DNA from: Fluviicola sp.
GTDB lineage: Bacteria > Bacteroidota > Bacteroidia > Flavobacteriales_D > Crocinitomicaceae
Length of the DNA: 64,000 bases
Reading direction: 5' to 3'
Assembly: GCF_039596355.1 (NCBI RefSeq)
Contig: NZ_JBCNJW010000012.1
Coordinates: forward strand, 36,072 to 100,071
How positions within the stretch are numbered: position 1 is the first letter of the stretch; every line of letters begins with the position of its first letter. Under the pieces are notes generated by a model. It ran no database searches. It worked only from the letters and a program-made list of their open reading frames with translations, and was not told the origin of the DNA. Shown here one piece after another: positions 1 through 64,000 of this stretch. Made by a program: the position numbers and the translations under genes.

Positions 1-419
1 TTCGGAGCCGGTTTGCGATCCGGGTTTGCCGAATCGTGTTTTATTTCGAGTGCATATCCGGTAGCAACGGCATCCGCATAATATTCAAACTGGTAACAAG
101 ACCGGTTCAATTCTGTTTCGGCACGATCTTCCGGCAAGGCACTTTCGGTGCAAAACCAATGAATCAGGGCTTCTTTGTTCGCCTTCGCTTTTTCGGAAAT
201 GGCTTTGAGAAAGGCAACCCGTTTTTCAACCGGAATCAGCCGGTACACTTCAAAAGCCTGTTTTGCTTTTTCAAGTGCTGTATCGACTTCTTCTTTCGTT
301 GCCTGGATAAATGCCGTTTCAAACGGCTCGTTGGTCTTCGGGTTGATCCCCAAAAAAACACGATCGCCAAGAACACTTTCCTGATAACCAATGTGATTTT
401 GACCGAAGATCCGTTTCAT
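1..419 (-). CDS. NADP-dependent aldehyde dehydrogenase (alpha-ketoglutaric semialdehyde dehydrogenase-like), N-terminal part; runs off the window edge
   Basis: Not in the ORF track. Manual translation from ATG at 419: MKRIFGQNHIG...INPKTNEPFETAFIQATKEEVDTALEKAKQAFEVYR...ESALPEDRAETELNRSCYQFEYYADAV, which resembles a KGSADH-type ALDH N-terminus. Starts 3 nt after the purS stop. Confidence 0.8.
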   Translation of the reverse strand, partial: MKRIFGQNHIGYQESVLGDRVFLGINPKTNEPFETAFIQATKEEVDTALEKAKQAFEVYRLIPVEKRVAFLKAISEKAKANKEALIHWFCTESALPEDRAETELNRSCYQFEYYADAVATGYALEIKHDSANPDRKPAP

Positions 420-422
420 GGC

Positions 423-674
423 TTACGCCTCCTCTACTGTATAGGTGTAGCTTTCCATGATTTGGTTTGCAAGGAGTTTCTTACAAGCCAACTCTACTTT
501 TTCTACTGCCGCTTCTTTAGACGGAGCATCTACGAAAAGTCGTACGTGTCTTCCAACGCGTACACCTGTAATTTCAGACAGACCGATTGTCGGCATACTG
601 TTAGTAACTGCTTTTCCCTGAGGGTCTAACAATGCCTCCAATGGCATCACATCGATTTCAGCTTTGAATTTCAT
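423..674 (-). CDS. purS: Phosphoribosylformylglycinamidine synthase subunit PurS (83 aa)
   Basis: LLDPQGKAV and CKKLLANQIME motifs. Start moved to ATG 674 (ATGA overlap with the pssA stop). Confidence 0.95.
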   Translation of the reverse strand: MKFKAEIDVMPLEALLDPQGKAVTNSMPTIGLSEITGVRVGRHVRLFVDAPSKEAAVEKVELACKKLLANQIMESYTYTVEEA

Positions 675-1546
675 GCGTTCGATTTTTTTCGAAGAATGTG
701 TTGAATAAATGATAATAACAGGTACAAAAGTACAATAATTGGAATGGACCAAATCAATAAAGTTGAAATAAGTATTCCACAACTTATCAAGAAGATGTAT
801 CGAAACTCATTCCCTTTCCAGTTGAAGTTCTTGAATTTCAGCGCAAACAAAGGCAATTCCGCGATTAAAAGAAGTGACATAATCACCACAACCGGAACCA
901 AAACTGCCGGTTGAACCAGCCATAGAATCACATCGTGCTCCCAGCCTGTTTTTTCTCCGTATTTCGCCAGCAGTAAAGGGAAAGCCATGAAGAAAATGGT
1001 ATTTGCCGGCGTTGGCAAACCGATAAACGATTCGGACTGACGTGTGTCAATATTGAATTTTGCCAGTCGGAACATGGAAAAGAACGGGATGATCAAGCCC
1101 AGGAAAGGAAGCCAATTGATGTTTTTCCACTCAAAAAATGCCGTTCTCCAGGCTTGCAGTGACATATTCAATGCCTCCAGGCTAAAAAACGATGTTCCAG
1201 CCGCTTCGACCTCCACCTTATTAGATGTTGTAATGTATTCGCCGTGAGCAAAAAACAAGCTTTCCGGATCTACAAAAGTAGTTTGACCGACCAAAATGAC
1301 CAGGATCATGATTCCAGGAGCCAGACCGAATGAGATCATGTCCGCCAGGGAATCCAACTGCTTCCCCAATTCTCCCTGCTGTTTGAGTAAACGTGCCAGG
1401 AACCCATCGAAAAAGTCCAAAACAGCCGCCAAAAAGATGAAATAGGGCGCAATGTCAATCCTTCCTGCAAAGGCCAGTATGATTGCAAAAACACCACAAA
1501 GCAGGTTACTCGCTGTAAATAAATTAGGTATATTGAACATTTTCAT
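671..1546 (-). CDS. pssA: CDP-diacylglycerol--serine O-phosphatidyltransferase (CDP-alcohol phosphatidyltransferase)
   Basis: DFFDGFLARLLKQQGELGKQLDSLAD motif, RLAKFN and FIGLPTPA segments, multiple TM helices. Confidence 0.9.
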   Translation of the reverse strand: MKMFNIPNLFTASNLLCGVFAIILAFAGRIDIAPYFIFLAAVLDFFDGFLARLLKQQGELGKQLDSLADMISFGLAPGIMILVILVGQTTFVDPESLFFAHGEYITTSNKVEVEAAGTSFFSLEALNMSLQAWRTAFFEWKNINWLPFLGLIIPFFSMFRLAKFNIDTRQSESFIGLPTPANTIFFMAFPLLLAKYGEKTGWEHDVILWLVQPAVLVPVVVIMSLLLIAELPLFALKFKNFNWKGNEFRYIFLISCGILISTLLIWSIPIIVLLYLLLSFIQHILRKKSNA

Positions 1547-1683
1547 CGGGGTAATGAATATTTTGTTGGTCTCGTACTCTGAAAAGGTGTAAATTTACAT
1601 TTCGATTTTATGAATAAAACATTCAATTGCACAATTTTTTATAAAAGATGCAGTTAATAGCATTCGTGAGGAACTTAAATACT

Positions 1684-2790
1684 ATGAGATTTTACCTAAT
1701 TGTTTGCATCATTTGCTGCACTTTCTTGTCATTTGGACAAGGCTCTACTGCTCCTAAATATTCCAACGAATTTTTAGCAATCGGTATCGGGGCTGAGGCC
1801 CTGGGGCTTTCGAATGCAGTGGTGGCACAAACAAGCGGCGTGAATAGCGGCTATTGGAATCCTGCAGGATTAACCCGCACCAATAAGTGGCTGGATATCG
1901 GTTTGATGCACTCGGAATATTTTGCCGGAATTGCCAAATACGATTACCTGGGACTTGCACACCAGATCGATGAAAAAAGTGCTGTCGGACTTTCGGTGAT
2001 CCGCTTTGCGGTAGACGACATCCCGAATACGACTCAATTAATCGACAACGAAGGAAAAATCGATTACGATAAAATTACCACCTTCACTGCCGCAGATTAT
2101 GCCTTTCTATTTTCTTATGCACGAAAAACCAAAGTACCGGGATTGTCTTTGGGAGGAAACTTCAAACTGATCCACCGGAAAGTAGGTGATTTTGCCAAAT
2201 CCTGGGGTTTCGGACTGGATGTAGGTGCAACGTATGAAAAGAGCGACCGCCTGAAATTCGGAGCCGTGATCCGCGATTTGACCTCTACGTTTAATGCCTG
2301 GATTTTCAGTCTCGACGAAACAACCAAAGAAGTCTTCACGCTTACCGGGAACGAAATTCCGAGAAACGGACTGGAATTGACTTTGCCTCGCATCATTTTG
2401 GGAACGTATTACAAACAGCCGATCGGAAAAAAAGGCATCTACGTTTCGGGGGAAGTGGACCTGGATATTACCACGGACGGAAAACGAAATACCATCGTCA
2501 AAACCAATCTCTTCAGTTTTGACCCGCACTTCGGGATTGCATTCGGATTCAAGGAATTGGTAACTTTACGTGGGGGAATATCCAACATGCAGTATATCAA
2601 AAACTTCGATGACTCAAAGAAGTTAACCATTCAGCCAAATATTGGTATCGGATTACATATTAAAGCTGTATATTTAGACTATGCTTTCACAGACATCGGT
2701 GATGCTTCAACTGCTTTGTACTCGCACGTTATTTCGCTGCGATTAGCACTTAACAAACCAAAAAATGCTGTGAGAGCCGATGAAGAATAA
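1684..2790 (+). CDS. PorV-family T9SS outer-membrane beta-barrel (PorV2-like)
   Basis: Signal peptide from MRFYL, then KYSNEFLAIGIGAEALGLSNAVVA...YWNPAGL and C-terminal YLDYAF...SHVISL typical of the PorV/FadL-like family; directly upstream of a C25 protein. Confidence 0.8.
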   Translation: MRFYLIVCIICCTFLSFGQGSTAPKYSNEFLAIGIGAEALGLSNAVVAQTSGVNSGYWNPAGLTRTNKWLDIGLMHSEYFAGIAKYDYLGLAHQIDEKSAVGLSVIRFAVDDIPNTTQLIDNEGKIDYDKITTFTAADYAFLFSYARKTKVPGLSLGGNFKLIHRKVGDFAKSWGFGLDVGATYEKSDRLKFGAVIRDLTSTFNAWIFSLDETTKEVFTLTGNEIPRNGLELTLPRIILGTYYKQPIGKKGIYVSGEVDLDITTDGKRNTIVKTNLFSFDPHFGIAFGFKELVTLRGGISNMQYIKNFDDSKKLTIQPNIGIGLHIKAVYLDYAFTDIGDASTALYSHVISLRLALNKPKNAVRADEE

Positions 2791-2799
2791 GAAGAGCCT

Positions 2800-5700
2800 A
2801 TGAAGAAACTCTACTTAACACTACTTGCACTTATTGCCATTACTTTTGCGTGGAGTCAGCCTTATGGAAATGAATGGATTGACTATTCCCAAAAGTATTA
2901 CGGGTTTAAAGTGGTACAAAACGGGTTGTATAAAATCGACTACGCCACCCTGAATTCAAATAATGTTTCTGTTTCGGGCATTACCCCGGCAAGCTTTCAA
3001 ATTTTCGGAAAAGACAAAGAAGTGCCTCTCTACATGGTAGATGGCGGTGACAATTCGTTCGATCCGGGAGATTACTTCCTGTTTTATGCGTACCGCAACG
3101 ACGGCTGGCTGGATTCGGTCATGTATCCGCATCCGGACAGCATGGCAAACCCGGGATACAGCCTTATCAACGATACCATTACTTACTTCTTTTCCTGGAA
3201 AAATGCAGGAAACGGACTGCGTTTCGTGCTTCAACCCGATCAGAATTACGGGAATTATGCTGCCAGTTCTTTCGTTAGATGCGAATACCAATCTGCTTTC
3301 TCATCTACTTATTGTGAAGGACTTGTCGAAGAAGAAGCTTCCGGGTCAATTTATTCTACGGGAGAAGGCTGGGGAAATCCCGAACTGGCAACCACTTCAT
3401 CGAATGTGTCGGCAGACATTCCACTTCCCACCCCATCGGTTTATACCGGGTTGGGAGCAACTCCTGTAACACTGGAATGCCGGGTTTCGACCAATTCCAA
3501 CGCACTCGTGCCGAGCATCTCAGATCCCAACCACCATGTCAGGCTGACTTTAGGATCAGGAAACGTTTTGATTAAAGACACCACCCTGCATGGTTACCGC
3601 CAGGTTAAGACCACATCGGTTTTCAACGCTTCGGATTTAACGAGCGGGACTACCAATATCCACCACACCATCATTGCAGATTTGAATGTCGCAGTAGACC
3701 GCCAGGTTTTTACTTATGCTTCTCTTTCCTATCCAAGACTTCCGAACAGCGGAAACCAGGCATTTGACCGTTTTTTCGTTCAAAACGGCACGGTCAAAAG
3801 TCGTGTTGACTTAACGAACTATCCTGGAGCTGCTCCGCTGGTTTTGAGTTATGGTTCGGTTCCACGATATGAAATCCCGGTTGTTTCCAGTGGAATTCTC
3901 CAGTTCATAATCCCGAACCATCCGGCCAACAACGAAACGGAAGTAATGGTTGTGGACAGAAATGCGGCGCTTCCGGTCGGAACGATGCAGGCTGTTAACG
4001 GATCGGGAACTTTTACGAATTTCAGCACCATGAACCTGGATTCGGCCCTGCTGTTCATTTACCCGCCTTCACTTGCAAGCGGAACGGATTCTTACCGCAA
4101 CTACCGGACTTCGATTTCAGGAGGAGCGCACAATGTTCTGAAAGCAAACATCGAGGAATTGTACTTACAGTTCGGAGGAGGAGTTGTCAAACACCCGGTT
4201 GCCATTCGCCGATTTGCACATTTCGTCTACATGAACAGCGCAGCGAAACCGGAAGGTCTGTTCCTGATCGGGAAAGGAATTTCAGTCGGAGAAACGCGAT
4301 TCAGCCCTTCTGCAAGCGAACAGTGCCTGATCCCACCGATGGGGTATCCTTCCAGTGACATTGCTACCACTGCCGGGTTAACAACTCAGTATACCTGGGC
4401 TCCGTTAATTCCGACCGGGCGAATTTCAGTAACAACCAACGCAGAACTGGAAAATTACCTTTCCAAGATTACCGAGTACGAAGACGCACAGAACAATCCC
4501 GGGATAAATTTTGTGGAAACGAAAAACTGGCAAAAACAACTCCTGCACTTTGTGGGAGGATCCAATGCCCTGCAACAAACCCAGTTTCAGGGCTATATGA
4601 ATATCATGAAAGGCATTGTGGAAGACACCATTTTTGCCGGAAAGGTGACCAATTACTTCAAAACATCGAGCAACCCGCTTGATCCGAATGTCGTGAGTAC
4701 CGTTACACAAAAAATCGAAGACGGTGTATCGATCATGAACTTCTTCGGGCACGCGGCAGCTTCCAATAACGGATTTGAGATCAACATCGATGATCCGAGC
4801 AACTGGAACAATCACGGAAAATACCCGATTGTAATCGGAAACTCCTGTTACAACGGAAATATTTTCAAAACGGGAAGTTCCACTTCGGAGAATTTCGTCA
4901 ATATCCCCAACGAGGGAGCCATTGCTTTCCTTTCGACTATTTCGGTGGGTTACGATTCCCCTCTGGCCATTTATTCATCGGAATTGTACCGCGAGTTTTC
5001 CTATAAAAGTTACGGACAAACGTTTGCAAAACAAATTCAAAACACCGTATACTACCTGCAGCAACAATACAGCGGGATGTCATCCAACACGGTTTACTTT
5101 GAATCTGCCTGTACGCAAATGACGCTTCACGGAGATCCGATGCTCAAAGTCAATTACAGCAAAGGACCCGAAATCGACATTCCAGCTTCCAGTGTGAGTT
5201 TGTCTCCGAACAACGTCAACCTAAGTGTTGACAGCATCGCACTGACTTTTACGGTAAGAAACCTGGGAACATCGATCAAATCTCCAATTTATGTAGAGAT
5301 CAGACGAGACTTCCCGGGGTCGAACGTAGACTCTGTTCAGTCTTTGTTTATTTCCCGCTTAAATTACGATACGATTATCACTAAAAAGTTCCCGCTTCAA
5401 GCGGCAATCAGCGCCGGTGTAAACACGTTTACCATTACGGCTGATATTCCAAATGTATACCCGGAAGAATATGAAGAGATTTCCAATAACCGGGTCACTG
5501 CCAATTTCTTCCTGAATATCGACGGAATGCTTCCTGTTTGGCCATACAATTATGCGGTTATTCCATACGATACCGTAACGGTAAAAGCCAGCACCATCAA
5601 CCCGATTGCAGCAACGAATACGTATTTGTTTGAGCTGGACACCACAGACACATACAACAGTCCGCAACTGAGACGATTCAGCGTAACCGGTTTAGGAGGT

Positions 5701-7983
5701 GTAAAACAAGTACACCCGAATCAATGGTTATCTGCAAGCGGCGGTTCATTTCCGTTGGTTTGTACCGATAGTACTGTTTATTTCTGGCGCGTTTCTGTTG
5801 ACACCAGCGCTCCGAACTGGTCTGAATTTTCCTTTCAATACATTCCGGACAAATGGGGCTGGGGACAAGCTCATTTCTTCCAGTTCAAGAACAACTCTTT
5901 CTCGGGGATCAATTACAACAGGAATCTCCGAAAACGGGAATTTATTTTGAATGACTGGCACAAAATAGGCATTCAGGTGATGAAAACATCTGACGCGTAT
6001 GAATCACTGTTCAATTCCTGGACGATCGATCAAAATATCATGGACTACGCAACATGCGGTTACAATCCATATATCTATGTTGCCGTTGTAGACAATATTA
6101 CCTTAAACGCCTGGAAAACGCATTGTCCCGGATGTGGAGGCGGTAGCAATAACGATCCGTCGATGAACTTCGGAAACCTGAACAATTTGGGAAGTGCCGG
6201 CGGACAAGGATGCAGGGATCGTTACGAGTATTACTTCACGTTCGACCAAACGAGTCCGGCATCAATGAACAACTTCATCAACATGATCCAAAACGGGATT
6301 CCCGACAGTAGTTATGTGCTGATGTATTCTCCGTTCACAACGTATTTCAGTTCCTGGAGTGCAAATGTATTTACCATGTTCCAGAATCTCGGATTCCCTA
6401 CCGTAACCAATTCGCAGCCGAACGATCCTTTTGCTTTGTTTTTCCAGAAAGGGACAGCCGCTATGAATCAGGTGAAGTTCTGGACTGACAGCCAGGTGAC
6501 TAATGACACTCCTGCCGGGGTTCCGAAAATCAAAATTGATGTCGATGTCTTGAAGCCCTCTTATATTGGTGTGGAAAAAACACCACAGATCGGACCGGCA
6601 TTTAAATGGGAGACCTTGTACTGGAGAAGAGATTCACTGGAATCGCCTTCTACCGATAGTGTACGTATTTTCATTGAGACGTATGACGTAACCAATACGC
6701 AAGTTGGAACAATTGACACCGTTTTCACTCCGAATGATTCCATTATCAACCTTCAAAACCTGGTGAACGCTACGCTGTATCCAAGAATCCGCATTGGAAT
6801 TACGAACTCTGACAGAACCAACCTGACTCCGGCTCAGATAGACCGCATTCACGTCCTTTATCAACCGGTTCCGGAAGCAGCCATTGACGGAAGCAACGGG
6901 TATTACGCATCCCTGCCGGGAGATACCATTCACGAAGGTCAAAGTTATGCCTTCGCTGTAGATGTCGTCAATGTGAGCCAGTTCCCAATGGATTCCCTAC
7001 TGATTAATTACTGGCTCGACAACCAGCAACACATTCAGCACATTATTCCTTATCCGAGACAGGATTCTCTGCGGGTAAGCCAAACATTGAGAGACACGAT
7101 CCATTTCAGTTCGGTCGGAAACCCGGGATACAACACCCTTTGGATGGAAGTCAATCCATACATCAGCGGATCGCAGGTCCAGACAGATCAGCTGGAACAA
7201 TACCATTACAATAACATCTTGCAGCTTCCGGTATACATTGCACAAGACGACAAAAACCCGATCCTGGATGTCACATTCAACGGGCTGCACATTTTGAACG
7301 GCGATATTGTGGATCCGACCAGTGAAATCCTGATCACACTGAAAGACGATAATCCTTACTGGGTCATGGATGATGTTTCAGACACCACGCTTTTCGGGAT
7401 TTACTTAACAGGTCCTGACGGAGTTCAAAAACGCATTCCGTTTATTGACGGATCCGGAAATACGATTCTTCAATGGTATCCCGCAACGTCTCAAAACCTG
7501 AAGTTCAAGATTGTATATCCGAAAGAGTTTTTGCAAGACGGTGTTTACCAACTTTTCGTACAGGGAAGTGACCGTTCGGGAAATATTTCCGGAGATTATG
7601 AGTACAAAGTGAATTTTGAGGTAATCCGGGAATCTTCCATCACACAAATGATGAACTATCCAAATCCATTCTCTACGAGTACGCGTTTCGTATTCACATT
7701 GACCGGTACGGAGGTTCCCGATGACATTATTATTCAAATCATGACTGTATCCGGGCGGGTTGTCCGGGAAATTACCGAAGATGACCTCGGAGTAATCCGA
7801 ATCGGGAGAAACATTACGGAATACGCATGGGACGGAAGAGATGAGTTCGGAGATCAGTTGGCGAACGGTGTGTACCTCTACCAGGTAAAAGCAAAAATCC
7901 TTGGAGAAGACATCAAACACCGCGACTCAGGGGCTGACAAATACTTCAAAAAGAATTTCGGAAAGATGTATCTGATGAGATAA
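2800..7983 (+). CDS. C25 (gingipain-family) cysteine peptidase with T9SS C-terminal domain, PorU-like (PorU2-like), 1727 aa
   Basis: Signal peptide, N-terminal YGNEWIDY, candidate His/Cys dyad in FFGHA and IGNSCYNG, LHGDP motif, C-terminal NYPNPFS...WDGRDEFGDQLANGVYLY sorting domain. Confidence 0.85.
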   Translation: MKKLYLTLLALIAITFAWSQPYGNEWIDYSQKYYGFKVVQNGLYKIDYATLNSNNVSVSGITPASFQIFGKDKEVPLYMVDGGDNSFDPGDYFLFYAYRNDGWLDSVMYPHPDSMANPGYSLINDTITYFFSWKNAGNGLRFVLQPDQNYGNYAASSFVRCEYQSAFSSTYCEGLVEEEASGSIYSTGEGWGNPELATTSSNVSADIPLPTPSVYTGLGATPVTLECRVSTNSNALVPSISDPNHHVRLTLGSGNVLIKDTTLHGYRQVKTTSVFNASDLTSGTTNIHHTIIADLNVAVDRQVFTYASLSYPRLPNSGNQAFDRFFVQNGTVKSRVDLTNYPGAAPLVLSYGSVPRYEIPVVSSGILQFIIPNHPANNETEVMVVDRNAALPVGTMQAVNGSGTFTNFSTMNLDSALLFIYPPSLASGTDSYRNYRTSISGGAHNVLKANIEELYLQFGGGVVKHPVAIRRFAHFVYMNSAAKPEGLFLIGKGISVGETRFSPSASEQCLIPPMGYPSSDIATTAGLTTQYTWAPLIPTGRISVTTNAELENYLSKITEYEDAQNNPGINFVETKNWQKQLLHFVGGSNALQQTQFQGYMNIMKGIVEDTIFAGKVTNYFKTSSNPLDPNVVSTVTQKIEDGVSIMNFFGHAAASNNGFEINIDDPSNWNNHGKYPIVIGNSCYNGNIFKTGSSTSENFVNIPNEGAIAFLSTISVGYDSPLAIYSSELYREFSYKSYGQTFAKQIQNTVYYLQQQYSGMSSNTVYFESACTQMTLHGDPMLKVNYSKGPEIDIPASSVSLSPNNVNLSVDSIALTFTVRNLGTSIKSPIYVEIRRDFPGSNVDSVQSLFISRLNYDTIITKKFPLQAAISAGVNTFTITADIPNVYPEEYEEISNNRVTANFFLNIDGMLPVWPYNYAVIPYDTVTVKASTINPIAATNTYLFELDTTDTYNSPQLRRFSVTGLGGVKQVHPNQWLSASGGSFPLVCTDSTVYFWRVSVDTSAPNWSEFSFQYIPDKWGWGQAHFFQFKNNSFSGINYNRNLRKREFILNDWHKIGIQVMKTSDAYESLFNSWTIDQNIMDYATCGYNPYIYVAVVDNITLNAWKTHCPGCGGGSNNDPSMNFGNLNNLGSAGGQGCRDRYEYYFTFDQTSPASMNNFINMIQNGIPDSSYVLMYSPFTTYFSSWSANVFTMFQNLGFPTVTNSQPNDPFALFFQKGTAAMNQVKFWTDSQVTNDTPAGVPKIKIDVDVLKPSYIGVEKTPQIGPAFKWETLYWRRDSLESPSTDSVRIFIETYDVTNTQVGTIDTVFTPNDSIINLQNLVNATLYPRIRIGITNSDRTNLTPAQIDRIHVLYQPVPEAAIDGSNGYYASLPGDTIHEGQSYAFAVDVVNVSQFPMDSLLINYWLDNQQHIQHIIPYPRQDSLRVSQTLRDTIHFSSVGNPGYNTLWMEVNPYISGSQVQTDQLEQYHYNNILQLPVYIAQDDKNPILDVTFNGLHILNGDIVDPTSEILITLKDDNPYWVMDDVSDTTLFGIYLTGPDGVQKRIPFIDGSGNTILQWYPATSQNLKFKIVYPKEFLQDGVYQLFVQGSDRSGNISGDYEYKVNFEVIRESSITQMMNYPNPFSTSTRFVFTLTGTEVPDDIIIQIMTVSGRVVREITEDDLGVIRIGRNITEYAWDGRDEFGDQLANGVYLYQVKAKILGEDIKHRDSGADKYFKKNFGKMYLMR

Positions 7984-7984
7984 T

Positions 7985-8017
7985 AAAAAAGCCGTTAGTT
8001 TGACTAACGGCTTTTTT
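7985..8017. terminator. Bidirectional intrinsic terminator
   Basis: A6-GCCGTTAGT-ttg-ACTAACGGC-T6 between convergent genes. Confidence 0.9.
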
Positions 8018-8036
8018 ATTCCAACTTTTTCGTTGT

Positions 8037-9629
8037 TTATTCTTCAAATTCGACCTTGAACATCATGTCGCTTTTTTGCTTGATGTACATTTCAACGGCA
8101 AACGAATTATCCGTCAATCCGATTACACGATATATTGAATACTGGTAAACCGGGGTTCCGTCAATTTTCTTGTACCCGAATAGAGCCAGGTGTTTTCGTT
8201 CTCCTGTTTCATTGTCTGTTCTGTAAGCAATCACAAAACGCTCTTTCGCAAAACTTGCGTAAGGTCCCTGATCTTCCGGAATATCTGCATTTTTCGGGTT
8301 ATCGCTGAATAAGATATAGGTATATTTTTCAGAAGTCATCATTCTGAAAGATTCCATAGTGGATCTTTTCGGGAATTTCTGCATCCATCCCAATTCACCG
8401 TTTGCATTGATTTTTACTACAATTACATCATCATAGTGATTAACACAACGCGTATTTCCTTTGGAATCCGTAGTACATGTGACATAGAAAATTTCTCCCG
8501 AAATCACAATTCCTCCGTCTGCCAGGATTTCCACACCTCGCATGGATAAATTATTCAAGGCAAGCTTGTCATTTTCATCAGCCTTTTCCATTTTCTTTTT
8601 ACCCCGTTCTGAAATCCGGTGGTATTTTTTGATAAAGTCCAATGAAAACTCATAGAACTTCGGAGTACTCAAGTTTCCTTTTTTATCAAGGATAGAAACA
8701 AAAGTCCCATCAATTCCATACGATTTTGGCTTGCGGTAATATCCTGCACAGATGATATCCCCGCTTTTGTTTTCCTTCATATAAACACGGTCCGTCAGGT
8801 ATTCGCCCAGGTTAAATTCCACTTCGTTGATGTTTCCATCTGAATTTGCAATTAGAATCGCCAGTGACTGATTATCTGCATGTTCACGGTTTTTACGATT
8901 TTGCTCTTCCCGGTATTTTTTGATGAGGAAATACCCGTTCCCCTGAGAATCAACTGTAAAATCCAGATTATCCATCATACTTTCGGTATAGGGCATCTCA
9001 AAGTCATTCCCCCATACTTTTTCCAGATTCTGGTCAAAAACCTGTAACCCGATAATATCGTTGTTTTTGGAATCGTCTTTTTCTTCCGGATTATGCCGGT
9101 ATTTGATCACAAATGTTTCTTTGTCACTGGAAACATCGATGCTGAATTTACCCTGAGCCGCATACCGGTAATAAAATGACCCGCTCACTTTCTTCGGAAC
9201 AGACACCAACAATTTAGGCTCGCTGTCAAATCCACCTTCGCTCACATGAATACTTTGTGCGAAAAGCTGTTCCGTTGTATTGGCCTTGTCGTAAATCGAA
9301 TAGAAGAAATACAATTTGTCCTTCAGGCGGATGATGTATTCAAAGTTGAATCCTTTTTCTTCCTTCAACTCTGTTTTGGAGCTTTTCAAGTTCAGATTTT
9401 TTCCTGAAAAAACCTGAAAAACAAATTTGTTTTGCTTTTTTCCCTGGATTTTTACTGCAAGTACATTCTGATCGTCAATCGGGAAGTACATTTTAGAATA
9501 CGCATTAACAACAGGATAAGCCTCGCTTTTGGTGATCTTAACCTCAGACGACCGTTCCATTTCATCATCTTGTGCAAACAAGCAGAAACTTCCCAATAGG
9601 AAGAGGAGTGTTAAATTGATTAATTTCAT
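8037..9629 (-). CDS. Hypothetical exported protein (about 530 aa, beta-rich)
   Basis: Long ORF. Signal peptide MKLINLTLLFLLGSFCLFAQ supports a start at 9629 rather than 9704. Confidence 0.75.
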   Translation of the reverse strand: MKLINLTLLFLLGSFCLFAQDDEMERSSEVKITKSEAYPVVNAYSKMYFPIDDQNVLAVKIQGKKQNKFVFQVFSGKNLNLKSSKTELKEEKGFNFEYIIRLKDKLYFFYSIYDKANTTEQLFAQSIHVSEGGFDSEPKLLVSVPKKVSGSFYYRYAAQGKFSIDVSSDKETFVIKYRHNPEEKDDSKNNDIIGLQVFDQNLEKVWGNDFEMPYTESMMDNLDFTVDSQGNGYFLIKKYREEQNRKNREHADNQSLAILIANSDGNINEVEFNLGEYLTDRVYMKENKSGDIICAGYYRKPKSYGIDGTFVSILDKKGNLSTPKFYEFSLDFIKKYHRISERGKKKMEKADENDKLALNNLSMRGVEILADGGIVISGEIFYVTCTTDSKGNTRCVNHYDDVIVVKINANGELGWMQKFPKRSTMESFRMMTSEKYTYILFSDNPKNADIPEDQGPYASFAKERFVIAYRTDNETGERKHLALFGYKKIDGTPVYQYSIYRVIGLTDNSFAVEMYIKQKSDMMFKVEFEE

Positions 9630-9666
9630 AAGTTCTATTATTTTTTGCGTAAATGTAGCAAAAGTG

Positions 9667-10914
9667 CTAAAAGAACCGGCAGGAAAAAATCGCAGTATCG
9701 TCAATCAGTTTTCGGTTTCCACGCCACTCATCCAGCTTGGAAAACACGATATTATTCATATCCTCCATGCTCAGGCGGTAGAAATTGTGGTAGATTTTGA
9801 TCAGGCGTTCCAGTTCGAAATGACAATTCCTTTCGTCTTCGAGCTCCACTACTCCATCTGTATACAAAATCAGGGTGGTGTTCGGTTTCAGGATTTCTTT
9901 CCCTACCTGGATAAAAGGCATCTCGTCGAACATTCCCAAACCTACACAACCGATGTCTAACAGTTTCTGCTCTTTCCCATTGGTTATGATCGGCTGATTG
10001 TGACCGGCATTCACATAGGTCAGCTCCCGCGAAGCCGCATCGTACTCCGCAATGAAGAACGTGATGAACTTTTCTCCTTTTGCACTGGTCATTACTTTTT
10101 TATTGAGTTCTTCAATCAGGAATTCCAATGAAAAAGGACGGATTTGATACACCGTTGAATAAAACGTCCGGATGGTGGCCTGAAAATTGGCCATCAGCAT
10201 CGCCGCACTAATTCCTTTTCCGCTGACGTCTGCAATGCAAATCACGTATTTATTGGCTCCCAAGGGGATGAAATCGTAGTAGTCTCCTCCTACTTCGTGC
10301 CGCGGAATGTATTTTGCAGAAATGTCCATTTGTTTGTTGGACGGCAAATCTGAAGGAAACAACAGTTTTTGCATTTCGGAGGCAACTTCCAGCTCTTTTT
10401 TCAGGCGCTCCCGCTTGAGTTCTTCCCGCGCCATGCGCTTATTCTCAATTGCCATGACCACCATATTGGTCAGCGTCTGCAAAAAATGCATATCGGCAAT
10501 CGTATCGTGTTTTTTCACGCCGCTCTCTTCCACCCCCGCAATCAGCAGGTAAGCCAGCGGTTTGTCCTTGTGAAAAACGGGAACAATGATGTCAAATTCA
10601 TTCAGAATCGCCGAATGACTTGATTCAATGACCGTAATATCACGAAAACGGTAGAGTTCTTTTTCGACGGAAATTTCTTTGACTTTGCTTTTCAGCCCCA
10701 CTTTCAGCAGTGGACTCCAGGTATTTTCTTTATTGAAAAGCAGAAAACGATCATAGCCAAGCTGTTCGCGCATCACAAACTCAAACAAACGCACAAGTTG
10801 ATCCACACTTTGATTGGTGGCAATTGCGCGCGTCAATTCGAGTAATGAATTAAGCCGGAATTCACCCGACTCAATTTGCGACTCCAGGTTTGCTATGCGA
10901 GTCTCGACTTCCAT
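9667..10914 (-). CDS. PP2C/SpoIIE-family Ser/Thr phosphatase (RsbU-like) with GAF-like N-terminal domain
   Basis: VGGDYYD, IADVSGKG, YVNAGH, LYTDGVVE and IDD motifs. Confidence 0.9.
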   Translation of the reverse strand: MEVETRIANLESQIESGEFRLNSLLELTRAIATNQSVDQLVRLFEFVMREQLGYDRFLLFNKENTWSPLLKVGLKSKVKEISVEKELYRFRDITVIESSHSAILNEFDIIVPVFHKDKPLAYLLIAGVEESGVKKHDTIADMHFLQTLTNMVVMAIENKRMAREELKRERLKKELEVASEMQKLLFPSDLPSNKQMDISAKYIPRHEVGGDYYDFIPLGANKYVICIADVSGKGISAAMLMANFQATIRTFYSTVYQIRPFSLEFLIEELNKKVMTSAKGEKFITFFIAEYDAASRELTYVNAGHNQPIITNGKEQKLLDIGCVGLGMFDEMPFIQVGKEILKPNTTLILYTDGVVELEDERNCHFELERLIKIYHNFYRLSMEDMNNIVFSKLDEWRGNRKLIDDTAIFSCRFF

Positions 10915-10918
10915 GTTG

Positions 10919-11842
10919 TTATTTCCCTCCGCTTTCCGAAAGACGTTTCAAGACGAATAATTCTTTCATTTTTGTTTTGGACTCATCACAAGGACTTCCG
11001 AAATAAACTTTTCCGCCTTCCAGTGATTTGGCAATCCCGGATTGAGCCAGGACAACAGCTCCGTCTCCGATCGTTAAACCGGAAGCACAGCCTACCTGTC
11101 CCCAAATCGTCACATTATTCCCAATATTGCAGCAACCGGCAATTCCGACCTGGGAAGCAAACAAACAGTTTTTCCCCACAATCGTGTCGTGTCCGATCTG
11201 AACCAAATTATCGATTTTTGTTCCTTCTCCTATCCGTGTTATGGCGCTAACTCCAGCATCAATGGTCGTATTCGCACCGATTTCCACATTCCGCTCGATA
11301 TAGACAAATCCACAACTATGCATACGGTCATATCCGGAAGGTTTTTTCTTGAAATAAAAGGCATAATGTCCGATCACAGCATTCGGGCCGATGATCACAT
11401 TTTCTTCAATCACCGTTCCGTCTCCGATATATGCTCCGGGATGAACGATCACATTTTCACCGATAATGACATCATGACCAATGAAACAATTGGGAGAAAG
11501 ATGCGCAGAATCCGCAATCCGGCAATTCTCACCGGTCATAGACATTTGAGGTCTGTACGGTGCAAATTTCCGCGTCAGTTTGTTGTAATCATCAAATGGT
11601 TCCGGTGAAATGATCAGCGCTTTTCCTTCCGGAACAGCCACTTCTTTGTCGATCAAAATAAACGTTGCCGCTGAGTTCAGTGCTTTATCGTAATATTTCG
11701 GATGATCCACAAAAACCAAATCTCCCGGTTCTACGCGGTGAATTTCATTGATTCCGGTAACGATCAAAGACTCATCTCCGACGACACTTCGCCCCAAAAA
11801 CTGCGCGATTGCGCCTACTGTATGTATATTTCCGATTTTCAT
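10919..11842 (-). CDS. lpxD: UDP-3-O-acylglucosamine N-acyltransferase LpxD family
   Basis: LpxD N-domain (GDLVFVDHPKY), hexapeptide repeats, TKIDNLVQIGHD. Start taken at MKIGN. Confidence 0.85.
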   Translation of the reverse strand: MKIGNIHTVGAIAQFLGRSVVGDESLIVTGINEIHRVEPGDLVFVDHPKYYDKALNSAATFILIDKEVAVPEGKALIISPEPFDDYNKLTRKFAPYRPQMSMTGENCRIADSAHLSPNCFIGHDVIIGENVIVHPGAYIGDGTVIEENVIIGPNAVIGHYAFYFKKKPSGYDRMHSCGFVYIERNVEIGANTTIDAGVSAITRIGEGTKIDNLVQIGHDTIVGKNCLFASQVGIAGCCNIGNNVTIWGQVGCASGLTIGDGAVVLAQSGIAKSLEGGKVYFGSPCDESKTKMKELFVLKRLSESGGK

Positions 11843-11931
11843 AGACTTACTCAATATAAAAGTAAGACCTATTGCCATTCCTTTCGGGGAATGTTCAATT
11901 ACTTATAAAACCGGGATTGTTTACAAGTCAG

Positions 11932-12588
11932 TTACCGGGACATCCGAAGCGCAAAACGGATTAGAAACAAAGTAACCATGAGCACAACTATGATAATTGT
12001 TTTGGTATTGTCTTTCTTTTCCTCCTTGTCGTTTTCCGCACGCAACTGGCGCAGGTAGTTATTCAGTTTTTCCTTCTGATCGCTGTTCAACGGCAGATTC
12101 TTCTGAATTCCTGCAATACGTCGGCCGGAAGAACCGCTTTCCGGATCCAGGTAGTATCTTTCGAACAATTTGAACTGGGCATTGATCAGGTCAGTATCAT
12201 TCAACTGATGCATCATAGCCGCAAATCCGGCATGCAGAAACATTTCTGATATTTCCGTTTCGTTTCGCAGGGAATTCAAATAATCTTTAAACTCCTGGAT
12301 GATTTCCTGGCGAATCTCTGCGCGTTGTTCATCCGAAAACAATGCTGTATACGAATACAAAGCACTCACTTTCGTCAGGTCTTTTTGAGCAAATGCCTGA
12401 TGAAGTGCCTGCAACAATCGTTTCGTATCCTCCGAGGTCAGCGATTCCTTCAAAGCCGTTGTTTCCGGCAAAGTGCGGATCGCCCCATCAAGTGATATAG
12501 ACATTTTAACTTCAGACAGATCAGATTTGATCAGCTGAATTCGGTCGAGCATGGTTCGTACTCTAGGTGGAAGGTCTTGACTCATCAA
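11932..12588 (-). CDS. Hypothetical helical protein with C-terminal membrane anchor
   Basis: 218-aa ORF 5 nt downstream of the E1 gene; hydrophobic tail IIIVVLMVTLFLIRFAL. Confidence 0.65.
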   Translation of the reverse strand: MMSQDLPPRVRTMLDRIQLIKSDLSEVKMSISLDGAIRTLPETTALKESLTSEDTKRLLQALHQAFAQKDLTKVSALYSYTALFSDEQRAEIRQEIIQEFKDYLNSLRNETEISEMFLHAGFAAMMHQLNDTDLINAQFKLFERYYLDPESGSSGRRIAGIQKNLPLNSDQKEKLNNYLRQLRAENDKEEKKDNTKTIIIVVLMVTLFLIRFALRMSR

Positions 12589-12593
12589 TTATT

Positions 12594-14684
12594 TTAGTAG
12601 TTTATTAATTTTTCCAATGCTGTTTTTACCTTTTCGGCATTCGGCAACAATTCTGCTTCCAGGATGGAGTTCAATGGAATGGCAGGTGTATCAATCGCGC
12701 CAACGATTTCAATCGGAGCATCCAGATGAGTAAAGCAGTCCCGCTGAATACGTCCGGCCAAACCAAGCGTGAAAGATGCTTCGATTGATTCTTCAGTTAC
12801 CAGCAATACTTTTCCGTGTTTTTGAACAGATGCGGAAACAGCCTCCATATCCAACGGATTAATCGAACGCAGATCCAAAACCTCTACCTGGCCTTCAAAC
12901 TGCTTGGCAGCTTCTAAAGTCCAGTAAACGCCTCTTCCATAAGTTACAACCACACAAGATTCTCCTTTTTCGACAGCTGCATCAGAAGCTTCCTGTACAA
13001 TACGTGCCTTACCGATAGGAATCATGTAATTTTCATCCGGCTCGATAGACATCGCACCTTCCGTTCCAGGGATTTTTGACCAGTACAATCCTTTGTGCTC
13101 CAAAATTACTACCGGATTCGGATCGTAATAAGCAGCTTTCAACAAACCTTTCAGATCGGCACCTGTTGACGGGTACACCACTTTGATTCCGCGGATGTTA
13201 GCCAAAACAGATTCCACACTCGAAGAGTGATAAGGACCACCGGAGCCATATGCCCCGATCGGAACGCGGATCACACAACTCACCGGCCATTTTCCGTTTG
13301 ACAGGTAATTTGATCGTGATACTTCCGTAAACAACTGATTCAGTCCCGGCCAGATGTAATCGGCAAATTGAACTTCAACGAATGGTTTCAGTCCAACAGC
13401 AGACATCCCGACAGTTGAACCGATAATAAATGCCTCCTGGATCGGAGTGTTGAATACGCGCTCGTCCCCGAAAGTTTGAGCTAACGTAGCCGCCTCTCTG
13501 AAAACACCTCCAAGTCTTCCCCCCACATCTTGTCCGTAAAGCAATGCTTCCGGGTGTTTCGACATGATTTCACGAACAGCAAATAAAGCGCTGTCCACCA
13601 TCACTGTTTTTTTCTTCCCGGATGGTTCGCGCTCGCCTACTTCTTCTGTTACAGGAGTCGGGGCGAAAATAAAATCCGTTACACTTGCAGGAGTTGGTTC
13701 TTCCGCGTTCAAAGCACGTTCGTAATCGGCATCAACCAATTTTCGCGCTTCAGATTCTATATTGATTACATCCGCTTCACCTTCCAGCTCGCGGATAATT
13801 TCTTTCAATTTCGGGTACGGATCTCTGGTTGCAGCTTCTTCCAAATCATCACGATACCATTCTTTTCTCACTCCTGAAGTATGATGTCCCAAAAGCGGCA
13901 CCTTCGCATGAATAATAAAAGGTCTTCTTTCTTTGCGGACAATATCAAATACTTCCTGCACCGTTTGGTAGGAAAGATCAAAATCACTTCCATCAATCGT
14001 GCGCACTTCAATGCCTTTAAATCCCTGGGCATAATAACTGATATCCTGTGCTCTCGTTTCAGCCGCATTTGCAGAAATATCCCAGCCATTGTCCTGAACC
14101 AGGTAAACAATCGGGAACTGCTTCAAAGCAGCCATTTGAAACGCTTCTGAAACTTCCCCTTCCGTACAGGAAGCATCTCCCAAAGAACAAACCACGATTG
14201 GATTTTCTCCATTGAAATCTTCTGAAAGTCCCAGTTTCTCTTTGTATTGAATTCCCATCGCAATTCCCGTCGTCGGAATGGCCTGCATCCCGGTGGCGGA
14301 AGACTGATGTGGTATTTTAGGCATGTCATCACGTTTCAGAGACGGGTGCGAATAATAGGTTCTACCTCCTGAAAACGGGTCATCTTTCTTTGCAAAAACC
14401 TGGAGCATCAACTCGTAAGGAGTCATCCCGATCCCCAAAAGAATACTATCATCGCGGTAATAAGGAGAAACCCAATCCTGCGGCTTCAACTGCAATCCTA
14501 CAGCTAGCTGAATAGCTTCATGTCCTCTGGAAGTTGCATGGACATATTTCGCTGTAACTTCTTTATTCGCTTCGTATTTCTCCGCTAATGTTTTCGCTGT
14601 AGCCATCAAACTAAATGCTTTCAGGAAAACGTCTTTGCTTGTACGTGTAGTAGATTCTTTTGTCTTTGAAAGAATATCTGACAT
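12594..14684 (-). CDS. 2-oxoacid (branched-chain type) dehydrogenase E1, fused alpha+beta subunits
   Basis: TPP-binding GDASCTEGEVSE..DNG, beta-domain RVFNTPIQE, EVQFADYI, GGPYHS. A promoter at 14702-14709 supports start 14684. Confidence 0.9.
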   Translation of the reverse strand: MSDILSKTKESTTRTSKDVFLKAFSLMATAKTLAEKYEANKEVTAKYVHATSRGHEAIQLAVGLQLKPQDWVSPYYRDDSILLGIGMTPYELMLQVFAKKDDPFSGGRTYYSHPSLKRDDMPKIPHQSSATGMQAIPTTGIAMGIQYKEKLGLSEDFNGENPIVVCSLGDASCTEGEVSEAFQMAALKQFPIVYLVQDNGWDISANAAETRAQDISYYAQGFKGIEVRTIDGSDFDLSYQTVQEVFDIVRKERRPFIIHAKVPLLGHHTSGVRKEWYRDDLEEAATRDPYPKLKEIIRELEGEADVINIESEARKLVDADYERALNAEEPTPASVTDFIFAPTPVTEEVGEREPSGKKKTVMVDSALFAVREIMSKHPEALLYGQDVGGRLGGVFREAATLAQTFGDERVFNTPIQEAFIIGSTVGMSAVGLKPFVEVQFADYIWPGLNQLFTEVSRSNYLSNGKWPVSCVIRVPIGAYGSGGPYHSSSVESVLANIRGIKVVYPSTGADLKGLLKAAYYDPNPVVILEHKGLYWSKIPGTEGAMSIEPDENYMIPIGKARIVQEASDAAVEKGESCVVVTYGRGVYWTLEAAKQFEGQVEVLDLRSINPLDMEAVSASVQKHGKVLLVTEESIEASFTLGLAGRIQRDCFTHLDAPIEIVGAIDTPAIPLNSILEAELLPNAEKVKTALEKLINY

Positions 14685-14701
14685 TTGGAATGTTTTTCCA
14701 A

Positions 14702-14709
14702 CAAAGATA
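14702..14709 (-). promoter_or_regulatory. Bacteroidota sigma-A -7 element (TAtcTTTG)
   Basis: Exact TAnnTTTG match 17 nt upstream of ATG 14684. Confidence 0.6.
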
Positions 14710-14722
14710 AGATTCAAAAAGT

Positions 14723-14755
14723 AAAAGCGCCGAATAAATAAGGAATATTCGGCGC
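14723..14755 (-). terminator. Intrinsic terminator of the XRE-Fic gene
   Basis: 10-bp stem GCGCCGAATA/TATTCGGCGC followed on the minus strand by T4. Confidence 0.7.
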
Positions 14756-14781
14756 GATTTTTTGTGAATTTTTGCGTTATC

Positions 14782-15825
14782 TTACTTCAAAATGGATAAG
14801 TACCTTTCAAGACTTTGCTTTTCGATCTCTGCAACAAAACGAATGAAAGAGTCTTTCTTACCGGATGTCTGTACATCATCCAGTGCCTCATAATAGGAAA
14901 ACCTGGAAGGATTATCTCCTTTAATATTTGCTATCACAAGCCCGTTCTGAAGCAGAATCATATTCATAATCAAACGGGAAGTTCGTCCGTTTCCATCAAT
15001 AAAAGGATGAATCGTAACTAAACGCTCGTGCATTTCAGCTGCCAACACCACAGGATGCAGTAAGGTTCTGTTCCGTTCATACCAAATGAAATAGTCTTCC
15101 ATTTGTTTTTCCACCAAATATGGAGCCGGAGGCAAATGGGCGCTCCCTTGTATCATCACCTGGACACGACGAAATTTCCCGGCTTCTTCCGGGTTTATTC
15201 CCCGAAGTATCAGATTATGTATAGCCAAAAGCTCTCGTCTTGTAATGACGGATTCTTTTGCCACCAGGTCTTTCATGTAATGGATCGCATCTCCATGGTT
15301 AATTGCCTCCAGGTGTTCTCTCATGCTTTTCCCTGAAATAGTCAATCCACGATTGACGACCAAATCTGTTTCACGGAGCGTAAGGGTATTTCCTTCGATC
15401 CGGTTGCTTTCAAAAGTGTACTCCAATTCCAGAGCTTCTGTAATCCGATGATTCTCAAATGAGCGGATATTATCCAGCTCAAGTTTGAGCTTATCGATGT
15501 CTCCGAGTATTTTTTCGACAGCCTGGTCTTCAAATTCTCTTTTAGGGTAATAACTTGCCAGTTCTTCCTGAACCATTCCTAATACCTCATCGGCAAAGGC
15601 ATACTGCTTCACTTCCAACAATACTTTTTCTTTCAACCAGGCTTTCACCAATTGATTCAAATCAATTGAAAGGATATTGGCTATTTCTATGATTTGTGAT
15701 TCGGTTGGAATCCTTTTTCCATTTTCGAACTTACTAATCAATGACTGATCAATTCCCAGCAAGTTGGCCAGCTCACGCGAGCGCATGCCTTTCTTTTTTC
15801 TTGCTTCCCGAATAATGGTTTTCAT
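14782..15825 (-). CDS. XRE-family HTH fused to Fic domain (class II, auto-inhibited AMPylase type)
   Basis: N-terminal RELANLLGIDQSLISKFENGKRIP HTH, canonical Fic motif HPFIDGNGRTSR, inhibitory motif SNRIEG. Confidence 0.9.
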   Translation of the reverse strand: MKTIIREARKKKGMRSRELANLLGIDQSLISKFENGKRIPTESQIIEIANILSIDLNQLVKAWLKEKVLLEVKQYAFADEVLGMVQEELASYYPKREFEDQAVEKILGDIDKLKLELDNIRSFENHRITEALELEYTFESNRIEGNTLTLRETDLVVNRGLTISGKSMREHLEAINHGDAIHYMKDLVAKESVITRRELLAIHNLILRGINPEEAGKFRRVQVMIQGSAHLPPAPYLVEKQMEDYFIWYERNRTLLHPVVLAAEMHERLVTIHPFIDGNGRTSRLIMNMILLQNGLVIANIKGDNPSRFSYYEALDDVQTSGKKDSFIRFVAEIEKQSLERYLSILK

Positions 15826-15842
15826 TTCTTGACTTACATTTT

Positions 15843-15861
15843 CATGACTAATTTAGTCATG
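15843..15861. promoter_or_regulatory. Candidate XRE operator palindrome
   Basis: Perfect CATGACTA-att-TAGTCATG 18-36 nt upstream of the XRE-Fic start. Confidence 0.55.
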
Positions 15862-15915
15862 TTTTTTGGTTTTTCCAAAAAAAAGAGAAGATTTAACATC
15901 TTCTCTTTCTCTGTG

Positions 15916-18048
15916 TTACTTATTGTGCTCTATAATGTAATCTAAAACTTTCTGCATCAAATGCACCCGGTCTTTTCCAATAACATTGTGTTTATGCATC
16001 GGATAGTGGAAAAAGTCTATCTGAATTCCAAGTTCGATAAATCTTTTAAGTAATGCATCATTATGTTGCGGCACAACGACGTCGTCAACCGTTCCATGGA
16101 TCAATAACAAGTCTCCTTTCAATTTATTGGCATGCGTAAATAAAGAGGCTTCTTCATATCCTTTCTGGTTTTCTTCCGGGCGATCCATATAACGCTCTCC
16201 GTACATCACTTCATAGTATTTCCAATCGGTAACAGGACCACCTGCAACCCCCACCTTAAAGGTTTCTGCTTGCTTCAGCATCAACGAAGTTGTCATAAAC
16301 CCGCCAAACGACCAACCGTGAACAGCAAATCTGGATGCATCTACATATGGAAGAGATTTCAGGTAATCGATTCCTTTCATCTGATCACTGATTTCTACGG
16401 TTCCCAATTGCCGGTGGATTTGACTCTCAAATGCAAAACCGCGCTCTCCTGATCCCCGGTTATCTAAAGTAAACACTAAATACCCCTGCTCTGCCATCCA
16501 ATACATCCAGAGGTTTGCACCGTCGAGCCAGGAATTGGTAATCATCTGAGCATGTGGACCTCCGTAAACATACACCATGACAGGGTATTTTTTGTTCGGA
16601 TCGAAATTGCTCGGTTTAATCAAACGAGTATATAATACCGAACCATCTTCCCCTTTGATCTGACCTATATCTGCTGTTCCAATTGCGATGTCGGCCAGTT
16701 TGTTTTTCGCGGTCAGTAATGTTTTGGTAAGCTTACCACTTCCTGTTTTCAATTCCACTTTTCCAGGCACGGAATGAGAAGAATACGAATCAATGAAGTT
16801 TGTTCCGGCATCATTAAACGCAACGGTATGCGTTCCTTCTTCTAGAGTCAGACAGCGTTGCTTTCCGTTTAAATCAACTGCATAATAAAGGGTGTTCAAC
16901 GGACTGGTTCCCGTTGCAGCAAAAATGATTTCCTTTCCTTTATTCACGGTTTGTAAAATTTCCTTCACCACAAATTTATTGCTGGTCAACTGCTTGATCA
17001 ACTTACCGTCAATGGAGTAGTAATACAAATTATTGAATCCGTCCCGCTCCGAAATCCAAACAAAATTCGTTGAACCAGGCATCGGGAAAAACGCAGGATG
17101 TTCCGGCTCTACCCATTTTTCATTTTGCTCTTCCAAAAGCGTCCGTACAAAATTTCCTGTCTTCGCTTCATACACATTCAACCACATATGATTCTGTTCG
17201 CGGTTCACTTCCGCAATCAACACAAAATTTTCATCCGGTGTCCAGCTCAAATTGGTCAAATAACTGTCTTTTGCTCCCTTCGGCGAAATGTAAACTGTTT
17301 TCCCGGCAGCAACCGAGTAAATCCCCACTTTCGGTTTTTCAGAACCCTGACCAGCCATCGGGTATTTGATATTCATCAATTCAGCCGGTATTTTCGTAAT
17401 GTCAACAAGCGGGTATTCCTTTACTTCTGATTCGTCTTTTTGGTAAAATGCCAGGAAACTTCCTTTCCCCGACCAAAAAATCCCGTCTGTAATTCCGAAT
17501 TCACTCCTGGCGTAAGTCTGTCCCGAAACAATGTTTTTATCCGTATTACTTGTTACAGCGATTTTTTCTCCTTTTGCATTAATGATCCACAAATTGTTTT
17601 CTACCGTATAAGCCGTATTTCCAGATGTCATTTCATACTCGGCATTTGCACCTTCTTCCGGAACAGAAACCAACTTACTTCCAGCTTTTGTTTTCAAGTT
17701 ATAGCTGTAGTAGTTATTCCCATCTGTCAATACCAACTCATCTGCATTTCGGAATGAAAACCCGTAAAAGTTATACAACTGAGCACCCAAAGCAGTATTG
17801 GCATCCTGAATCGATAGAAGCTTCTCAGGATCCGTTTTTTTGACCGATCCCTGATACATGACCTGATAATTGTTACTCAGGTAAACATATGAATCCGTTC
17901 CCGGAATCCAGGTAAAAGCATTGAATTGCTCATCTCTGAAAGCTCTGTTCTGCTGAAGAACGGCATCAGAAAGCGTTAATTGTTTTTTTTGTGCGAAGGA
18001 GAAAACTCCCGCAATGAAAAAGACGAAAAGTCCGAAATACTTCTTCAT
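15916..18048 (-). CDS. S9B dipeptidyl-peptidase IV family
   Basis: GWSFGG nucleophile motif, DPPIV_N propeller, HGTVDDVV and HKHN triad region, signal peptide. Confidence 0.93.
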   Translation of the reverse strand: MKKYFGLFVFFIAGVFSFAQKKQLTLSDAVLQQNRAFRDEQFNAFTWIPGTDSYVYLSNNYQVMYQGSVKKTDPEKLLSIQDANTALGAQLYNFYGFSFRNADELVLTDGNNYYSYNLKTKAGSKLVSVPEEGANAEYEMTSGNTAYTVENNLWIINAKGEKIAVTSNTDKNIVSGQTYARSEFGITDGIFWSGKGSFLAFYQKDESEVKEYPLVDITKIPAELMNIKYPMAGQGSEKPKVGIYSVAAGKTVYISPKGAKDSYLTNLSWTPDENFVLIAEVNREQNHMWLNVYEAKTGNFVRTLLEEQNEKWVEPEHPAFFPMPGSTNFVWISERDGFNNLYYYSIDGKLIKQLTSNKFVVKEILQTVNKGKEIIFAATGTSPLNTLYYAVDLNGKQRCLTLEEGTHTVAFNDAGTNFIDSYSSHSVPGKVELKTGSGKLTKTLLTAKNKLADIAIGTADIGQIKGEDGSVLYTRLIKPSNFDPNKKYPVMVYVYGGPHAQMITNSWLDGANLWMYWMAEQGYLVFTLDNRGSGERGFAFESQIHRQLGTVEISDQMKGIDYLKSLPYVDASRFAVHGWSFGGFMTTSLMLKQAETFKVGVAGGPVTDWKYYEVMYGERYMDRPEENQKGYEEASLFTHANKLKGDLLLIHGTVDDVVVPQHNDALLKRFIELGIQIDFFHYPMHKHNVIGKDRVHLMQKVLDYIIEHNK

Positions 18049-18719
18049 GGTCTTTGAATGAATTTATTGAAAAATGTTTCGAGTGGTAATCCCGCACGGA
18101 AACAACTATCGATTGTCTCCAGCAGGTAATCCTGTAAAATCAGGTCGGAATCAAACTCCGTCATGAAATACCACTGCTTGTTTAAAATATAAGGTTGTTT
18201 TTCTGCCGCTTCCTTGAATTCTTTCGGAGCGATTTTGTTTCGTTCTCCACGAACTTCCCCGAAGACATCCACAAAATTCTTATCCGAAATCAAACTTTCA
18301 AATTCTTTTTGATTCTGCGCAATTCCTTCACGAACGGCATACAAATCATCTTTCTCAATCTCGTAAATTCCACCGTAAACGCGCACCGCTTCAGGTCCGA
18401 ATTCAAAATACACGCCATGAATGCTTTTCGACTTTTTTCCACTTGGAGCCACAACCGCCGAACACAATAGCTTATACGGTGTTTTATCCTTGGAAAAACG
18501 GATATCCCTGTTAATTCTGAAAATGCATTCGGATGCTGTCAAATCCTTGAAAACAGGATACGACTGTGCCAAATGATTGATGAACGTCTGAACAAAATCA
18601 GCAAAGGGCTTCTTTACGGAAGTTTCATAGCGCTTTCTGTTCGAATCAAACCACTCTTTGTGATTGTTCGCCGCTAATTCGATGAAAAAATCGAGATAGT
18701 CTTTTGTAAAATGTGCCAT
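18045..18719 (-). CDS. DUF2461 (TIGR02453) family protein
   Basis: LAANNHKEWFDSNRKRYE and IFRINRDIRFSKDKTPYK. ATGA overlap with the DPP-IV gene. Confidence 0.88.
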   Translation of the reverse strand: MAHFTKDYLDFFIELAANNHKEWFDSNRKRYETSVKKPFADFVQTFINHLAQSYPVFKDLTASECIFRINRDIRFSKDKTPYKLLCSAVVAPSGKKSKSIHGVYFEFGPEAVRVYGGIYEIEKDDLYAVREGIAQNQKEFESLISDKNFVDVFGEVRGERNKIAPKEFKEAAEKQPYILNKQWYFMTEFDSDLILQDYLLETIDSCFRAGLPLETFFNKFIQRP

Positions 18720-18813
18720 GACTCAAAGATAGTATTAATCCGATTCACAAACTTGTTGATTTTTACCGATCTTCATTGCCCCGATTAATACCGGCAAATT
18801 CACCAGATTAAAT

Positions 18814-18821
18814 TACATTTG
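18814..18821 (+). promoter_or_regulatory. -7 promoter element (TAcaTTTG)
   Basis: Exact TAnnTTTG 19 nt before ATG 18841; a divergent element lies at 18724-18731 on the minus strand. Confidence 0.55.
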
Positions 18822-18840
18822 TATCAAACAATTTAAAAGC

Positions 18841-19317
18841 ATGGCACAAGTCTCTATCGGACACATTGAAGCTGCAATCCAAAAAGTGGACAGCTTAGAC
18901 GACAACGCATTGGACAGATTATCCGAAGCACAAACAACGGCACAACCTGTTCTTTTGGGTTACATCATGTCGGCAGCCCAGGAATACCAGAACGAAGGAT
19001 TGGAAAGCCTGCTGATTTATTACTTCACAGTGGTTCTGGAAGCATTTTCCCTGGCGGAGCTGCACCCGAAGAGCGTTTCAGACGAAATGATCGACGAATT
19101 TGAAGAACCATACTTTCAATTACTGGACGAGTACTTCGAAACAGAAGACGAAAGCATCCTGGAAGAATTCTCCGACCAGCCTGACCTGGTGAAGTTCATG
19201 GCAATGGAAATCGGCATGGAAGACGCAGAAGGAGTTACACTTGACGATGAAACAGCAACACAATTGTTCATCGTAATCCTGGCAATGATTTCACTTCTTT
19301 CCAGATCTTTGGATTAA
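18841..19317 (+). CDS. Hypothetical highly acidic protein
   Basis: 158-aa ORF with its own promoter and terminator; 35 D/E versus 5 K/R by hand count. Confidence 0.75.
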   Translation: MAQVSIGHIEAAIQKVDSLDDNALDRLSEAQTTAQPVLLGYIMSAAQEYQNEGLESLLIYYFTVVLEAFSLAELHPKSVSDEMIDEFEEPYFQLLDEYFETEDESILEEFSDQPDLVKFMAMEIGMEDAEGVTLDDETATQLFIVILAMISLLSRSLD

Positions 19318-19350
19318 AACAATCTTCAATATATCGTAAAACGAACCGAC

Positions 19351-19387
19351 AAAATCCGGGTGTACCTCAAAAGCATCCGGATTTTTT
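19351..19387 (+). terminator. Intrinsic terminator
   Basis: AAAATCCGGGTG...CATCCGGATTTTTT hairpin with U-tract. Confidence 0.6.
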
Positions 19388-19534
19388 ATGTTTTCGCCCA
19401 AACAATCGCGCGATATAATTCAAGCCTGCGAATCAATCATTTAGCTTGAGAATTCAAAAAAGTTTAGTACATTTAACAAAACCTCCCATCCACATCCCGA
19501 CCCTCAGTCAATCACTGAAAAAAAATCCATTTTT

Positions 19535-19552
19535 TATTATGCATACATAATA
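19535..19552. promoter_or_regulatory. Candidate MarR operator
   Basis: Perfect TATTATG-cata-CATAATA about 32 nt upstream of the MarR ATG. Confidence 0.55.
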
Positions 19553-19584
19553 TTATTTTGTACATTCGTGACAAGAGTCATCAT

Positions 19585-20031
19585 ATGCAAAATAAGCCCC
19601 AATATTTAATCGACTTAGATGTTCGATTAACGTGGCACAAAATGTCACGCATGTATAACCAGCGAGCAAACAGCTACGGGATCAGTATGTCTGTCGGCTT
19701 TATCCTTCTGCACATCGATAAAGAGGGAACTCCAAGCACGCAGCTGGGTCCAAGAATGGGAATGGAACCAACCAGCCTTTCAAGAACCCTCAAAACCATG
19801 GAAGAAAAAGGATTCATTCGCCGGGAGGAAGACAAACTCGACAAGCGGATCGTACGCATTTTCTTAACGGAAGAAGGATTAAAGGCCCGCTACATTGCCC
19901 GCGACGTTGTTTTTGAATTCAATAACAAAGTCATTGAACGCATTCCGAAAGAACACATTGAGATTTTCGAATCTGTGATCAACCAAATCCAGGAGCTTAT
20001 GGATGAGGAAGAATCAAATCCGTCGGAGTAA
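19585..20031 (+). CDS. MarR-family transcriptional regulator of the fatty-acid degradation cluster
   Basis: Winged helix MEPTSLSRTLKTMEEKGFIRREEDKLDKRIVRIFLTEEG; ATG 19585 preferred over TTG 19558. Confidence 0.9.
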   Translation: MQNKPQYLIDLDVRLTWHKMSRMYNQRANSYGISMSVGFILLHIDKEGTPSTQLGPRMGMEPTSLSRTLKTMEEKGFIRREEDKLDKRIVRIFLTEEGLKARYIARDVVFEFNNKVIERIPKEHIEIFESVINQIQELMDEEESNPSE

Positions 20032-20173
20032 GAGAAAGCGCAGCTTTCGATTAAAGAACAAACGTTAGTGCAGTACTAAGAAAATTTTCGACCAGAAACA
20101 AACAGTTAATAACGAATTGCCGTGAAATAAATACAAAAACGGATCACGGCAGAATCAATAAAAAGAACCGATT

Positions 20174-22579
20174 ATGAATAGACACATCAAGAAAGTGGCC
20201 GTTTTGGGATCAGGAGTCATGGGATCCAGAATCGCCTGCCACTTTGCCAATGTAGGATGCGAAGTGTTATTGCTTGACATCCTGCCGAAAGAGCCCAACG
20301 ATGCTGAAAAAGCAAAAGGTCTGACACTGGAGAGTAAAGCTGTCAGAAACCGCATCGTCAACGAAGCATTGCAATTCGCTTTGACATCTGCACCTTCCCC
20401 GATCTACAGAAAATCATTCGCATCCCGGATCCAAACAGGGAATTTCGAAGACGACATGGCAAAAATTGCCAATGTAGACTGGATCATCGAAGTGGTAATC
20501 GAACGCCTCGACATCAAGCAGCAAGTGTTTGAACATGTGGAAAAATTCAGAAAACCGGGAACATTGATTTCATCCAACACGTCCGGGATTCCCATTCACC
20601 TGATGCTCGACGGCAGATCAGATGATTTCAAAAAACACTTTGCCGGAACCCATTTCTTCAATCCGCCAAGATACCTTCCTTTACTGGAAATCATCCCAAC
20701 AAACGAAACCGCTCCGGAAATCATCGATTTCTATATGTCTTTCGGCTCCAAAATTTTGGGTAAGAAAACGGTTTTGTGTAAAGACACTCCCGGATTCATC
20801 GGAAACCGTGTTGGTGTTTACTCCATGGGGAAAGTCATGGAATTAGCTCAGGATCTTGGTTTGACCATCGAAGAAGCGGATTTATTGACCGGAGCAATCC
20901 TGGAACGACCTAAAACCGGAACCTTCAAACTCTCCGATTTGGTAGGTTTGGATACCGCTTACAACGTTACGAAAGGTCTGCAGGCAAACCTGCCGAACGA
21001 CCAAATGGTCAAAGACATCAAAGATTCGAAAGTATTAAACTTCCTGATCGAACATAAATTCCTCGGAGATAAAACCAAAAAAGGATTCTATTACAAAGAG
21101 AAAGATGCATCCGGTGCAACCAACCGATTTGCATTAGACCTGGAAACGTTGGAATACCGTCCGATGCAGAGAGCCAAGCTTCCTGTAATCGAAATGGCGA
21201 AACAGGCTCCGGATTTAAAAACACGTTTGGGCATGTTGCTGCTGGACAAAACCAAAGCCGGCGACCTGTTAAGAAAACACTACGCGTCGTTATTTGCCTA
21301 TGTTTCTCAACGCGTTCCGGAAATTTCAGATGTGCTTTTCAGCATTGACGATGCCATTCGTTCGGGTTACGCCTGGACATATGGTCCGTTTGAAAACTGG
21401 GATTTGGTCGGAGTGAAAAAAGGAATCGAATTAGCGGAAAGCGAAGGTTACACCGTAGCCGATTGGGTCAAAGAACTCGTTGCTGCCGGGAACAATTCAT
21501 TCTACAAATCGGAAGGAGGTAAAAAGTACTTCTACGACATAGCTTCCAAATCATACAAAGTCATTCCGGGAACAGAAAACCTGGTAATTCTGGATGCTTT
21601 ACGTGAAACCAACAAAGTTTGGGGGAATTCAGACACCACACTGGTAGATTTGGGAGACGGAGTCCTGAACCTGGAATTCCACACCAAAATGAACACCATC
21701 GGTGGTGGGGTGATCGAAGGAATCAACAAAGCAATCGACCTGGCTGAAAAGGATTACAAAGGATTGGTTATTTCCAATACCGGCGGAAACTTCTCTGCCG
21801 GAGCAAACGTCGGAATGATCTTCATGATGGCTGCGGAACAGGATTACGATGAATTGAATTTCGCCGTGAAATCATTCCAGGACACGATGATGCGCATCCG
21901 CTATTCAAACATCCCGGTAATCGCGGCTCCACACAACATGGCACTTGGTGGAGGATGTGAATTATCTATGCACTCCGATAAAGTCGTTGCTCACGCAGAA
22001 TTGTACATGGGACTGGTTGAATTCGGTGTCGGATTGATCCCGGGCGGAGGCGGATCCAAGGAATTCGCAAAACGATTCTCAGACGAACTGAGAGACGGAG
22101 ACATCAAAATCAATCGTCTGCGCGAACGCTTCCTTTCCATCGGACAGGCAAAAGTTTCCACTTCTGCATATGAAGCCTTTGATTTAGGTTACCTGCGTCC
22201 CGGAACGGATGAGGTGGTCGTTTCAAGAGAATATCAATTGACACAGGCAAAAGCCGCAGCACTTGAATTGGCCGAAAAAGGCTACATCGCACCGAAGAGA
22301 GAGAAAAACATCACTGTTCTCGGTCAGGAAGGTCTCGGAATTATTTACGTTGGAGCAAACTCCATGAAATCCGGACACTACATGTCGGAACACGATCAGG
22401 TGATTTCCGAAAAACTCGGCTGGGTGATGTGTGGAGGTGATTTGAGTGAAAACACGGTTGTTTCGGAACAATACCTATTGGATTTGGAACGAAAAGCATT
22501 CGTGGAACTTTGTCAGCAACGCAAAACACTTGAGCGTTTGGAAAGTTTGGTGAAATCCGGGAAAATTTTGAGAAATTAA
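20174..22579 (+). CDS. fadN: 3-hydroxyacyl-CoA dehydrogenase / enoyl-CoA hydratase (FadN type)
   Basis: VAVLGSGVMG Rossmann motif, SNTSG, HFFNPPRYL, C-terminal crotonase domain (ALGGGCE, VGLIPGGGG). Confidence 0.92.
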   Translation: MNRHIKKVAVLGSGVMGSRIACHFANVGCEVLLLDILPKEPNDAEKAKGLTLESKAVRNRIVNEALQFALTSAPSPIYRKSFASRIQTGNFEDDMAKIANVDWIIEVVIERLDIKQQVFEHVEKFRKPGTLISSNTSGIPIHLMLDGRSDDFKKHFAGTHFFNPPRYLPLLEIIPTNETAPEIIDFYMSFGSKILGKKTVLCKDTPGFIGNRVGVYSMGKVMELAQDLGLTIEEADLLTGAILERPKTGTFKLSDLVGLDTAYNVTKGLQANLPNDQMVKDIKDSKVLNFLIEHKFLGDKTKKGFYYKEKDASGATNRFALDLETLEYRPMQRAKLPVIEMAKQAPDLKTRLGMLLLDKTKAGDLLRKHYASLFAYVSQRVPEISDVLFSIDDAIRSGYAWTYGPFENWDLVGVKKGIELAESEGYTVADWVKELVAAGNNSFYKSEGGKKYFYDIASKSYKVIPGTENLVILDALRETNKVWGNSDTTLVDLGDGVLNLEFHTKMNTIGGGVIEGINKAIDLAEKDYKGLVISNTGGNFSAGANVGMIFMMAAEQDYDELNFAVKSFQDTMMRIRYSNIPVIAAPHNMALGGGCELSMHSDKVVAHAELYMGLVEFGVGLIPGGGGSKEFAKRFSDELRDGDIKINRLRERFLSIGQAKVSTSAYEAFDLGYLRPGTDEVVVSREYQLTQAKAAALELAEKGYIAPKREKNITVLGQEGLGIIYVGANSMKSGHYMSEHDQVISEKLGWVMCGGDLSENTVVSEQYLLDLERKAFVELCQQRKTLERLESLVKSGKILRN

Positions 22580-22617
22580 GACAATAGACTTCAGACGAGG
22601 GACAATAGACAATATTC
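22577..22617 (+). repeat. Period-7 degenerate array (nnnAGAC), left flank of the four-helix-bundle gene
   Basis: taagac aatagac ttcagac gagggac aatagac. Confidence 0.75.
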
Positions 22618-22624
22618 AACAATA

Positions 22625-22975
22625 ATGGCTAAACATAATTTTCGAAAGTTGGAAATCTGGATTATATCCATGGACGTAGTAAAAGATGTCTATGCTGTAA
22701 TTTCTGATTTTCCTGTGGACGAACGTTACGGACTAAAGTCTCAAATGTCAAGATGTGCTATTTCCGTACCTTCAAATATTGCAGAGGGAAGCAGCCGGAG
22801 TTCAATCAAAGAGTTTTCACACTTTCTGGACATCGCACTGGGATCAAGTTTTGAATTGGAAACACAGTTGATAATTGCTCATGACCTGTTTCAGGCAGAG
22901 ACTCATACAATTATTGAAAAGTGTCAAAATTTACAACGTATGATAATCGGATTCAAACAGAAAATAAATAATTAA
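22625..22975 (+). CDS. Four helix bundle protein (23S rRNA IVP / TIGR02436 family)
   Basis: HNFRKLEIW...FPVDERYGLKSQMSRCAISVPSNIAEGSSR...FLDIALGSSFELETQL. Confidence 0.93.
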   Translation: MAKHNFRKLEIWIISMDVVKDVYAVISDFPVDERYGLKSQMSRCAISVPSNIAEGSSRSSIKEFSHFLDIALGSSFELETQLIIAHDLFQAETHTIIEKCQNLQRMIIGFKQKINN

Positions 22976-23013
22976 AGAACGGTAGACGAAAGCAAAAGCA
23001 TTTGATAACAAAG

Positions 23014-23048
23014 GTCTTTTGTCTTGCGTCTTAAGTCTCAAATCTTTA
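23014..23048 (-). repeat. Period-7 degenerate array (GTCTnnn), right flank, inverted relative to the left array
   Basis: gtctttt gtcttgc gtcttaa gtctcaa atcttta. Confidence 0.75.
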
Positions 23049-23053
23049 AAACA

Positions 23054-24232
23054 ATGAACAAAGCATATATCGTAGCGGGATTCCGCTCAGCAGTAGGAAA
23101 ATCAGGGAAAGGAGGATTGCGCTTCTTTCGGCCTGATGATTTGGCGGCACGCGTCATTGAACATCTCGTAGCAAGCGTACCGCAAGTAGAAAAAACACGT
23201 ATCGATGATGTGATCGTGGGAAATGCAACTCCGGAAGCAGAACAAGGATTGAACGTCGGACGTTTGATCTCTTTGATGGGATTACACACAGACAAAGTTC
23301 CAGGAATGACCGTAAACCGTTACTGTTCATCCGGATTGGAAACCATCGCCATTGCACAAGCGAAAATCGAAGCCGGAATGGCCGATTGCATCATTGCAGG
23401 TGGAGTTGAATCCATGTCCGTAATGGCAATGGGAGGATGGAGAATTGTTCCGAACCCGAAAGTGGGAAAAGAAAATCCGACCTGGTACTGGGGAATGGGA
23501 TTGACCGCAGAAGCTGTTGCATCACAGTTCAACGTGAGCCGTGAAGACCAGGATTTATTTGCGATGCATTCCCAGGAAAAAGCACTGAGAGCGTTGGCTG
23601 AAGGAAAATTCAAAGACGAAATCGTTCCGATCGAAGTAGAACACATTTTCCTGGACGAAAACGAAAAAAGACAGGTTAAAAATTACATCGTCGAAACAGA
23701 TGAAGGCCCGCGCGCTTCGAGCCTGGAAGGACTGGCAAAACTAAGACCGGTATTCGATGCCCAGGGAAGTGTTACTGCCGGAAATTCCTCTCAAACTTCA
23801 GACGGAGCGGCATTCGTGATGGTGATGTCTGAAAAAATGATGAAGGAACTGAACATCGAACCGATTGCACGCCTGCACAGCTATGCTGTAGTTGGTGTAG
23901 AACCACGCATCATGGGAATCGGGCCGGTGGAAGCTATTCCGAAAGCATTGAAACAAGCAGGGTTGAGCCTGAACGATATCAGCTTATTCGAATTGAACGA
24001 AGCATTTGCTTCTCAATCGTTAGCCGTGATTCGCGAATTAGGCTTGAATCAGGATATCGTCAATGTGAACGGTGGAGCCATTGCCCTAGGACACCCACTG
24101 GGTTGTACCGGAGCGAAACTAACGGTTCAGCTCTTGAGCGAACTTCGCAGAAGAAAAGAAAAATACGGTGTCGTGACCATGTGCGTCGGAACCGGACAAG
24201 GAGCTGCTGGAGTGATCGAATTGCTGAAATAA
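23054..24232 (+). CDS. fadA: Acetyl-CoA C-acyltransferase (thiolase)
   Basis: NRYCSSGL active Cys, NEAFA, GHPLGCTG, TMCVGTGQG. Confidence 0.95.
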   Translation: MNKAYIVAGFRSAVGKSGKGGLRFFRPDDLAARVIEHLVASVPQVEKTRIDDVIVGNATPEAEQGLNVGRLISLMGLHTDKVPGMTVNRYCSSGLETIAIAQAKIEAGMADCIIAGGVESMSVMAMGGWRIVPNPKVGKENPTWYWGMGLTAEAVASQFNVSREDQDLFAMHSQEKALRALAEGKFKDEIVPIEVEHIFLDENEKRQVKNYIVETDEGPRASSLEGLAKLRPVFDAQGSVTAGNSSQTSDGAAFVMVMSEKMMKELNIEPIARLHSYAVVGVEPRIMGIGPVEAIPKALKQAGLSLNDISLFELNEAFASQSLAVIRELGLNQDIVNVNGGAIALGHPLGCTGAKLTVQLLSELRRRKEKYGVVTMCVGTGQGAAGVIELLK

Positions 24233-24249
24233 TTCATCCGAAATATCCG

Positions 24250-24298
24250 AAACGCCATCTGTTTCCCGAAAATCAACGGGATGACAGGTGGCGTTTTT
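24250..24298 (+). terminator. Long hairpin terminator after the thiolase gene
   Basis: AAACGCCATCTGT-TTCCCG...CGGGA-TG-ACAGGTGGCGTTTTT. Confidence 0.7.
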
Positions 24299-24358
24299 CA
24301 TGTTATAATTTTGTAAAACTAAAAACGTGGCGAGCTTTTTCTTATTTTCGAAAAGAAT

Positions 24359-25417
24359 ATGGAAAATACCCCTCAGAAAGTTTCAAAAGTCCAGATGACA
24401 AGCCACGCCTTGATCATTTTTTCGATTGTCGTTGTGATACTTTATTTGGGGCAGAGTCTCATTATCCCACTTATGTTTGCAACGATTTTGTGGCTTCTGA
24501 TGCGGAAAATCCGTTCCCTGTTCTACATCATCGGGCTACGCGACAAGTGGTTTCCCAAATGGCTCAAAACCATCCTGAGCACCACGATCCTATTTTCTAC
24601 CGTTTGGGTAATCGGGCTCATTTTTGAGAAAAACATCCAGGAACTGGTCAGATATTACGACGTTTACAACAAGAACCTGACGGCGATTATGAAAGATTTT
24701 GACCAGATTTCTCATTACAAAATCGAAGATCTGACCAGGAGTTTCAATTCGAATGACTTAATCAGCAAATACTTCACGTCGGCACTCAGCTCCCTGCAAA
24801 CAATCATTTCCAATGTTGTGATCGTATTGATTTACATGCTCTTCATCATCATGGAAGAATCTTCCTTTAAATTTAAGGTGAAGGCATTGTTTCCGGAAAG
24901 AGCCGCTTACGACGAACGCATCGAAGTAATTCGCAGAATCGAAAAAGCAATTACCAATTACCTTGGAATCAAATCATTGATCGCCATGGTATCGGCTACA
25001 ATCTGCTATTTGATTTTCGCACTTATGGGCTTAAACGCTCCGTTTTTCTGGGCTTTGCTAATCTTCATGTTCAGCTTTATCCCCTTCTTCGGAGTGTTAA
25101 TCAGTTCCTTTTTACCTGCAATTTTTGCCATCGTCCAATACGGCTCCTACAGCGAATCACTGATTATCCTGTTCAGTACCGGATCCATCCAGTTTTTTGC
25201 AGGAAACATCGTAGAACCAAGAGTCATGGGAAATACCATGAACGTGAGCCCGATCGTCGTGATTCTGTCTCTTGGTTTCTGGGGTTTCATCTGGGGACTT
25301 CCCGGTATGTTCCTCAGCGTTCCGATTACCGTTATCATGGTGATCATCTTTTCCAAATTCAAGGCTACCCGGGGAATTGCTATTTTGCTTTCGGAGAGAG
25401 GAGAAATTGAACACTGA
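24359..25417 (+). CDS. AI-2E family transporter
   Basis: TM pattern, NYLGIKSL, FIPFFG, GNIVEPRVMG...SP..V...FWG.IWG..GMFLSVP. Confidence 0.9.
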   Translation: MENTPQKVSKVQMTSHALIIFSIVVVILYLGQSLIIPLMFATILWLLMRKIRSLFYIIGLRDKWFPKWLKTILSTTILFSTVWVIGLIFEKNIQELVRYYDVYNKNLTAIMKDFDQISHYKIEDLTRSFNSNDLISKYFTSALSSLQTIISNVVIVLIYMLFIIMEESSFKFKVKALFPERAAYDERIEVIRRIEKAITNYLGIKSLIAMVSATICYLIFALMGLNAPFFWALLIFMFSFIPFFGVLISSFLPAIFAIVQYGSYSESLIILFSTGSIQFFAGNIVEPRVMGNTMNVSPIVVILSLGFWGFIWGLPGMFLSVPITVIMVIIFSKFKATRGIAILLSERGEIEH

Positions 25418-26613
25418 TGAAGACTTTGTTAATCTCTTGTTTCCTGGTTGGTTCCCTGCATGCGTTTTCACAGTTTGAAGACGAAAACAAACCCGTTCCC
25501 GTTTTCGGAGGAACCAACGTCATTACAACCAATGCAGCCGGGCAGGTCGGTGTGAAATCTGCCAGCGGAAAAGAAATCATCCCGTTCGTATATTCCCGGA
25601 TCATTGAAAACAACCTGGGGTTGTTCGTGTTCAAAATCAACAAGTCGAATGGCTACGAACGCTCGTATTCCCTGGGCTACTACAACAAACAGCTCAAACA
25701 GGTGCTTCCGTGCCAATACAACAGCCTGCTCGCACTAGACGAAGGTTATATCATTGCGTCCCAAAACAGCGACCGGAAATTCGGGCTGATTGACACAGTC
25801 GGGAGAATCATCATTCCGTTTGAATACGAAGAAATGGCCGCTCCGAGCGAAGGGCTTTACCTGACGAAACTGAAAGGGAAATACGGTTTCATCAACAAGA
25901 AAAATCACGTCATTGTTGATCACAAATTCACGTATGCCAGTCCATTTTCAGAAGGTTTGGCAGTTGCAAGCAGAGGCGGATTAATCGGTTATATCAACCG
26001 GAAAGGAGATTTCGAAATCCGGGAACAGTTTAGTTCAGCCGACGATTTCAGCTACGGCTATGCACAAGTTTTCTTCCACAATCAAACGAGCGTGATTGAC
26101 AAAAACGGCGTTATTCTCTTCCCGTTTATTTTCAGAAGCATTCGCTCAGTCGGAAATGGCCAGTTTGTATTTGAAGCCGGAGATAATCTCCGAAAGACAC
26201 TCACAACAACACTCCCCAAACTGGGCATTGCACAAACACCTGAAGAACTTGGTCAGTACGATTCCCTGGTGTCTTCAACGGATTCGGAAATTGATTCGGA
26301 AACACTCGAAGAAAAGTTCATGGGAGTGCTCAACCTGAACGGGCAATTGATCGGTGGAAATGATTTTCAACAGGTCATTGCGCTCATTTCGGAAGGCGAA
26401 CATCAGTTATATGCCGTTCAGCGCAGAGCCAATCACGAAGAAAACGACAGTAAAGGCTATAATTTCGCATTGATGGACGGAACAGGCAAATTGCTGACAG
26501 ATTTCCGCTTTTTTGAGGTCAAACCCGACGAAGGAATCGTGATCGAAGAAACCGAAAAGGGGTTTGTTTTATATCGCGCAGCTGTTGATGGAAAGTTGAC
26601 ACCTGTCAATTAA
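25417..26613 (+). CDS. WG (KWG) repeat-containing exported protein
   Basis: Signal peptide; repeats such as KFGLIDTVGRIIIPFEYE, KYGFINKKN, FSEGLAVA..GYINRKG. Confidence 0.85.
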   Translation: MKTLLISCFLVGSLHAFSQFEDENKPVPVFGGTNVITTNAAGQVGVKSASGKEIIPFVYSRIIENNLGLFVFKINKSNGYERSYSLGYYNKQLKQVLPCQYNSLLALDEGYIIASQNSDRKFGLIDTVGRIIIPFEYEEMAAPSEGLYLTKLKGKYGFINKKNHVIVDHKFTYASPFSEGLAVASRGGLIGYINRKGDFEIREQFSSADDFSYGYAQVFFHNQTSVIDKNGVILFPFIFRSIRSVGNGQFVFEAGDNLRKTLTTTLPKLGIAQTPEELGQYDSLVSSTDSEIDSETLEEKFMGVLNLNGQLIGGNDFQQVIALISEGEHQLYAVQRRANHEENDSKGYNFALMDGTGKLLTDFRFFEVKPDEGIVIEETEKGFVLYRAAVDGKLTPVN

Positions 26614-26766
26614 TCCAGGATGATCACATTAACCCAAAATTAGATTAAATACTTATTGAATCAAAAGCCACGAATTCACGAATTTTGAGGCTCCTAACGA
26701 TCGCCTCATATTTATACAACTCTTAAAACCAAACTTACACAAAGGTTTGTTCGCACCAGATAAGTA

Positions 26767-28377
26767 TTAGTTGCCCGCATTTTTTCGTTTATTCTCCGAA
26801 TCTTTCGGCTCTTCCTCCTTGATGATTTCACGCGGTTTCAGTAATTCCTGCCACGTTTTCGGGCGCAAGAGCGGATGCCATTTGAATTCAGGTAAAAACT
26901 GTTCTTCCTTATCGATCTGATCCATCGGGAAAAACTTACCATCAGGTTGATTGATGTACGAAACGCCGACCACTTCACCACTATCGAGATACACCTTGAT
27001 ATCCGATGAGAAAATGCGGTTCAGCCCCATTCGTTTCACCACAATGGCTGTGTCTGTTTTTTCTTCGTCTTCCGGGTAAAAGATGGTTTTCGCCTGACCG
27101 ATTACATCTGATCGCACCAATTCATTGTTCTTGAAATACGACCAAATCTCTTTCCCTGCAAGCTGGTTGTAATATCTCCCGGAATCCAGTTCATTGGCTG
27201 CAAATGCTTTTGGATACAAGTGTGCTTTTTGAATTAAGGTGTCATTCACAATAAATACACGAATGGTATCACCGGTCAATTCCGAATTATAACTCCAGAA
27301 ATGGGCATTCCCCCACAAATCCATGATTCCGTCTGCCTTTTTGTAATCCAATGAATCAGACACTCCCTGGATTTTATTCTGAAAAATCCGGACATCCTGC
27401 CCTCCCCTGATTCGCAGCGTTTTTTCCAGCGTGTCGCGCAGATGAACCAGCGTATCGGCTCGCAAAAAGAGCGTGTCCTTCGACTTCATGATCCGGATGA
27501 GCGGAAAATCCGTCAAAACATCCGTGAGTGTATTTCCATCCGAGGTGAAGTGTCCGGCATTGAATTGTACTTTCTGCGCCGTATCAACCATCTGTACATT
27601 TCCTTTTCCAAGCGCATATTTCCGCTTCGGGGCATAGAACAAACTATCGCCGGTAATGATCCGCGGAGCCTGGTCTATTTTCGCATTGTGAGTCAGTAAA
27701 CCTTCTTCTGTTTCTACGTGATACCATCCCCGGTCGCAGTAAAATTTCGAATCTTTCGTTGTCCCGACAGTCGGGCCGTAAAAGAATACTTTATGCACCA
27801 GGTAGTTGTAATGCAGCGTATCGGTGGTCAATTTCAGGTTGTCGCTTTTATACACGACATCTCCCTTGAAAAAAGCCTCTTCCGTATTGGGATAAAAATA
27901 TCCGAACTTACTCGTGAGTACTTCATTCGTGGTGATATTCTCGATTTTTCCTTTGTTCCGGTAAATTGCTTTCGAACTGGCTGCATCGTAATCCAGTGAA
28001 TCCGAAGTGACTTTGTATTCCCGGTCACGGATTCGGACATGTCCCCACAACTTCGCCAATTTGGTTCTTCCGTTGTAATAAAGGGAATCACAAAACAGAT
28101 TCAGCGTATCTGCTTTATTGATCTGCACTTTTCCATAAGCCCAAACCTCGTTGGTTTTTTCTTTGTAGTGCGCTGAATCACAAAACATGACATTTCCCTG
28201 GTATTTGAAATTCAGGAACCCCGTCAGGCGCTGTTTTCCGGTGCGTTCATCATACGACAGTTTTTTTGCTCCCGGCAAGAGTTCCAGCCAGTTCTGTCCA
28301 TATGAAAAGTGTGTGCACACAAAAATTGCGCTTAAAAAAAGCGCAATTCGATAAGTATGTGCATGGAATAATTTCAA
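26767..28377 (-). CDS. OstA-like (LptA/LptD_N) beta-jellyroll protein
   Basis: MFCDSAHY, LFCDSLYY, DTLHYN and GDSLFY repeats; conserved position after purA. Confidence 0.85.
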   Translation of the reverse strand: MKLFHAHTYRIALFLSAIFVCTHFSYGQNWLELLPGAKKLSYDERTGKQRLTGFLNFKYQGNVMFCDSAHYKEKTNEVWAYGKVQINKADTLNLFCDSLYYNGRTKLAKLWGHVRIRDREYKVTSDSLDYDAASSKAIYRNKGKIENITTNEVLTSKFGYFYPNTEEAFFKGDVVYKSDNLKLTTDTLHYNYLVHKVFFYGPTVGTTKDSKFYCDRGWYHVETEEGLLTHNAKIDQAPRIITGDSLFYAPKRKYALGKGNVQMVDTAQKVQFNAGHFTSDGNTLTDVLTDFPLIRIMKSKDTLFLRADTLVHLRDTLEKTLRIRGGQDVRIFQNKIQGVSDSLDYKKADGIMDLWGNAHFWSYNSELTGDTIRVFIVNDTLIQKAHLYPKAFAANELDSGRYYNQLAGKEIWSYFKNNELVRSDVIGQAKTIFYPEDEEKTDTAIVVKRMGLNRIFSSDIKVYLDSGEVVGVSYINQPDGKFFPMDQIDKEEQFLPEFKWHPLLRPKTWQELLKPREIIKEEEPKDSENKRKNAGN

Positions 28378-28378
28378 T

Positions 28379-29650
28379 TTATTTTGTTGTCAAAGTTTGC
28401 TTGCGATCCGGACCAACCGAAACGGTTGTTACCGGCACTTGCAAATGTTGTTCCAAATAGTTTACGTAATCCTTCAACGCCTCTGGTGCATCGGAATAGG
28501 AAGTCAAACCAGTCAGGTCTTTGTTCCATCCCGGAAGGTCTTCGTAAATCGGTTCAATCGTCATTCCGTCAATGTCATACGGCATGTAATCCTGCTCCAC
28601 TCCGTCTACTTTGTACTTCGTACATGCACGAATGGTTTCGAATGTGTCCAAAACATCTGCTTTCATCATCGCCAATTCGGTTACACCATTGATCATGATA
28701 GCATATTTCATTGCAGGAAGGTCGATCCATCCGCAACGACGTGGTCTTCCGGTTGTTGCACCGAATTCCCGTCCTTCTTTACGGATTTTCTCTCCGATCT
28801 CATCATCCAGTTCTGTTGGGAAAGGTCCTGAACCAACGCGGGTACAGTATGCCTTGAAAATCCCGATCACATCTCCGATTTTAGAAGGTGCGATTCCCAA
28901 TCCGGTGCACGTTCCTGCGGTCACGGTGTTGGAAGAAGTTACGAACGGGTAGGTTCCGAAGTCGATATCCAGCATCGTTCCCTGCGCACCTTCTGCCAAT
29001 ACTTTTTTACCGGCTTTCATTGCTTCGTTCATGTATTGTTCACTGTCAACAGCTGTCAATCCTCTCAGCACTTCAATTCCTTCCATCCATGGGCCTTCCA
29101 GCTCAGACAGATCGAATTCGAATCCTTCGTAATGCTTCAGCAGGTTCAGGTGTTTCTCCACCAATGCCTGGTATTTTTCCTTGAACGAAGGCAACGAAAT
29201 ATCTCCGACACGCAGACCGTTACGGCCTGTTTTGTCCATATATGTAGGCCCGATTCCTTTCAAGGTACTTCCGATCTTGTCTTTTCCTTTGGAAGCTTCA
29301 GATGCCGCATCCAGCAATTTATGCGTCGGAAGAATCAAATGTGCTTTTTTGGAAACGATCAAACGTTGTTTTACGTCAATATTGAACGGAGCCAGTTTCT
29401 CCAATTCTTTCTGGAAAACAACCGGGTCGATCACTACTCCGTTTCCGATCAGGTTAATCACATTTCCGTGGAAAATTCCTGAAGGAATCGTGTGCAAAAC
29501 ATGTTTCACTCCTTCAAACTCCAGCGTATGACCGGCATTCGGCCCGCCCTGAAAACGAGCGATAATATCGTATTGCGGGGTGAGAACATCTACAATTTTT
29601 CCTTTCCCTTCATCTCCCCATTGTAATCCTAAAAGAACATCTACTTTCAT
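28379..29650 (-). CDS. purA: Adenylosuccinate synthetase
   Basis: GLQWGDEGKGK, GGPNAGHT, EFGATTGRPRRCGW. Confidence 0.98.
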   Translation of the reverse strand: MKVDVLLGLQWGDEGKGKIVDVLTPQYDIIARFQGGPNAGHTLEFEGVKHVLHTIPSGIFHGNVINLIGNGVVIDPVVFQKELEKLAPFNIDVKQRLIVSKKAHLILPTHKLLDAASEASKGKDKIGSTLKGIGPTYMDKTGRNGLRVGDISLPSFKEKYQALVEKHLNLLKHYEGFEFDLSELEGPWMEGIEVLRGLTAVDSEQYMNEAMKAGKKVLAEGAQGTMLDIDFGTYPFVTSSNTVTAGTCTGLGIAPSKIGDVIGIFKAYCTRVGSGPFPTELDDEIGEKIRKEGREFGATTGRPRRCGWIDLPAMKYAIMINGVTELAMMKADVLDTFETIRACTKYKVDGVEQDYMPYDIDGMTIEPIYEDLPGWNKDLTGLTSYSDAPEALKDYVNYLEQHLQVPVTTVSVGPDRKQTLTTK

Positions 29651-30000
29651 GTGACTTTGTTAAATTTCGCTTCAACTTCTTCTGTTGAATTGAAGCAGCT
29701 AAAAATTTCGTTTAATTTGGATATTTCGAATAGCTTTTTTACGGACGGCTGTAAATTGACCAATACACAGTCAAGACCTGCTTTCCGTGATCTGGTCAGT
29801 ATGCGTACAAAGAAATTCAAGCCGGTGCTGTTGCAGTATTCCAAGGTGGAACAATCGCACAAAACGGCTTTCAGATTGCCCGACAATACCTGTTCCGTCT
29901 GATTCAGTGCATCTGCCAAACCTTCATCGGAAATGATTCTTCCTGAAATTTTGACCAATACAAAATTCGACGACTTCGTTATGTCAAACTGCGCACTCAT
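29647..30000 (-). CDS. STAS domain protein (anti-sigma factor antagonist)
   Basis: DCSTLEYCNSTGL phospho-acceptor motif, KKLFEISKLNEIF. Confidence 0.85.
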   Translation of the reverse strand: MSAQFDITKSSNFVLVKISGRIISDEGLADALNQTEQVLSGNLKAVLCDCSTLEYCNSTGLNFFVRILTRSRKAGLDCVLVNLQPSVKKLFEISKLNEIFSCFNSTEEVEAKFNKVT

Positions 30001-30455
30001 TATTGATTTTGTTCATCCTCTTCGCTTCTAACTCCATAGAAGTAAAGGGAATGGTGTTGAATTTTAACGCCGAAAATTTCTTCGATCGTTGCTTTGATAC
30101 TTTGAATGCGGGGATCACAGAATTCGATCACTTCACCTGTATCCGTGAGGATAACGTGGTCGTGCTGTTTTGATCCATGAGATTTTTCAAACTGAGCCAG
30201 GTTTTTCCCGAACTGATGCTTACGAACCAGGTTGCAGGCCAACAGCAATTCAATCGTATTGTATAATGTTGCTCTGGAAACACGGTAGTTTTGGTTCTTC
30301 ATTTTGATATACAGGGATTCGATATCAAAGTGTCCTTTGTAGTTATATATTTCAGAGAGTATGGCAAAGCGCTCAGGAGTTTTTCGGTGCCCGTTTTGCT
30401 CCAGATATGCTGAAAATATATTTCTGACCGTTAACTGCAGATCTTGTTGTTGCAT
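30000..30455 (-). CDS. fur: Fur-family transcriptional regulator
   Basis: [26 protein letters not shown]. The TTG at 30476 lies inside a TAnnTTTG promoter (30474-30481), so ATG 30455 is used. Confidence 0.9.
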
Positions 30456-30473
30456 CTGACCATGTTGAAAGGG

Positions 30474-30481
30474 CAAAAGTA
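30474..30481 (-). promoter_or_regulatory. -7 promoter element of fur (TActTTTG)
   Basis: Exact consensus 18 nt upstream of ATG 30455. Confidence 0.6.
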
Positions 30482-30610
30482 GTTATTTTTTTCTGTTTTA
30501 GCATCATGAAGATTCCACATTGTGAGAAGTTTTCAACGTAATAACGGGTTTTCTGCACATTTCTTCCGGGTAAGTACCTGGATGATTCTTCCCCGGAGCA
30601 TCGGTGATCG

Positions 30611-30679
30611 TTTCATTTCCGAATGAAATCTAAATTTTGCAAATTCGTATGATTACGAATCGTGTAAATTGTTTTACAC
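30611..30679. repeat. Three consecutive perfect 7-4-7 inverted repeats
   Basis: TTTCATT-tccg-AATGAAA (30611-30628), ATTCGTA-tgat-TACGAAT (30643-30660), GTGTAAA-ttgt-TTTACAC (30662-30679). Confidence 0.8.
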
Positions 30680-30820
30680 AAATGATAACTATTGTTTCTT
30701 CACTGAAAACTAAAATTCAGGAGTAAAACAGCGGTGAAAAGAAAGAAAAAACTCCCGGCAAAAGGCCATTCAGCAAAAATATCATTTTGCAATTTTACGA
30801 ATTCGCGCAAATCTCACACT

Positions 30821-30876
30821 CTAATCCTCTTTCGTATCGTAACGCTCTACACGTTTCACTCCTTCTACCTGTTCGA
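30821..30876 (-). repeat. Orphan copy of the last 56 bp of relA/spoT (direct repeat, copy A)
   Basis: 55/56 identical to 31925-31980; the single difference is T30848 versus C31952. Confidence 0.97.
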
Positions 30877-31833
30877 CCCCAACCGGAAATAGAGCATGAA
30901 CTGGATATACAAGGGATCGTATTTCGCCAAACCCTGGTCTCCGGATTTCACAATCGTGAACTTATTAGCTGCCGGACGACCATCGAAATTATAATGTGCA
31001 GCATCAAAATCGAAAGAATAGTTGGAATAAGTGTCTGCATCCCTGAAGTTGACCTTCGTCTGGGCCTGGTAACTCACCAGTGCTTTTAAGCCTATAAACT
31101 CGTATTCCCACCGGAAACCGATTCCCAAACCGACATTCAGCGAAGATGCCATTTCCCAATCAGAAACCACCATTTTACTGCAACCGCACGTATCCTGGTA
31201 ATGAACATCCATGTAAGCCCTGTAAACGGTCATCCCCAAATCTGCACGTACAAATCCGTTGAAATGCGCTCCCATTTTCAGGAAATTGTATTCAGCATAG
31301 AGTGACGGTGTATAGGTTCGGGCTTTTAAACCCCACGCAGCAGTTAACGGAGTCGTTTTTGTCTGCTGACTTCCTGGCCCCAGGTAATCTTCCGGCTGAT
31401 AAGTTCTGGAAAAAGCAAAATCCCCTAATTTCTGATAGGCAAATGAAACTCCAAGCCCCCATTTCTGGCTGACTCCCAAGCTTCCTGAAAAATCAAAAAC
31501 ATGAGCAACATGATCATTGAACCAGGACAAATCACGAAACCGCATGGTGTTCACCTGGTTTTGGTTCATTCCTACAATGGCATTGACTCCGTAACCGAAA
31601 CGCAACACACCGTGTTTTTCAGGAGTAAGATTCCCCATGTGATTCGGGTCGAATCTCTCGGAATCCGGAGTTGCATCCTTGTTTTTTTCATCGGAATGAG
31701 AGCTACTGCTACTACTCCTGCCACTCCTTCCTGAGCTGCTTTTCCCACCAGAGCAACTTTGGGCATAGGCTTGGCTAAATCCCAAACAAAACAAGGAAAT
31801 CAATGCAGGGATAACAATTCGCTTCATAAGCAT
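30865..31833 (-). CDS. Putative outer-membrane beta-barrel protein (islet cargo)
   Basis: Signal peptide, Ser/Gly-rich linker, alternating amphipathic strands (WGLGVSFAYQ, LNVGLGIGFRWEY), C-terminal YIQFMLYFRL; its stop codon lies within repeat copy A. Confidence 0.7.
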   Translation of the reverse strand: MLMKRIVIPALISLFCLGFSQAYAQSCSGGKSSSGRSGRSSSSSSHSDEKNKDATPDSERFDPNHMGNLTPEKHGVLRFGYGVNAIVGMNQNQVNTMRFRDLSWFNDHVAHVFDFSGSLGVSQKWGLGVSFAYQKLGDFAFSRTYQPEDYLGPGSQQTKTTPLTAAWGLKARTYTPSLYAEYNFLKMGAHFNGFVRADLGMTVYRAYMDVHYQDTCGCSKMVVSDWEMASSLNVGLGIGFRWEYEFIGLKALVSYQAQTKVNFRDADTYSNYSFDFDAAHYNFDGRPAANKFTIVKSGDQGLAKYDPLYIQFMLYFRLGSNR

Positions 31834-31924
31834 TAGGTTTGAGCTAAATGTAGCAACCCTTTCGAAGTCAAAGTGTTAAACAGACGTTAAAATTCCTTAA
31901 ATCCCGAATACCTGGACAATACAC

Positions 31925-34150
31925 CTAATCCTCTTTCGTATCGTAACGCTCCACACGTTTCACTCCTTCTACCTGTTCGAATTTGCGCATCAGGATATCG
32001 AGGTGCTCCGTATCAAAAACCAATACATGAATCCGTCCTTCAAACAACCCATCATTGGCTTCGAAAGAAATCGATTTCATATTGACATTCAACTCGTTTG
32101 AAATGACTTCTGTGATTTTGTTCACGATTCCCACATCATCGATCCCGATCAGGCGGATTGCAGCAACACGCGCAACCAAATCCTGGCTCCTCCATCGTGC
32201 TTTGATGCAGCGGTAGGCCATCTTAGACTGCAAATGCTCTGCATTCGGGCAGTTGATACGGTGAATCTTGATTCCTTCCGAAATAGTGATAAATCCGAAA
32301 ACAGGATCTCCCGGAATCGGGTTACAGCAACGTGCCATCTGGTATTGGATATTTTTGAAATCCTCCCCGATGATGATGGTGTCTTCTTTTTTATTGATTT
32401 TCGGATAAACATCAAGTTCGTGCTTATCCTTATTCGGAGTCACTTTTTTCTCCAGCTGCAGAAGTCCGTTTACATTATCCAGCTCACGCAGTTTGGATAA
32501 ATCCAGTTTTCCTTTTGCAATGCGGATATACAAATCTGTAGCGGATGAAAATCCGTAAAAACGTTCCAGGGTCGTGATATTCTCTGATTTGAACTGGATG
32601 TGAAGCTGTTTGAATTTGCGCTCCAGGATTTCTTTTCCATCCGCAGCAATTTCTTTCCGCTCTTCGTTTAGTGCCGATTTGATCTTCTGACGCGCTCTCG
32701 CTGTTCCTGCCAGGCGTAACCAGTCTTCCGTCGGTTTTTGTTTCGACGAAGTAATGATCTCTAACTGATCTCCATTCTGAAGCTGGTAACTGAGCGGAAC
32801 CAGGCGGTTATTCACCTTTGCACCGATACATTTGTTCCCGATATCGCTGTGAATGTCGTAGGCAAAGTCCAGGATTGTGGCTCCCACCGGAAGCACACGC
32901 AAATCTCCTTTCGGGGTAAACACATAAATCTCATCATGGAACAGGTTCATTTTAAACTCTTCCACGAAGTCCATTGCGTTCACATCCGGATTTTCCAGCA
33001 AGTCGCGGATTTCTGAAATCCAGCGGTCAAACTTACTGTCGTCCTTCTGATTTTCTTTGTACCTGTAATGTGCCGCCAACCCTTTCTCGGCAATCTCGTC
33101 CATCCGCTTCGTACGGATTTGCACTTCAACCCATTTCCCTTGCGGCGACATCACCGTCGTGTGCAGGGATTCGTAGCCATTTGCACGTGGAGTTGAAATC
33201 CAGTCTCTCAAACGATCCGGACTCGGCTGGTAGAAATCAGTCACAATAGAATACACTCTCCAGCAATCAGCCTTTTCCATTTCGATCGGTGTATCAAGAA
33301 TGATACGAACAGCAAACAAATCAAATACTTCCTCAAAAGGCAGGTCTTTGCTATTCATTTTTCGCCAGATCGAAGAAATGGATTTCGTCCGGGCTTTGAT
33401 CTCGAAATGGTACCCTTCCCGGTTTAGCCCTTCGCGAATCGGGTTGATGAACCGGCGGATAAAGCGGTTACGCACATCTTCCGTCGACTTCAGTTTCAAC
33501 TGGATGTTCCGGTAAATATCCGGCTCAGTGTATTTCATCGCCAGGTCTTCCAGTTCCGTTTTGATGGAATAAAGTCCCAAACGGTGTGCCAGCGGAGCAT
33601 AGAGGAATTTTGTTTCGGAAGCAATTTTGAGCTGTTGTTCCGGACTCATACTGTCCAGCGTACGCATATTATGCAAACGGTCGGCCAGTTTGATGAGCAC
33701 TACACGCAAATCATCTGAGATCGTCAGAATCATCTTACGGAAGTTTTCTGCCTGAACCGATGTATTCTGGTCAAATACATCCGGAATTTTGGTCAAACCA
33801 TCGATGATTCTTCTGGCTTTTTCACCGAAAAGATCTTCAACGTCCTGGAGTGTGATATGCGTATCTTCAACGGTATCATGCAGCAAGGCACAGGCAATGG
33901 ATGTTGCTCCCAATCCCATTTCTTCGGCACATATACGCGCCACGGCAATCGGGTGATAAATATACGGTTCTCCCGACTTTCTGCGCATGTCTTTATGCGC
34001 CTCTACCGCCACATCAAATGCTTTTCTGATGTAGGCCGTATCCTGGCGGGTTCTGTTCTTTGTTGCTCTTAAAAGCCCTTTAAAAGCAGCTAAAATTTCC
34101 AAACGTTCCTTTTCCAGATCTATCTGAGCTTCCATATTTGCAGATTCCAT
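31925..34150 (-). CDS. relA: Bifunctional (p)ppGpp synthetase/hydrolase, RelA/SpoT family
   Basis: HD domain (ALLHDTVED), DLFAVR, NGYESLHTT, EVQIRT, TGS (VFTPKGD) and C-terminal ACT domain; -7 element at 34159-34166. Confidence 0.96.
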   Translation of the reverse strand: MESANMEAQIDLEKERLEILAAFKGLLRATKNRTRQDTAYIRKAFDVAVEAHKDMRRKSGEPYIYHPIAVARICAEEMGLGATSIACALLHDTVEDTHITLQDVEDLFGEKARRIIDGLTKIPDVFDQNTSVQAENFRKMILTISDDLRVVLIKLADRLHNMRTLDSMSPEQQLKIASETKFLYAPLAHRLGLYSIKTELEDLAMKYTEPDIYRNIQLKLKSTEDVRNRFIRRFINPIREGLNREGYHFEIKARTKSISSIWRKMNSKDLPFEEVFDLFAVRIILDTPIEMEKADCWRVYSIVTDFYQPSPDRLRDWISTPRANGYESLHTTVMSPQGKWVEVQIRTKRMDEIAEKGLAAHYRYKENQKDDSKFDRWISEIRDLLENPDVNAMDFVEEFKMNLFHDEIYVFTPKGDLRVLPVGATILDFAYDIHSDIGNKCIGAKVNNRLVPLSYQLQNGDQLEIITSSKQKPTEDWLRLAGTARARQKIKSALNEERKEIAADGKEILERKFKQLHIQFKSENITTLERFYGFSSATDLYIRIAKGKLDLSKLRELDNVNGLLQLEKKVTPNKDKHELDVYPKINKKEDTIIIGEDFKNIQYQMARCCNPIPGDPVFGFITISEGIKIHRINCPNAEHLQSKMAYRCIKARWRSQDLVARVAAIRLIGIDDVGIVNKITEVISNELNVNMKSISFEANDGLFEGRIHVLVFDTEHLDILMRKFEQVEGVKRVERYDTKED

Positions 34151-34267
34151 TGAATTTACAAAAATAATGGGAAAAACGCTGCATAATCAGCCAATATTAA
34201 GAAGTGTTAACAGACTGCCGTTAATTCCGGGAAAAGCTGAAAACGAACCGCTCCGGAGGAAGGAAAT

Positions 34268-35002
34268 TTAATGTATTTCGTACTTGAGGCGGATGGTGAT
34301 ATTGGCTGTTTTCTTTTTAGAACTCGTATTGAAATTTCCACCCCACGAGAATTGCTCAGAAGAATTTTCACCGGTAATCTGGAACACTCCCATATCTGCC
34401 GTTTTGAGTTTTCCCAAGCTTCCACCTGCGTTCAGCGCAATTTTCTCCGCCCGGTTTTTCGCATCCGTTGTAGCCGATTCGATCATTTTAAGTTTCAACT
34501 GAGCCAGTTTCGTGTAATAGTATTCCGGAGGATAAGAAGTTAGCTCCACACCTGCATCGATCAACTCAGTCACTTCCCGTGAAATATTCTCTACTCCGTC
34601 TACATTTTTCGATTGGATTTTCAGGTTCTGCGTCAGTTGGTAGCCGTTAAAAACCGTATTTCGAAGCTGTCCGTTCTGATCGTAATCGTACACAAAGTCT
34701 TTTTGAATATCTACGGCTTCAAAGATCAGTTCGTCAGCCTTGATTCCTTTTGAGATCAAATATTTTCGAATCGTCTGCTGGTCTTTATTCAACTCGCTGT
34801 AGGCCGTTTTGAGGTCGTAGTTCTTTTTGGAAAAACCGGCTCTCCATACGATCAGGTCGCTGGTAAAGTTTTCCTCCCCGGAACCAGTCACACTGATTGC
34901 ATCTGCCACTTTCGACCGGTTCTTATACCCGTTCGCTAACAAAAATCCTGTAATAATCACTGCTACAGCAATGATAATCGTATTTACGCTTTGCTTCATC
35001 AT
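34268..35002 (-). CDS. SIMPL domain-containing protein (DUF541)
   Basis: N-terminal TM, ISVTGSGEE, ATTDAKNRAEKIA..AGGSLGKL...GVFQI. Confidence 0.85.
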   Translation of the reverse strand: MMKQSVNTIIIAVAVIITGFLLANGYKNRSKVADAISVTGSGEENFTSDLIVWRAGFSKKNYDLKTAYSELNKDQQTIRKYLISKGIKADELIFEAVDIQKDFVYDYDQNGQLRNTVFNGYQLTQNLKIQSKNVDGVENISREVTELIDAGVELTSYPPEYYYTKLAQLKLKMIESATTDAKNRAEKIALNAGGSLGKLKTADMGVFQITGENSSEQFSWGGNFNTSSKKKTANITIRLKYEIH

Positions 35003-35015
35003 ACCGAAAGAAACT

Positions 35016-35045
35016 AAAAAAGCCGCAGTTATCCAAACTACGGCT
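35016..35045 (-). terminator. Intrinsic terminator
   Basis: AGCCGCAGTT/AACTACGGCT stem (one mismatch) with a minus-strand U-tract. Confidence 0.55.
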
Positions 35046-35066
35046 CCTTTTATTCATCTTAGCTAT

Positions 35067-35501
35067 CTAATCTGCCAGTTTGATATAGGCGGTGTATTCT
35101 TCTTTCTCTCCCGTAGAATTGTTGTAATCCGTTGTTTGAATGGTCATCTTATCCTTTTTGGGTTTATCCAGGATTTTGAACACCGACGCTTCACCGTTAA
35201 ACATCATGGTAATCTGGTCTTTCGTATTCGTCCAGGTTCCCGAACTGGTCTCAGGCGAACCGTTTAAAACCAGCGTCATGACCACCGATCCTTTTTTGTC
35301 AAAAACAATATTGCCTGCATTCGGAATATTCGCAGACGACTGCAGCGTGTTGTTGACATAATACTTGTAATCAATCGACGTAACATCCCATTTTCCGTCT
35401 TTTCGTACCAACCAGTGCTCAATGCGCTTTTCTTTCGAGCAGGCGCTTAGCACAACCGTTAAAACAGACAGAAGAAACAGAACTTTTGCAATTTTTCTCA
35501 T
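35067..35501 (-). CDS. Lipocalin-like lipoprotein
   Basis: Lipobox LSAC, GKWDVTS motif; -7 element at 35526-35533 supports start 35501. Confidence 0.75.
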   Translation of the reverse strand: MRKIAKVLFLLSVLTVVLSACSKEKRIEHWLVRKDGKWDVTSIDYKYYVNNTLQSSANIPNAGNIVFDKKGSVVMTLVLNGSPETSSGTWTNTKDQITMMFNGEASVFKILDKPKKDKMTIQTTDYNNSTGEKEEYTAYIKLAD

Positions 35502-35548
35502 TGAATAAGGGTATGAAGTGAAATGCAAAATTACAGTCTTGTACAAAC

Positions 35549-35579
35549 AAAAAAATCCACCTTTCGGTGGATTTTTTTT
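35549..35579. terminator. Intrinsic terminator downstream of fahA
   Basis: A7-TCCACC-tttc-GGTGGA-T8. Confidence 0.85.
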
Positions 35580-35696
35580 CAACGTTTCCGTTGTATGACT
35601 TATCTCTGAATCAGGGACGTCCGTTTTTATCGCACACGCAATCACACTTCAACTTAGCCAATCTTCGATATCCAGGCGATTCTCGGGAAACAGAAT

Positions 35697-36980
35697 TTAA
35701 TTCGCTTTCGCCGGAAGGATTTTCCCGGAAACTTCTCCGAATCCGATTCGAACTCCGTCTTTGGAAGAGAATCCGCGCATGATCACAGTATCTCCGTCCT
35801 GGATAAATTTACGTTCTGTTCCGTCATTCATTTGCAGCGGTTTTGTTCCTTTCCACGCCAATTCCAGCATCGATCCGTATGAATCCGGTGTTGGTCCGGA
35901 AATGGTTCCTGAACCCATCAAATCGCCACGACGAATATTACATCCGTTCACCGTATGATGCGCCAGCTGCTGTGCCATATTCCAGTACATGTATTTGAAG
36001 TTGGACGTACAGATTTTGGTTTCTTCCCCGTTTTCAGGCGCAATAAACACTTCCAGCTGGATGTCGTAGGACAACTGCCCTTCGTATTTCAGGTAAGAAA
36101 GTACTTCCGGATCTTGTACCGGACCGTCTGTTTTAAATGGCTGCAATGCATCCAGGGTCACGATCCACGGAGAAATAGACGATGCGAAGTTTTTCGCCAG
36201 GAAAGGTCCGAGCGGAACGTATTCCCAGGTTTGAATATCTCTTGCCGACCAATCGTTGAACAACACCATTCCAAAAATATAATCTTCTGCCTCTTCTGTC
36301 GAAATGGATTCTCCCAATGGCTTTCCGTCGAAGGTAATGAATGCTGTTTCCAATTCGAAATCCAGGTTTCTGCACGGAGCATAAATCGGCGGTTCATCCG
36401 GGTTCGGCTTGATTTGACCTTTCGGTCTGTGTACCGGTTCTCCCGAAATAATAATGGAACTGGCTCTTCCGTGGTAACCTACAGGCAGCCACAACCAGTT
36501 CGGAAGCAATGCATTTGCAGGATCTCGGAACATGGTTCCTACGTTCGTTGCGTGCTCTCTGCTCGAATAAAAATCGGTGTAATCGCCAATCTGAACCGGC
36601 ATGCACATGTGCACATTTTCTATCGGAATCAAGACCTGTGCAACGTGCTGCTCGTTCTGCTGCAAATCCGGCTGGTTTACATCAAACAATTTTGACAAAC
36701 GGTTTCTCAAATCCCGTACTGCTTTTTTCCCTTTTTTCATCATCGGATTCAGGGAGTCGGTATCGAAATCCGTTAACTCAAAAGGTAAATTCTCCAAATA
36801 TCCTAATACATGAAGTGTTTTCAGATCAATGACTTTGTTCCCGATCCGGGATGCAACATGCGGAGTCAGGTTTTCACTCTTGACTACTCCGAAAGGGATG
36901 TTCTGAATCGGGAAATCCGAATCCGAAGAAACTTCGATCCAGGATTTCAAAGCGGGATTATTTGCAGGGATTTGTGACAT
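35697..36980 (-). CDS. fahA: Fumarylacetoacetase
   Basis: FPIQNIPFG, DYTDFYSSREHATNVG, LDFELE, NDWSARDIQTWEYVPLGPF; -7 element at 37002-37009. Confidence 0.97.
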   Translation of the reverse strand: MSQIPANNPALKSWIEVSSDSDFPIQNIPFGVVKSENLTPHVASRIGNKVIDLKTLHVLGYLENLPFELTDFDTDSLNPMMKKGKKAVRDLRNRLSKLFDVNQPDLQQNEQHVAQVLIPIENVHMCMPVQIGDYTDFYSSREHATNVGTMFRDPANALLPNWLWLPVGYHGRASSIIISGEPVHRPKGQIKPNPDEPPIYAPCRNLDFELETAFITFDGKPLGESISTEEAEDYIFGMVLFNDWSARDIQTWEYVPLGPFLAKNFASSISPWIVTLDALQPFKTDGPVQDPEVLSYLKYEGQLSYDIQLEVFIAPENGEETKICTSNFKYMYWNMAQQLAHHTVNGCNIRRGDLMGSGTISGPTPDSYGSMLELAWKGTKPLQMNDGTERKFIQDGDTVIMRGFSSKDGVRIGFGEVSGKILPAKAN

Positions 36981-37074
36981 TGTCTTTCATTTTTATAACA
37001 ACAAAGATAATCCTTAATTGCAGGAAACCCGATAAAAATGAGGATAAAAGTCTCAACCCATCCCGTAAAAAGAC

Positions 37075-37737
37075 TCACTTTATGTTCATGCTTTTGAGAA
37101 TCTCTTCAACCCAAAGCGCATACATCCCTGCAGCTGGATGCAAACCGTCAGCAGCTACCAAACCGGTTTCATTCAATCCTCTTCTTGAAATTCCGGTGAT
37201 GTCAATGTAATGCAGACTCAGGGAATCGGAAATCCGTTGATTGGATGCATTAAACAAATCAATTCGTTGGGAAATGCGTTCTCGGTTCTTTTCTCCAAAA
37301 GGAGTATAACCGTAATCCGGAATGGAAAGAATGTATACCCGATCTGTTTTGTTTCCAGCCAGTTCTATAGCCTTTTGACATAAGATTCTGAAATCCCGTT
37401 CATATTCCTGCAAAGATCTCCCCTGAAACTCATTGTTTACGCCAATCAGCAACGTCACCAGATCGTACTCCTTTTCGAGATGAGCTGATTCGACTGCCTT
37501 TATGAGCTGGTCAGTGCGCCAACCGGTGCGGGCAATAATCGAGGGACTTTCGTATTTCCTGCCGTTACGACTGATCGAGTCAGCCAACTGATAGGGAAAA
37601 TTGTGGTTCACCGGCACACTTTCACCGATGGTATAGGAATCTCCCAATGCCAGATAAGAAACTCCTTTTCGGGATGTGGAACAAGCAGCCCCGATTAACA
37701 TCAGGAATAGTCCGAAAATCATATTAGTCCATTTCAT
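37075..37737 (-). CDS. SGNH/GDSL hydrolase lipoprotein
   Basis: LALGDSYT, IGVNN, DGLHP; lipobox GAAC. Confidence 0.9.
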   Translation of the reverse strand: MKWTNMIFGLFLMLIGAACSTSRKGVSYLALGDSYTIGESVPVNHNFPYQLADSISRNGRKYESPSIIARTGWRTDQLIKAVESAHLEKEYDLVTLLIGVNNEFQGRSLQEYERDFRILCQKAIELAGNKTDRVYILSIPDYGYTPFGEKNRERISQRIDLFNASNQRISDSLSLHYIDITGISRRGLNETGLVAADGLHPAAGMYALWVEEILKSMNIK

Positions 37738-37807
37738 GACTCAGATACGAGCGGGAACCTGCTTTGGATTAAAAGCGGGAAGAAAACGCCTGAAAAGGCA
37801 AAAAGCG

Positions 37808-37825
37808 ACTTCGACTCCGCTCAGT
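37808..37825 (-). repeat. REP-like palindrome, single layer (ACTGAGCGGAGTCGAAGT)
   Basis: Both arms recur at 52992-53057 and 61281-61322. Confidence 0.75.
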
Positions 37826-37858
37826 CTGCTTTTGCCTTTTCAATTTTCACTTTTGAAT

Positions 37859-38635
37859 TTATTTGACTTTCTCTTTCATAAACTTGTTGAAGTCAATCCA
37901 GCTTTTTTTATCTGCTGCCGCGTTATAGGCAATCGGCATGGAGAATTTCTTTCCCGTTTCTGTTGAGTGTGGATTGGTAAAAGCATGGGTTGCATCTGCA
38001 TAATTGATGAACGTGAAATCGGCTCCGGCATCCGCCATCTGTTTTTTAAATTCGACGATGTCTGTTTCCGGAACAAATGAATCTGCCGCACCGTTACACA
38101 CCAATACCGCTGCTTTCAGCTTAGTCTTGTCGACCGGAATTCCTGCCAAACCACCGTGAAAACTTACCACTGCATCTACCGGAGCTCCCATTTTGGCAGC
38201 GTTCAAAACTACCGAACCTCCAAAACAGTACCCGATTGCAATGACTTTGGAAGCATCCACTCCCGGTATTGTCATAGCTTTGTTATAACCGGCCATGAAA
38301 CGGTCGTAGGAAAATTGCGGATCAGTGTAAAAAGGTGTTGCCAATGCTTGCGCATCTTTCGGATTGGCAGCTATTTTGCCCGTTCCGTACATATCAATGC
38401 AAAAAGCAATGTTTCCTTCTTTGGCGATCTGAAGCGCACGTGTTTTAACATAATCGTTCAATCCCCACCATTCGTGAACGATCAGAACCGTCTTTGTTTT
38501 TTTACTCAGTTTTTCCGGCTTTGCATAAAATCCGGTGAATGATTGTCCGTTAATGGAATACTGTACGGAATCCAGTTTTTGTGAGAATACACTGTTTGCG
38601 CTGAAAAGCAATGCTAAAAGAATGAGTCGCTTCAT
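37859..38635 (-). CDS. Dienelactone hydrolase family protein (exported)
   Basis: HEWWGLN, GYCFGG, HAFTNP; -7 element at 38665-38672 supports start 38635. Confidence 0.92.
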   Translation of the reverse strand: MKRLILLALLFSANSVFSQKLDSVQYSINGQSFTGFYAKPEKLSKKTKTVLIVHEWWGLNDYVKTRALQIAKEGNIAFCIDMYGTGKIAANPKDAQALATPFYTDPQFSYDRFMAGYNKAMTIPGVDASKVIAIGYCFGGSVVLNAAKMGAPVDAVVSFHGGLAGIPVDKTKLKAAVLVCNGAADSFVPETDIVEFKKQMADAGADFTFINYADATHAFTNPHSTETGKKFSMPIAYNAAADKKSWIDFNKFMKEKVK

Positions 38636-38696
38636 ACCAGTTAAAATTTGATGTTTTACGTTATCAAAGATACAACTGATTTTAATTCCTAACACT

Positions 38697-38764
38697 GAAT
38701 TACGAATTACGAATTACGAATTACGAATTACGAATTACGAATTACGAATTACGAATTACGAATT
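38697..38764 (+). repeat. Perfect heptamer tandem repeat (GAATTAC)x9 plus partial copy
   Basis: Read directly; a degenerate inverted partner lies at 38784-38815. Confidence 0.97.
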
Positions 38765-38813
38765 CCTAAAACAAAATCTTTTTAACTCGTCATTCATAAA
38801 TCAGCATTTGTCA

Positions 38814-39854
38814 TTACACTGAGCGTATCTCCCGTTCTTTCGTTTCGAATGCTTTCTCAGATTCCACTTCCGCTACTTTCATTTCGTATGCTTCTCTCAA
38901 AGCTACTTTGGTATCGTATGCTCCGTATGAAAGAAATAGCTTACTGATGATCGGGATCAGTTCAAACAAGGTCAGAATCACCATCAAGAGGTAATATTGG
39001 TTCTGCAAACTGCGGGTTTTGTCTTTTTCGAAAAGCGATTGCAACGCTTCTTTCTTGATCAAAAAACCTTTTCCGTCGAGTGTTTTTTCAAATTCAGCCA
39101 CACTTTTGGTCACTTTCTGGTTGATTTCCTCCAATTCGACATTGATTTTTTCCAATTCGGTGTTGATCGTTTTTCCCTGCTTTTCGAGGTCTTCTTTCGC
39201 AATGGCGTAACTGTTCTTTTTAGCCTCGGCAATTCCACCGATTCCGTATTTCCCGGAACCTCCCGTTCCGTCAATTTCTTTCAGGTAGTCGTTTTGTTTC
39301 TCGATTGCCAGGTCGTTCTTTTCTTTCAGTTCCGTTTCCAGCTTTTTCTTATTCGCCAGCAATTCCTCTTTCCGCGTTTGGTACACTTGTTCGATTTCCA
39401 CCTTCTTCTCTGCCAGTTTTTTATCGAGCAAAAGCGGTACTTCGCGCTCCACATCCGAACTAAAAATGAAGAGAATGATCGGCTGTGCCAGGAAAGCACC
39501 AATACACAACGCCATAACGATCCGGAGGATGATAGCAACAATGTTGTTCTTCTTTTTATTGATCGATGAAATCAACACGCGGTCTATCGACAATACGAAA
39601 CCTCCCATGAAAATTCCCAGGGTAACGAACAAAAACGGCGAATCAGAGTTGGTACTCCAGAAATAACCCCACGCCAGCGTAGCATAGAGCCAGGTAAAAA
39701 GCATTGCAGAGCCAACAATTTTATACCTGTTCCGGTCGACCGTACAATCCTGGATCAATTCCTTGATTGCTGTGGAAAACCACCACAACACTTCGGTTGT
39801 CTGGTCTGATTCAGATTCTTTTTTCTGTTTGATTTGATTTGAATTTTCCGCCAT
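38814..39854 (-). CDS. DUF4407-like membrane protein with coiled coil
   Basis: N-terminal TM helices (IDRVLISS, RIVMALCIGAFLAQP), EIDGTGGSGKYGIG loop in a long coiled coil, C-terminal FELIPIISK TM. Confidence 0.75.
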   Translation of the reverse strand: MAENSNQIKQKKESESDQTTEVLWWFSTAIKELIQDCTVDRNRYKIVGSAMLFTWLYATLAWGYFWSTNSDSPFLFVTLGIFMGGFVLSIDRVLISSINKKKNNIVAIILRIVMALCIGAFLAQPIILFIFSSDVEREVPLLLDKKLAEKKVEIEQVYQTRKEELLANKKKLETELKEKNDLAIEKQNDYLKEIDGTGGSGKYGIGGIAEAKKNSYAIAKEDLEKQGKTINTELEKINVELEEINQKVTKSVAEFEKTLDGKGFLIKKEALQSLFEKDKTRSLQNQYYLLMVILTLFELIPIISKLFLSYGAYDTKVALREAYEMKVAEVESEKAFETKEREIRSV

Positions 39855-40096
39855 ATAATCCGTTTAGCCCTATAAATGGGTTTGAAGAATTTAAGTTACA
39901 GCGAAATTAGAATCCTGTGAAAAGAAAATCGGTGAATGGTTGTTAATAAACAATAAAATACCTCCGGAAGGCCAACCTTTTGAAACACCGTTCGTTCTAT
40001 GCGAGTTTAAACTTCGACTGACTCAACTTGCTCGATTCAAAAGGTTTAAAGGATAAAATTTGAACGTTCTCCCCTTTTAAACAATTGCAGCAGCAT

Positions 40097-40840
40097 TTAC
40101 TCATCCAATCCGCTGCTTCTTTTCGGCAAACCGTTCAGCTCTTCTTCTAAAAGAGCGATCAACGGATGCGCAGCGGTTTGTGGATTACCTTTTAACTCTT
40201 CAATGGTTCTGAGGATGGATGCTGCCGAGCGAACTTCTTTTTTCTCGGTTTCAAAACGGGATTTCGGCGCCTGGGCAAAAAACCATTCATCCGACCACGC
40301 GTTCCGTACTCCGTCAATGACTAAATGCACACGATCTTCCTTTCCCCGGTTTGCCACAGAATGCACGAAGTTGACGTTGGCATACCAACACTCTCCCGGA
40401 AGCATTTTCAGTTCTTCTCCGTCCAGGATAAATTCCACACCTGGATTGGTCACCACCGGAATGTGCAGGCGAAACTGGTTGTCTTCATAGCCCAGTTCGT
40501 GATCGCGGTGCGGCTTAATTTCAGCACCGGCTTCCAGTTTGAGCAGGCGAACCGAAAGAATCGGGAACTGAAATGTTTGGATTACTTCCCGAAAGTAGGC
40601 ACAGTTTTTCATCAGCGGGGTTTCCGTGATCGATGCATCATCCGCCATCGGAACAAAAATATGCTGTGCATCGCCATTTTTGGCATACAGGGAAAGCGCA
40701 TTCCAGTTTCCGGTATAGCCCCCGGTATTGAAATGCGGAACCCATTCGCTACCGAGAACCAAAGACAGGTCGTGTGCCAGTTTCTGTCCATCGAACTGAA
40801 CCGGAAATTTGAGGTGTTTAATGACCGTATTTTCACTCAT
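40097..40840 (-). CDS. Aspartyl/asparaginyl beta-hydroxylase-domain protein (2OG-Fe(II) oxygenase)
   Basis: IKPHRD (HxD), RLHIPV, HSVAN, RVHLVID; ATG 40840 overlaps the upstream stop (ATGA). Confidence 0.88.
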   Translation of the reverse strand: MSENTVIKHLKFPVQFDGQKLAHDLSLVLGSEWVPHFNTGGYTGNWNALSLYAKNGDAQHIFVPMADDASITETPLMKNCAYFREVIQTFQFPILSVRLLKLEAGAEIKPHRDHELGYEDNQFRLHIPVVTNPGVEFILDGEELKMLPGECWYANVNFVHSVANRGKEDRVHLVIDGVRNAWSDEWFFAQAPKSRFETEKKEVRSAASILRTIEELKGNPQTAAHPLIALLEEELNGLPKRSSGLDE

Positions 40841-41322
40841 CGTACCCATTTTAACATGTCAGGAAAAGCCTTCGTCCCCGTTTTCGCCGCTTTTTCCGGC
40901 CCGTTGCATAGTCCCATCCATTCCAGCAGGGGAAGCCCGATGTAATTACCGGAGTTAAACGATTCGATCAGCCAGGCCGACTGACCTTTGTAACCTTCTG
41001 GATGAAAGACCACTTCCGGCTCAATTTCCAGGAAACGCAGCGCTGCATAAGACCATAAGATGGCCGCAATTTCGTCTCCCTGACTGGGCCATTCCGGATC
41101 CATTTCTTCTGTCCCGATTTTTGATCGTTGTTCCGGATCCGTCACTGCCAGATGTCCCGCTTCGTGAAGCAAATCTCCCGGGAATTTCAACTGTTCCGGA
41201 TCCATGAGAATGGTATTTTGTCCCAGCGCAAGTCCGGGTAAGAAACAATCTCCGGGTAGTTCGGTTTCTACAACCTGAATTCCTGTTTGATGTAAAAATT
41301 GGATGATTTTTTCGCGTTCCAT
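40837..41322 (-). CDS. Hypothetical HExxH protein (putative zinc metallopeptidase)
   Basis: DLLHEAGHLA with downstream GDEIAAILWS glutamate; start taken at MEREK. Confidence 0.7.
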   Translation of the reverse strand: MEREKIIQFLHQTGIQVVETELPGDCFLPGLALGQNTILMDPEQLKFPGDLLHEAGHLAVTDPEQRSKIGTEEMDPEWPSQGDEIAAILWSYAALRFLEIEPEVVFHPEGYKGQSAWLIESFNSGNYIGLPLLEWMGLCNGPEKAAKTGTKAFPDMLKWVR

Positions 41323-41548
41323 GGGAGGTGAATAGCTTTTCTGAGGATGAAAATACAGAAATTCTTCAGAACTTGTTGATATGTTGTTTTTTTCCACTTT
41401 TAATCCGCTTCAAAAGCATATTTTACGGGACTTGCGGGTCTTATGCTAAAATTTTACTAAATCGATTTAAATAATTGATTTTTAAACTTTTGAATGGAAT
41501 TTAATACATATTTGACGTGGACTTAACCCCGGCGGAGCATTATCGTAA

Positions 41549-41556
41549 TATCTTTG
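41549..41556 (+). promoter_or_regulatory. -7 promoter element (TAtcTTTG)
   Basis: Exact consensus 25 nt upstream of ATG 41582. Confidence 0.55.
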
Positions 41557-41581
41557 CGCCAAATTATTTGAGATTGCGTTT

Positions 41582-44500
41582 ATGACCTGTCTTTATCCTA
41601 TTCTGAACTTTTCATCCCGGTCTCAATCCGGAAAGCGATCACTCATTGCTTTGACAAAATATACCCTTGCACTGCTTTTCCTGCAAATCTCAGGAATCGC
41701 TTCATCCCAGGTTACCGTTGGTTTTCAAGGTGGTGAGCCGGGAGATCCCTGGGGATATACTTCTACCGGAGCAAGTTCACTCGCAATTTCTGAAGCAACC
41801 CAAACTCCCAACAAAGTTACCGGAACCACATCCCTCGTAGTGGGTGGAAATACAGGAGGTGGAAACTGTTTTGATACCGGATCCGGGAACGGACCTGCTA
41901 CTCCACGCACTTTCACTTTTGACGTATTGGATATTTCTTCCAGCAATGCATCGGTCAGAACGCTGACATTTAATTGGGGAAACCGTTTTCCTGTATGCGT
42001 CGGAACGGGATGGGATTCGGGAGAGAATCTGGTGTTTACAGCCTACCACGACGGAACGCCTCAACCTTCCGTTACATTGGCTACCGGGAACAACAATGCA
42101 CAATTCAGTATTTTATCGAACAGCTATACCTGGACCATTCCTGCCTGTGTGTCTCAATTCCGCTTCGTGCTTAGTATTACGACCAACCGTGCAGATGAAT
42201 TATTGTTTGTTGACAACGTCAAAATGACTGCTCCTCAACTCAACGGTTCGCTGACAACAAGCCCGATTGCCGGAAACACGTCGGTGTGCCAGGGAAGTAC
42301 ACCAACCTACAGCGTGACTCCTCAATCCGGAATTTCCTACACCTGGAGCGGACTTCCTGCAGGGGCTTCTTTCACTACGACCAACGGAACAACTGCTTCT
42401 TCGTCGATAACTGTCAACTGGGGAACGGTTGCTCCAGGCACTTATTCATTCTCTGTTACTCCTTCCAATGCATGTGGAGTCGTCGGAACACCGCAATCCA
42501 TTTCTGTTACGGTTCTTCCCGACCCGACTCCTGTAACGATTTCCGGCCCCACTTCCCTTTGCAACGGGGAAACAATTACTTTAAGTTCCAGTTACGCCTC
42601 GGGCAACAGCTGGACACCAAACGGAGAAACAACTTCTTCTATCACAGTTTCTGCACCGGGAACATATACCGTATCGGTCACAACGACCTGCGGCGTGGTA
42701 ACAGCTTCACAAACTGTAACACTGAATCCTGTTCCGAATATTCAATCCGTAACGCCGACACCTATCAGCTGTTTCGGGGCTAATGACGGTGTTTTGACCA
42801 TCGTTTCAACGGATTCCAACCTGGAATACTCACTGGACGGAACAACCTGGCAATCCGGCAACACATTTAGCAACCTGACTCCGGGAACGTATACGCCGCG
42901 TGTGCGTTTCGTAAACGGTTGTTCAACGACTCTATCTCCTGTCACATTCACAGAACCTGCCCAAGTAACGGCAAGTGCATCCAGCACCGGAACATTCTGC
43001 GACGGAGCACCGGTTTCGCTTCACGGATCAACCACTTCTACCGGAACACCTGCCTTCAACTGGACCGGACCGAACGGATTTACTTCCACGTTGCAAAATC
43101 CTACTTTTACAGGTCAAACCGGAACGTATACCTATCAACTGATTGTTTCAATCAACGGATGTCAAAGTGATCCTGCTTCGATCGCTGTTACCATTCAGCC
43201 AATTCCGGTAGCGAATGTCTCCAACACCGGGCCTTACTGCACCGGTTCACCGGTCGTATTGAACAGCTCAACGACTTCAACCGGAACCGTTACTTATTCC
43301 TGGACCGGGCCAAACAGTTACACTTCTTCCCTTTCCAATCCAACGAATGCAACGGAAGCCGGAACGTATCAATTGATCATCACGGAACACGGATGCCAGA
43401 GTTCTCCGGTAAGCACAACGGTTGTGATCAACCCGACCCCAACTGCACAAGCTTCGTATACTGCTCCTTTTTGTGTTGGAACACCACTTCAATTAAACGG
43501 ATCAACTACCGCAACGGGAACAGTTACCTACTCCTGGAGCGGCCCGAACGGATATACTTCCCAGGTTCAAAATCCTACCGACGGAACTGAAGCAGGAACA
43601 TACACACTCATCGTGTCACAATTGGGTTGCAACAGCACCCCTGCAACTGTCACCGTTGTTTCGGAAGTTCCTTCAATCTCTGTTTCCAACACCGGACCTT
43701 ATTGTGAAGGAACAGCGATCCAGTTGAACGGTTCTTCTACCACGGCAGGAGTTACTTATTCCTGGAGCGGGCCAAACGGCTATGCTTCCCAGGTTCAAAA
43801 CCCTTCAGATGCTACTGTCAGCGGTACCTATACCCTGATTGTAAGTTTGAACAACTGTACCAGTACCGCTTCGACCCAGGTGTCCGTGAGAGCGAACCCT
43901 TTTGCTGCTTTCTCTTCTTCTGCACCCTGTATGAACGACAGCGTTGTTTTTACATCTGCCTGTTCGGTGCCGGCTCCGGAAGTAATTACCAACTGGCACT
44001 GGGATTTCAACGACGGATTTACGTCTTCCGAACAGCATCCCAAACATTTGTTTGCAAGTACCGGAACGCATACAGTATTGCTGAAAGTAACCACCGCTTC
44101 GAATTGTGCAACAACGGTGGTACAGGACGTGGAAGTAAAGGAGGCGATCAGCGCGAATTTCTTTTTCTCGCCTGGCAGCGTTTCGACCCTGGATCCGACA
44201 GTTCATTTTGTGAATTCAAGTACGAATGCCACTTCCTACCTTTGGAACTTCGATTACGAAGGGGCACAGTCTACGGAAACATCTCCTAATTTTACGTATC
44301 CTTCACTGCCAGGTTTTTACAGCGTGAAGCTGATTGCCTACAACGATGAGGGATGCATGGACAGCATTACCAAGGTCATTCCGTTGAAGGACGAAATGAT
44401 CTATTACGTGCCGAATGCGTTTACTCCTGACGGCGACGAATTCAACCAAACCTTCAAACCGGTATTTACCAGTGGATTTGATCCTCAAAACTACACCTTA

Positions 44501-44680
44501 CTGATTTACAACCGCTGGGGCGAAACGGTTTTCGAATCACACGACGCAGATTCCGGTTGGGACGGAACATACCAGAACACAATGGTTCCGGAAGGAACTT
44601 ACATCTGGAGCATCAAAGTGAAGCAGCTGTACAGCGATGCTTTCGAGGCATTTTCCGGACACGTATCACTTGTCAGATAA
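41582..44680 (+). CDS. T9SS type-B sorting (gliding-motility-associated CTD) surface protein with Ig-like/PKD repeats
   Basis: Thr/Ser-rich Ig-like units, PKD motifs (WHWDFNDG, YLWNFD), C-terminal YVPNAFTPDGDEFN...IYNRWGE..F...WDG...G.V.L.R. Confidence 0.9.
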   Translation: MTCLYPILNFSSRSQSGKRSLIALTKYTLALLFLQISGIASSQVTVGFQGGEPGDPWGYTSTGASSLAISEATQTPNKVTGTTSLVVGGNTGGGNCFDTGSGNGPATPRTFTFDVLDISSSNASVRTLTFNWGNRFPVCVGTGWDSGENLVFTAYHDGTPQPSVTLATGNNNAQFSILSNSYTWTIPACVSQFRFVLSITTNRADELLFVDNVKMTAPQLNGSLTTSPIAGNTSVCQGSTPTYSVTPQSGISYTWSGLPAGASFTTTNGTTASSSITVNWGTVAPGTYSFSVTPSNACGVVGTPQSISVTVLPDPTPVTISGPTSLCNGETITLSSSYASGNSWTPNGETTSSITVSAPGTYTVSVTTTCGVVTASQTVTLNPVPNIQSVTPTPISCFGANDGVLTIVSTDSNLEYSLDGTTWQSGNTFSNLTPGTYTPRVRFVNGCSTTLSPVTFTEPAQVTASASSTGTFCDGAPVSLHGSTTSTGTPAFNWTGPNGFTSTLQNPTFTGQTGTYTYQLIVSINGCQSDPASIAVTIQPIPVANVSNTGPYCTGSPVVLNSSTTSTGTVTYSWTGPNSYTSSLSNPTNATEAGTYQLIITEHGCQSSPVSTTVVINPTPTAQASYTAPFCVGTPLQLNGSTTATGTVTYSWSGPNGYTSQVQNPTDGTEAGTYTLIVSQLGCNSTPATVTVVSEVPSISVSNTGPYCEGTAIQLNGSSTTAGVTYSWSGPNGYASQVQNPSDATVSGTYTLIVSLNNCTSTASTQVSVRANPFAAFSSSAPCMNDSVVFTSACSVPAPEVITNWHWDFNDGFTSSEQHPKHLFASTGTHTVLLKVTTASNCATTVVQDVEVKEAISANFFFSPGSVSTLDPTVHFVNSSTNATSYLWNFDYEGAQSTETSPNFTYPSLPGFYSVKLIAYNDEGCMDSITKVIPLKDEMIYYVPNAFTPDGDEFNQTFKPVFTSGFDPQNYTLLIYNRWGETVFESHDADSGWDGTYQNTMVPEGTYIWSIKVKQLYSDAFEAFSGHVSLVR
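42960..43890 (+). repeat. Four tandem approx. 78-aa Ig-like coding repeats (boundaries approximate)
   Basis: Recurring YSWSGPNGYTSxxQNPT motif at about 43060, 43295, 43530 and 43760. Confidence 0.75.
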
Positions 44681-45079
44681 GTTTTCAAAAGTCTTTTTTT
44701 CACCTCATCATTCCGGGAATTCAACAGGGTTTCCGGAATTTGTTTTTTTATCTGAAATGAAGCGGAAAAACGCCTGAAAATCGTTTTTTTAAATATGAAC
44801 TAAAAAAAGTGTTTTCAAATTAATGACATTAATTGTTTATGGAACGAAAAGTTCGTCCAGATGTCAGCTGTTTTGAACTATTTGGTAGATAACTTGAGGA
44901 GATTTAATCTTCAGGGAAGTATGTTTCAATAACTTCCTCGAACTCTTTTAAAACAATCGGGGCAATTGTTCGCGGATTTAAAATCGGGGTTACGTCATCC
45001 GTGATAGCGAATCGTACCATCGCATTTGTCAATACATGATTGATAATCCAAAGAATTGGAAAAAGAACAAATAGCTATA

Positions 45080-45117
45080 AACCAGTCGGGGCGGAAATTT
45101 TTCCGCCCCGACTGGTT
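45080..45117. terminator. Long perfect hairpin downstream of glyA
   Basis: AACCAGTCGGGGCGGAAA / TTTCCGCCCCGACTGGTT, 18-nt arms. Confidence 0.85.
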
Positions 45118-45141
45118 ATATCATGTAATTTACTTACTCTT

Positions 45142-46416
45142 TTACCACTTAAACAGTGGTCTTTCGCTCATCAATGCGTTTACTTCCGAACGAACCAGGT
45201 TAATGGTTTCTTCGTTGCCAATATTCATCAGTACGCGGTCGATCAGCTTCACGATTACCGGGATTTCTGCTTCGGTAATTCCTCTGGAAGTGATTGCAGA
45301 AGTTCCAACACGGATTCCGGATGTGATAAACGGTGACTCCGTATCGAAAGGAACCATGTTCTTATTCACTGTAATATCTGCCAGAACCAAGTTGTTTTCT
45401 GCATCTTTCCCGGTTACTCCTTTGGAGCGCAGGTCGATCAGCATACTGTGATTGTCTGTACCTCCGGAAATGATTTTGTAGCCCAGTTTGGTGAATTCTT
45501 CCGCCATCAACGCAGCGTTTTTCTTCACCTGCAGCATGTATGTTTTGTAATTGTCAGACAAGGCTTCCCCGAAAGCGACCGCTTTAGCAGCAATTACGTG
45601 CTCCAGCGGACCTCCCTGGATTCCCGGGAAAACAGCTGCATCCAGCAATGCTCCCATAGATTTCAGGTTTCCGTTGTTCCATTTCAAGCCGAACGGGTTT
45701 TCGAAGTTGTGACGCATCATGATCACACCTCCACGCGGCCCGCGCAGTGTTTTGTGCGTGGTTGTCGTAACGATGTGGCAATGCTCCAATGGATCGTTCA
45801 GCAAACCTGCTGCGATCAAACCTGCCGGGTGAGAAATATCAGCCAGGATCAAAGCCCCAACCTCATTGGCAATTTTGCGGATGCGTGCGTAATCCCAGTC
45901 TCTGGAATAAGCAGATGCACCACACACGATCATTTTCGGTTTTTCGCGTTTCGCTACTTCTTCCATCATGTCGTAATCAACACGTCCAGTTTCCTGGCTT
46001 ACACCGTAAAAAACAGGTCGGTACAATTTACCTGAAAAGTTTACCGGCGAACCATGCGTCAAGTGTCCTCCGTGACTCAAATCAAATCCAAGAATGGTAT
46101 CTCCGGGTTGCAAACAAGCCAGGAAAACCGCAGCATTGGCCTGTGCTCCGGAGTGCGGCTGCACATTTGCCCAGGTTGCCCCGAATAATTGACACAAACG
46201 ATCGATCGCCAGTTGTTCTACTTTGTCAACCACTTCACAACCTCCGTAGTATCGTTTTCCCGGAAGTCCTTCAGCATATTTATTGGTTAACACGGAGCCC
46301 ATTGCTTCCATCACCTCATCTGATACGAAGTTTTCGGATGCAATCAATTCGATTCCATGCTCCTGACGCTGTCTTTCTGCAGCAATTAAGTCAAATACTT
46401 CCTGATCGCGTTTCAT
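45142..46416 (-). CDS. glyA: Serine hydroxymethyltransferase
   Basis: [34 protein letters not shown]. Confidence 0.98.
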
Positions 46417-46433
46417 GCTTATTTTTATTTTAA

Positions 46434-46510
46434 TTCAAAGAGTTTAAAAAGTTCAAAGAGTTCCAAAGTTCGATGAATCAAAATGGAACCTTTTGAACCA
46501 TTGAATCTTT
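46434..46510. repeat. Inverted period-9 arrays in the glyA leader
   Basis: ttcaaagag tttaaaaag ttcaaagag ttccaaag ... tggaacctt ttgaaccat tgaatcttt; -7 element at 46522-46529 (minus strand). Confidence 0.7.
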
Positions 46511-46559
46511 CCTCTTCGCAGCAAATATAGTTTGATTTCATCAAAAAACGAGGCCTTCC

Positions 46560-47318
46560 TTACAATCGCTTAACGGAATGCAGACGATGCGAATGAACTC
46601 CGTCTATTTTCCGGAAAATTCCCTGCTCGTTGAAATCATCAATCCGCACATAACCATGGGCATGGATCACCTCCTCCTTGTTGATGAGTAGCCCGACATG
46701 ATGAATGTTTCCCGAATCGGAAATGAAGAAAGCCAAATCGCCTGCTTCCCGGTCTTCAAAATCAATTTCCTGCCCCAGTTCTACCTGCTGCGAAGCATCA
46801 CGCGGCAACTGGTAAGCAAAAACCCGGTGAATCTGCTGCATGAACCCGGAACAATCGATTCCGAACATGGTTTTTCCTCCCCACAAATAAGGCGCATTCA
46901 AATAAGTCAACGCAAAATCAATCAGGGAAGCCGGATCAGCATCTCCTTCACCATCCAAAAAACGGTATGTTGATTTTCCGATATGGAACGTTTCTTCTCC
47001 GTCTCCGGGACGAAAAATCCCCTTCGGCAAGATTTGTTTTCCTTCAGGCCCTTCCACAATCCGGAATTCCGAGTGCTCCACAACCAACCCGTCGAGCCAG
47101 CGGGAAACTTCTTTTTCTCTTAAATCCTGCACCTGCTTGGAGTCGATCCATCCTTCATATCCATCCATAAACGAACGGATTTTAAGCCATTGATTCGACA
47201 CTTCGAGGATTTCAACCAATTCTCCGAACAGAAGCTGGGTTACCATTTCCGAACGATCGCTCGCTTCAGCGCGAACCGGTGCAATACTTGCTTTACAAAA
47301 GGCGTGTGTTCTGCTCAC
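46560..47318 (-). CDS. NlpC/P60 (C40) peptidase with N-terminal SH3 domain
   Basis: EMVTQLLFGE SH3, PYLWGG...GIDCSG, RDASQQ, HVG. Confidence 0.92.
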   Translation of the reverse strand: MSRTHAFCKASIAPVRAEASDRSEMVTQLLFGELVEILEVSNQWLKIRSFMDGYEGWIDSKQVQDLREKEVSRWLDGLVVEHSEFRIVEGPEGKQILPKGIFRPGDGEETFHIGKSTYRFLDGEGDADPASLIDFALTYLNAPYLWGGKTMFGIDCSGFMQQIHRVFAYQLPRDASQQVELGQEIDFEDREAGDLAFFISDSGNIHHVGLLINKEEVIHAHGYVRIDDFNEQGIFRKIDGVHSHRLHSVKRL

Positions 47319-47893
47319 TTTTTCGGAAATTGAGGATGTTTAGTCAATTTAAGCGCCTGTTCCATATGCCGGTCGTTGTGATACGCCACAAACAACAAGG
47401 CATCCCCCAGCCTCAGGCGAACCAGTTTGGAGATCGAAATCGGAACCTTGACCTTTTTCAGGTTCACGGCAACCGATTTTTCAATGATTGTCAAGAACTC
47501 CTGCTGGCCTTGGAGCAAGGCGCTGATTTCATTTCCCGTCACCAATGAAGGATTCACGGTCGGATTGTATTCATTGGGAGCATTGAACTTGCGTTTCACA
47601 TTGCGCGCATTTCCGAGTTTCATCGACACCCAGGCGGATTTCCCGAGTGGTGAAGATGTATAATTGATCCGGGGAGTGCGAAAACGCGTCCGGTCAATGC
47701 GGTCATTCAGCGTTTGATGGTAAAATTTCGCATACGCATTCAAATGTGCGAAAACCTCTGCCAGACTCCAGGTCTCAGGGTTAGGTTTCCAGGTCAATTG
47801 GTTCTCCGAATAGTGCGAAAATTTCGATTTTAACTGTTGAATATTTCTCTCTGTGATTGTTGCAACTTCGTTGAAGACCCATTGAGTTGTCAT
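47315..47893 (-). CDS. DinB family protein
   Basis: LTWKPNPETWSLAEVFAHL...HNDRH; -7 element at 47910-47917. Confidence 0.85.
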   Translation of the reverse strand: MTTQWVFNEVATITERNIQQLKSKFSHYSENQLTWKPNPETWSLAEVFAHLNAYAKFYHQTLNDRIDRTRFRTPRINYTSSPLGKSAWVSMKLGNARNVKRKFNAPNEYNPTVNPSLVTGNEISALLQGQQEFLTIIEKSVAVNLKKVKVPISISKLVRLRLGDALLFVAYHNDRHMEQALKLTKHPQFPKK

Positions 47894-47990
47894 ATGCTCG
47901 AATTTATATCAAATATAACCACACCAATTTGAATAGCAAAAGTTCTAACTGAAAATGCAACCTTTTTAAACATTTTCATATCTTTCAATT

Positions 47991-50900
47991 ATGAAACAAA
48001 TAATACTATTCTTTTGTATCAGTGTTTTTTACGTTCAGCTGGCTGCTCAGGAGATTGAACATGCTCAATCAACGCATTATGCCCTGGTTGAAAATAAAGG
48101 ACAGTGGGCAGAACAAGTCTTGTTTCAATCGCGTTCACAGGGAAGTAATATCTGGGTGCAGCAGCACGGCTTCATTTACGACATCCGGGATTATTCCGGG
48201 GTCAAAAAAGCACACTCGCAGCGCATTGCAGATGAAAATAGTGCACAATTCCGCGGTACACTCGTCGGGGTGGAATTCATCAACTCCCGGGAAGTACAGG
48301 AAATCCGCAAAGAAAAACCCCTCGACTATTACTACAATTACTTCATCGGGAACGATTCTACGAAATGGACACACGATGTCCGTAGTTTCCAGGAAGCCAC
48401 CTTGGTGGATTTTTACCCGAATGTAGACCTGAAAGTCATCGACGCGGCATCTGAATTCAAATACGAATTGTGGTGTGCCCCGGGAACGGACTACAAACAA
48501 ATCCAGCTCCGGATGAAGGGTTTTTCGGACCTGGTGCTGGATAAAGCAGGAAACCTGGTTCTTTCCACTCCATTGGGAAAAATCACGGAGAAAAAACCGG
48601 TTGCTTACCAAATGCTGCACGGAAAACTGAGTCCCGTTTCGTGCAAATTCATTCTAAAAAAAGACATTGTGTCTTTTGAATTGGGAAAATACGACCCGGC
48701 GGCAACACTCATCATCGATCCGGTACTCATCTTTGCAACGTATTCCGGTTCACCGACAGATAATTTCGGGATGACGGCGACTTACGGCTACGACGGATCG
48801 GCCTATTCCGGGGGAACTATTTTCGGAAACGCCTACCCGACGCCTGATCCGCTGGCTTTTGATGTCACTTCGAATTTCACCACGACATACAACGGTTTGA
48901 CCACTACCGATGTGTTTATTTCCAAATATTCCCCGGACGGAACCACGATGATCTGGACCACTTTTCTCGGCGGCGGAAACACCACGCAGGGAACCGAAAC
49001 TGTTCACAGTCTGATCTGCGACAAACTCAATAACATCTATGTTTTCGGGATTACCGCATCTACTGATTTTCCACTCCAGAACCCGTTTCAAAATGCTCAC
49101 GGGGGAGGTTCAATGATCAACGTGCAATTCAACGGAGCCTATTTCGGAAGCCAGGGAACAGATATTTTTGTTTCCAAAATCAGTTCCAACGGACACAATC
49201 TCCTGGCTTCCACCTATGTCGGCGGAGCACAAAACGACGGGATCAATTACAAACTCAGTTCCGGAAACTACAATTCCGTAGCTGCATACGATTCCCTGAC
49301 GACCAATTACGGAGACCAGTTCCGGGGTGAAATCATGATCGATTCTGCCGGAAACTGCCTGGTTGCATCTTGCACGCGATCTACCAACTTCCCGACTTTG
49401 AATCCGTTCCAGGCTTCTTTGGCCGGACAGCAAGACGGGGTGATCTTCAAGCTTTCTTCCGACCTGAGTACCATGCTCTGGGGAAGTTATTTCGGAGGAA
49501 GCAATAACGACGCGTGTTATTCCGTGAAAATCGATTCGAGCTACAACGTCGTATTTGCGGGCGGAACTTCCAGTACGAACCTTCCCGGAACTGCAGGTGG
49601 TTTAAACCCGAATTACCTCGGCGGTAAATCAGATGGTTTTGTGGGAAAATTAACTCCGAACGGACAAACACTGACGCAGAGCACTTACATCGGGGCGAGT
49701 TTATACGACCAGGCATTCTTCGTTGAAATCAACCGGAATGACGAAGTATTTGTGCTAGGTCAGTCGGTAGGCGGAAACTTCCCGGTTATCAATTCTCAAA
49801 GTTATCCCAACAGCAGCCAGTTCATTGCAAAACTGAACCCTACACTTACATCCATTGTGAATTCGACCGTTTTCGGAAACGGCAACCCGAACATTAACAT
49901 CTCGCCTTCGGCATTTTTGGTTGATATTTGCGGAAATATGTACGTTTCGGGATGGGGAGCAAACATTTTACAGTCGACTCCGCTGAACGGAATGCCCGTT
50001 AGTTCGGATGCTTTTCAGAGCACACCGCCAAACGGATTTGACTTTTACCTGTTCGTTTACAAACGGGATTTTTCCGGTCTGCTCTACGGAAGCTACATCG
50101 GGGGGAACCAGGCAGAAGAACACGTAGACGGCGGAACTTCCCGCTTTGACAAAAACGGGGTGGTTTACCAATCGGTCTGTGGCGGCTGCGGCGGACACAG
50201 TGATTTCCCCACAACGCCCAACACCTGGTCGAACGCCAACCTGAATTCCGGGCCGGGAACGAACAACAACTGCAACAACCTCGTATTTAAATTCGATTTC
50301 CAATTGCTTCCGAAAGCAGACTTTACGACCAACGACCTGCTGGGATGCGAAGATTTCACCGTGACTTTGACCAACACCAGTTCCCCTTCAGACAGCTATG
50401 AGTGGGATTTCGGAAACGGACAGGGAACTTCTACGGAGTATTCTCCGACGGTTACATTTACCGTTCCGGGAGTTTACAATGTTCAATTGACCGTAACAGA
50501 CTCTGTTTGTCTGCTCACGGATACGGCTCAGATTCAAATCACCGTACTTCCGGAAATCCAGTTAACGGTATCAAACGACACGATTTTATGTTCACCGCTT
50601 CCATTGGTGTTCACCGCAAATTCAAGCGGATCAGCGGATTATTTTATCTGGTCTTCTTCGAATCAATTTTCCGACACATTGAACCCCAACGTGGCCGATT
50701 CGGTACTTCACGTCACTCCGGGAAGCACAACAACTTATTACGTCCAGGCAGGAAATGCCGCTTGTTCCAAAGTAGACAGCGTCACGGTCTATTTCGTCGG
50801 GGGAAGTCTCGTTATTTCCGGCAATGATTCTATTTGTTTGAACGATCCCACAACGCTCACGGCTTCTATCCAGATTCCGAATGTGAGTTTCACGTATGTG

Positions 50901-51566
50901 TGGAGTCCGATGTCTGTTTTAACGACTACCCCGCAGGAAAATGTAGTCATTGCAAATCCGCCGACCAGCCAATGGATTTATGTCGATGCAAACGGATCGA
51001 ACGGATGTTTTGACCGTGATTCGATCTTCGTGACCGTCGGTAATATTTCCGGAACGATCAGTGCCCAGGCCAATCCGCAATATGTTGTTCCGGGAAATTC
51101 CTCCACCTTGACCGCATCTCCGGCCGGTTATGCCTATACCTGGACTCCTGCTGCCGGATTGTCCAATCCACACGGGCAAATTACCCAGGCAACGCCAACC
51201 GAGACAACGAATTATACGGTTTTCATCACCGACGGAATCTGCGTCAAATCGGCATCCGTGAAAGTCAATGTACTGGAAGTGGTTTGCGACCGGACGTATG
51301 TGTATGTTCCGAATGCATTCTCCCCGAACGGAGACCATGAGAACGACGTGTTGTATGTGCGCAGTGTGATTGCAACCGAAATCCTCTTCCGCGTCTTTGA
51401 CCGCTGGGGAGAAATGGTGTTCGAAACCCGCGATCAGAATATCGGTTGGGACGGAACCTTCCGGGGCAAACTCCTGAAACCGGACACGTACGATTATTAC
51501 CTGGAAGCAAAATGTGTTCAGGGCGAACAAAAGATCATCAAAGGAAACGTGACCTTACTGCGTTAA
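47991..51566 (+). CDS. T9SS type-B sorting surface protein with SBBP-like propeller and PKD domains
   Basis: VENKGQW N-domain, LIIDPVLIFATYSG, D.FI.K repeats, EHVDGGTSRFD, PKD (YEWDFGNG), CTD YVPNAFSPNGD.END...FDRWGE..F...WDG. Confidence 0.9.
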   Translation: MKQIILFFCISVFYVQLAAQEIEHAQSTHYALVENKGQWAEQVLFQSRSQGSNIWVQQHGFIYDIRDYSGVKKAHSQRIADENSAQFRGTLVGVEFINSREVQEIRKEKPLDYYYNYFIGNDSTKWTHDVRSFQEATLVDFYPNVDLKVIDAASEFKYELWCAPGTDYKQIQLRMKGFSDLVLDKAGNLVLSTPLGKITEKKPVAYQMLHGKLSPVSCKFILKKDIVSFELGKYDPAATLIIDPVLIFATYSGSPTDNFGMTATYGYDGSAYSGGTIFGNAYPTPDPLAFDVTSNFTTTYNGLTTTDVFISKYSPDGTTMIWTTFLGGGNTTQGTETVHSLICDKLNNIYVFGITASTDFPLQNPFQNAHGGGSMINVQFNGAYFGSQGTDIFVSKISSNGHNLLASTYVGGAQNDGINYKLSSGNYNSVAAYDSLTTNYGDQFRGEIMIDSAGNCLVASCTRSTNFPTLNPFQASLAGQQDGVIFKLSSDLSTMLWGSYFGGSNNDACYSVKIDSSYNVVFAGGTSSTNLPGTAGGLNPNYLGGKSDGFVGKLTPNGQTLTQSTYIGASLYDQAFFVEINRNDEVFVLGQSVGGNFPVINSQSYPNSSQFIAKLNPTLTSIVNSTVFGNGNPNINISPSAFLVDICGNMYVSGWGANILQSTPLNGMPVSSDAFQSTPPNGFDFYLFVYKRDFSGLLYGSYIGGNQAEEHVDGGTSRFDKNGVVYQSVCGGCGGHSDFPTTPNTWSNANLNSGPGTNNNCNNLVFKFDFQLLPKADFTTNDLLGCEDFTVTLTNTSSPSDSYEWDFGNGQGTSTEYSPTVTFTVPGVYNVQLTVTDSVCLLTDTAQIQITVLPEIQLTVSNDTILCSPLPLVFTANSSGSADYFIWSSSNQFSDTLNPNVADSVLHVTPGSTTTYYVQAGNAACSKVDSVTVYFVGGSLVISGNDSICLNDPTTLTASIQIPNVSFTYVWSPMSVLTTTPQENVVIANPPTSQWIYVDANGSNGCFDRDSIFVTVGNISGTISAQANPQYVVPGNSSTLTASPAGYAYTWTPAAGLSNPHGQITQATPTETTNYTVFITDGICVKSASVKVNVLEVVCDRTYVYVPNAFSPNGDHENDVLYVRSVIATEILFRVFDRWGEMVFETRDQNIGWDGTFRGKLLKPDTYDYYLEAKCVQGEQKIIKGNVTLLR

Positions 51567-51657
51567 TGCAGCGATCAATGAAGCCGGGGAAGACAAAATC
51601 GTCTTTCCTTTCTTGTTTTGTGCTTTCCCAAGTAGGTAAAAGCATTATTTTTGCGGT

Positions 51658-52221
51658 ATGAAGTGGATTGGAAAAAGAATCAGTTATCTCGATGATCAAA
51701 GTAAAACAACATTCATCATTACTCCCGAACAGGTTGGTGTGGTGAAAGCTTTGATGGGCGCATGGTTTTTCATGTGGTTTGCAATCGGTGTAACGATCAG
51801 CTGGGCTTACTTCACGTTCACCTTTACCCAGCAGGAAAAAATCATCCTGGGGATTTTCATGGTTTTCTGGTTTTACTACTTTATCCGCGTCGGAAGAAGT
51901 TTTTTGTGGATCCTATACGGCCGGGAATACATCAAAGTTGACACCATTTCCATGACGATCAAAACCGGCATCAAAAGCTACGGAAAGGCAAAAGAATACT
52001 ACCTTGAAAACATCAAAAAAGTGCGCGTTTCCGTTCCGAAGGAAAATTCATTCCAGGCTGCATGGGAAAACTCTCCGTGGATTCGCGGTGGAGAACGCAT
52101 CGAATTTGAATACCTGGGGAAAACAATCCGTTTCGGGAGAAAACTCTCTCCGCAGGACTCCAAATTGCTGTTCCAGGTTCTGACCAAACGGATCGAAGAC
52201 CAGCTAAAAAAGAAGAAATAA
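51658..52221 (+). CDS. Hypothetical membrane protein (2 TM plus PH-like C-terminal part)
   Basis: Two hydrophobic helices; TAttTTTG at 51645-51652 gives a very short leader. Confidence 0.75.
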   Translation: MKWIGKRISYLDDQSKTTFIITPEQVGVVKALMGAWFFMWFAIGVTISWAYFTFTFTQQEKIILGIFMVFWFYYFIRVGRSFLWILYGREYIKVDTISMTIKTGIKSYGKAKEYYLENIKKVRVSVPKENSFQAAWENSPWIRGGERIEFEYLGKTIRFGRKLSPQDSKLLFQVLTKRIEDQLKKKK

Positions 52222-52224
52222 GGG

Positions 52225-52647
52225 TCAGATCACGATCCTCAAAACATCTTCGCGGTTCATTCCTTTGCGCAGGTGTTCCAGGATAATCGGGAATTTCTCA
52301 TCAATCCGTTCCGGGGTAAATCCCAGCTCCACCCCCATGCGTCTCACCAGGCGGGTTTCATTGGCATCCATATTGCCATCTACTCCCAAAAGCTGGATCA
52401 ATTGAATGAAGCGCTCGTAGCGCTCTTCCCGTGTAACCGGCGGAATGAAAGGATAATCTTCCGGGTTCTCACAAATCTCCTGCACCTGTTCTTCTGTCAG
52501 GGAAAGTTTCGTCGCAATACGTTTCAGCAGCTGATTCTCTGCCGGACTGATTGTTCCGTCGACTCTTGCGAGCATCACCAGGTTTCTGAAATGACCTTTC
52601 TGGCGAGCCTGTTCGCCGGAATCGAAGATATGTGAAAACGAACTCAT
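52225..52647 (-). CDS. TerB-family (tellurite resistance-like) protein
   Basis: LVMLARVDGTISPAE and GVDGNMDANE duplicated TerB motifs. Confidence 0.85.
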   Translation of the reverse strand: MSSFSHIFDSGEQARQKGHFRNLVMLARVDGTISPAENQLLKRIATKLSLTEEQVQEICENPEDYPFIPPVTREERYERFIQLIQLLGVDGNMDANETRLVRRMGVELGFTPERIDEKFPIILEHLRKGMNREDVLRIVI

Positions 52648-52756
52648 AATACCGATTTGATTTTTTACTAAGCTAAAAGATAATTTGTTTTATACTCCAG
52701 GTATCGGACCAAAAATCGTTAAATTAAAAAGTCTTTTCGATTATCAATTAACGGAT

Positions 52757-52803
52757 GCCTGTCTCGATACCCGTTTCGTACCTCACGGACTCGACATGAC
52801 ATC
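52757..52803 (-). repeat. REP-like element type 2 (GTCATGTCGAG...TATCGAGAC)
   Basis: Near-identical partial second copy at 52927-52962 (ATACCCg..CGTACCTCACGGACyCGACATGACATCC). Confidence 0.75.
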
Positions 52804-52991
52804 CTCAGAATCTCCTCTTTTCAATTCTCCATTAAAAAATAGAGCGCCTTGATCTAAATATTGGCAACAAGTTTCCTGAATTGTATCAAACCAATTTGAA
52901 GAATTAATAATCAGCTACTTATCCCAATACCCGGCGTACCTCACGGACCCGACATGACATCCGGAATTAAAAAACCTTTTTACCTTCTTAA

Positions 52992-53057
52992 TACTGAGCG
53001 ACCTGTAGTGAGCACTTGCAATGAGCTTGTCGAATTGTGTCGAACTAAGTCGAAGTA
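52992..53057 (+). repeat. Triple-nested REP-like palindrome
   Basis: tACTGAGCG[acctgtAGTGAGC[acttgcAATGAGCTTGTCGAATT]gtGTCGAACTa]AGTCGAAGTa. Confidence 0.75.
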
Positions 53058-53110
53058 TCAATTTTCCATTCTCAATTCTCAATTGTAAAATACGGAGTGG
53101 AATCGAACTC

Positions 53111-54889
53111 TTATTTTCGGATCAAACTCAGTGCCTTTATTTTGAGTGACCGGATCTCGATCTCTTTACTTCCCGGGTTCACAACATACGTCTGCAATTG
53201 ATCTCCTTTGTGATGAATCACCGGCAGGTTGAAGCGCACGTGCAATGTGTCCGTAGTACCTTCTTTTTTCAGGGAGTTCAACACCCAGGAGTTCCAACTG
53301 TAAGTACCGTGTTCACTGAATGCTTCAAAATGAATACTTCCGGGATGCAGGCTGTCGTTATTCTGGTAAACAACCTGGATATCCAGCAGTGTTTCATCCG
53401 TTTTCAATGTTGGAAAAAAGGATTGTTTTTCAATCGAAAGGCTTGTACTCCCTGCAATTCTGATGTTTTTCCGATCGCTAAACACTTGTTCTTCCACGAA
53501 AGCAAAATCGGGTTTTGTGTTCCGGAATTCCTCCGGCCAGTTCAGGTTTCCGCGATCAATTTCCAGGCGGTTTGATTGGTAATCCGGGATATATAGTTTT
53601 CCGAAAATGTACCAATACTGTTCCTTCGTCATCCGGTCCGGGTGGAGCAATCCCAGCGTAAATTGTTTTGACTGGAAAAGGGACAGCGAAGTAGTCAGCA
53701 ACAGGAAAACTACCGTTCCACCGGCCATGATCTTATTTCTCCCCAGGTAAACCAATGCCAATCCGAGCGGAACTGCCAGCAGCGGGTATAAATCGACCAT
53801 TGCTCTAGAACTGAAAGAAGCGGCATACCACCAGCATTCCCAGGAAGCAAAAATCCAGGTACACATCCCGACAGTGGAGAAAACACCCCAAAAGAGGGAT
53901 TTTTGCTTTTTATAAAGTTGCACAAATCCCGGAATCAGCAAAAGGAAAACCGGCGTATAGAGGAGCCAACCCTTTTTGTAGCTGAACAGGAAATCAAACA
54001 GGTGCGGATCCGTAATGACCACATTTTCCACATGCATATTGGGAATCAGCCAGCTTCCGCCGAGTATTTTCCAGTACAGGATCTGTGGCAGATTGAACAG
54101 CAGTCCCGCAAGCGGAAAAAGCAGGATTGATTTCCAATAACGTACGTTAGTCGTGTAAACTCCTCTCAGGAGGAACACCGGCAGCAAGCCAAGCAATACG
54201 TGCGTAGGTCGAATCGCCGAAATCAATCCCAAAGTCAAAGCCGCGGTGATGAGGTATTTCTTTTTATCCGGGAATTCCCTGCATTTCAGGAGTGCGTAAA
54301 AAAGCAATCCGATCAGCGCAAAAAGGTAAATATGCTGTAAATGATACGAATGAATGGCTGTTACCCAAAAGTTCGTTCCGAAGTAAACAAGTATCAGTAA
54401 TAAAGCACTAAGCTGTTCGGAAAAGAATAAACGCAGGATTTTAGATAGAAAAACGAGTCCCAGTAAAATAAAGAAAAGTGCATTCAACAGGTACGTAATG
54501 TGATACGGTTTGCTAAATCCATCCTTCGGATAACCCAGCATTTTCGCAAATCCATGCCCGATTGCGTAAGCGGGAAGTTCCAGGTAAGCCTGTCCCATGT
54601 GGTAAATATCCAGGTTATTTCCATTTTCCTGGAGTCTCAGCTGATACACCACTGTTCCATTGCAGTATTTGTTCTGAACCTCCTGTAATTCCTGCTGTTG
54701 AAAATTCAGATTCCGGTACTGGAACAACTGGGTCAGGTACATGTAGTACCCGTAGCCATCGTATGCGCAAACGCACGTGGACTCACCACGGACAACCTCC
54801 TGTATTTTCGACGAAAACTGAAGCGTAAAAACTCCCGCTATGAGGAAAATGGTGATTTGGCGGATATGTGATTGCAGGAATTTAAGCAT
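53111..54889 (-). CDS. Polytopic membrane protein, putative GT-C-fold glycosyltransferase
   Basis: [10 protein letters not shown] loop after TM1, about 11 TM helices, [23 protein letters not shown]-terminal soluble domain. Confidence 0.65.
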
Positions 54890-55451
54890 TCAGCTGGTGT
54901 TCGATAAAGTCGATTAGCGTATGGATGACTTTGATGTGGATTTCCTGTGCACGATCGGCATACTCCGCATAAGGAGCACGAATTTCGACATCACACAGAC
55001 CGGCCATTTTTCCACCGTCTTTGCCCGTCAGTCCAACGATTTTCATCCCTTTGGTTTTAGCTGTTTCTACCGCACGAAGCACATTCTTCGAATTACCGGA
55101 AGTCGAAATAGCCAGCAATACATCTCCCTGATTTCCCAAAGCTTCCAGGTAGCGCGAAAAGATGAATTCATAACCGTAATCGTTTCCGACACAACTGATA
55201 TGCGACGGATCGGAAATACTCAGCGCCGGGATTGCTCTCCGGTCATCGCGGTATCTTCCCGTCAACTCTTCTGCAAAATGCATCGCATCACACATGGAAC
55301 CTCCATTCCCACACGAAACAATTTTGCCCCCGTTTCGGATCGCAGAAACCATGAGATTTCCTGCCTCCTGAATCAGCTGATGATTCGCTTCGGTGTTAAA
55401 TTTTTGCAAAATTTCTAATGCTTCGTTAAAATGGTCTGCTATTTGTTTCAT
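54882..55451 (-). CDS. gmhA: D-sedoheptulose 7-phosphate isomerase (SIS domain)
   Basis: [38 protein letters not shown] divergent promoter at 55524-55531 argues against the longer ORF start. Confidence 0.92.
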
Positions 55452-55565
55452 GCCTTCACAAATGGGATTTCCTGCCAAAAATAAATAATTATTGAGTGCG
55501 GTTACCATTTTGGATAAACTTGTTATATTTGAATTCGGAGTTGGCTCCATAACACAAAAACAACT

Positions 55566-55988
55566 ATGAAAAATATTCTACTTGCCATTCTAGCCTTAAG
55601 TTTAGGATTCAGTGCATCGGCCCAGAATGACTGTTTTAAGAAATTGGAAGATGCTTTTGCCAAAAGAGGGTCTTACACCGTTGCTGATGACATGCATAGA
55701 AATGTGATTGTAAGCTTTTTCACACCTGAAGGAACCGAATGTCTAACCGGAAAAGCACGCGTTGAAAACGGTACGGTTGTTTCCGTTTTTCTTCAATATG
55801 ACGATGGAACCTACTACCTGCTGGAAAAGAAATTTTACAATGCAAAAAAGACCAGCCCGGTGGTAACCAATGGAATTTCCGAAATGATTTTTACAGTAGA
55901 CGGAGAAAAATTCAGAGTAGTTTTCATCGATAAACTGAAGCCGAAAGCAAAATCTTACAAACCGGCAAACTTACCAGACGATTTATAA
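55566..55988 (+). CDS. Hypothetical exported protein
   Basis: Signal peptide [20 protein letters not shown]; own promoter and terminator. Confidence 0.75.
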
Positions 55989-56005
55989 ACGACAATATAT
56001 TTTTC

Positions 56006-56033
56006 AAAAAGGAGGCTTCGGTCTCCTTTTTTT
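56006..56033. terminator. Bidirectional intrinsic terminator
   Basis: A5-GGAGGC-ttcg-GTCTCC-T7. Confidence 0.85.
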
Positions 56034-57276
56034 ATGCCAGAACATCCCGCTCATCCGGATTCTGAACCAGGATCACATAGGTGGTTCCGTGAGGCTCCAT
56101 TCGCACTTCCTTACTCCCGTCGAGTTGTTCGATCAGGGTATCGATCAGTACCAGCCCGAACGACGAAGGGCCAACTTGCGGTTTCCAGGTTCCGTTGTCA
56201 AAATACGTAATCCGCAGCCAGCCATCATCTCCTTCCCGTTGAATATCGATTTGAATACAAGCCGTTGAAAGATCCTCAAAAGCGTGTTTGAGTGAGTTCG
56301 AAACAAGCTCATTAATCAACAATCCCACCGGGATCAATGTTTTCAGGCCGATTTTACCAACTCCCGTTTTCACTTCGTAACGTACCCCCTGCTCATTCGC
56401 ACTCAGGTTTATGATTTCATTGATCAGTTCGTTCAGGTAATCGCCGATCCGGATTTGCGACAAGTTATCATTTTGATACAATTTCTGGTGAATCAGAGAC
56501 ATCGCCATGATGCGGTTGATGGATTCCTGGAACAGCGTGCGGAATTCGGGATTATCCACTTCCTGGCTCTGCATCCGGAGCAAACTGACCACAATCTGCA
56601 GGTTGTTCTTCACGCGGTGATGGATTTCCTTTACCAGGGTGGTTTTTTCGTCATTCTGAAGCGAAATCTTCACATTTTGCTCTTTCAACCGTTCCACCGC
56701 TTCGATCAGTTTCCGCTCCGAATAATGATTCAGATCGAGATACAGGTAAACGAGGTAATAATTCAGCGAGAAGCCGGCAATTAGTTCAATCACCAGGGAA
56801 ACCTTCTGGCTCACTGTGCGTATCTGCAGTTCTTCGATGTGGATGTTTAAGGAATAGAATACAAAAATGGCCAGGCTAACCAGGGAAACAAACAGAAGCA
56901 CAAAGCCAAAAACCCTTCCGATACAGAAAAAGGCCAGCGATATGGCCGCAAGCATCCACAACAAATCCGTCAGGTGGATTGTATTGTGAAATTCAATCAA
57001 AACGTAACTGCTGATCATAACACCGCTGATTGAGTAGATATAAAACACCAAAGCCGGGTTTCGCGTAAGCCACACGATCACCAAACACATGCCGCTGATC
57101 ACCAAACCGAACAGCATGGGAAGAAAGTTCTCCCTGGTATCGAAGAAATAGGCGCAGGCGAGAATCAGGAAGACAAATACGAATAGAATCGATACGCGAA
57201 ATGCCAGTTTCACTTTCAATTCCTCGAAATAGTTCTTTACCTCGTCAGGGATGGAAATAAGCTCTGTAGCACTCAA
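56032..57276 (-). CDS. Membrane sensor histidine kinase (HisKA_2 type), no adjacent response regulator
   Basis: KEIHHRVKNNLQ H-box, NELVSNSLKHAF N-box, DNG, SFGLVLI; N-terminal TM helices; TTG start. Confidence 0.9.
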   Translation of the reverse strand: MSATELISIPDEVKNYFEELKVKLAFRVSILFVFVFLILACAYFFDTRENFLPMLFGLVISGMCLVIVWLTRNPALVFYIYSISGVMISSYVLIEFHNTIHLTDLLWMLAAISLAFFCIGRVFGFVLLFVSLVSLAIFVFYSLNIHIEELQIRTVSQKVSLVIELIAGFSLNYYLVYLYLDLNHYSERKLIEAVERLKEQNVKISLQNDEKTTLVKEIHHRVKNNLQIVVSLLRMQSQEVDNPEFRTLFQESINRIMAMSLIHQKLYQNDNLSQIRIGDYLNELINEIINLSANEQGVRYEVKTGVGKIGLKTLIPVGLLINELVSNSLKHAFEDLSTACIQIDIQREGDDGWLRITYFDNGTWKPQVGPSSFGLVLIDTLIEQLDGSKEVRMEPHGTTYVILVQNPDERDVLA

Positions 57277-57366
57277 TTTAGTCAGTTGTTCGTTTCTCCT
57301 AATGTAAGGAGATTTTCTTTAGATTGTTAACCTTTAAGTCAAATCAAATTGCGTACTTTGTGAATC

Positions 57367-58149
57367 ATGAAACAAGTCGCATGGATTACGGGAGCTTCAT
57401 CGGGAATCGGTGAGGAAATCTGCAAACAACTTGCCCGAAAAGGAGTGAAACTGATTCTATCGAGTCGCAATGAAGACAAATTGCTGGCATTGCAAAAAGA
57501 GCTGGCTCACCCGGAGGAACACCTCATCGTTCCGCTGGACCTGGAGCACTCGGAAAACTTTGCAGAAGTGGTCAAACAAACCCTGGAACAAACCAAACGC
57601 ATCGATTACCTGTACAATTGCGGCGGACTCAGCCAGCGTGCAGAAGCCAGCGAAACATCCATCGAGACAGACCGGAGAATCATGGAAATCAATTATTTCG
57701 GAACCGTTGCACTGACGAAAGCGATATTACCCTACATGCAGGCTCAGAAATCCGGACACATCATTGCGATTTCCAGTATTGCCGGAAAATTCGGTTTCTA
57801 CCTGCGATCCGCATATAGTGCGAGTAAGCACGCTATTCAAGGTTTTTTTGAAAGTTTATTGCTGGAGGAAGCGAAAAACAATATTTCGGTAACGATTGCC
57901 TTTCCCGGAAAAATCAACACCCCGATTTCCATGAGTGCATTGGGGAAAGACGGAAAAGCACACGGGGAAATGGATCATAACCAAGCCACAGGAATGCCGG
58001 TAGCAGAATGTGTTTCCATTTTGCTGAAAGCAGTGGATAAAAAGAAAAAGGAAATCCTGATTGGAAATAAAGAAATCAATGCGGTGACGCTCAAGCGTTT
58101 CTTTCCGAAGTTATTCTGGAAGATTATTGCGAAACAGAGTGCTACCTAG
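57367..58149 (+). CDS. SDR family oxidoreductase
   Basis: TGASSGIG, YSASK catalytic motif. Confidence 0.93.
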   Translation: MKQVAWITGASSGIGEEICKQLARKGVKLILSSRNEDKLLALQKELAHPEEHLIVPLDLEHSENFAEVVKQTLEQTKRIDYLYNCGGLSQRAEASETSIETDRRIMEINYFGTVALTKAILPYMQAQKSGHIIAISSIAGKFGFYLRSAYSASKHAIQGFFESLLLEEAKNNISVTIAFPGKINTPISMSALGKDGKAHGEMDHNQATGMPVAECVSILLKAVDKKKKEILIGNKEINAVTLKRFFPKLFWKIIAKQSAT

Positions 58150-58164
58150 AGATTTGTTAGAGGG

Positions 58165-58315
58165 AAGACTTTTTTAGAGACAGGAGGCAAGACTTTTGGA
58201 GACAAAACTGATAGAGTCAAGACATGAAGACTAAAGGAGTCAGGAAGTAAGACCGTTCAGAATGAATCTTAGTCTTGTCTCCTGACTCTCATTATCTTGA
58301 TTATCTCTAAAGTCT
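58165..58315. repeat. Inverted AGAC/GTCT degenerate arrays without an ORF
   Basis: GAGACAGGAGGCAAGAC (58177), GAGTCAAGAC (58214) and GAGTCAGGAAGTAAGAC (58237) oppose TTAGTCTTGTCTCCTGACTC (58269-58288). Confidence 0.7.
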
Positions 58316-59273
58316 AAATAATCCCTTTATCTGACAAAAACACCGCTACATTCGTTTCAATGCGCTTGTTGATATTGGACGTATCGCTTTTCATGAATTT
58401 GTTACCTGTAATTTTCTCGTATAGCTCGATGTAACGTTCCGTAATGGTGTCGACAAATGAATCCGGCATATCCGGCATCACCTGCCCTTCCAGTCCCTGG
58501 AAACCGTTTTCGATCAGCCACTGGCGCACAAATTCTTTCGAAAGCTGCCGTTGCTGCTCACCGTTTTGCTGTCTTTCTTCGTAACCTTCCGCGTAGAAGT
58601 AACGGGAAGAATCCGGTGTGTGGATTTCATCGATCAAAATCACTTCTCCGTTGCGAATTCCAAACTCGTATTTTGTATCTACAAGGATCAAACCGCGTTC
58701 AGCTGCCATTTCGGTTCCGCGTTGGAACAAAGCACGGGTATATGCTTCCATCTTCTCATAAATCTCCTGCGGAACGATTCCTTTTTTCAGGATGTCTTCT
58801 TTGGAAATGTCTTCGTCGTGACCTTCGTCTGCTTTCGTAGCCGGAGTAATGATCGGTTCCGGGAAACGGTCGTTTTCTTTCATTCCTTCAGGCAAGGTAA
58901 CCCCGCAAAGCGTTCTTTTCCCCAAAGCATATTCTCTTGCAGCGTGACCTGCCAGGTATCCCCTGATCACCATTTCAACACGAACCGGTTCGCAGGCATA
59001 ACCAATCGCCACAGAAGGATCCGGAGTACCGATCAGCCAGTTCGGAACGATATCCCGGGTCGCTTCCAGAAACATGGTTGCAACCTGATTCAAAACCTGT
59101 CCTTTGAAGGGGATTCCTTTCGGCAGAATGTGATCGAAAGCCGAAATGCGGTCTGTTGCCACCATCACCATGATATCGTTATCGATGGTGTATACTTCGC
59201 GCACTTTTCCGCGGTATACATTCGTCTGCTTCGGAAATTTAAAATTGGTACTTGTGATTGTTTCGTTCAACAT
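58314..59273 (-). CDS. purC: SAICAR synthetase
   Basis: [43 protein letters not shown]. Confidence 0.97.
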
Positions 59274-59295
59274 GTTCTAAATTTTGAATCGTGTA

Positions 59296-60309
59296 TTACT
59301 TCCTTCTTGATCTTGGCTTCGGTTCGTCTTCGTCGTCTCCTTCTTTCTCGAATTTCTTCGCTTTTTCAATCGCTTCTGCTTTATCGAAAGCGTCGATGAT
59401 GCGTTTCACCAGGGAGTGTCGGATCACATCGCTCTGTGTCAGACGGATGATCTCCAGCCCTTCCACGCCGTTCAGAATATCCAATGCATAGGACAATCCG
59501 GAGCGCTGGCGGTGAGGTAAATCTACCTGCGACATATCTCCCGTGATCACAAACTGGGCGGTCTGTCCCATTCGCGTCAGGAACATTTTCATCTGCATCA
59601 CCGTTGCGTTCTGTGCCTCATCCAGGATCACAAATGCTTTGTCAAGCGTTCGTCCGCGCATGAATGCCAAAGGTGCAATCTCAATGATTCCGAATTCGAT
59701 CATGTCTGCCAGTTTCTCCGGGGGAATCATATCACGGAGCGCATCGTAAAGCGGCATCAGGTACGGGTCGAGTTTTTCCTTGAGGTCTCCCGGAAGGAAT
59801 CCCAGGTTTTCTCCCGCTTCCACTGCCGGACGCGTCAAAATAATCCGTTTTACTTCTTTCGCCTTCAAAGCTCTTACCGCCAAAGCAACTGCCGTGTAGG
59901 TTTTCCCTGTTCCGGCCGGACCAACGGCAAAAACCATATCGCTTTTATTGACTGCCTGAACAAGCTTACGCTGGTTGAGTGTCTTGGCTTTGATTTTTAC
60001 ACCGCCGTTTCCATGCACCAGCGTTTCCGTCCCGTCGGAAGAAAGCATGGCAGAACCATCGTCCAGCATCAGGTTGTCGATGTTGTTTTCTGTTAACACG
60101 TTATATTGGTTGAAATGTGCTAAAATCAATTCAAACTTGCGTTCGAACTCTTCCATCACTTCCGGATCACCAATAATCGTCAACTCATTTCCACGTGAGT
60201 TGATCTTCAATTTTGGAAAAAAAGATCGGATATGCTTTAAATTCGAATTGTTTACGCCAAACAATTCGGCCACATTCACCCCTTTTATTTCGATTTTCTT
60301 CTCTGTCAA
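59296..60309 (-). CDS. phoH: PhoH family ATPase
   Basis: GPAGTGKT, RPAVEAGENLGFLPG, MRGRTL, DEAQN, TRMG, TGD..Q.DL; TTG start. Confidence 0.95.
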   Translation of the reverse strand: MTEKKIEIKGVNVAELFGVNNSNLKHIRSFFPKLKINSRGNELTIIGDPEVMEEFERKFELILAHFNQYNVLTENNIDNLMLDDGSAMLSSDGTETLVHGNGGVKIKAKTLNQRKLVQAVNKSDMVFAVGPAGTGKTYTAVALAVRALKAKEVKRIILTRPAVEAGENLGFLPGDLKEKLDPYLMPLYDALRDMIPPEKLADMIEFGIIEIAPLAFMRGRTLDKAFVILDEAQNATVMQMKMFLTRMGQTAQFVITGDMSQVDLPHRQRSGLSYALDILNGVEGLEIIRLTQSDVIRHSLVKRIIDAFDKAEAIEKAKKFEKEGDDEDEPKPRSRRK

Positions 60310-60411
60310 TGTGAATAAATCTTTCGTTTCTAAGTCCCGGTTGTATTATTAACCCGTATTTTTGAAACAAATTTAATTAATTTTTTATCGGATAAGGACA
60401 GTGTTTATCAA

Positions 60412-61260
60412 ATGGGAATTATCACTCTGACTACAGATATGGGATTAACCGACTACTATGTGGCGGTTTTAAAGGGAAATTTGTTCAAACTGGCTCCCGG
60501 AGCGTCTGTGGTGGATATTACTCATCAGGTAAAACCATTCGATATTGCGGATGCCAGTTATTACATCCAGGCTTCTTTCCGTGAGTTCCCCGAAGGGACG
60601 GTTCACATCATCGGTGTGGACAGCGAACCCATCATCAATTCCAGTAACGGTGCTTATCCGAGCATCCTCCTGTTCAAGGGACATTACTTCATTTCGAACG
60701 ATAACGGCATTTTTGCGTTGATTCTGCGGGGTGAAAGTCCGGAAGGATTCTGGCGGATCGACAACGTACTTTCCAATCCGAAAGGCCTGCGCTTTCCGGT
60801 GAAAAATATTTTTGTGCCGACCGCAGCACGCATTGTTGCCGGAGAACCGCTCGACACCATCGGGTCGGAAGAAACCAGCTGGCGCGTGGCGCACACGGTC
60901 AATGCCGTGATCGAGGAAAACCTCATCAAGGGATCTATTGTCCACATCGATCATTACGGTAACGCGATCACGAACATTACAAAGGAAATCTTTGCGCGTT
61001 TCGATGATGCTCCTTTCACGATCCTGTTCCGCAAACGGGAATATTACATTGATGAGATTTCCAGCACCTACAACGACGTCGCTCCGGGTGAACGACTGGC
61101 TTTTTTCAATGACAACAACCTGCTGGAAATCGCGATCAACAAAGGTGCAACCGGAAACGGAGGCGGAGCAGATTCCCTTTTCGGGCTGCGGGTTCACGAC
61201 CTCGTACGGGTTGAATTTACACCGCGTGGTTCTGCCAAAACCATTGACTCCCTTTTTTAA
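60412..61260 (+). CDS. SAM hydroxide adenosyltransferase (DUF62, chlorinase/fluorinase family)
   Basis: ITLTTDMG, VDITH, GTVHIIGVD, DNGIF, IDHYGNAITNI, LEIAIN. Confidence 0.9.
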   Translation: MGIITLTTDMGLTDYYVAVLKGNLFKLAPGASVVDITHQVKPFDIADASYYIQASFREFPEGTVHIIGVDSEPIINSSNGAYPSILLFKGHYFISNDNGIFALILRGESPEGFWRIDNVLSNPKGLRFPVKNIFVPTAARIVAGEPLDTIGSEETSWRVAHTVNAVIEENLIKGSIVHIDHYGNAITNITKEIFARFDDAPFTILFRKREYYIDEISSTYNDVAPGERLAFFNDNNLLEIAINKGATGNGGGADSLFGLRVHDLVRVEFTPRGSAKTIDSLF

Positions 61261-61352
61261 ATTGAGAATTGAAAAAGAACACTGAGCGGCCTGTGGTGGA
61301 CTTACCGAACTAAGTCGAAGTACTTTTCAATTTTGACTTTTAACTTTTGAAT
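61259..61352. repeat. Two-layer nested REP between inverted AATTGAG/AATTTTG heptamer-like arrays
   Basis: aattgag aattgaa...ACTGAGCG[gcctgtggtggacttacCGAACTa]AGTCGAAGTa...ttttc aattttg actttt aacttttg. Confidence 0.7.
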
Positions 61353-61364
61353 TATATTAAACAT

Positions 61365-61688
61365 ATGCTGACACGAATTGTGAAACTCACGTTCCAGGAA
61401 GAAAAAATCACGGACTTTCTCGCTTATTTCGATACGATCAATACACGGGTAAGCACCTTTGAGAATTGCTATGGTATGCGTTTGATGCAAGACATCCACC
61501 AGCCGCATATTGTGTTCACATACAGTAACTGGAAAGATGAATCTGCGTTAAACAAGTACCGGGATTCCGAATTATTCGGAGGAGTTTGGTCTACGATCAA
61601 ACCCTGGTTCGGAGGAAAACCCGAAGCATGGAGTGTTGAAACGTATTTCGAAGATGGTACTTTTTTACCCAACCATCCCGAAAATTAA
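61365..61688 (+). CDS. Antibiotic biosynthesis monooxygenase (ABM) family protein
   Basis: MLTRIVKLTF, FTYSNWKDESALNKYRDSELF...W. Confidence 0.88.
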   Translation: MLTRIVKLTFQEEKITDFLAYFDTINTRVSTFENCYGMRLMQDIHQPHIVFTYSNWKDESALNKYRDSELFGGVWSTIKPWFGGKPEAWSVETYFEDGTFLPNHPEN

Positions 61689-61759
61689 ACGTTTATAGCT
61701 ACCTGTGCAAATAGGGGTTTTCTCAATATTGTTCTTATTTTTGCCGAACTTAAATAGAT

Positions 61760-62515
61760 ATGAAAGCACTTTACTGGAAAGAAATCAGGAGTTTTTTAGG
61801 CTCGATCATCGGGTATATTTTCATCGTCATATTCCTCATCAGCTCGGGGATTTTTCACTGGATTGTAGCTGAGGACACGAACCTGCTAAACGGGGAAGAA
61901 GTGGATATGATTCCCTTCTTTAATTTATCTCCCGTTATCTTTTTGATCCTGATCCCGGCTATTACCATGCGGATGATTGCCGAGGAACGCAAAACAGGAA
62001 CCATCGAATTGCTTTTCACCCGTCCGATTACCGATTTCCAGATCATTATGGCCAAATACCTGGCCGGGGTTACCCTATTAATTATCTCGCTTCTCCCTAC
62101 GTTGATCTACTACTTCAGTATGGTTCACCTGGGAGCGGATGCCATGGATGAAAACGGAATTTCAAAGACTGTGATCGACGAAGGCGCTACGTTTACGTCT
62201 TATTTAGGATTGATTTTACTGGGAGCAACCTTCATTGCCATCGGGATTTTTTCGTCTTCTGTTACGAGTAACCAGATCGTTGCATTTATCGTTGCGATGT
62301 TCCTGTGCTGGTTGTTTTACGACGGATTCGAACTCCTGGGCTCCTTCAACCTGATGGGAGATTTCGACATTGTGTTCCAGTATATCGGCTTGACTTCGCA
62401 TTACAAGAGTATCATGAAAGGGGTGATTGACACCGGCGACCTTATTTATTTTTTCGGGATGATTGCAATCTTTTTAGCTGCAACACTCACCGTTGTTAAA
62501 TCTTTGAAACGTTAA
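61760..62515 (+). CDS. gldF: Gliding motility ABC transporter permease GldF
   Basis: KEIRSFLGS, PAITMRMIAEERKTGTIELL.T.P, NQIVAF; TAttTTTG at 61736-61743. Confidence 0.92.
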   Translation: MKALYWKEIRSFLGSIIGYIFIVIFLISSGIFHWIVAEDTNLLNGEEVDMIPFFNLSPVIFLILIPAITMRMIAEERKTGTIELLFTRPITDFQIIMAKYLAGVTLLIISLLPTLIYYFSMVHLGADAMDENGISKTVIDEGATFTSYLGLILLGATFIAIGIFSSSVTSNQIVAFIVAMFLCWLFYDGFELLGSFNLMGDFDIVFQYIGLTSHYKSIMKGVIDTGDLIYFFGMIAIFLAATLTVVKSLKR

Positions 62516-62519
62516 TCCG

Positions 62520-64000
62520 ATGGCTGAAAATAACGGAAAAATCAAAAAGTTCTATAACTGGGTTCTCCTTGCAATCATTGTGGGGATTGTGATCTTCCTC
62601 AACATTATCGGAACCTTCCTGTATTCCCGTGTCGATATGACCGAGGATGAGCGTTATTCCCTTTCAAGCGGTTCCATCGAGTTCCTGGAAAAAATGAACG
62701 AATCATCGAAAGGAAGTAAAAAATCGAATCGTTTGTTCCTGAAAATCTACCTGGAAGGAAAACTACCCGCAGAGATTAAGCGTTTCCGCAACGCGGTAGA
62801 GGACAAACTGGATGAATTCAAGGAAATTGCAGGAGACCGCATTGAATTCCAGTTCATTGATCCGCTGGAAGGAACGGAAGCAGAACGCAATGCGCTCTTT
62901 CAAATCCTGTACAACAAGGGACAGGGAATTGTTCCGCTGGAAATCGTTTATCAGAAAGACGGTTCTCAATCACAGATGATCCTCTGGCCGGGAGCTGAAA
63001 TCGAATACGAAGGATTTACCAAAAACTACGTGCAGTTGCTTCCGGGTTCTCCACAGGGACAACCGGCTCAATTGTCGAAAGAGTTTTCCGAAACAACGAT
63101 TCAGAATTCCATCAACAACCTGGAATACATGCTGATTTCGGCGTTGAGAAGAACCATTCAGAAGCAAAAACCGCGCATCGCTTTCATCGGCGGACACGGA
63201 GAGCTTCGTTTCCAGGAAACACAGCGTGTGCGCGCACTGCTTGAACCGTATTACTCCGTTGAAGATGTAACCTTGAAAGATTCACTGAAAGCACTCGACG
63301 GATTCACCGGAGCAGTTATCGCCCGACCGCGGACGGCTTACTCGGATAAAGACCTGTACATCATTGATCAGTTCGTAATGCGCGGAGGTCGACTCATGTG
63401 CTTCTTCGATAAACTGACTTTCCCACAGGATTCCCTGAATAAAACCGGAATGACCAGCACCGTCAGAACACAACTTGGGCTGGATAAATTATTATTCGAT
63501 TACGGAATCAAAACCAACGACAATTACGTCATGGATGTGCGCTGTGCTCCTATCCAGACACCATTTGCCAAGCAAAGTCTTCTTCCGTGGTTCTTCTATG
63601 TTGCAGCCACTCCGACCAAGCATCCGATTGCACGAAACATCGAACCGGTCATGCTCCGGTATGTATCGCAAATCCAGCTGATCCCAAGCGACAACCGCCT
63701 GGTTTCACCGATCCTGACCAGTTCCACCAATTCGCGGGTGAGTGTCATGGCTCCGATGATCAGCCTCGGAATGCCGATGAATTATGGAAAAGTGCCGGTT
63801 TTAGCAGACAATCCGTCTTCTGAGAGCAACAAAATCTGTCTGGCAGGTTTGTCTGAAGGAAAATTCGATTCACACTTCAAGAACCGTTTGACGGAAGAAT
63901 TTGCCAAGAACCCGGAATCCGGTTTCCTGACTACCAGCAGCGAAGAAGGAAAAGTACTCGTAGTGACAAACGGATCGTTTATTGCGAATTACTACGATTC
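62520..64000 (+). CDS. gldG: Gliding motility ABC transporter substrate-binding/auxiliary protein GldG, partial
   Basis: Not in the ORF track. Manual translation from ATG 62520: MAENNGK...RVDMTEDERYSLS...KIYLEGKLPAEIKRFRNAVEDKLDEF...FIGGHGE; runs off the window. Confidence 0.92.
   Translation, partial: MAENNGKIKKFYNWVLLAIIVGIVIFLNIIGTFLYSRVDMTEDERYSLSSGSIEFLEKMNESSKGSKKSNRLFLKIYLEGKLPAEIKRFRNAVEDKLDEFKEIAGDRIEFQFIDPLEGTEAERNALFQILYNKGQGIVPLEIVYQKDGSQSQMILWPGAEIEYEGFTKNYVQLLPGSPQGQPAQLSKEFSETTIQNSINNLEYMLISALRRTIQKQKPRIAFIGGHGELRFQETQRVRALLEPYYSVEDVTLKDSLKALDGFTGAVIARPRTAYSDKDLYIIDQFVMRGGRLMCFFDKLTFPQDSLNKTGMTSTVRTQLGLDKLLFDYGIKTNDNYVMDVRCAPIQTPFAKQSLLPWFFYVAATPTKHPIARNIEPVMLRYVSQIQLIPSDNRLVSPILTSSTNSRVSVMAPMISLGMPMNYGKVPVLADNPSSESNKICLAGLSEGKFDSHFKNRLTEEFAKNPESGFLTTSSEEGKVLVVTNGSFIANYYD

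Follow-up and report, generated by a model that had tools for sequence, protein, structure and literature searches.

The locus considered here raises the question of why a small gene of the IVP family should interrupt a fad operon, and whether the short tandem arrays that stand on its two sides belong to it. The earlier note on this window (the whole stretch of 64,000 nucleotides that was analysed) had placed a 116-aa open reading frame of the IVP/TIGR02436 type between fadN and the thiolase gene, with an AGAC array of period 7 starting at the fadN stop codon and a complementary GTCT array ending just before the thiolase ATG. Profile matches and coordinates confirm this arrangement, the features of which are as follows.

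20174-22579, + strand: fadN-type 3-hydroxyacyl-CoA dehydrogenase/enoyl-CoA hydratase gene (Pfam 3HCDH_N, 3HCDH, ECH_1; open reading frame list)
22578-23046, + strand: predicted long-range stem, 22578-22610 with 23014-23046 (MFE and centroid folds of 22570-23060)
22579-22613, + strand: upstream array, five units of 7 nt, AGAC core (one GGAC) plus three variable bases
22625-22975, + strand: gene of the 116-aa IVP/four-helix-bundle protein (PF05635 and TIGR02436 profile matches)
22972-23049, + strand: predicted local 3' hairpin (half array, loop, downstream array; -19.7 kcal/mol, z -3.0)
22976-23000, + strand: degenerate half array in sense orientation (AGAA..AGAC..AAGC..AAGC), pairing locally with the downstream array
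23014-23048, + strand: downstream array, five units of 7 nt, GTCT core (the last ATCT) plus three variable bases
23054-24232, + strand: thiolase gene (Pfam Thiolase_N, Thiolase_C)

The TAA stop codon of fadN (22577-22579) overlaps the first AGAC repeat by one base, the downstream array ends 5 nt before the thiolase ATG at 23054, and the gene with its arrays occupies the entire fadN-thiolase spacer. The upstream units (AGACAAT, AGACTTC, AGACGAG, GGACAAT, AGACAAT) are purine-rich on the coding strand, and the cores of the downstream units (GTCTTTT, GTCTTGC, GTCTTAA, GTCTCAA, ATCTTTA) are the reverse complement of the upstream core. The IVP frame extends from the ATG at 22625 to the TAA at 22973-22975, and since only 11 nt separate the upstream array from this ATG, the gene has no room for a promoter of its own. 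TRF reported a period of 7 and 5.1 copies for the array. The pattern AGACN3AGACN3AGAC, with at most one mismatch, is matched six times within the 64 kb, exclusively in these two arrays and on opposite strands (0.09 matches expected; none in 100 shuffles). The half array that follows the IVP frame is less decayed in the loci L005, L010, L090 and L093. The exact 116-aa protein is absent from the gene-position index.

Similar packages are found far beyond this operon. The AGAC and GTCT arrays flank the fad-operon orthologues at 59-97% IVP identity, with cores kept and spacers free to the point of being unrelated, and they also flank a 63%-identical gene situated between those of a PIF1 helicase and GAPDH, in line with the earlier suggestion that the frame and its inverted arrays travel as one unit. 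The direct-repeat tool and the strict autocorrelation score overlook arrays with varying spacers, and a core-chain counter was used instead. By this count, of 106 loci of the family, drawn from many phyla, 75 carry at least three in-phase 7-nt (in some clades 8-nt) units upstream together with their reverse complement downstream, versus 6% of random segments. The architecture is a general one in the family. The upstream flank scored above the 95th percentile of permuted pairs against the reverse-complemented downstream flank of its own locus in 49 of 84 cases. A period-7 score of at least 10 was reached by 30 upstream and 35 downstream flanks (0-5 flanks at periods 5, 6, 8, 9 and 10), and a score of at least 7 by 58% of IVP flanks, the figure for the remaining intergenic regions of these loci being 21%. 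Among loci on phage contigs, 34 of 44 have a period-7 array upstream, downstream or on both sides. A copy on a Nostoc plasmid is flanked by (GGAGTAG)n and (CCCTACT)n, and a Nostoc copy lies antisense to the nrd genes that it separates. Members of the family have also been found inside cas operons (PMC3936711) and are known from insertions in 16S and 23S rRNA. At the fadN-thiolase site Rfam gave nothing above noise, and 18 other IVP loci likewise lie outside rRNA. In our literature searches, inverted heptamer arrays flanking IVP genes were nowhere described.

The arrays have several regular properties. They are purine-rich upstream in 70 of 89 loci and pyrimidine-rich downstream in the same number, and both neighbouring genes are co-oriented with the IVP gene in 72 of 79 loci (91%), the median gaps being 55 and 46 nt. 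In some clades the repeat unit is 8 nt instead of 7 nt; on the IVP tree, loci of like motif and period group together, two of the clades having period 8, and proteins of the same array flavour from different genomic contexts are 6.8 percentage points more identical (permutation p 0.0005). The number of units is mostly 3-5 and ranges from 2 to 11, and a strict rule of five repeats for a pentamer fails on these counts. A distance of 30 nt or more separates the upstream array from the ATG in 29 of 91 cassettes of cellular and 20 of 34 of phage-contig origin, and in seven of the latter the gap between array and frame contains a promoter-like TAnnTTTG motif. Transcription from such a promoter would leave the upstream arm out of the cassette's own transcript, and a role confined to mRNA is unlikely for these wide-gap cassettes.

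As for the protein, its matches to PF05635 (E 3.6e-32, 111.2 bits against a cut-off of 33.8) and TIGR02436 (E 2.4e-31, 108.2 bits against a cut-off of 24) are above the curated cut-offs, and this single query matched 5,485 clusters of the family. The AlphaFold monomer model (pLDDT 95) is an up-down bundle of four helices and superposes on XCC0516 (2GSC; TM 0.90, phmmer E 1e-19), on BT_0352 (2RLD; TM 0.78) and on the retroelement protein Avd (4DWL; TM 0.70-0.75, Foldseek probability 1.00, E 0.17-0.24, 14% identity). Both 2GSC and 2RLD contain five chains, and XCC0516 is described as a homopentameric toroid (PMC4990558). The helix-2 motif R-x3-S-x3-N-x2-E reported for the family (PMC3936711) is present, and R43, S47, N51 and E54, which constitute it, are invariant among 28 homologues; H4, N5, E33 and Q40 complete the set of invariant polar residues. 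The fold contains no recognised nuclease or recombinase motif, its nearest structures being nucleic-acid-binding or uncharacterised pentamers, and none of the families of the PADLOC anti-phage defence models matched at E 0.01 or better. The frame is under strong purifying selection (dN/dS 0.03-0.08), equal in strength to that on the thiolase; dS is saturated, and the AGAC cores persist nonetheless.

The fadN-thiolase junctions of relatives whose thiolase is 80-94% identical to that of the window make it possible to follow the fate of the package at a single site, where five states occur. L090 contains an AGAC cassette with an IVP 80% identical to ours, L091 an unrelated period-8 cassette with an IVP of 53% identity, L094, L095 and L098 have AGAC/GTCT hairpins without a reading frame (z -3.6 and -6.5), in L142 the arrays surround an internally deleted frame, and L092 has no cassette. 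In several loci of this last kind the fadN stop is followed by 2 nt and the next ATG. Presence/absence polymorphism at orthologous sites is thus documented by L090, L091, L092, L094, L098 and L142, and even relatives with 93%-identical thiolase either lack the cassette altogether or have a different one. Vertical conservation at this site, named in the earlier note as evidence against its proposal, holds within the clade, where the gene is kept at 59-97% identity; in other relatives the cassette turns over. The length of the arrays differs among orthologues, some units being recognisable as recent duplicates. Filled, frame-less and empty junctions were compared and showed no target-site duplication at their borders, and no excision joints occur in the DNA contigs, which are insensitive to them as rare variants are dropped in assembly.

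The proposal that the arrays pair in the mRNA and loop the frame out agrees with folding of the transcript, since the pairing is predicted in both the MFE and the centroid structure. The long-range stem consists of helices of 4, 6, 5, 7 and 4 bp; single mismatches split the 6-, 5-, 7- and 4-bp helices, and the outermost 4-bp helix is set off by a 4x4 internal loop. Such a stem would place the fadN stop beside the thiolase start. The energy of the arm-to-arm duplex is -30.3 kcal/mol in the window, with a mean of -27.9 kcal/mol across loci, and the fold of the region as a whole is unexceptional (z -1.2). The local fold that the earlier note anticipated for the downstream side, formed with the partial AGAC copy, is real, at the energy given above. 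It competes with the long-range stem for the downstream array, the two being mutually exclusive, and is retained in the five closest orthologues; the consensus structure of six orthologues has an energy of -17.5 kcal/mol, and its pairs are mostly invariant, with covariation at one pair only. Between the arms, spacer bases do not co-vary (unit-permutation p 0.16-1.0), and own and cross duplexes differ by only 1 kcal/mol (p 0.087). Compensatory covariation is therefore not claimed, and the support for pairing comes from the cores and from thermodynamics. The arms may pair in RNA in vivo. Contigs from probable RNA runs cover the passages from fadN through the array into the IVP gene and from the IVP gene through the array into the thiolase gene, at a low depth that makes them uninformative on RNA ends.

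Considering these data together, we favour, with moderate confidence, the explanation that the frame and its two arrays constitute a discrete, horizontally exchanged cassette, an operon counterpart of the 23S rRNA intervening sequences (IVS) that bear S23p genes, and that this cassette is probably read by its own pentamer. The package of gene plus arrays looks like a widespread unit that is gained, lost and swapped as a whole, and an apparently undescribed relative of the rRNA intervening sequences. The window copy, being promoter-less, would be transcribed along with the fad operon, and the two complementary arrays, purine-rich on the upstream and pyrimidine-rich on the downstream side, would form the ends of the cassette. 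Once single-stranded, whether as DNA or within a transcript that reads through, the arrays could pair in any 7-nt register to give a periodic, imperfect stem of about 26 bp, looping the frame out and bringing the fadN stop and the thiolase start near each other again, while the nearer half array would offer an alternative local hairpin. By analogy, each cassette's periodic stem or array is probably recognised by the IVP pentamer that the cassette encodes. Recognition of this kind would account for the retention of core and period despite drifting spacers, as well as for the divergence of motif and period in step with the protein. In the course of evolution such a cassette would be inserted, replaced, reduced to a hairpin without a frame, or lost. 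Its transcript may undergo RNase III-type processing, and the cassette itself would have a means of moving. The earlier interpretation, taken as a whole, is partly supported.

The background on which that interpretation drew holds. The IVS of Coxiella forms a stem of 28 bp that RNase III cleaves and whose loop contains an S23p frame, and 23S IVS have been regarded as selfish or once-mobile sequences, acquired horizontally and then maintained vertically (PMC4990558); the Avd pentamer binds an 11-bp RNA stem-loop via flipped-out bases, with all five protomers involved (10.1101/2023.10.23.563531). Like the cassette, the 23S IVS of Leptospira, Coxiella, Xanthomonas and Brucella have complementary termini (a stem of about 28 bp; in the window, a predicted one) and a member of the same family in the loop, in sense orientation to the host transcript. 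They differ in residing in helix 9, 25 or 45 of rRNA, whereas the host of the window cassette is the spacer of a protein-coding operon. Their termini are a near-perfect unique inverted repeat, and those of the cassette are tandem units of 7 nt (or 8 nt), each with a conserved 4-nt core and an unconstrained spacer. Moreover, they are excised by RNase III, while the cassette is known here from sequence and a predicted stem, and the frame of the Coxiella IVS is decaying, in contrast to the IVP frame of the window, which is clearly under selection. The cassette also resembles MITEs and other small non-autonomous elements, which are compact, transposase-less, bounded by inverted repeats and accompanied by derivatives without a frame, and the gene cassettes of integrons, many of which are promoter-less, transcribed by the host and provided with an imperfect 3' hairpin. 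Unlike either, it has tandem short-period ends, and neither a target-site duplication nor a partner transposase or integrase was observed for it.

An unlikely alternative is a mobile element acting at the level of DNA, in which the arrays would be multi-site terminal inverted repeats (like the ends of Tn7 or Mu, with their several binding sites for transposase), the pentamer an end-binding and possibly catalytic protein of a new, minimal system for transposition or recombination, and RNA pairing incidental. Gain, loss and replacement at a single site, the co-divergence of protein and motif and the one antisense insertion in the nrd operon are all compatible with it, as are the seven phage-contig cassettes whose arrays lie outside a gap with a promoter-like motif; the invariant residues H4, N5, E33, Q40, R43, S47, N51 and E54 might make up a binding site or an active site. 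Against it speak the junctions compared, which lack target-site duplications, and the fold, which lacks nuclease or recombinase motifs, as well as the contigs without excision joints, insensitive as they are. Besides, the strand polarity of the arrays and the 91% co-orientation would be superfluous for a mechanism operating on double-stranded DNA.

The rings of TRAP and HutP, which are homo-oligomeric, provide a possible working model for reading of the arrays: TRAP reads (G/U)AG with spacers of 2-3 nt, HutP reads UAG with spacers of 4 nt (a 7-nt period), and free spacers and alternative RNA structures are involved. They also suggest a different explanation, quite improbable in our opinion, namely that the IVP is a domesticated operon regulator, a TRAP/HutP-like ring that binds RNA arrays at start codons and tunes fad translation or stability as a host module rather than a selfish one. 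This would suit the maintenance of the gene between fadN and the thiolase gene within the clade, the thiolase-like purifying selection, the position of the arrays next to the IVP and thiolase start codons and the two mutually exclusive structures; heptamer repeats that immediately precede start codons elsewhere have been proposed as sites of post-transcriptional regulators (PMC4679880). A host module, on the other hand, hardly accounts for the same package in unrelated operons, on phage contigs and in cas operons (PMC3936711), for close relatives that lack it or have a different one, or for the persistence of frame-less and internally deleted forms. TRAP and HutP themselves have unrelated folds, are host regulators without an inverted partner array and, unlike the IVP cassette, are not gained and lost together with their sites.

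The resemblance to Avd leads to a further reading, which we consider very improbable: a cassette served by its Avd-like protein and by a reverse transcriptase encoded elsewhere, and spread via an RNA intermediate. Such spread would explain the sense orientation within transcribed units, rRNA included (the co-orientation in 72 of 79 loci and the family members within 16S and 23S insertions), and Avd, a structural homologue, is obligatory for reverse transcription in diversity-generating retroelements (DGRs), where it binds a stem-loop beside the template. Avd, though, is a positively charged pentamer acting on an imperfect RNA stem-loop of 11 bp and sharing with IVP the four-helix-bundle fold at only about 14% identity, while the putative ligand of IVP is a long periodic array. 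Avd also has a DGR reverse transcriptase and template/variable repeats alongside, whereas the screen of adjacent genes (fadN, thiolase and an AI-2E-family transporter) found no reverse transcriptase, the orthologous loci have a MarR-family gene ahead of fadN, and no pair of template and variable repeats was seen.

That the arrays are generic heptanucleotide microsatellites with no specific link to the gene is scarcely credible: in many prokaryotes no long simple repeats are commoner than heptanucleotides, whose origin has been put down, as a proposal, to polymerase slippage (PMC4679880, PMC4692102), the window has other heptamer arrays without an IVP gene, array length varies between orthologues and fresh unit duplications are seen, but slippage cannot create a reverse-complement array across a gene, explains neither a 4-nt core outlasting synonymous sites, nor motif and period tracking the protein tree, nor the enrichment of inverted arrays (71% versus 6%), and is already contradicted by the period-7 flank scores, the enrichment and the protein-motif co-divergence. 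The heptanucleotide repeats known so far (cyanobacterial STRR, GGGAATC of Xanthomonas, TAACTGA of Beggiatoaceae) are intergenic tandem 7-nt units like the cassette arrays, often placed directly at a start or stop codon, of varying length and abundant in lineages rich in the IVP family. The reports on them describe free-standing direct repeats, whereas the cassette arrays are an inverted pair around a gene, and S23p, four-helix-bundle or intervening-sequence genes did not come up in a text search of PMC4679880 and PMC4692102.

The PF05635 family is large and has solved structures but no assigned function, and a partner visible in cis gives it a concrete candidate ligand. If the cassette explanation is true, it accounts for small IVP genes inside unrelated operons (fad, nrd, cas, hemE, rluD) and extends the 30-year-old puzzle of rRNA intervening sequences to messenger operons. 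In annotation, the arrays could serve to flag cassette borders and relics without a frame. A wider generalisation, which we offer tentatively and regard as rather unlikely, is that PF05635 pentamers are specific readers, and perhaps propagators, of short-period arrays, and that protein and arrays together make up a new, very widespread class of mobile cassettes, guided by the protein to hairpin loops or operon spacers. The frame-less decay products of these would make up much of the heptanucleotide excess that has long been noticed in prokaryotic genomes, a candidate cause for the over-representation of such repeats in bacteria, and Avd would be a recruited member, which hints at the origin of this retroelement protein.

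Period 7 stands out in the window as a whole, where 76 short segments reach 20 or more self-matches out of 28 at this period, the same test giving none at periods 5, 6 and 8 and four at period 9. Period-7 arrays are present in about 12-20% of other intergenic regions, this window included, so not every array requires an IVP gene in cis. The earlier note took the inverted arrays without a frame elsewhere in the window for empty or relic sites. These hairpins (37791-37863, 52980-53096 and 61256-61358) have mostly other motifs and share a loop sequence; they are not established as relics and, for these reasons, were not counted as relics of the AGAC cassette.

We have little doubt that the IVP gene and the inverted arrays around it form one unit that is exchanged and lost. 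In the window this unit lies between two genes of the fad operon, as follows:

20174-22579, fadN-type gene (Pfam 3HCDH_N, 3HCDH, ECH_1), stop codon TAA at 22577-22579
22579-22613, upstream array of five units by sequence reading, AGACAAT AGACTTC AGACGAG GGACAAT AGACAAT
22625 (ATG) to 22975, IVP ORF of 116 aa, 11 nt past the upstream array
22976-23000, after the IVP stop, degenerate sense copies AGAA, AGAC, AAGC and AAGC, then a short loop
23014-23048, downstream array of five units with the complementary core, GTCTTTT GTCTTGC GTCTTAA GTCTCAA ATCTTTA
23054 (ATG), 5 nt past the downstream array, thiolase gene (Thiolase_N, Thiolase_C)

The first unit of the upstream array starts at the last A of the fadN stop codon. 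The pattern AGACN3AGACN3AGAC, with at most one mismatch, has six matches against 0.09 expected in 64 kb, located at just two sites on opposite strands. The ORF is a clear member of PF05635/TIGR02436 by profile match, and its AlphaFold model (pLDDT 95) superposes on XCC0516 (2GSC, TM 0.90) and BT_0352 (2RLD, TM 0.78), both five-chain crystal entries, as well as on the retroelement protein Avd (4DWL, TM 0.70-0.75). Sequence reading and the pattern scan thus confirm the earlier note, which had placed an IVP-family ORF between inverted heptamer arrays at the fadN-thiolase junction; the pattern extends far past the positions given there.

A family scan with one genome per species yielded 80 loci from Bacteroidota, Clostridia, Fibrobacteres, three groups of the candidate phyla radiation, Acidobacteriota, Planctomycetes, Gastranaerophilales, Ignavibacteria, Xanthomonas and others. 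In most of them, as judged by eye, a short-period array stands directly 5' of the ATG and its reverse complement directly 3' of the stop codon, the motif differing by lineage (TTAGAAG, GTGAATA, TAGTGGG, AGAATAT, GAGTATT, AGCTnTG, GGTTTCn, GCTGTTG). Of 84 loci, 30 have a period-7 self-similarity of at least 10 in the upstream flank and 35 in the downstream flank, as against 0-5 for periods 5, 6, 8, 9 and 10, and in 49 of the 84 the upstream flank compared with its own downstream reverse complement beats 95% of permuted pairs. Inverted arrays of the kind that the earlier note had suggested looking for around other family members are present: with a counter following a 4-nt core in phase, at least three units on both sides were counted in 75 of 106 loci versus 11 of 183 random segments. 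On phage contigs, a period-7 array flanks at least one side of the gene in 34 of 44 distinct loci. Motif and period track the protein tree, the AGAC, AGAATAT, GAGTATT and AGCTnnG flavours each forming a cluster and the 8-nt units occupying two clades; pairs of the same flavour, taken from different genomic contexts, exceed pairs without common repeated 5-mers by 6.8 identity points (permutation p 0.0005). One of the period-8 clades is found at the fadN-thiolase junction and the other upstream of a gene whose product, by eye, has an RluD-like start. On plasmid pNe_5 of Nostoc edaphicum (L220, 1100-1610), an IVP gene between (GGAGTAG/GGAGTGG)n and (CCCTACT)5 is inserted antisense in the nrdB-nrdA pair of ribonucleotide reductase genes (beta and alpha).

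Turnover is seen at the fadN-thiolase junction itself. A thiolase-based metagenome scan retrieved 80 related loci, 25 of which have an IVP gene upstream of the thiolase. The junctions compared, with thiolase identity to the window in brackets, are found in the following states:

L090 (94%), AGAC period-7 cassette, IVP 80% identical
L091 (93%), period-8 (TAAGAYnn) cassette, IVP only 53% identical
L092 (93%), without cassette, spacer of 53 nt containing a small hairpin of unrelated sequence
L094 and L095 (87%), ORF-less AGACx3-GTCTx4 hairpin
L098 (86%), ORF-less AGACx5-GTCTx5-6 hairpin, -35.5 kcal/mol, z -6.5
L142 (80%), between the two arrays a remnant of only the first 12 and last ~20 codons
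several other loci (81-84%), fadN stop, 2 nt, thiolase ATG

The last 60 fadN residues of L090 and L092 are identical to those of the window and L091 differs at one, the DNA flanking the junction in this comparison being about 87% identical. To judge from these sequences, the junction states (AGAC, period-8, ORF-less, deleted-ORF and empty) are those of an element inserted as a unit, exchanged, decaying and lost, unlike a fixed feature of the operon. The comparison of junctions in relatives, which the earlier note had proposed, therefore bears out its mobile unit as far as exchange and loss are concerned; the window copy, however, is vertically inherited within its clade. The L091 cassette, built of 8-nt units (TTAGGAYn / TAAGAYnT), represents a second lineage at the same junction. 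In neighbouring same-strand spacers, many of the 80 genomes also carry ORF-less inverted heptamer hairpins, some of which (in L032, L042, L046 and L051) share their motif with the local IVP cassette. The junctions of L097 and L164 contain palindromic repeats that are C/G-rich and unrelated, CCCCCTTTGAAGGGGG and CCCTCAAGGGAGG, the L092 hairpin being smaller and of similar type; the junction seems to accept small structured inserts in general. In the L118-L155 group, comprising many marine relatives, an ORF of ~224 aa replaces fadN upstream of the thiolase, and the spacer holds a conserved palindrome, ATTATGCATGCATAAT, probably an operator.

The orthologues L001-L007, L009 and L010 (59-97% protein identity) all lie between fadN and thiolase. 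Every one keeps the AGAC repeats upstream and the GTCT repeats downstream, with free variation at the three spacer positions. L008, a 63%-identical homologue located between genes for a PIF1-type helicase and GAPDH, has the same flanks, (AGACnnn)5 upstream and (GTCTnnn)4-5 downstream. Taken together, the free spacers and the non-fad context indicate that the arrays belong to the gene and not to the fad operon. Among the orthologues dS exceeds 1 (saturated) and dN/dS is 0.03-0.08, like that of thiolase, so the protein is maintained by selection, and conservation of the 4-nt cores exceeds the neutral expectation. Between the window IVP (22625-22972) and L090, dS is about 3 (saturated, and noisy over 116 codons) versus 0.8 for the adjacent thiolase of the same genome pair, a hint of possible exchange even among 'orthologous' cassettes.

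Of the systems described so far the closest is the 23S rRNA IVS, in which an S23p ORF occupies the loop of a ~28-bp stem of terminal inverted repeats cut by RNase III, and which has long been suspected to be mobile or once mobile (PMC4990558). The window cassette likewise has an IVP-family ORF between complementary ends, but it lies outside rRNA and its ends are tandem arrays, whereas those of the IVS are a unique inverted repeat. We file the protein as a PF05635 member and the element as a variant of the IVS kind outside the defining rRNA location. XCC0516 is a homopentameric toroid (PMC4990558), and in Avd all five protomers take part in gripping an imperfect stem-loop of RNA, flipped-out bases entering the inter-protomer crevices (10.1101/2023.10.23.563531); the same two sources support the background of the earlier note, namely the family's occurrence in 23S stems and RNA binding by Avd. 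Among long simple repeats, heptanucleotide tandem repeats are reported to be the most frequent in many prokaryotes; those described in cyanobacteria (STRR), Xanthomonas and Beggiatoaceae have no accepted function (PMC4679880, PMC4692102), and the text of both papers contains no mention of the IVP gene family. IVP genes have been reported inside cas operons (PMC3936711) and, in candidate phyla, within rRNA insertions (10.1101/2024.02.27.582315), flanking arrays being unmentioned in both cases. We found no prior description of inverted arrays around IVP genes in the full-text literature, the coverage of which is incomplete, so that earlier notice elsewhere is possible, and no Rfam family at the cassette site.

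As to the mechanism, when 22570-23060 is folded as RNA, the minimum-energy and the centroid structures alike join 22578-22610 to 23014-23046 in a predicted stem of 4+6+5+7+4 bp. Single mismatches at intervals of about 7 nt set its inner helices apart, and a 4x4 internal loop precedes the outermost one. The arm-arm duplex energy is -30.3 kcal/mol in the window and averages -27.9 over 19 loci of AGAC type; arms taken from different loci do nearly as well (-26.9 versus own -27.9 kcal/mol, p 0.087), and no register-specific spacer complementarity was seen between arms of AGAC-type loci. The stability thus comes from the cores and the A/U-rich spacers, and any 7-nt register would serve. The pairing in mRNA envisaged by the earlier note, which loops out the ORF, is therefore predicted, but the spacers give it no register-specific complementarity. 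Its other suggestion, that the partial AGAC copy lets the downstream side fold locally, agrees with a competing hairpin at 22972-23049 via the half array after the IVP stop (-19.7 kcal/mol, z -3.0), kept in the five closest orthologues; in the unrelated period-8 cassette of L091, too, the stop is followed by a partial sense copy. Shallow contigs from three probable RNA runs cross both cassette junctions, consistent with read-through transcription.

We propose that the window element is an operon-borne version of the 23S IVS kind, in which the inverted arrays would fold the read-through transcript or single-stranded DNA, looping out the insert and restoring the proximity of the flanking genes, and the encoded IVP pentamer would read the periodic structure of the array. 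Such folding and reading would explain why core and period are kept with spacers free, why protein and motif co-diverge, and why the arrays have strand polarity and the gene a sense orientation in transcribed units. In 72 of 79 loci the IVP gene and both its neighbours lie on one strand; the gaps to either side have medians of 55 and 46 nt, so the arrays fill nearly the whole spacer. On the coding strand, across flavours, upstream arrays are purine-rich (70/89) and downstream arrays pyrimidine-rich (70/89). The upstream array ends at most 15 nt from the ATG in 51 of 91 cellular loci, the window included, which leaves no room there for a promoter. Array binding by the IVP, any RNA processing and the means of insertion are what we infer; mRNA pairing with protein reading is plausible, if tentative, as the cassette mechanism.

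The main rival is a role at the DNA level, the arrays being the ends of the cassette. It is favoured by the nrd insertion of the Nostoc edaphicum plasmid, antisense to its host genes, and by cassettes whose arrays enclose either enough space for a promoter of the cassette itself or a promoter motif: on phage contigs the array-ATG gap is at least 30 nt in 20 of 34 cassettes, seven of these 20 gaps containing the Bacteroidetes -7 motif TAnnTTTG in an automated scan of cassettes with at least three upstream units, and others holding, by eye, extended -10-like elements (TGnTAnnnT-like). The arrays, then, bracket whatever the cassette carries, and a role in RNA only is not the whole story. The phage-contig cassettes with TAnnTTTG are a putative self-transcribed subtype. 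By eye, this motif lies between upstream array and ATG in the phage contigs L174, L183, L184, L190, L202, L205 and L210, a set that overlaps partly with the automated matches listed, which include L172 and L177 and among which L190, L202 and L210 do not figure.

For ORF-less inverted arrays elsewhere in the window, the earlier note had supposed that they would be empty or relic sites. Three intergenic elements (37791-37863, 52980-53096 and 61256-61358) have a common loop, CTGAGCG...GTCGAAGT, one of them being reversed, and adjoining period-7 arrays of the type nTTTTnA / TnAAAAn, and two fold as hairpins (z -3.1 and -1.6); these have the look of a distinct family of REP-like repeats whose arms are heptamer arrays, contrary to that view. 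The view may still hold for the convergent-gene spacer at 58150-58313. Its left side has seven AGAC copies, irregularly spaced at 9-21 nt, and its right side GTCT/ATCT copies; the fold is a long hairpin (-43.9 kcal/mol, z -2.3), which may be either a degraded relic of AGAC type or a bidirectional terminator. Finally, the spacer between two minus-strand genes contains a perfect (GAATTAC)x9.7 array (38697-38764). This array has no inverted counterpart close by and precedes the start of a 278-aa ORF by ~60 nt.

Follow-up and report, generated by a model that had tools for sequence, protein, structure and literature searches.

The window, by which the whole 64-kb stretch of DNA is meant, carries a single predicted outer-membrane protein gene (the OMP gene) between relA and fur, flanked by two copies of the relA 3' end. 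Alleles with the OMP gene are here called filled and those without it empty. The features of the interval are as follows.

30000-30476, minus strand: fur, 158 aa (Pfam FUR)
30477-30552, minus strand: IG2, the fur upstream region, kept in all relatives; includes TActTTTG (alignment)
30553-30820, minus strand: U, ~268 nt of species-specific, single-copy, non-coding DNA, in filled and empty alleles
30813-30820, minus strand: hypervariable octamer directly after R2 or the relA stop (contig comparison)
30821-30876, minus strand: repeat copy 2 (R2), a non-functional copy of the relA tail
30821-31924 (equivalently 30877-31980), no strand: 1,104-bp unit that empty alleles lack, made up of one repeat copy, IG1 and the OMP gene
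30865-30876, minus strand: junction microhomology TCGAACAGGTAG (alignment)
30865-31827, minus strand: OMP gene, encoding a predicted outer-membrane beta-barrel protein of 320 aa from a genus-specific orphan family
31828-31924, minus strand: IG1, the 97-nt relA-to-OMP spacer, homologous to that of relatives
31844-31872, minus strand: promoter-like motif in IG1 (TTTG, 16 nt, TAcaTTTAG)
31925-31980, minus strand: repeat copy 1 (R1), formed by the final 53 nt of relA and the TAG stop codon
31925-34150, minus strand: relA/spoT-type (RSH) gene, 741 aa (Pfam HD_4, RelA_SpoT, TGS, ACT_4, RelA_AH_RIS)

The two repeat copies (30821-30876 and 31925-31980) are 56 nt long each, lie 1,104 nt apart from start to start and agree at 55 of 56 positions, much as the earlier note on this DNA had described them: a duplicated relA 3' end with one silent mismatch. 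A pattern search allowing up to 3 mismatches found only these two sites in the window, and 100 dinucleotide-preserving shuffles gave a chance expectation of 0.00. The mismatch (C at 31952, T at 30848 on the plus strand) exchanges GTG for GTA, a silent valine change in the relA frame. Two further details had been missed before: the end of the repeat coincides exactly with the relA stop codon, and the first 12 nt of R2 are at the same time the last three codons and stop of the OMP gene (S-N-R-stop), in a frame differing from that of relA. The filled contig L088 differs from the window at 3 of the 56 positions of R2 (30848, 30832 and 30827). R2 appears to evolve like neutral DNA, and the repeat would for that reason be about as old as the diversity of the species.

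The relA gene is intact in both alleles, with an identical 741-aa protein on 13 contigs spanning filled and empty ones, and an identical Fur protein is found on 11 contigs of either allele. Neighboring genes are of the housekeeping type, and there is no integrase or recombinase within 8 kb on either side. The 1,104-bp unit itself holds one domain-less ORF of 320 aa, and the original remark that no integrase accompanies the repeat is upheld.

The ORF of the OMP gene, the sole one between the copies, spans 30865-31827 or 30865-31833 on the minus strand (320-322 aa); gene callers start it at an ATG two codons further in, giving 320 aa (P0001). Looking up the exact protein of 322 aa gave no match. 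The product is predicted, from a low-confidence model, to be a small outer-membrane beta-barrel. The AF2 model (pLDDT 53.5) has 8-10 long antiparallel strands, and its top Foldseek matches (OmpA-TM, Ail, OpcA, OmpX and OmpW) reach query TM values of just 0.25-0.35. Foldseek matched nothing but small outer-membrane barrels of this kind, with 8-10 strands (OmpA N-domain, OmpX/Ail, OmpW, OpcA), with which the protein would share an N-terminal signal-like segment, the long antiparallel strands and a C-terminal ...YxQFMLYFRxG motif. Unlike these barrels, it matches no Pfam or NCBIfam family, and a set of 5.8 billion proteins contains just 5 clusters of its own family, all in one genus. Also unusual for the group are its conserved DTCGC motif and an N-terminal linker rich in Ser and Gly. 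Upstream of the gene, IG1 is collinear with the spacers of L081 and L082 (blastn), and its promoter-like motif, which we take to be the Bacteroidota promoter consensus of the -33/-7 type, is conserved in an alignment of the window with L081, L082, L001 and L083. The description of the DNA between the repeats as a discrete 1,104-bp unit with one predicted beta-barrel gene and a promoter-like motif is therefore accurate. Contigs with the OMP gene are also present in X20 and X25, two runs guessed to be RNA.

A long-standing gene between relA and fur

The gene order relA-OMP-fur-STAS-purA occurs in all five related species found (L001, L081, L082, L083 and L084), with 93-119 nt from OMP to fur, and the repeat is absent from every one of them. 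OMP identity is 77-87% where RelA proteins are ~98.5-98.9% identical, and falls to 48-61% where RelA identity is ~95%. The OMP tree agrees with that of the flanking genes, dS is 1.16-1.38 for OMP versus 1.05 for relA, dN/dS of OMP is 0.07-0.15, and the GC content of the unit equals that of its flanks. The gene, which evolves fast, has lain between relA and fur since before the Fluviicola-like genus diversified. It had been taken for the cargo of an incoming islet, a view that does not survive its being a positional ortholog in five repeat-free relatives, with a divergence and a tree that match the flanks. Since the OMP gene is a long resident, the locus represents not a mobile island but an ordinary presence/absence polymorphism.

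A duplicated housekeeping 3' end combined with an empty site is what textbooks describe for an integrated element. Like islands at gene 3' ends with att duplication, the locus has such a 3' end (56 nt, 55/56) flanking a discrete unit in direct repeat, and empty sites with a single copy elsewhere. Unlike them, it has no integrase and just one gene, the flanked gene is ancestral rather than imported, and relatives carry the gene but not the repeat. That the unit is a decayed integrative element or islet, with the relA 3' end as att site, the OMP gene as cargo and the integrase lost, is very unlikely and indeed close to refuted. The OMP gene is orthologous and syntenic in the five repeat-free species and evolves congruently with its flanks, the GC content is not anomalous, there is space for one gene and its promoter only, and neither the 1,104 bp nor the 8 kb to each side contain an integrase or a remnant of one. 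A duplicated relA tail was found in 0 of 85 related loci, which also speaks against the suggestion that relA serves as the att site of an element.

Relative to the other species, the extra DNA is not the gene, as had been supposed, but a stretch of ~320 nt following the OMP stop, composed of the relA-tail copy and the 268 nt of single-copy DNA named U. The limit of U on the fur side falls somewhere between 30553 and about 30586; the adjoining IG2 is 91-94% identical to its counterparts in L081, L082 and L001 (blastn). U is absent from L001 and L081-L084, has no similar sequence elsewhere in the window or in the 85 loci, and has no second copy at ≥80% identity in X1 or X2, the runs carrying the genome. 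It matches no plasmid, phage or Rfam family (best Rfam match SprX, E=0.6). The notion of a repeated or mobile element was rejected on these grounds. An exact 30-mer of U had 0 matches in genome_contigs and metagenome_contigs, from both of which the species of the window is apparently missing. U was also considered as a degraded copy of IG1 and OMP, the remnant of a tandem duplication, and this too was rejected, with local-alignment z-scores of at most 3.5 in 16 tests; the 98% identity that R2 retains with R1 would have left no time for such a copy to decay. A 22-codon ORF within U (30717-30785) was discarded as a gene, being frameshifted in X8, with 4 SNPs. The octamer at the R2 end of U reads AGTGTGAG in the window, AGTGGGAG in the empty alleles, X2 and X4, CGGGGGAA in L088, and CAGGGGAA in a minor form in X7.

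Filled and empty alleles in the population

The empty allele consists of relA, a single 56-mer, 344 nt and fur, and corresponds to the window with exactly 1,104 bp removed, so that 344 nt separate fur from the relA stop in empty alleles and 1,448 nt in filled ones. Empty alleles are those of X8, X9-X11, X15/L100, L087, L089 and L090. The joints that skip 1,104 nt run from 30820 to 31925 in X8 and X15 and from 30848 to 31953 in X9-X11, while in L087, L089, L090 and L100 the relA stop is followed by 344 nt and then fur. Filled and empty conspecifics are 99.1-99.6% identical to the window. At least 8 studies contributed runs with the filled allele and 3 independent studies showed the empty one, and sample S7 contains both. 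The empty site foreseen in the earlier note is thus real and occurs in conspecific strains, and the exact difference of 1,104 bp is consistent with the excision or deletion via the repeats that it proposed.

The evidence comes entirely from short-read metagenome assemblies, and sample S7 mixes the two alleles, so that a mis-join producing the repeat or the empty allele has to be considered. It is scarcely credible. Both copies were recovered in X1 (identical to the window) and in X2 (10 SNPs across 30400-32400), as well as in the ENA contig L088 (99.13% identical over 12.5 kb), and copy 2 with both its flanks is spanned by contigs X3, X4, X5, X6 and X14 from other runs and studies. Independent studies and two different assemblers arrived at both copies, each with its own flanks; the repeat is no assembly artefact. 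As the mismatch is central, the copies share no 31-mer (k=31) in the window strain. Empty runs at 116-341x coverage contain no OMP sequence at ≥85% identity anywhere in them. The contigs of other runs are assembled ones from the Logan collection, where rare variants are dropped.

The variable site of the repeat is G in the functional relA of the window, L088, L089, X8 and L100, and A in that of L087, L090 and L099. Being polymorphic among functional relA genes of the population, it cannot mark donor and recipient alleles, and this reading of the GTG/GTA difference was dropped. Empty alleles bear either A or G at the site, exactly as expected if a copy with G and one with A had crossed over at differing positions; recombination within the population could also yield such a mix. 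Two variants in U, 30579G and 30712G, occur in the filled alleles X4 and L088 as well as in the empty ones L089 and X8, for which ordinary recombination could suffice. The population is recombining, as indicated by flank SNPs that conflict over the filled/empty split (6 sites support it and at least 9 contradict it), and a clean filled-versus-empty clade drawn from these SNPs was set aside as uninformative. No OMP allele without the repeat or without U was seen in all the runs holding OMP words.

Proposed origin of the repeat and probable loss of the gene

At the junction, the left side is the genus-type relA-IG1-OMP arrangement and the relA tail is that of the species' own relA, and the searches described above found no source for U. 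A microhomology of 10/12, TCGAAYARGTAG, between the relA tail and the end of the OMP gene lies exactly at the edge of the repeat. The relA gene has TCGAACAGGTAG 44 nt ahead of its stop, and the OMP genes of relatives end in TCGAATAAGTAG (L082) and TCAAATAAATAG (L081). Among the routes considered earlier, illegitimate recombination at a microhomology fits this junction.

The explanation we favor, giving it slightly better than an even chance, is that a microhomology-mediated rearrangement built the repeat and that recombination between its copies deletes the resident OMP gene. The rearrangement would have placed the last 44-56 nt of relA, followed by the ~268 nt of U, directly past the OMP stop, joining on the TCGAAYARGTAG common to both sequences. 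The copy ends at TAG, the stop of both relA and OMP in this species, and with such a join and such an end the OMP gene has kept its reading frame and stop, ...GSNR replacing ...GSNK. Template switching mediated by microhomology, or illegitimate recombination, is the likeliest mechanism. The 56-bp direct repeats, 1,104 bp apart, would then permit homologous recombination or replication slippage, and the resulting deletion would remove exactly one repeat, the spacer and the OMP gene, leaving an allele of the form relA-R-U-fur, as other strains have it. The change would run from filled to empty, and has probably occurred more than once. Loss may, speculatively, be advantageous under certain conditions, such as pressure from phages, with purifying selection keeping the gene elsewhere. 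The favored model accounts for the repeat ending exactly at the relA stop only through the 3-nt microhomology TAG, and its predicted precursor, with OMP followed by U and no relA-tail copy, was found in no run.

An older empty allele would fit all the observations on the two alleles equally well. In this revised form of the idea in the earlier note, IG1 and OMP of the ancestor were replaced by U to give relA-U-fur, and the OMP gene was later re-captured when one illegitimate crossover at TCGAAYARGTAG joined an OMP-bearing left part, up to the OMP stop, with an empty right part starting in the relA tail. The routes could be homology-facilitated illegitimate recombination anchored in fur, unequal crossover, or Campbell integration of a 1,104-bp circle, and the duplicated relA tail would arise in one step. 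The filled allele is indeed an exact chimera, of genus-type arrangement on the left and like the empty allele on the right, and R2 of the window type with its junction is identical to the relA tail and junction of the empty L087. Such an event naturally explains why the copied segment stops at the relA stop and continues into U, and suits the microhomology at the join, which is typical of illegitimate recombination. The empty alleles are also diverse (2-3% divergence in U among L087, L089 and X8) and therefore not recent. Re-capture nevertheless requires inter-cell DNA exchange together with a rare illegitimate event, and a repeat-free OMP allele as donor, of which there is none in about 25 runs and contigs. 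That donor must belong to the same or a very close lineage, since the relA tail is 55/56 identical while that of L081 is only 52/55. Moreover, the filled alleles do not group cleanly and match the species in diversity (the window and L088 differ by 7 SNPs within the islet and by 0.87% overall), their interspersed haplotypes would call for several insertions or extra recombination, and a non-replicating 1.1-kb circle is unlikely to integrate where it has some 50 bp of homology. Taken together, re-capture is possible but rather doubtful.

More improbable still is that the 1,104-bp unit behaves as an integrase-free reversible cassette, excised as a circle and re-integrated by host recombination at the relA tail. 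If true, the excised unit could return to the chromosome of its own cell or enter a strain lacking the OMP gene. The population would thereby possess a heritable on/off switch for a surface protein, and the scatter of filled and empty alleles over different haplotypes would be accounted for.

Deletion between the repeats, as in the favored explanation, has known parallels. In E. coli, Lovett and colleagues have reportedly described RecA-dependent recombination or slippage between repeats of tens of bp lying ~1 kb apart. The present case resembles such short-direct-repeat deletion polymorphisms in its 56-bp repeats 1.1 kb apart, in a short allele retaining exactly one of them, in the hybrid repeat states (A or G) among the short alleles, and in having no dedicated recombinase. 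It differs from them in that the repeat would be a recent copy of the tail of a neighboring essential gene, made by an illegitimate event, and in that the short allele is presumed to derive from the long one. For the making of the junction, the models are homology-facilitated illegitimate recombination (HFIR), known from naturally transformable bacteria, and microhomology-mediated template switching of the FoSTeS/MMBIR type. As in these, a novel junction lies on short microhomology (TCGAA.A.GTAG, 10/12) and the added DNA is of unclear origin; long homology in fur could also have served as an anchor on one side. Unlike in HFIR and MMBIR cases, no donor or recipient was identified, and the OMP reading frame and stop are kept exactly. 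We know of no documented natural transformation in the Fluviicola-like lineage, and literature searches on the relA-OMP-fur locus found nothing.

No new mechanism is revealed here; the locus adds one more case to the repeat-bounded polymorphisms already known. The signature that normally denotes an insertion arises in this species around a gene that was always present, and island-finding pipelines and readers alike would call the relA-OMP locus an insertion. Comparison with sister species points the other way, to a rearrangement that would have made an ancestral surface-protein gene precisely deletable. With both alleles well documented in public data, it is a clean natural example of a strain-variable surface-protein gene in an environmental Bacteroidota species.

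Duplication of the relA 3′ end

The 3′ end of a RelA/SpoT-type gene (relA) occurs twice in the window, as a 56-nt direct repeat with 55/56 identity and a spacing of 1,104 bp. At up to 3 mismatches these are the only two sites for the 56-mer in the window (0.00 expected in shuffles). The features of the region are:

28379-29650, minus strand: purA
29647-30000, minus strand: STAS-domain gene
30000-30476, minus strand: fur
30553-30820: U, species-specific non-coding DNA (268 nt)
30821-30876: R2, second repeat copy
30865-31827, minus strand: orphan ORF (OMP), 320 aa
31925-31980: R1, first repeat copy
31925-34150, minus strand: RelA/SpoT-type gene, 741 aa
upstream side of relA, minus strand: SIMPL-family gene

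R1 comprises the last 53 nt of relA and its TAG stop, while R2 starts inside the orphan ORF, where its first 12 nt (TCGAACAGGTAG) encode S-N-R-stop in a frame differing from that of relA. Both copies were located, and their single mismatch (GTG/GTA) is silent in the relA frame, as the earlier note had described. That note also called for a check of the assembly, and independent contigs reproduce the structure: the X1 contig is identical to the window, X2 covers the entire region with 10 SNPs, five others (X3, X4, X5, X6, X14) span R2 and both its flanks, and the ENA contig L088 holds both copies at 99.13% identity over 12.5 kb. With the structure rebuilt in these public runs and in L088, an assembly artefact is effectively excluded as its source.

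The OMP gene and its neighbourhood

The orphan protein has no Pfam or NCBIfam match, and its family is tiny (five 90% clusters among 5.8 billion proteins). An AlphaFold model of low confidence (pLDDT 53.5) shows a signal-like N-terminus followed by long antiparallel strands, and its Foldseek matches are small outer-membrane barrels only (OmpA-TM, Ail, OpcA, OmpX, OmpW); with moderate confidence, it is predicted to be an outer-membrane protein (OMP). The DTCGC motif is unchanged in all five family members. A Ser/Gly-rich low-complexity linker after the conserved Q-x-C (31680-31750, codons about 27-50) differs in length between species and holds three of the seven within-species SNPs of the 1,104-bp islet. 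Contigs from runs X20 and X25 (organism F, study P12), at 30916-31075, 31310-31549 and 31853-32003, cover parts of OMP and the point where the relA tail meets IG1, the relA-to-OMP spacer. They hint at transcription of OMP, the RNA library type itself being a guess.

All five loci with an OMP homolog (L001, L081, L082, L083, L084) share the order relA, IG1, OMP, IG2 (the fur upstream region, 93-119 nt in these loci), fur, STAS, purA, and none has a second relA-tail copy. The closest genome is L001, an uncultured Fluviicola MAG with 96% RelA identity. RelA and OMP give the same species grouping: (window, L081, L082), (L083, L001) and L084. Close pairs, with RelA identities of 98.4-98.9%, have OMP identities of 77-87%, and distant pairs (RelA about 95%) have 48-61%. 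Synonymous divergence of OMP (1.16-1.38) is near that of relA (1.05), with a dN/dS of 0.07-0.15. IG1 can be aligned between species and contains a conserved TTTG...TAnnTTTAG motif; the GC content of the islet region is unremarkable. The proposal that OMP is the cargo of an incoming islet is contradicted by these positional homologs in five species without the repeat, and by a divergence matching that of relA. In most other Bacteroidota fur comes about 100-200 nt after relA, so OMP joined this locus in the founding lineage of the genus, well ahead of the repeat.

In a few distant Bacteroidota, unrelated genes lie between relA and fur: a carbamoyltransferase with a GDSL-like protein, a metallophosphoesterase, an OstA-like protein and hypotheticals (L062:4955-9442, L015:8238-9722, L060:2751-4351, L031:8199-9224, L040:8214-8781). 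None of these loci has an integrase or a relA-tail duplication. Lineage-specific genes have repeatedly settled in this spacer. In other Crocinitomicaceae (L005, L007-L010, L013, L014), fur-STAS-purA is inverted relative to relA and convergent with it, leaving a relA-purA gap of about 1.6 kb; more than one rearrangement has therefore affected the relA-fur neighbourhood within the family.

Filled and empty alleles

Conspecific contigs, found through the exact Fur and RelA proteins of the window, are 99.1-99.6% identical to it and fall into two classes.

Alleles at the relA-fur junction
Filled (OMP and both repeat copies): L086 (the window's own contig), L088, runs X1-X7, X12-X14, X16, X20
Empty (one 56-mer, without OMP): L087 and five similar contigs, L089, L090, L100, runs X8, X9-X11, X15

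The empty allele, in which 344 nt separate the relA stop from fur, equals the filled allele minus exactly 1,104 bp and retains one 56-mer. In X9-X11 it is present at 116-341x coverage and no contig matches OMP at ≥85% identity, so OMP is truly absent from these runs. The predicted empty alleles were recovered in three unrelated studies and filled ones in at least eight; sample S7 has both together. No OMP-bearing allele without the repeat or without U was found among the runs and contigs examined. Nearby, a hypothetical gene of 144 aa that precedes the SIMPL gene (about 35067-35500) is called at 70 aa in L087 (2302-2514; an empty-allele biofilm strain) and L099 (1844-2056; left junction of a filled allele), which suggests a second strain-level disruption.

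The variable site of the repeat had been taken to mark donor and recipient alleles. It is uninformative on this point, being polymorphic among functional relA genes (G in the window, L088, L089, X8 and L100; A in L087, L090 and L099). R2 is drifting, with L088 and the window differing at 3/56 positions; these two differ by 7 SNPs in the islet (0.87% overall), and U diverges by 1.5-4% among alleles. Both allele classes are therefore about as old as the diversity of the species. Six flank SNPs fit the filled-versus-empty split but at least nine conflict with it, and the U variants 30579G and 30712G are common to filled (X4, L088) and empty (L089, X8) alleles; the two states are thus interspersed on haplotypes, via repeated conversion or recombination.

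Origin of the repeat

Homology with L081 and L082 is continuous from relA to the last OMP codons and picks up again about 75 nt upstream of fur; the extra DNA of the window (about 320 nt) is R2 followed by U. For U there was no similarity elsewhere in the window or in 85 related loci and, at ≥80% identity, no second copy in the genome-bearing runs; two large contig collections gave no exact 30-mer match, and there was no plasmid or phage match and no Rfam family. At 30643-30660 and 30785-30806, just upstream of fur, it has a palindrome (ATTCGTA-ATCA-TACGAAT) and two copies of a paired motif, ATTCGTAA...TTGCAAAAT, which could be regulator binding sites. A hydrophobic 22-codon ORF (MIFLLNGLLPGVFSFFSPLFYS; 30717-30785, minus strand) is probably not a gene, given a 1-nt insertion in X8 and several SNPs. 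The octamer directly after the R2/relA stop (30813-30820) exists in four strain versions (AGTGTGAG, AGTGGGAG, CGGGGGAA, CAGGGGAA), with 4 differences in 8 nt between the window and L088 against about 0.9% genome-wide; either mutations may be concentrated at this spot, or the octamer may derive from an old, diverged haplotype. In the empty allele, an inverted repeat of 8-9 nt, GCGCAAAT(T)/(A)ATTTGCGC, flanks the 56-mer (arms at about 31981-31989 on the relA side and 30804-30812 on the U side).

At the upstream edge of the repeat, the OMP 3′ ends of relatives (TCGAATAAGTAG in L082, TCAAATAAATAG in L081) share a 10/12 microhomology with the relA tail, where TCGAACAGGTAG lies 44 nt before the stop. 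OMP length is unchanged, the C-terminus being ...GSNR and not ...GSNK. The other edge is exactly the TAG of relA, and the OMP stop is likewise TAG. Formally, the filled allele is chimeric, with the genus-type arrangement left of the TCGAA join and the empty allele from the relA tail rightward. On balance, it seems somewhat probable that U was inserted after the OMP stop, that the relA tail was then duplicated by a template switch with its entry at TCGAA..GTAG and its exit at TAG, and that the unit was later lost, perhaps on several occasions, through recombination of one 56-bp repeat with the other, or at least that deletion is the main ongoing process. This history is favoured on three grounds: each step is intrachromosomal; repeats of 56 bp at a distance of 1.1 kb are well known to undergo frequent deletion; and the scatter of the two states over haplotypes is simpler to account for by three independent deletions than by three insertions of identical structure. 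Rather unlikely, though a serious candidate, is an empty allele that came first, U having replaced OMP, with a later illegitimate crossover (HFIR, unequal crossover or Campbell circle) between an OMP-bearing and an empty allele. It accounts better for a copy that runs exactly to the relA stop and then into U, but presupposes a conspecific allele that escaped sampling as well as DNA transfer from cell to cell. The predicted intermediates of either history were not observed among the alleles sampled.

The locus resembles an island integrated at a gene 3′ end in its duplicated 3′ end and empty site but differs in two defining respects, having no recombinase and a cargo that is not foreign; a decayed integrase-borne element is effectively excluded. 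No other duplicated relA tail occurs among the 85 related loci, which argues against relA as an att site. Of the earlier reading, the empty site and illegitimate recombination stand, while the incoming islet and the att site do not. In its behaviour the locus is like a direct-repeat deletion polymorphism whose repeat would have come from illegitimate recombination. It is a fresh example of an already known phenomenon, modest in interest, and serves chiefly as a warning that an ancestral gene, too, can come to be framed by an att-like duplication and have an empty site.
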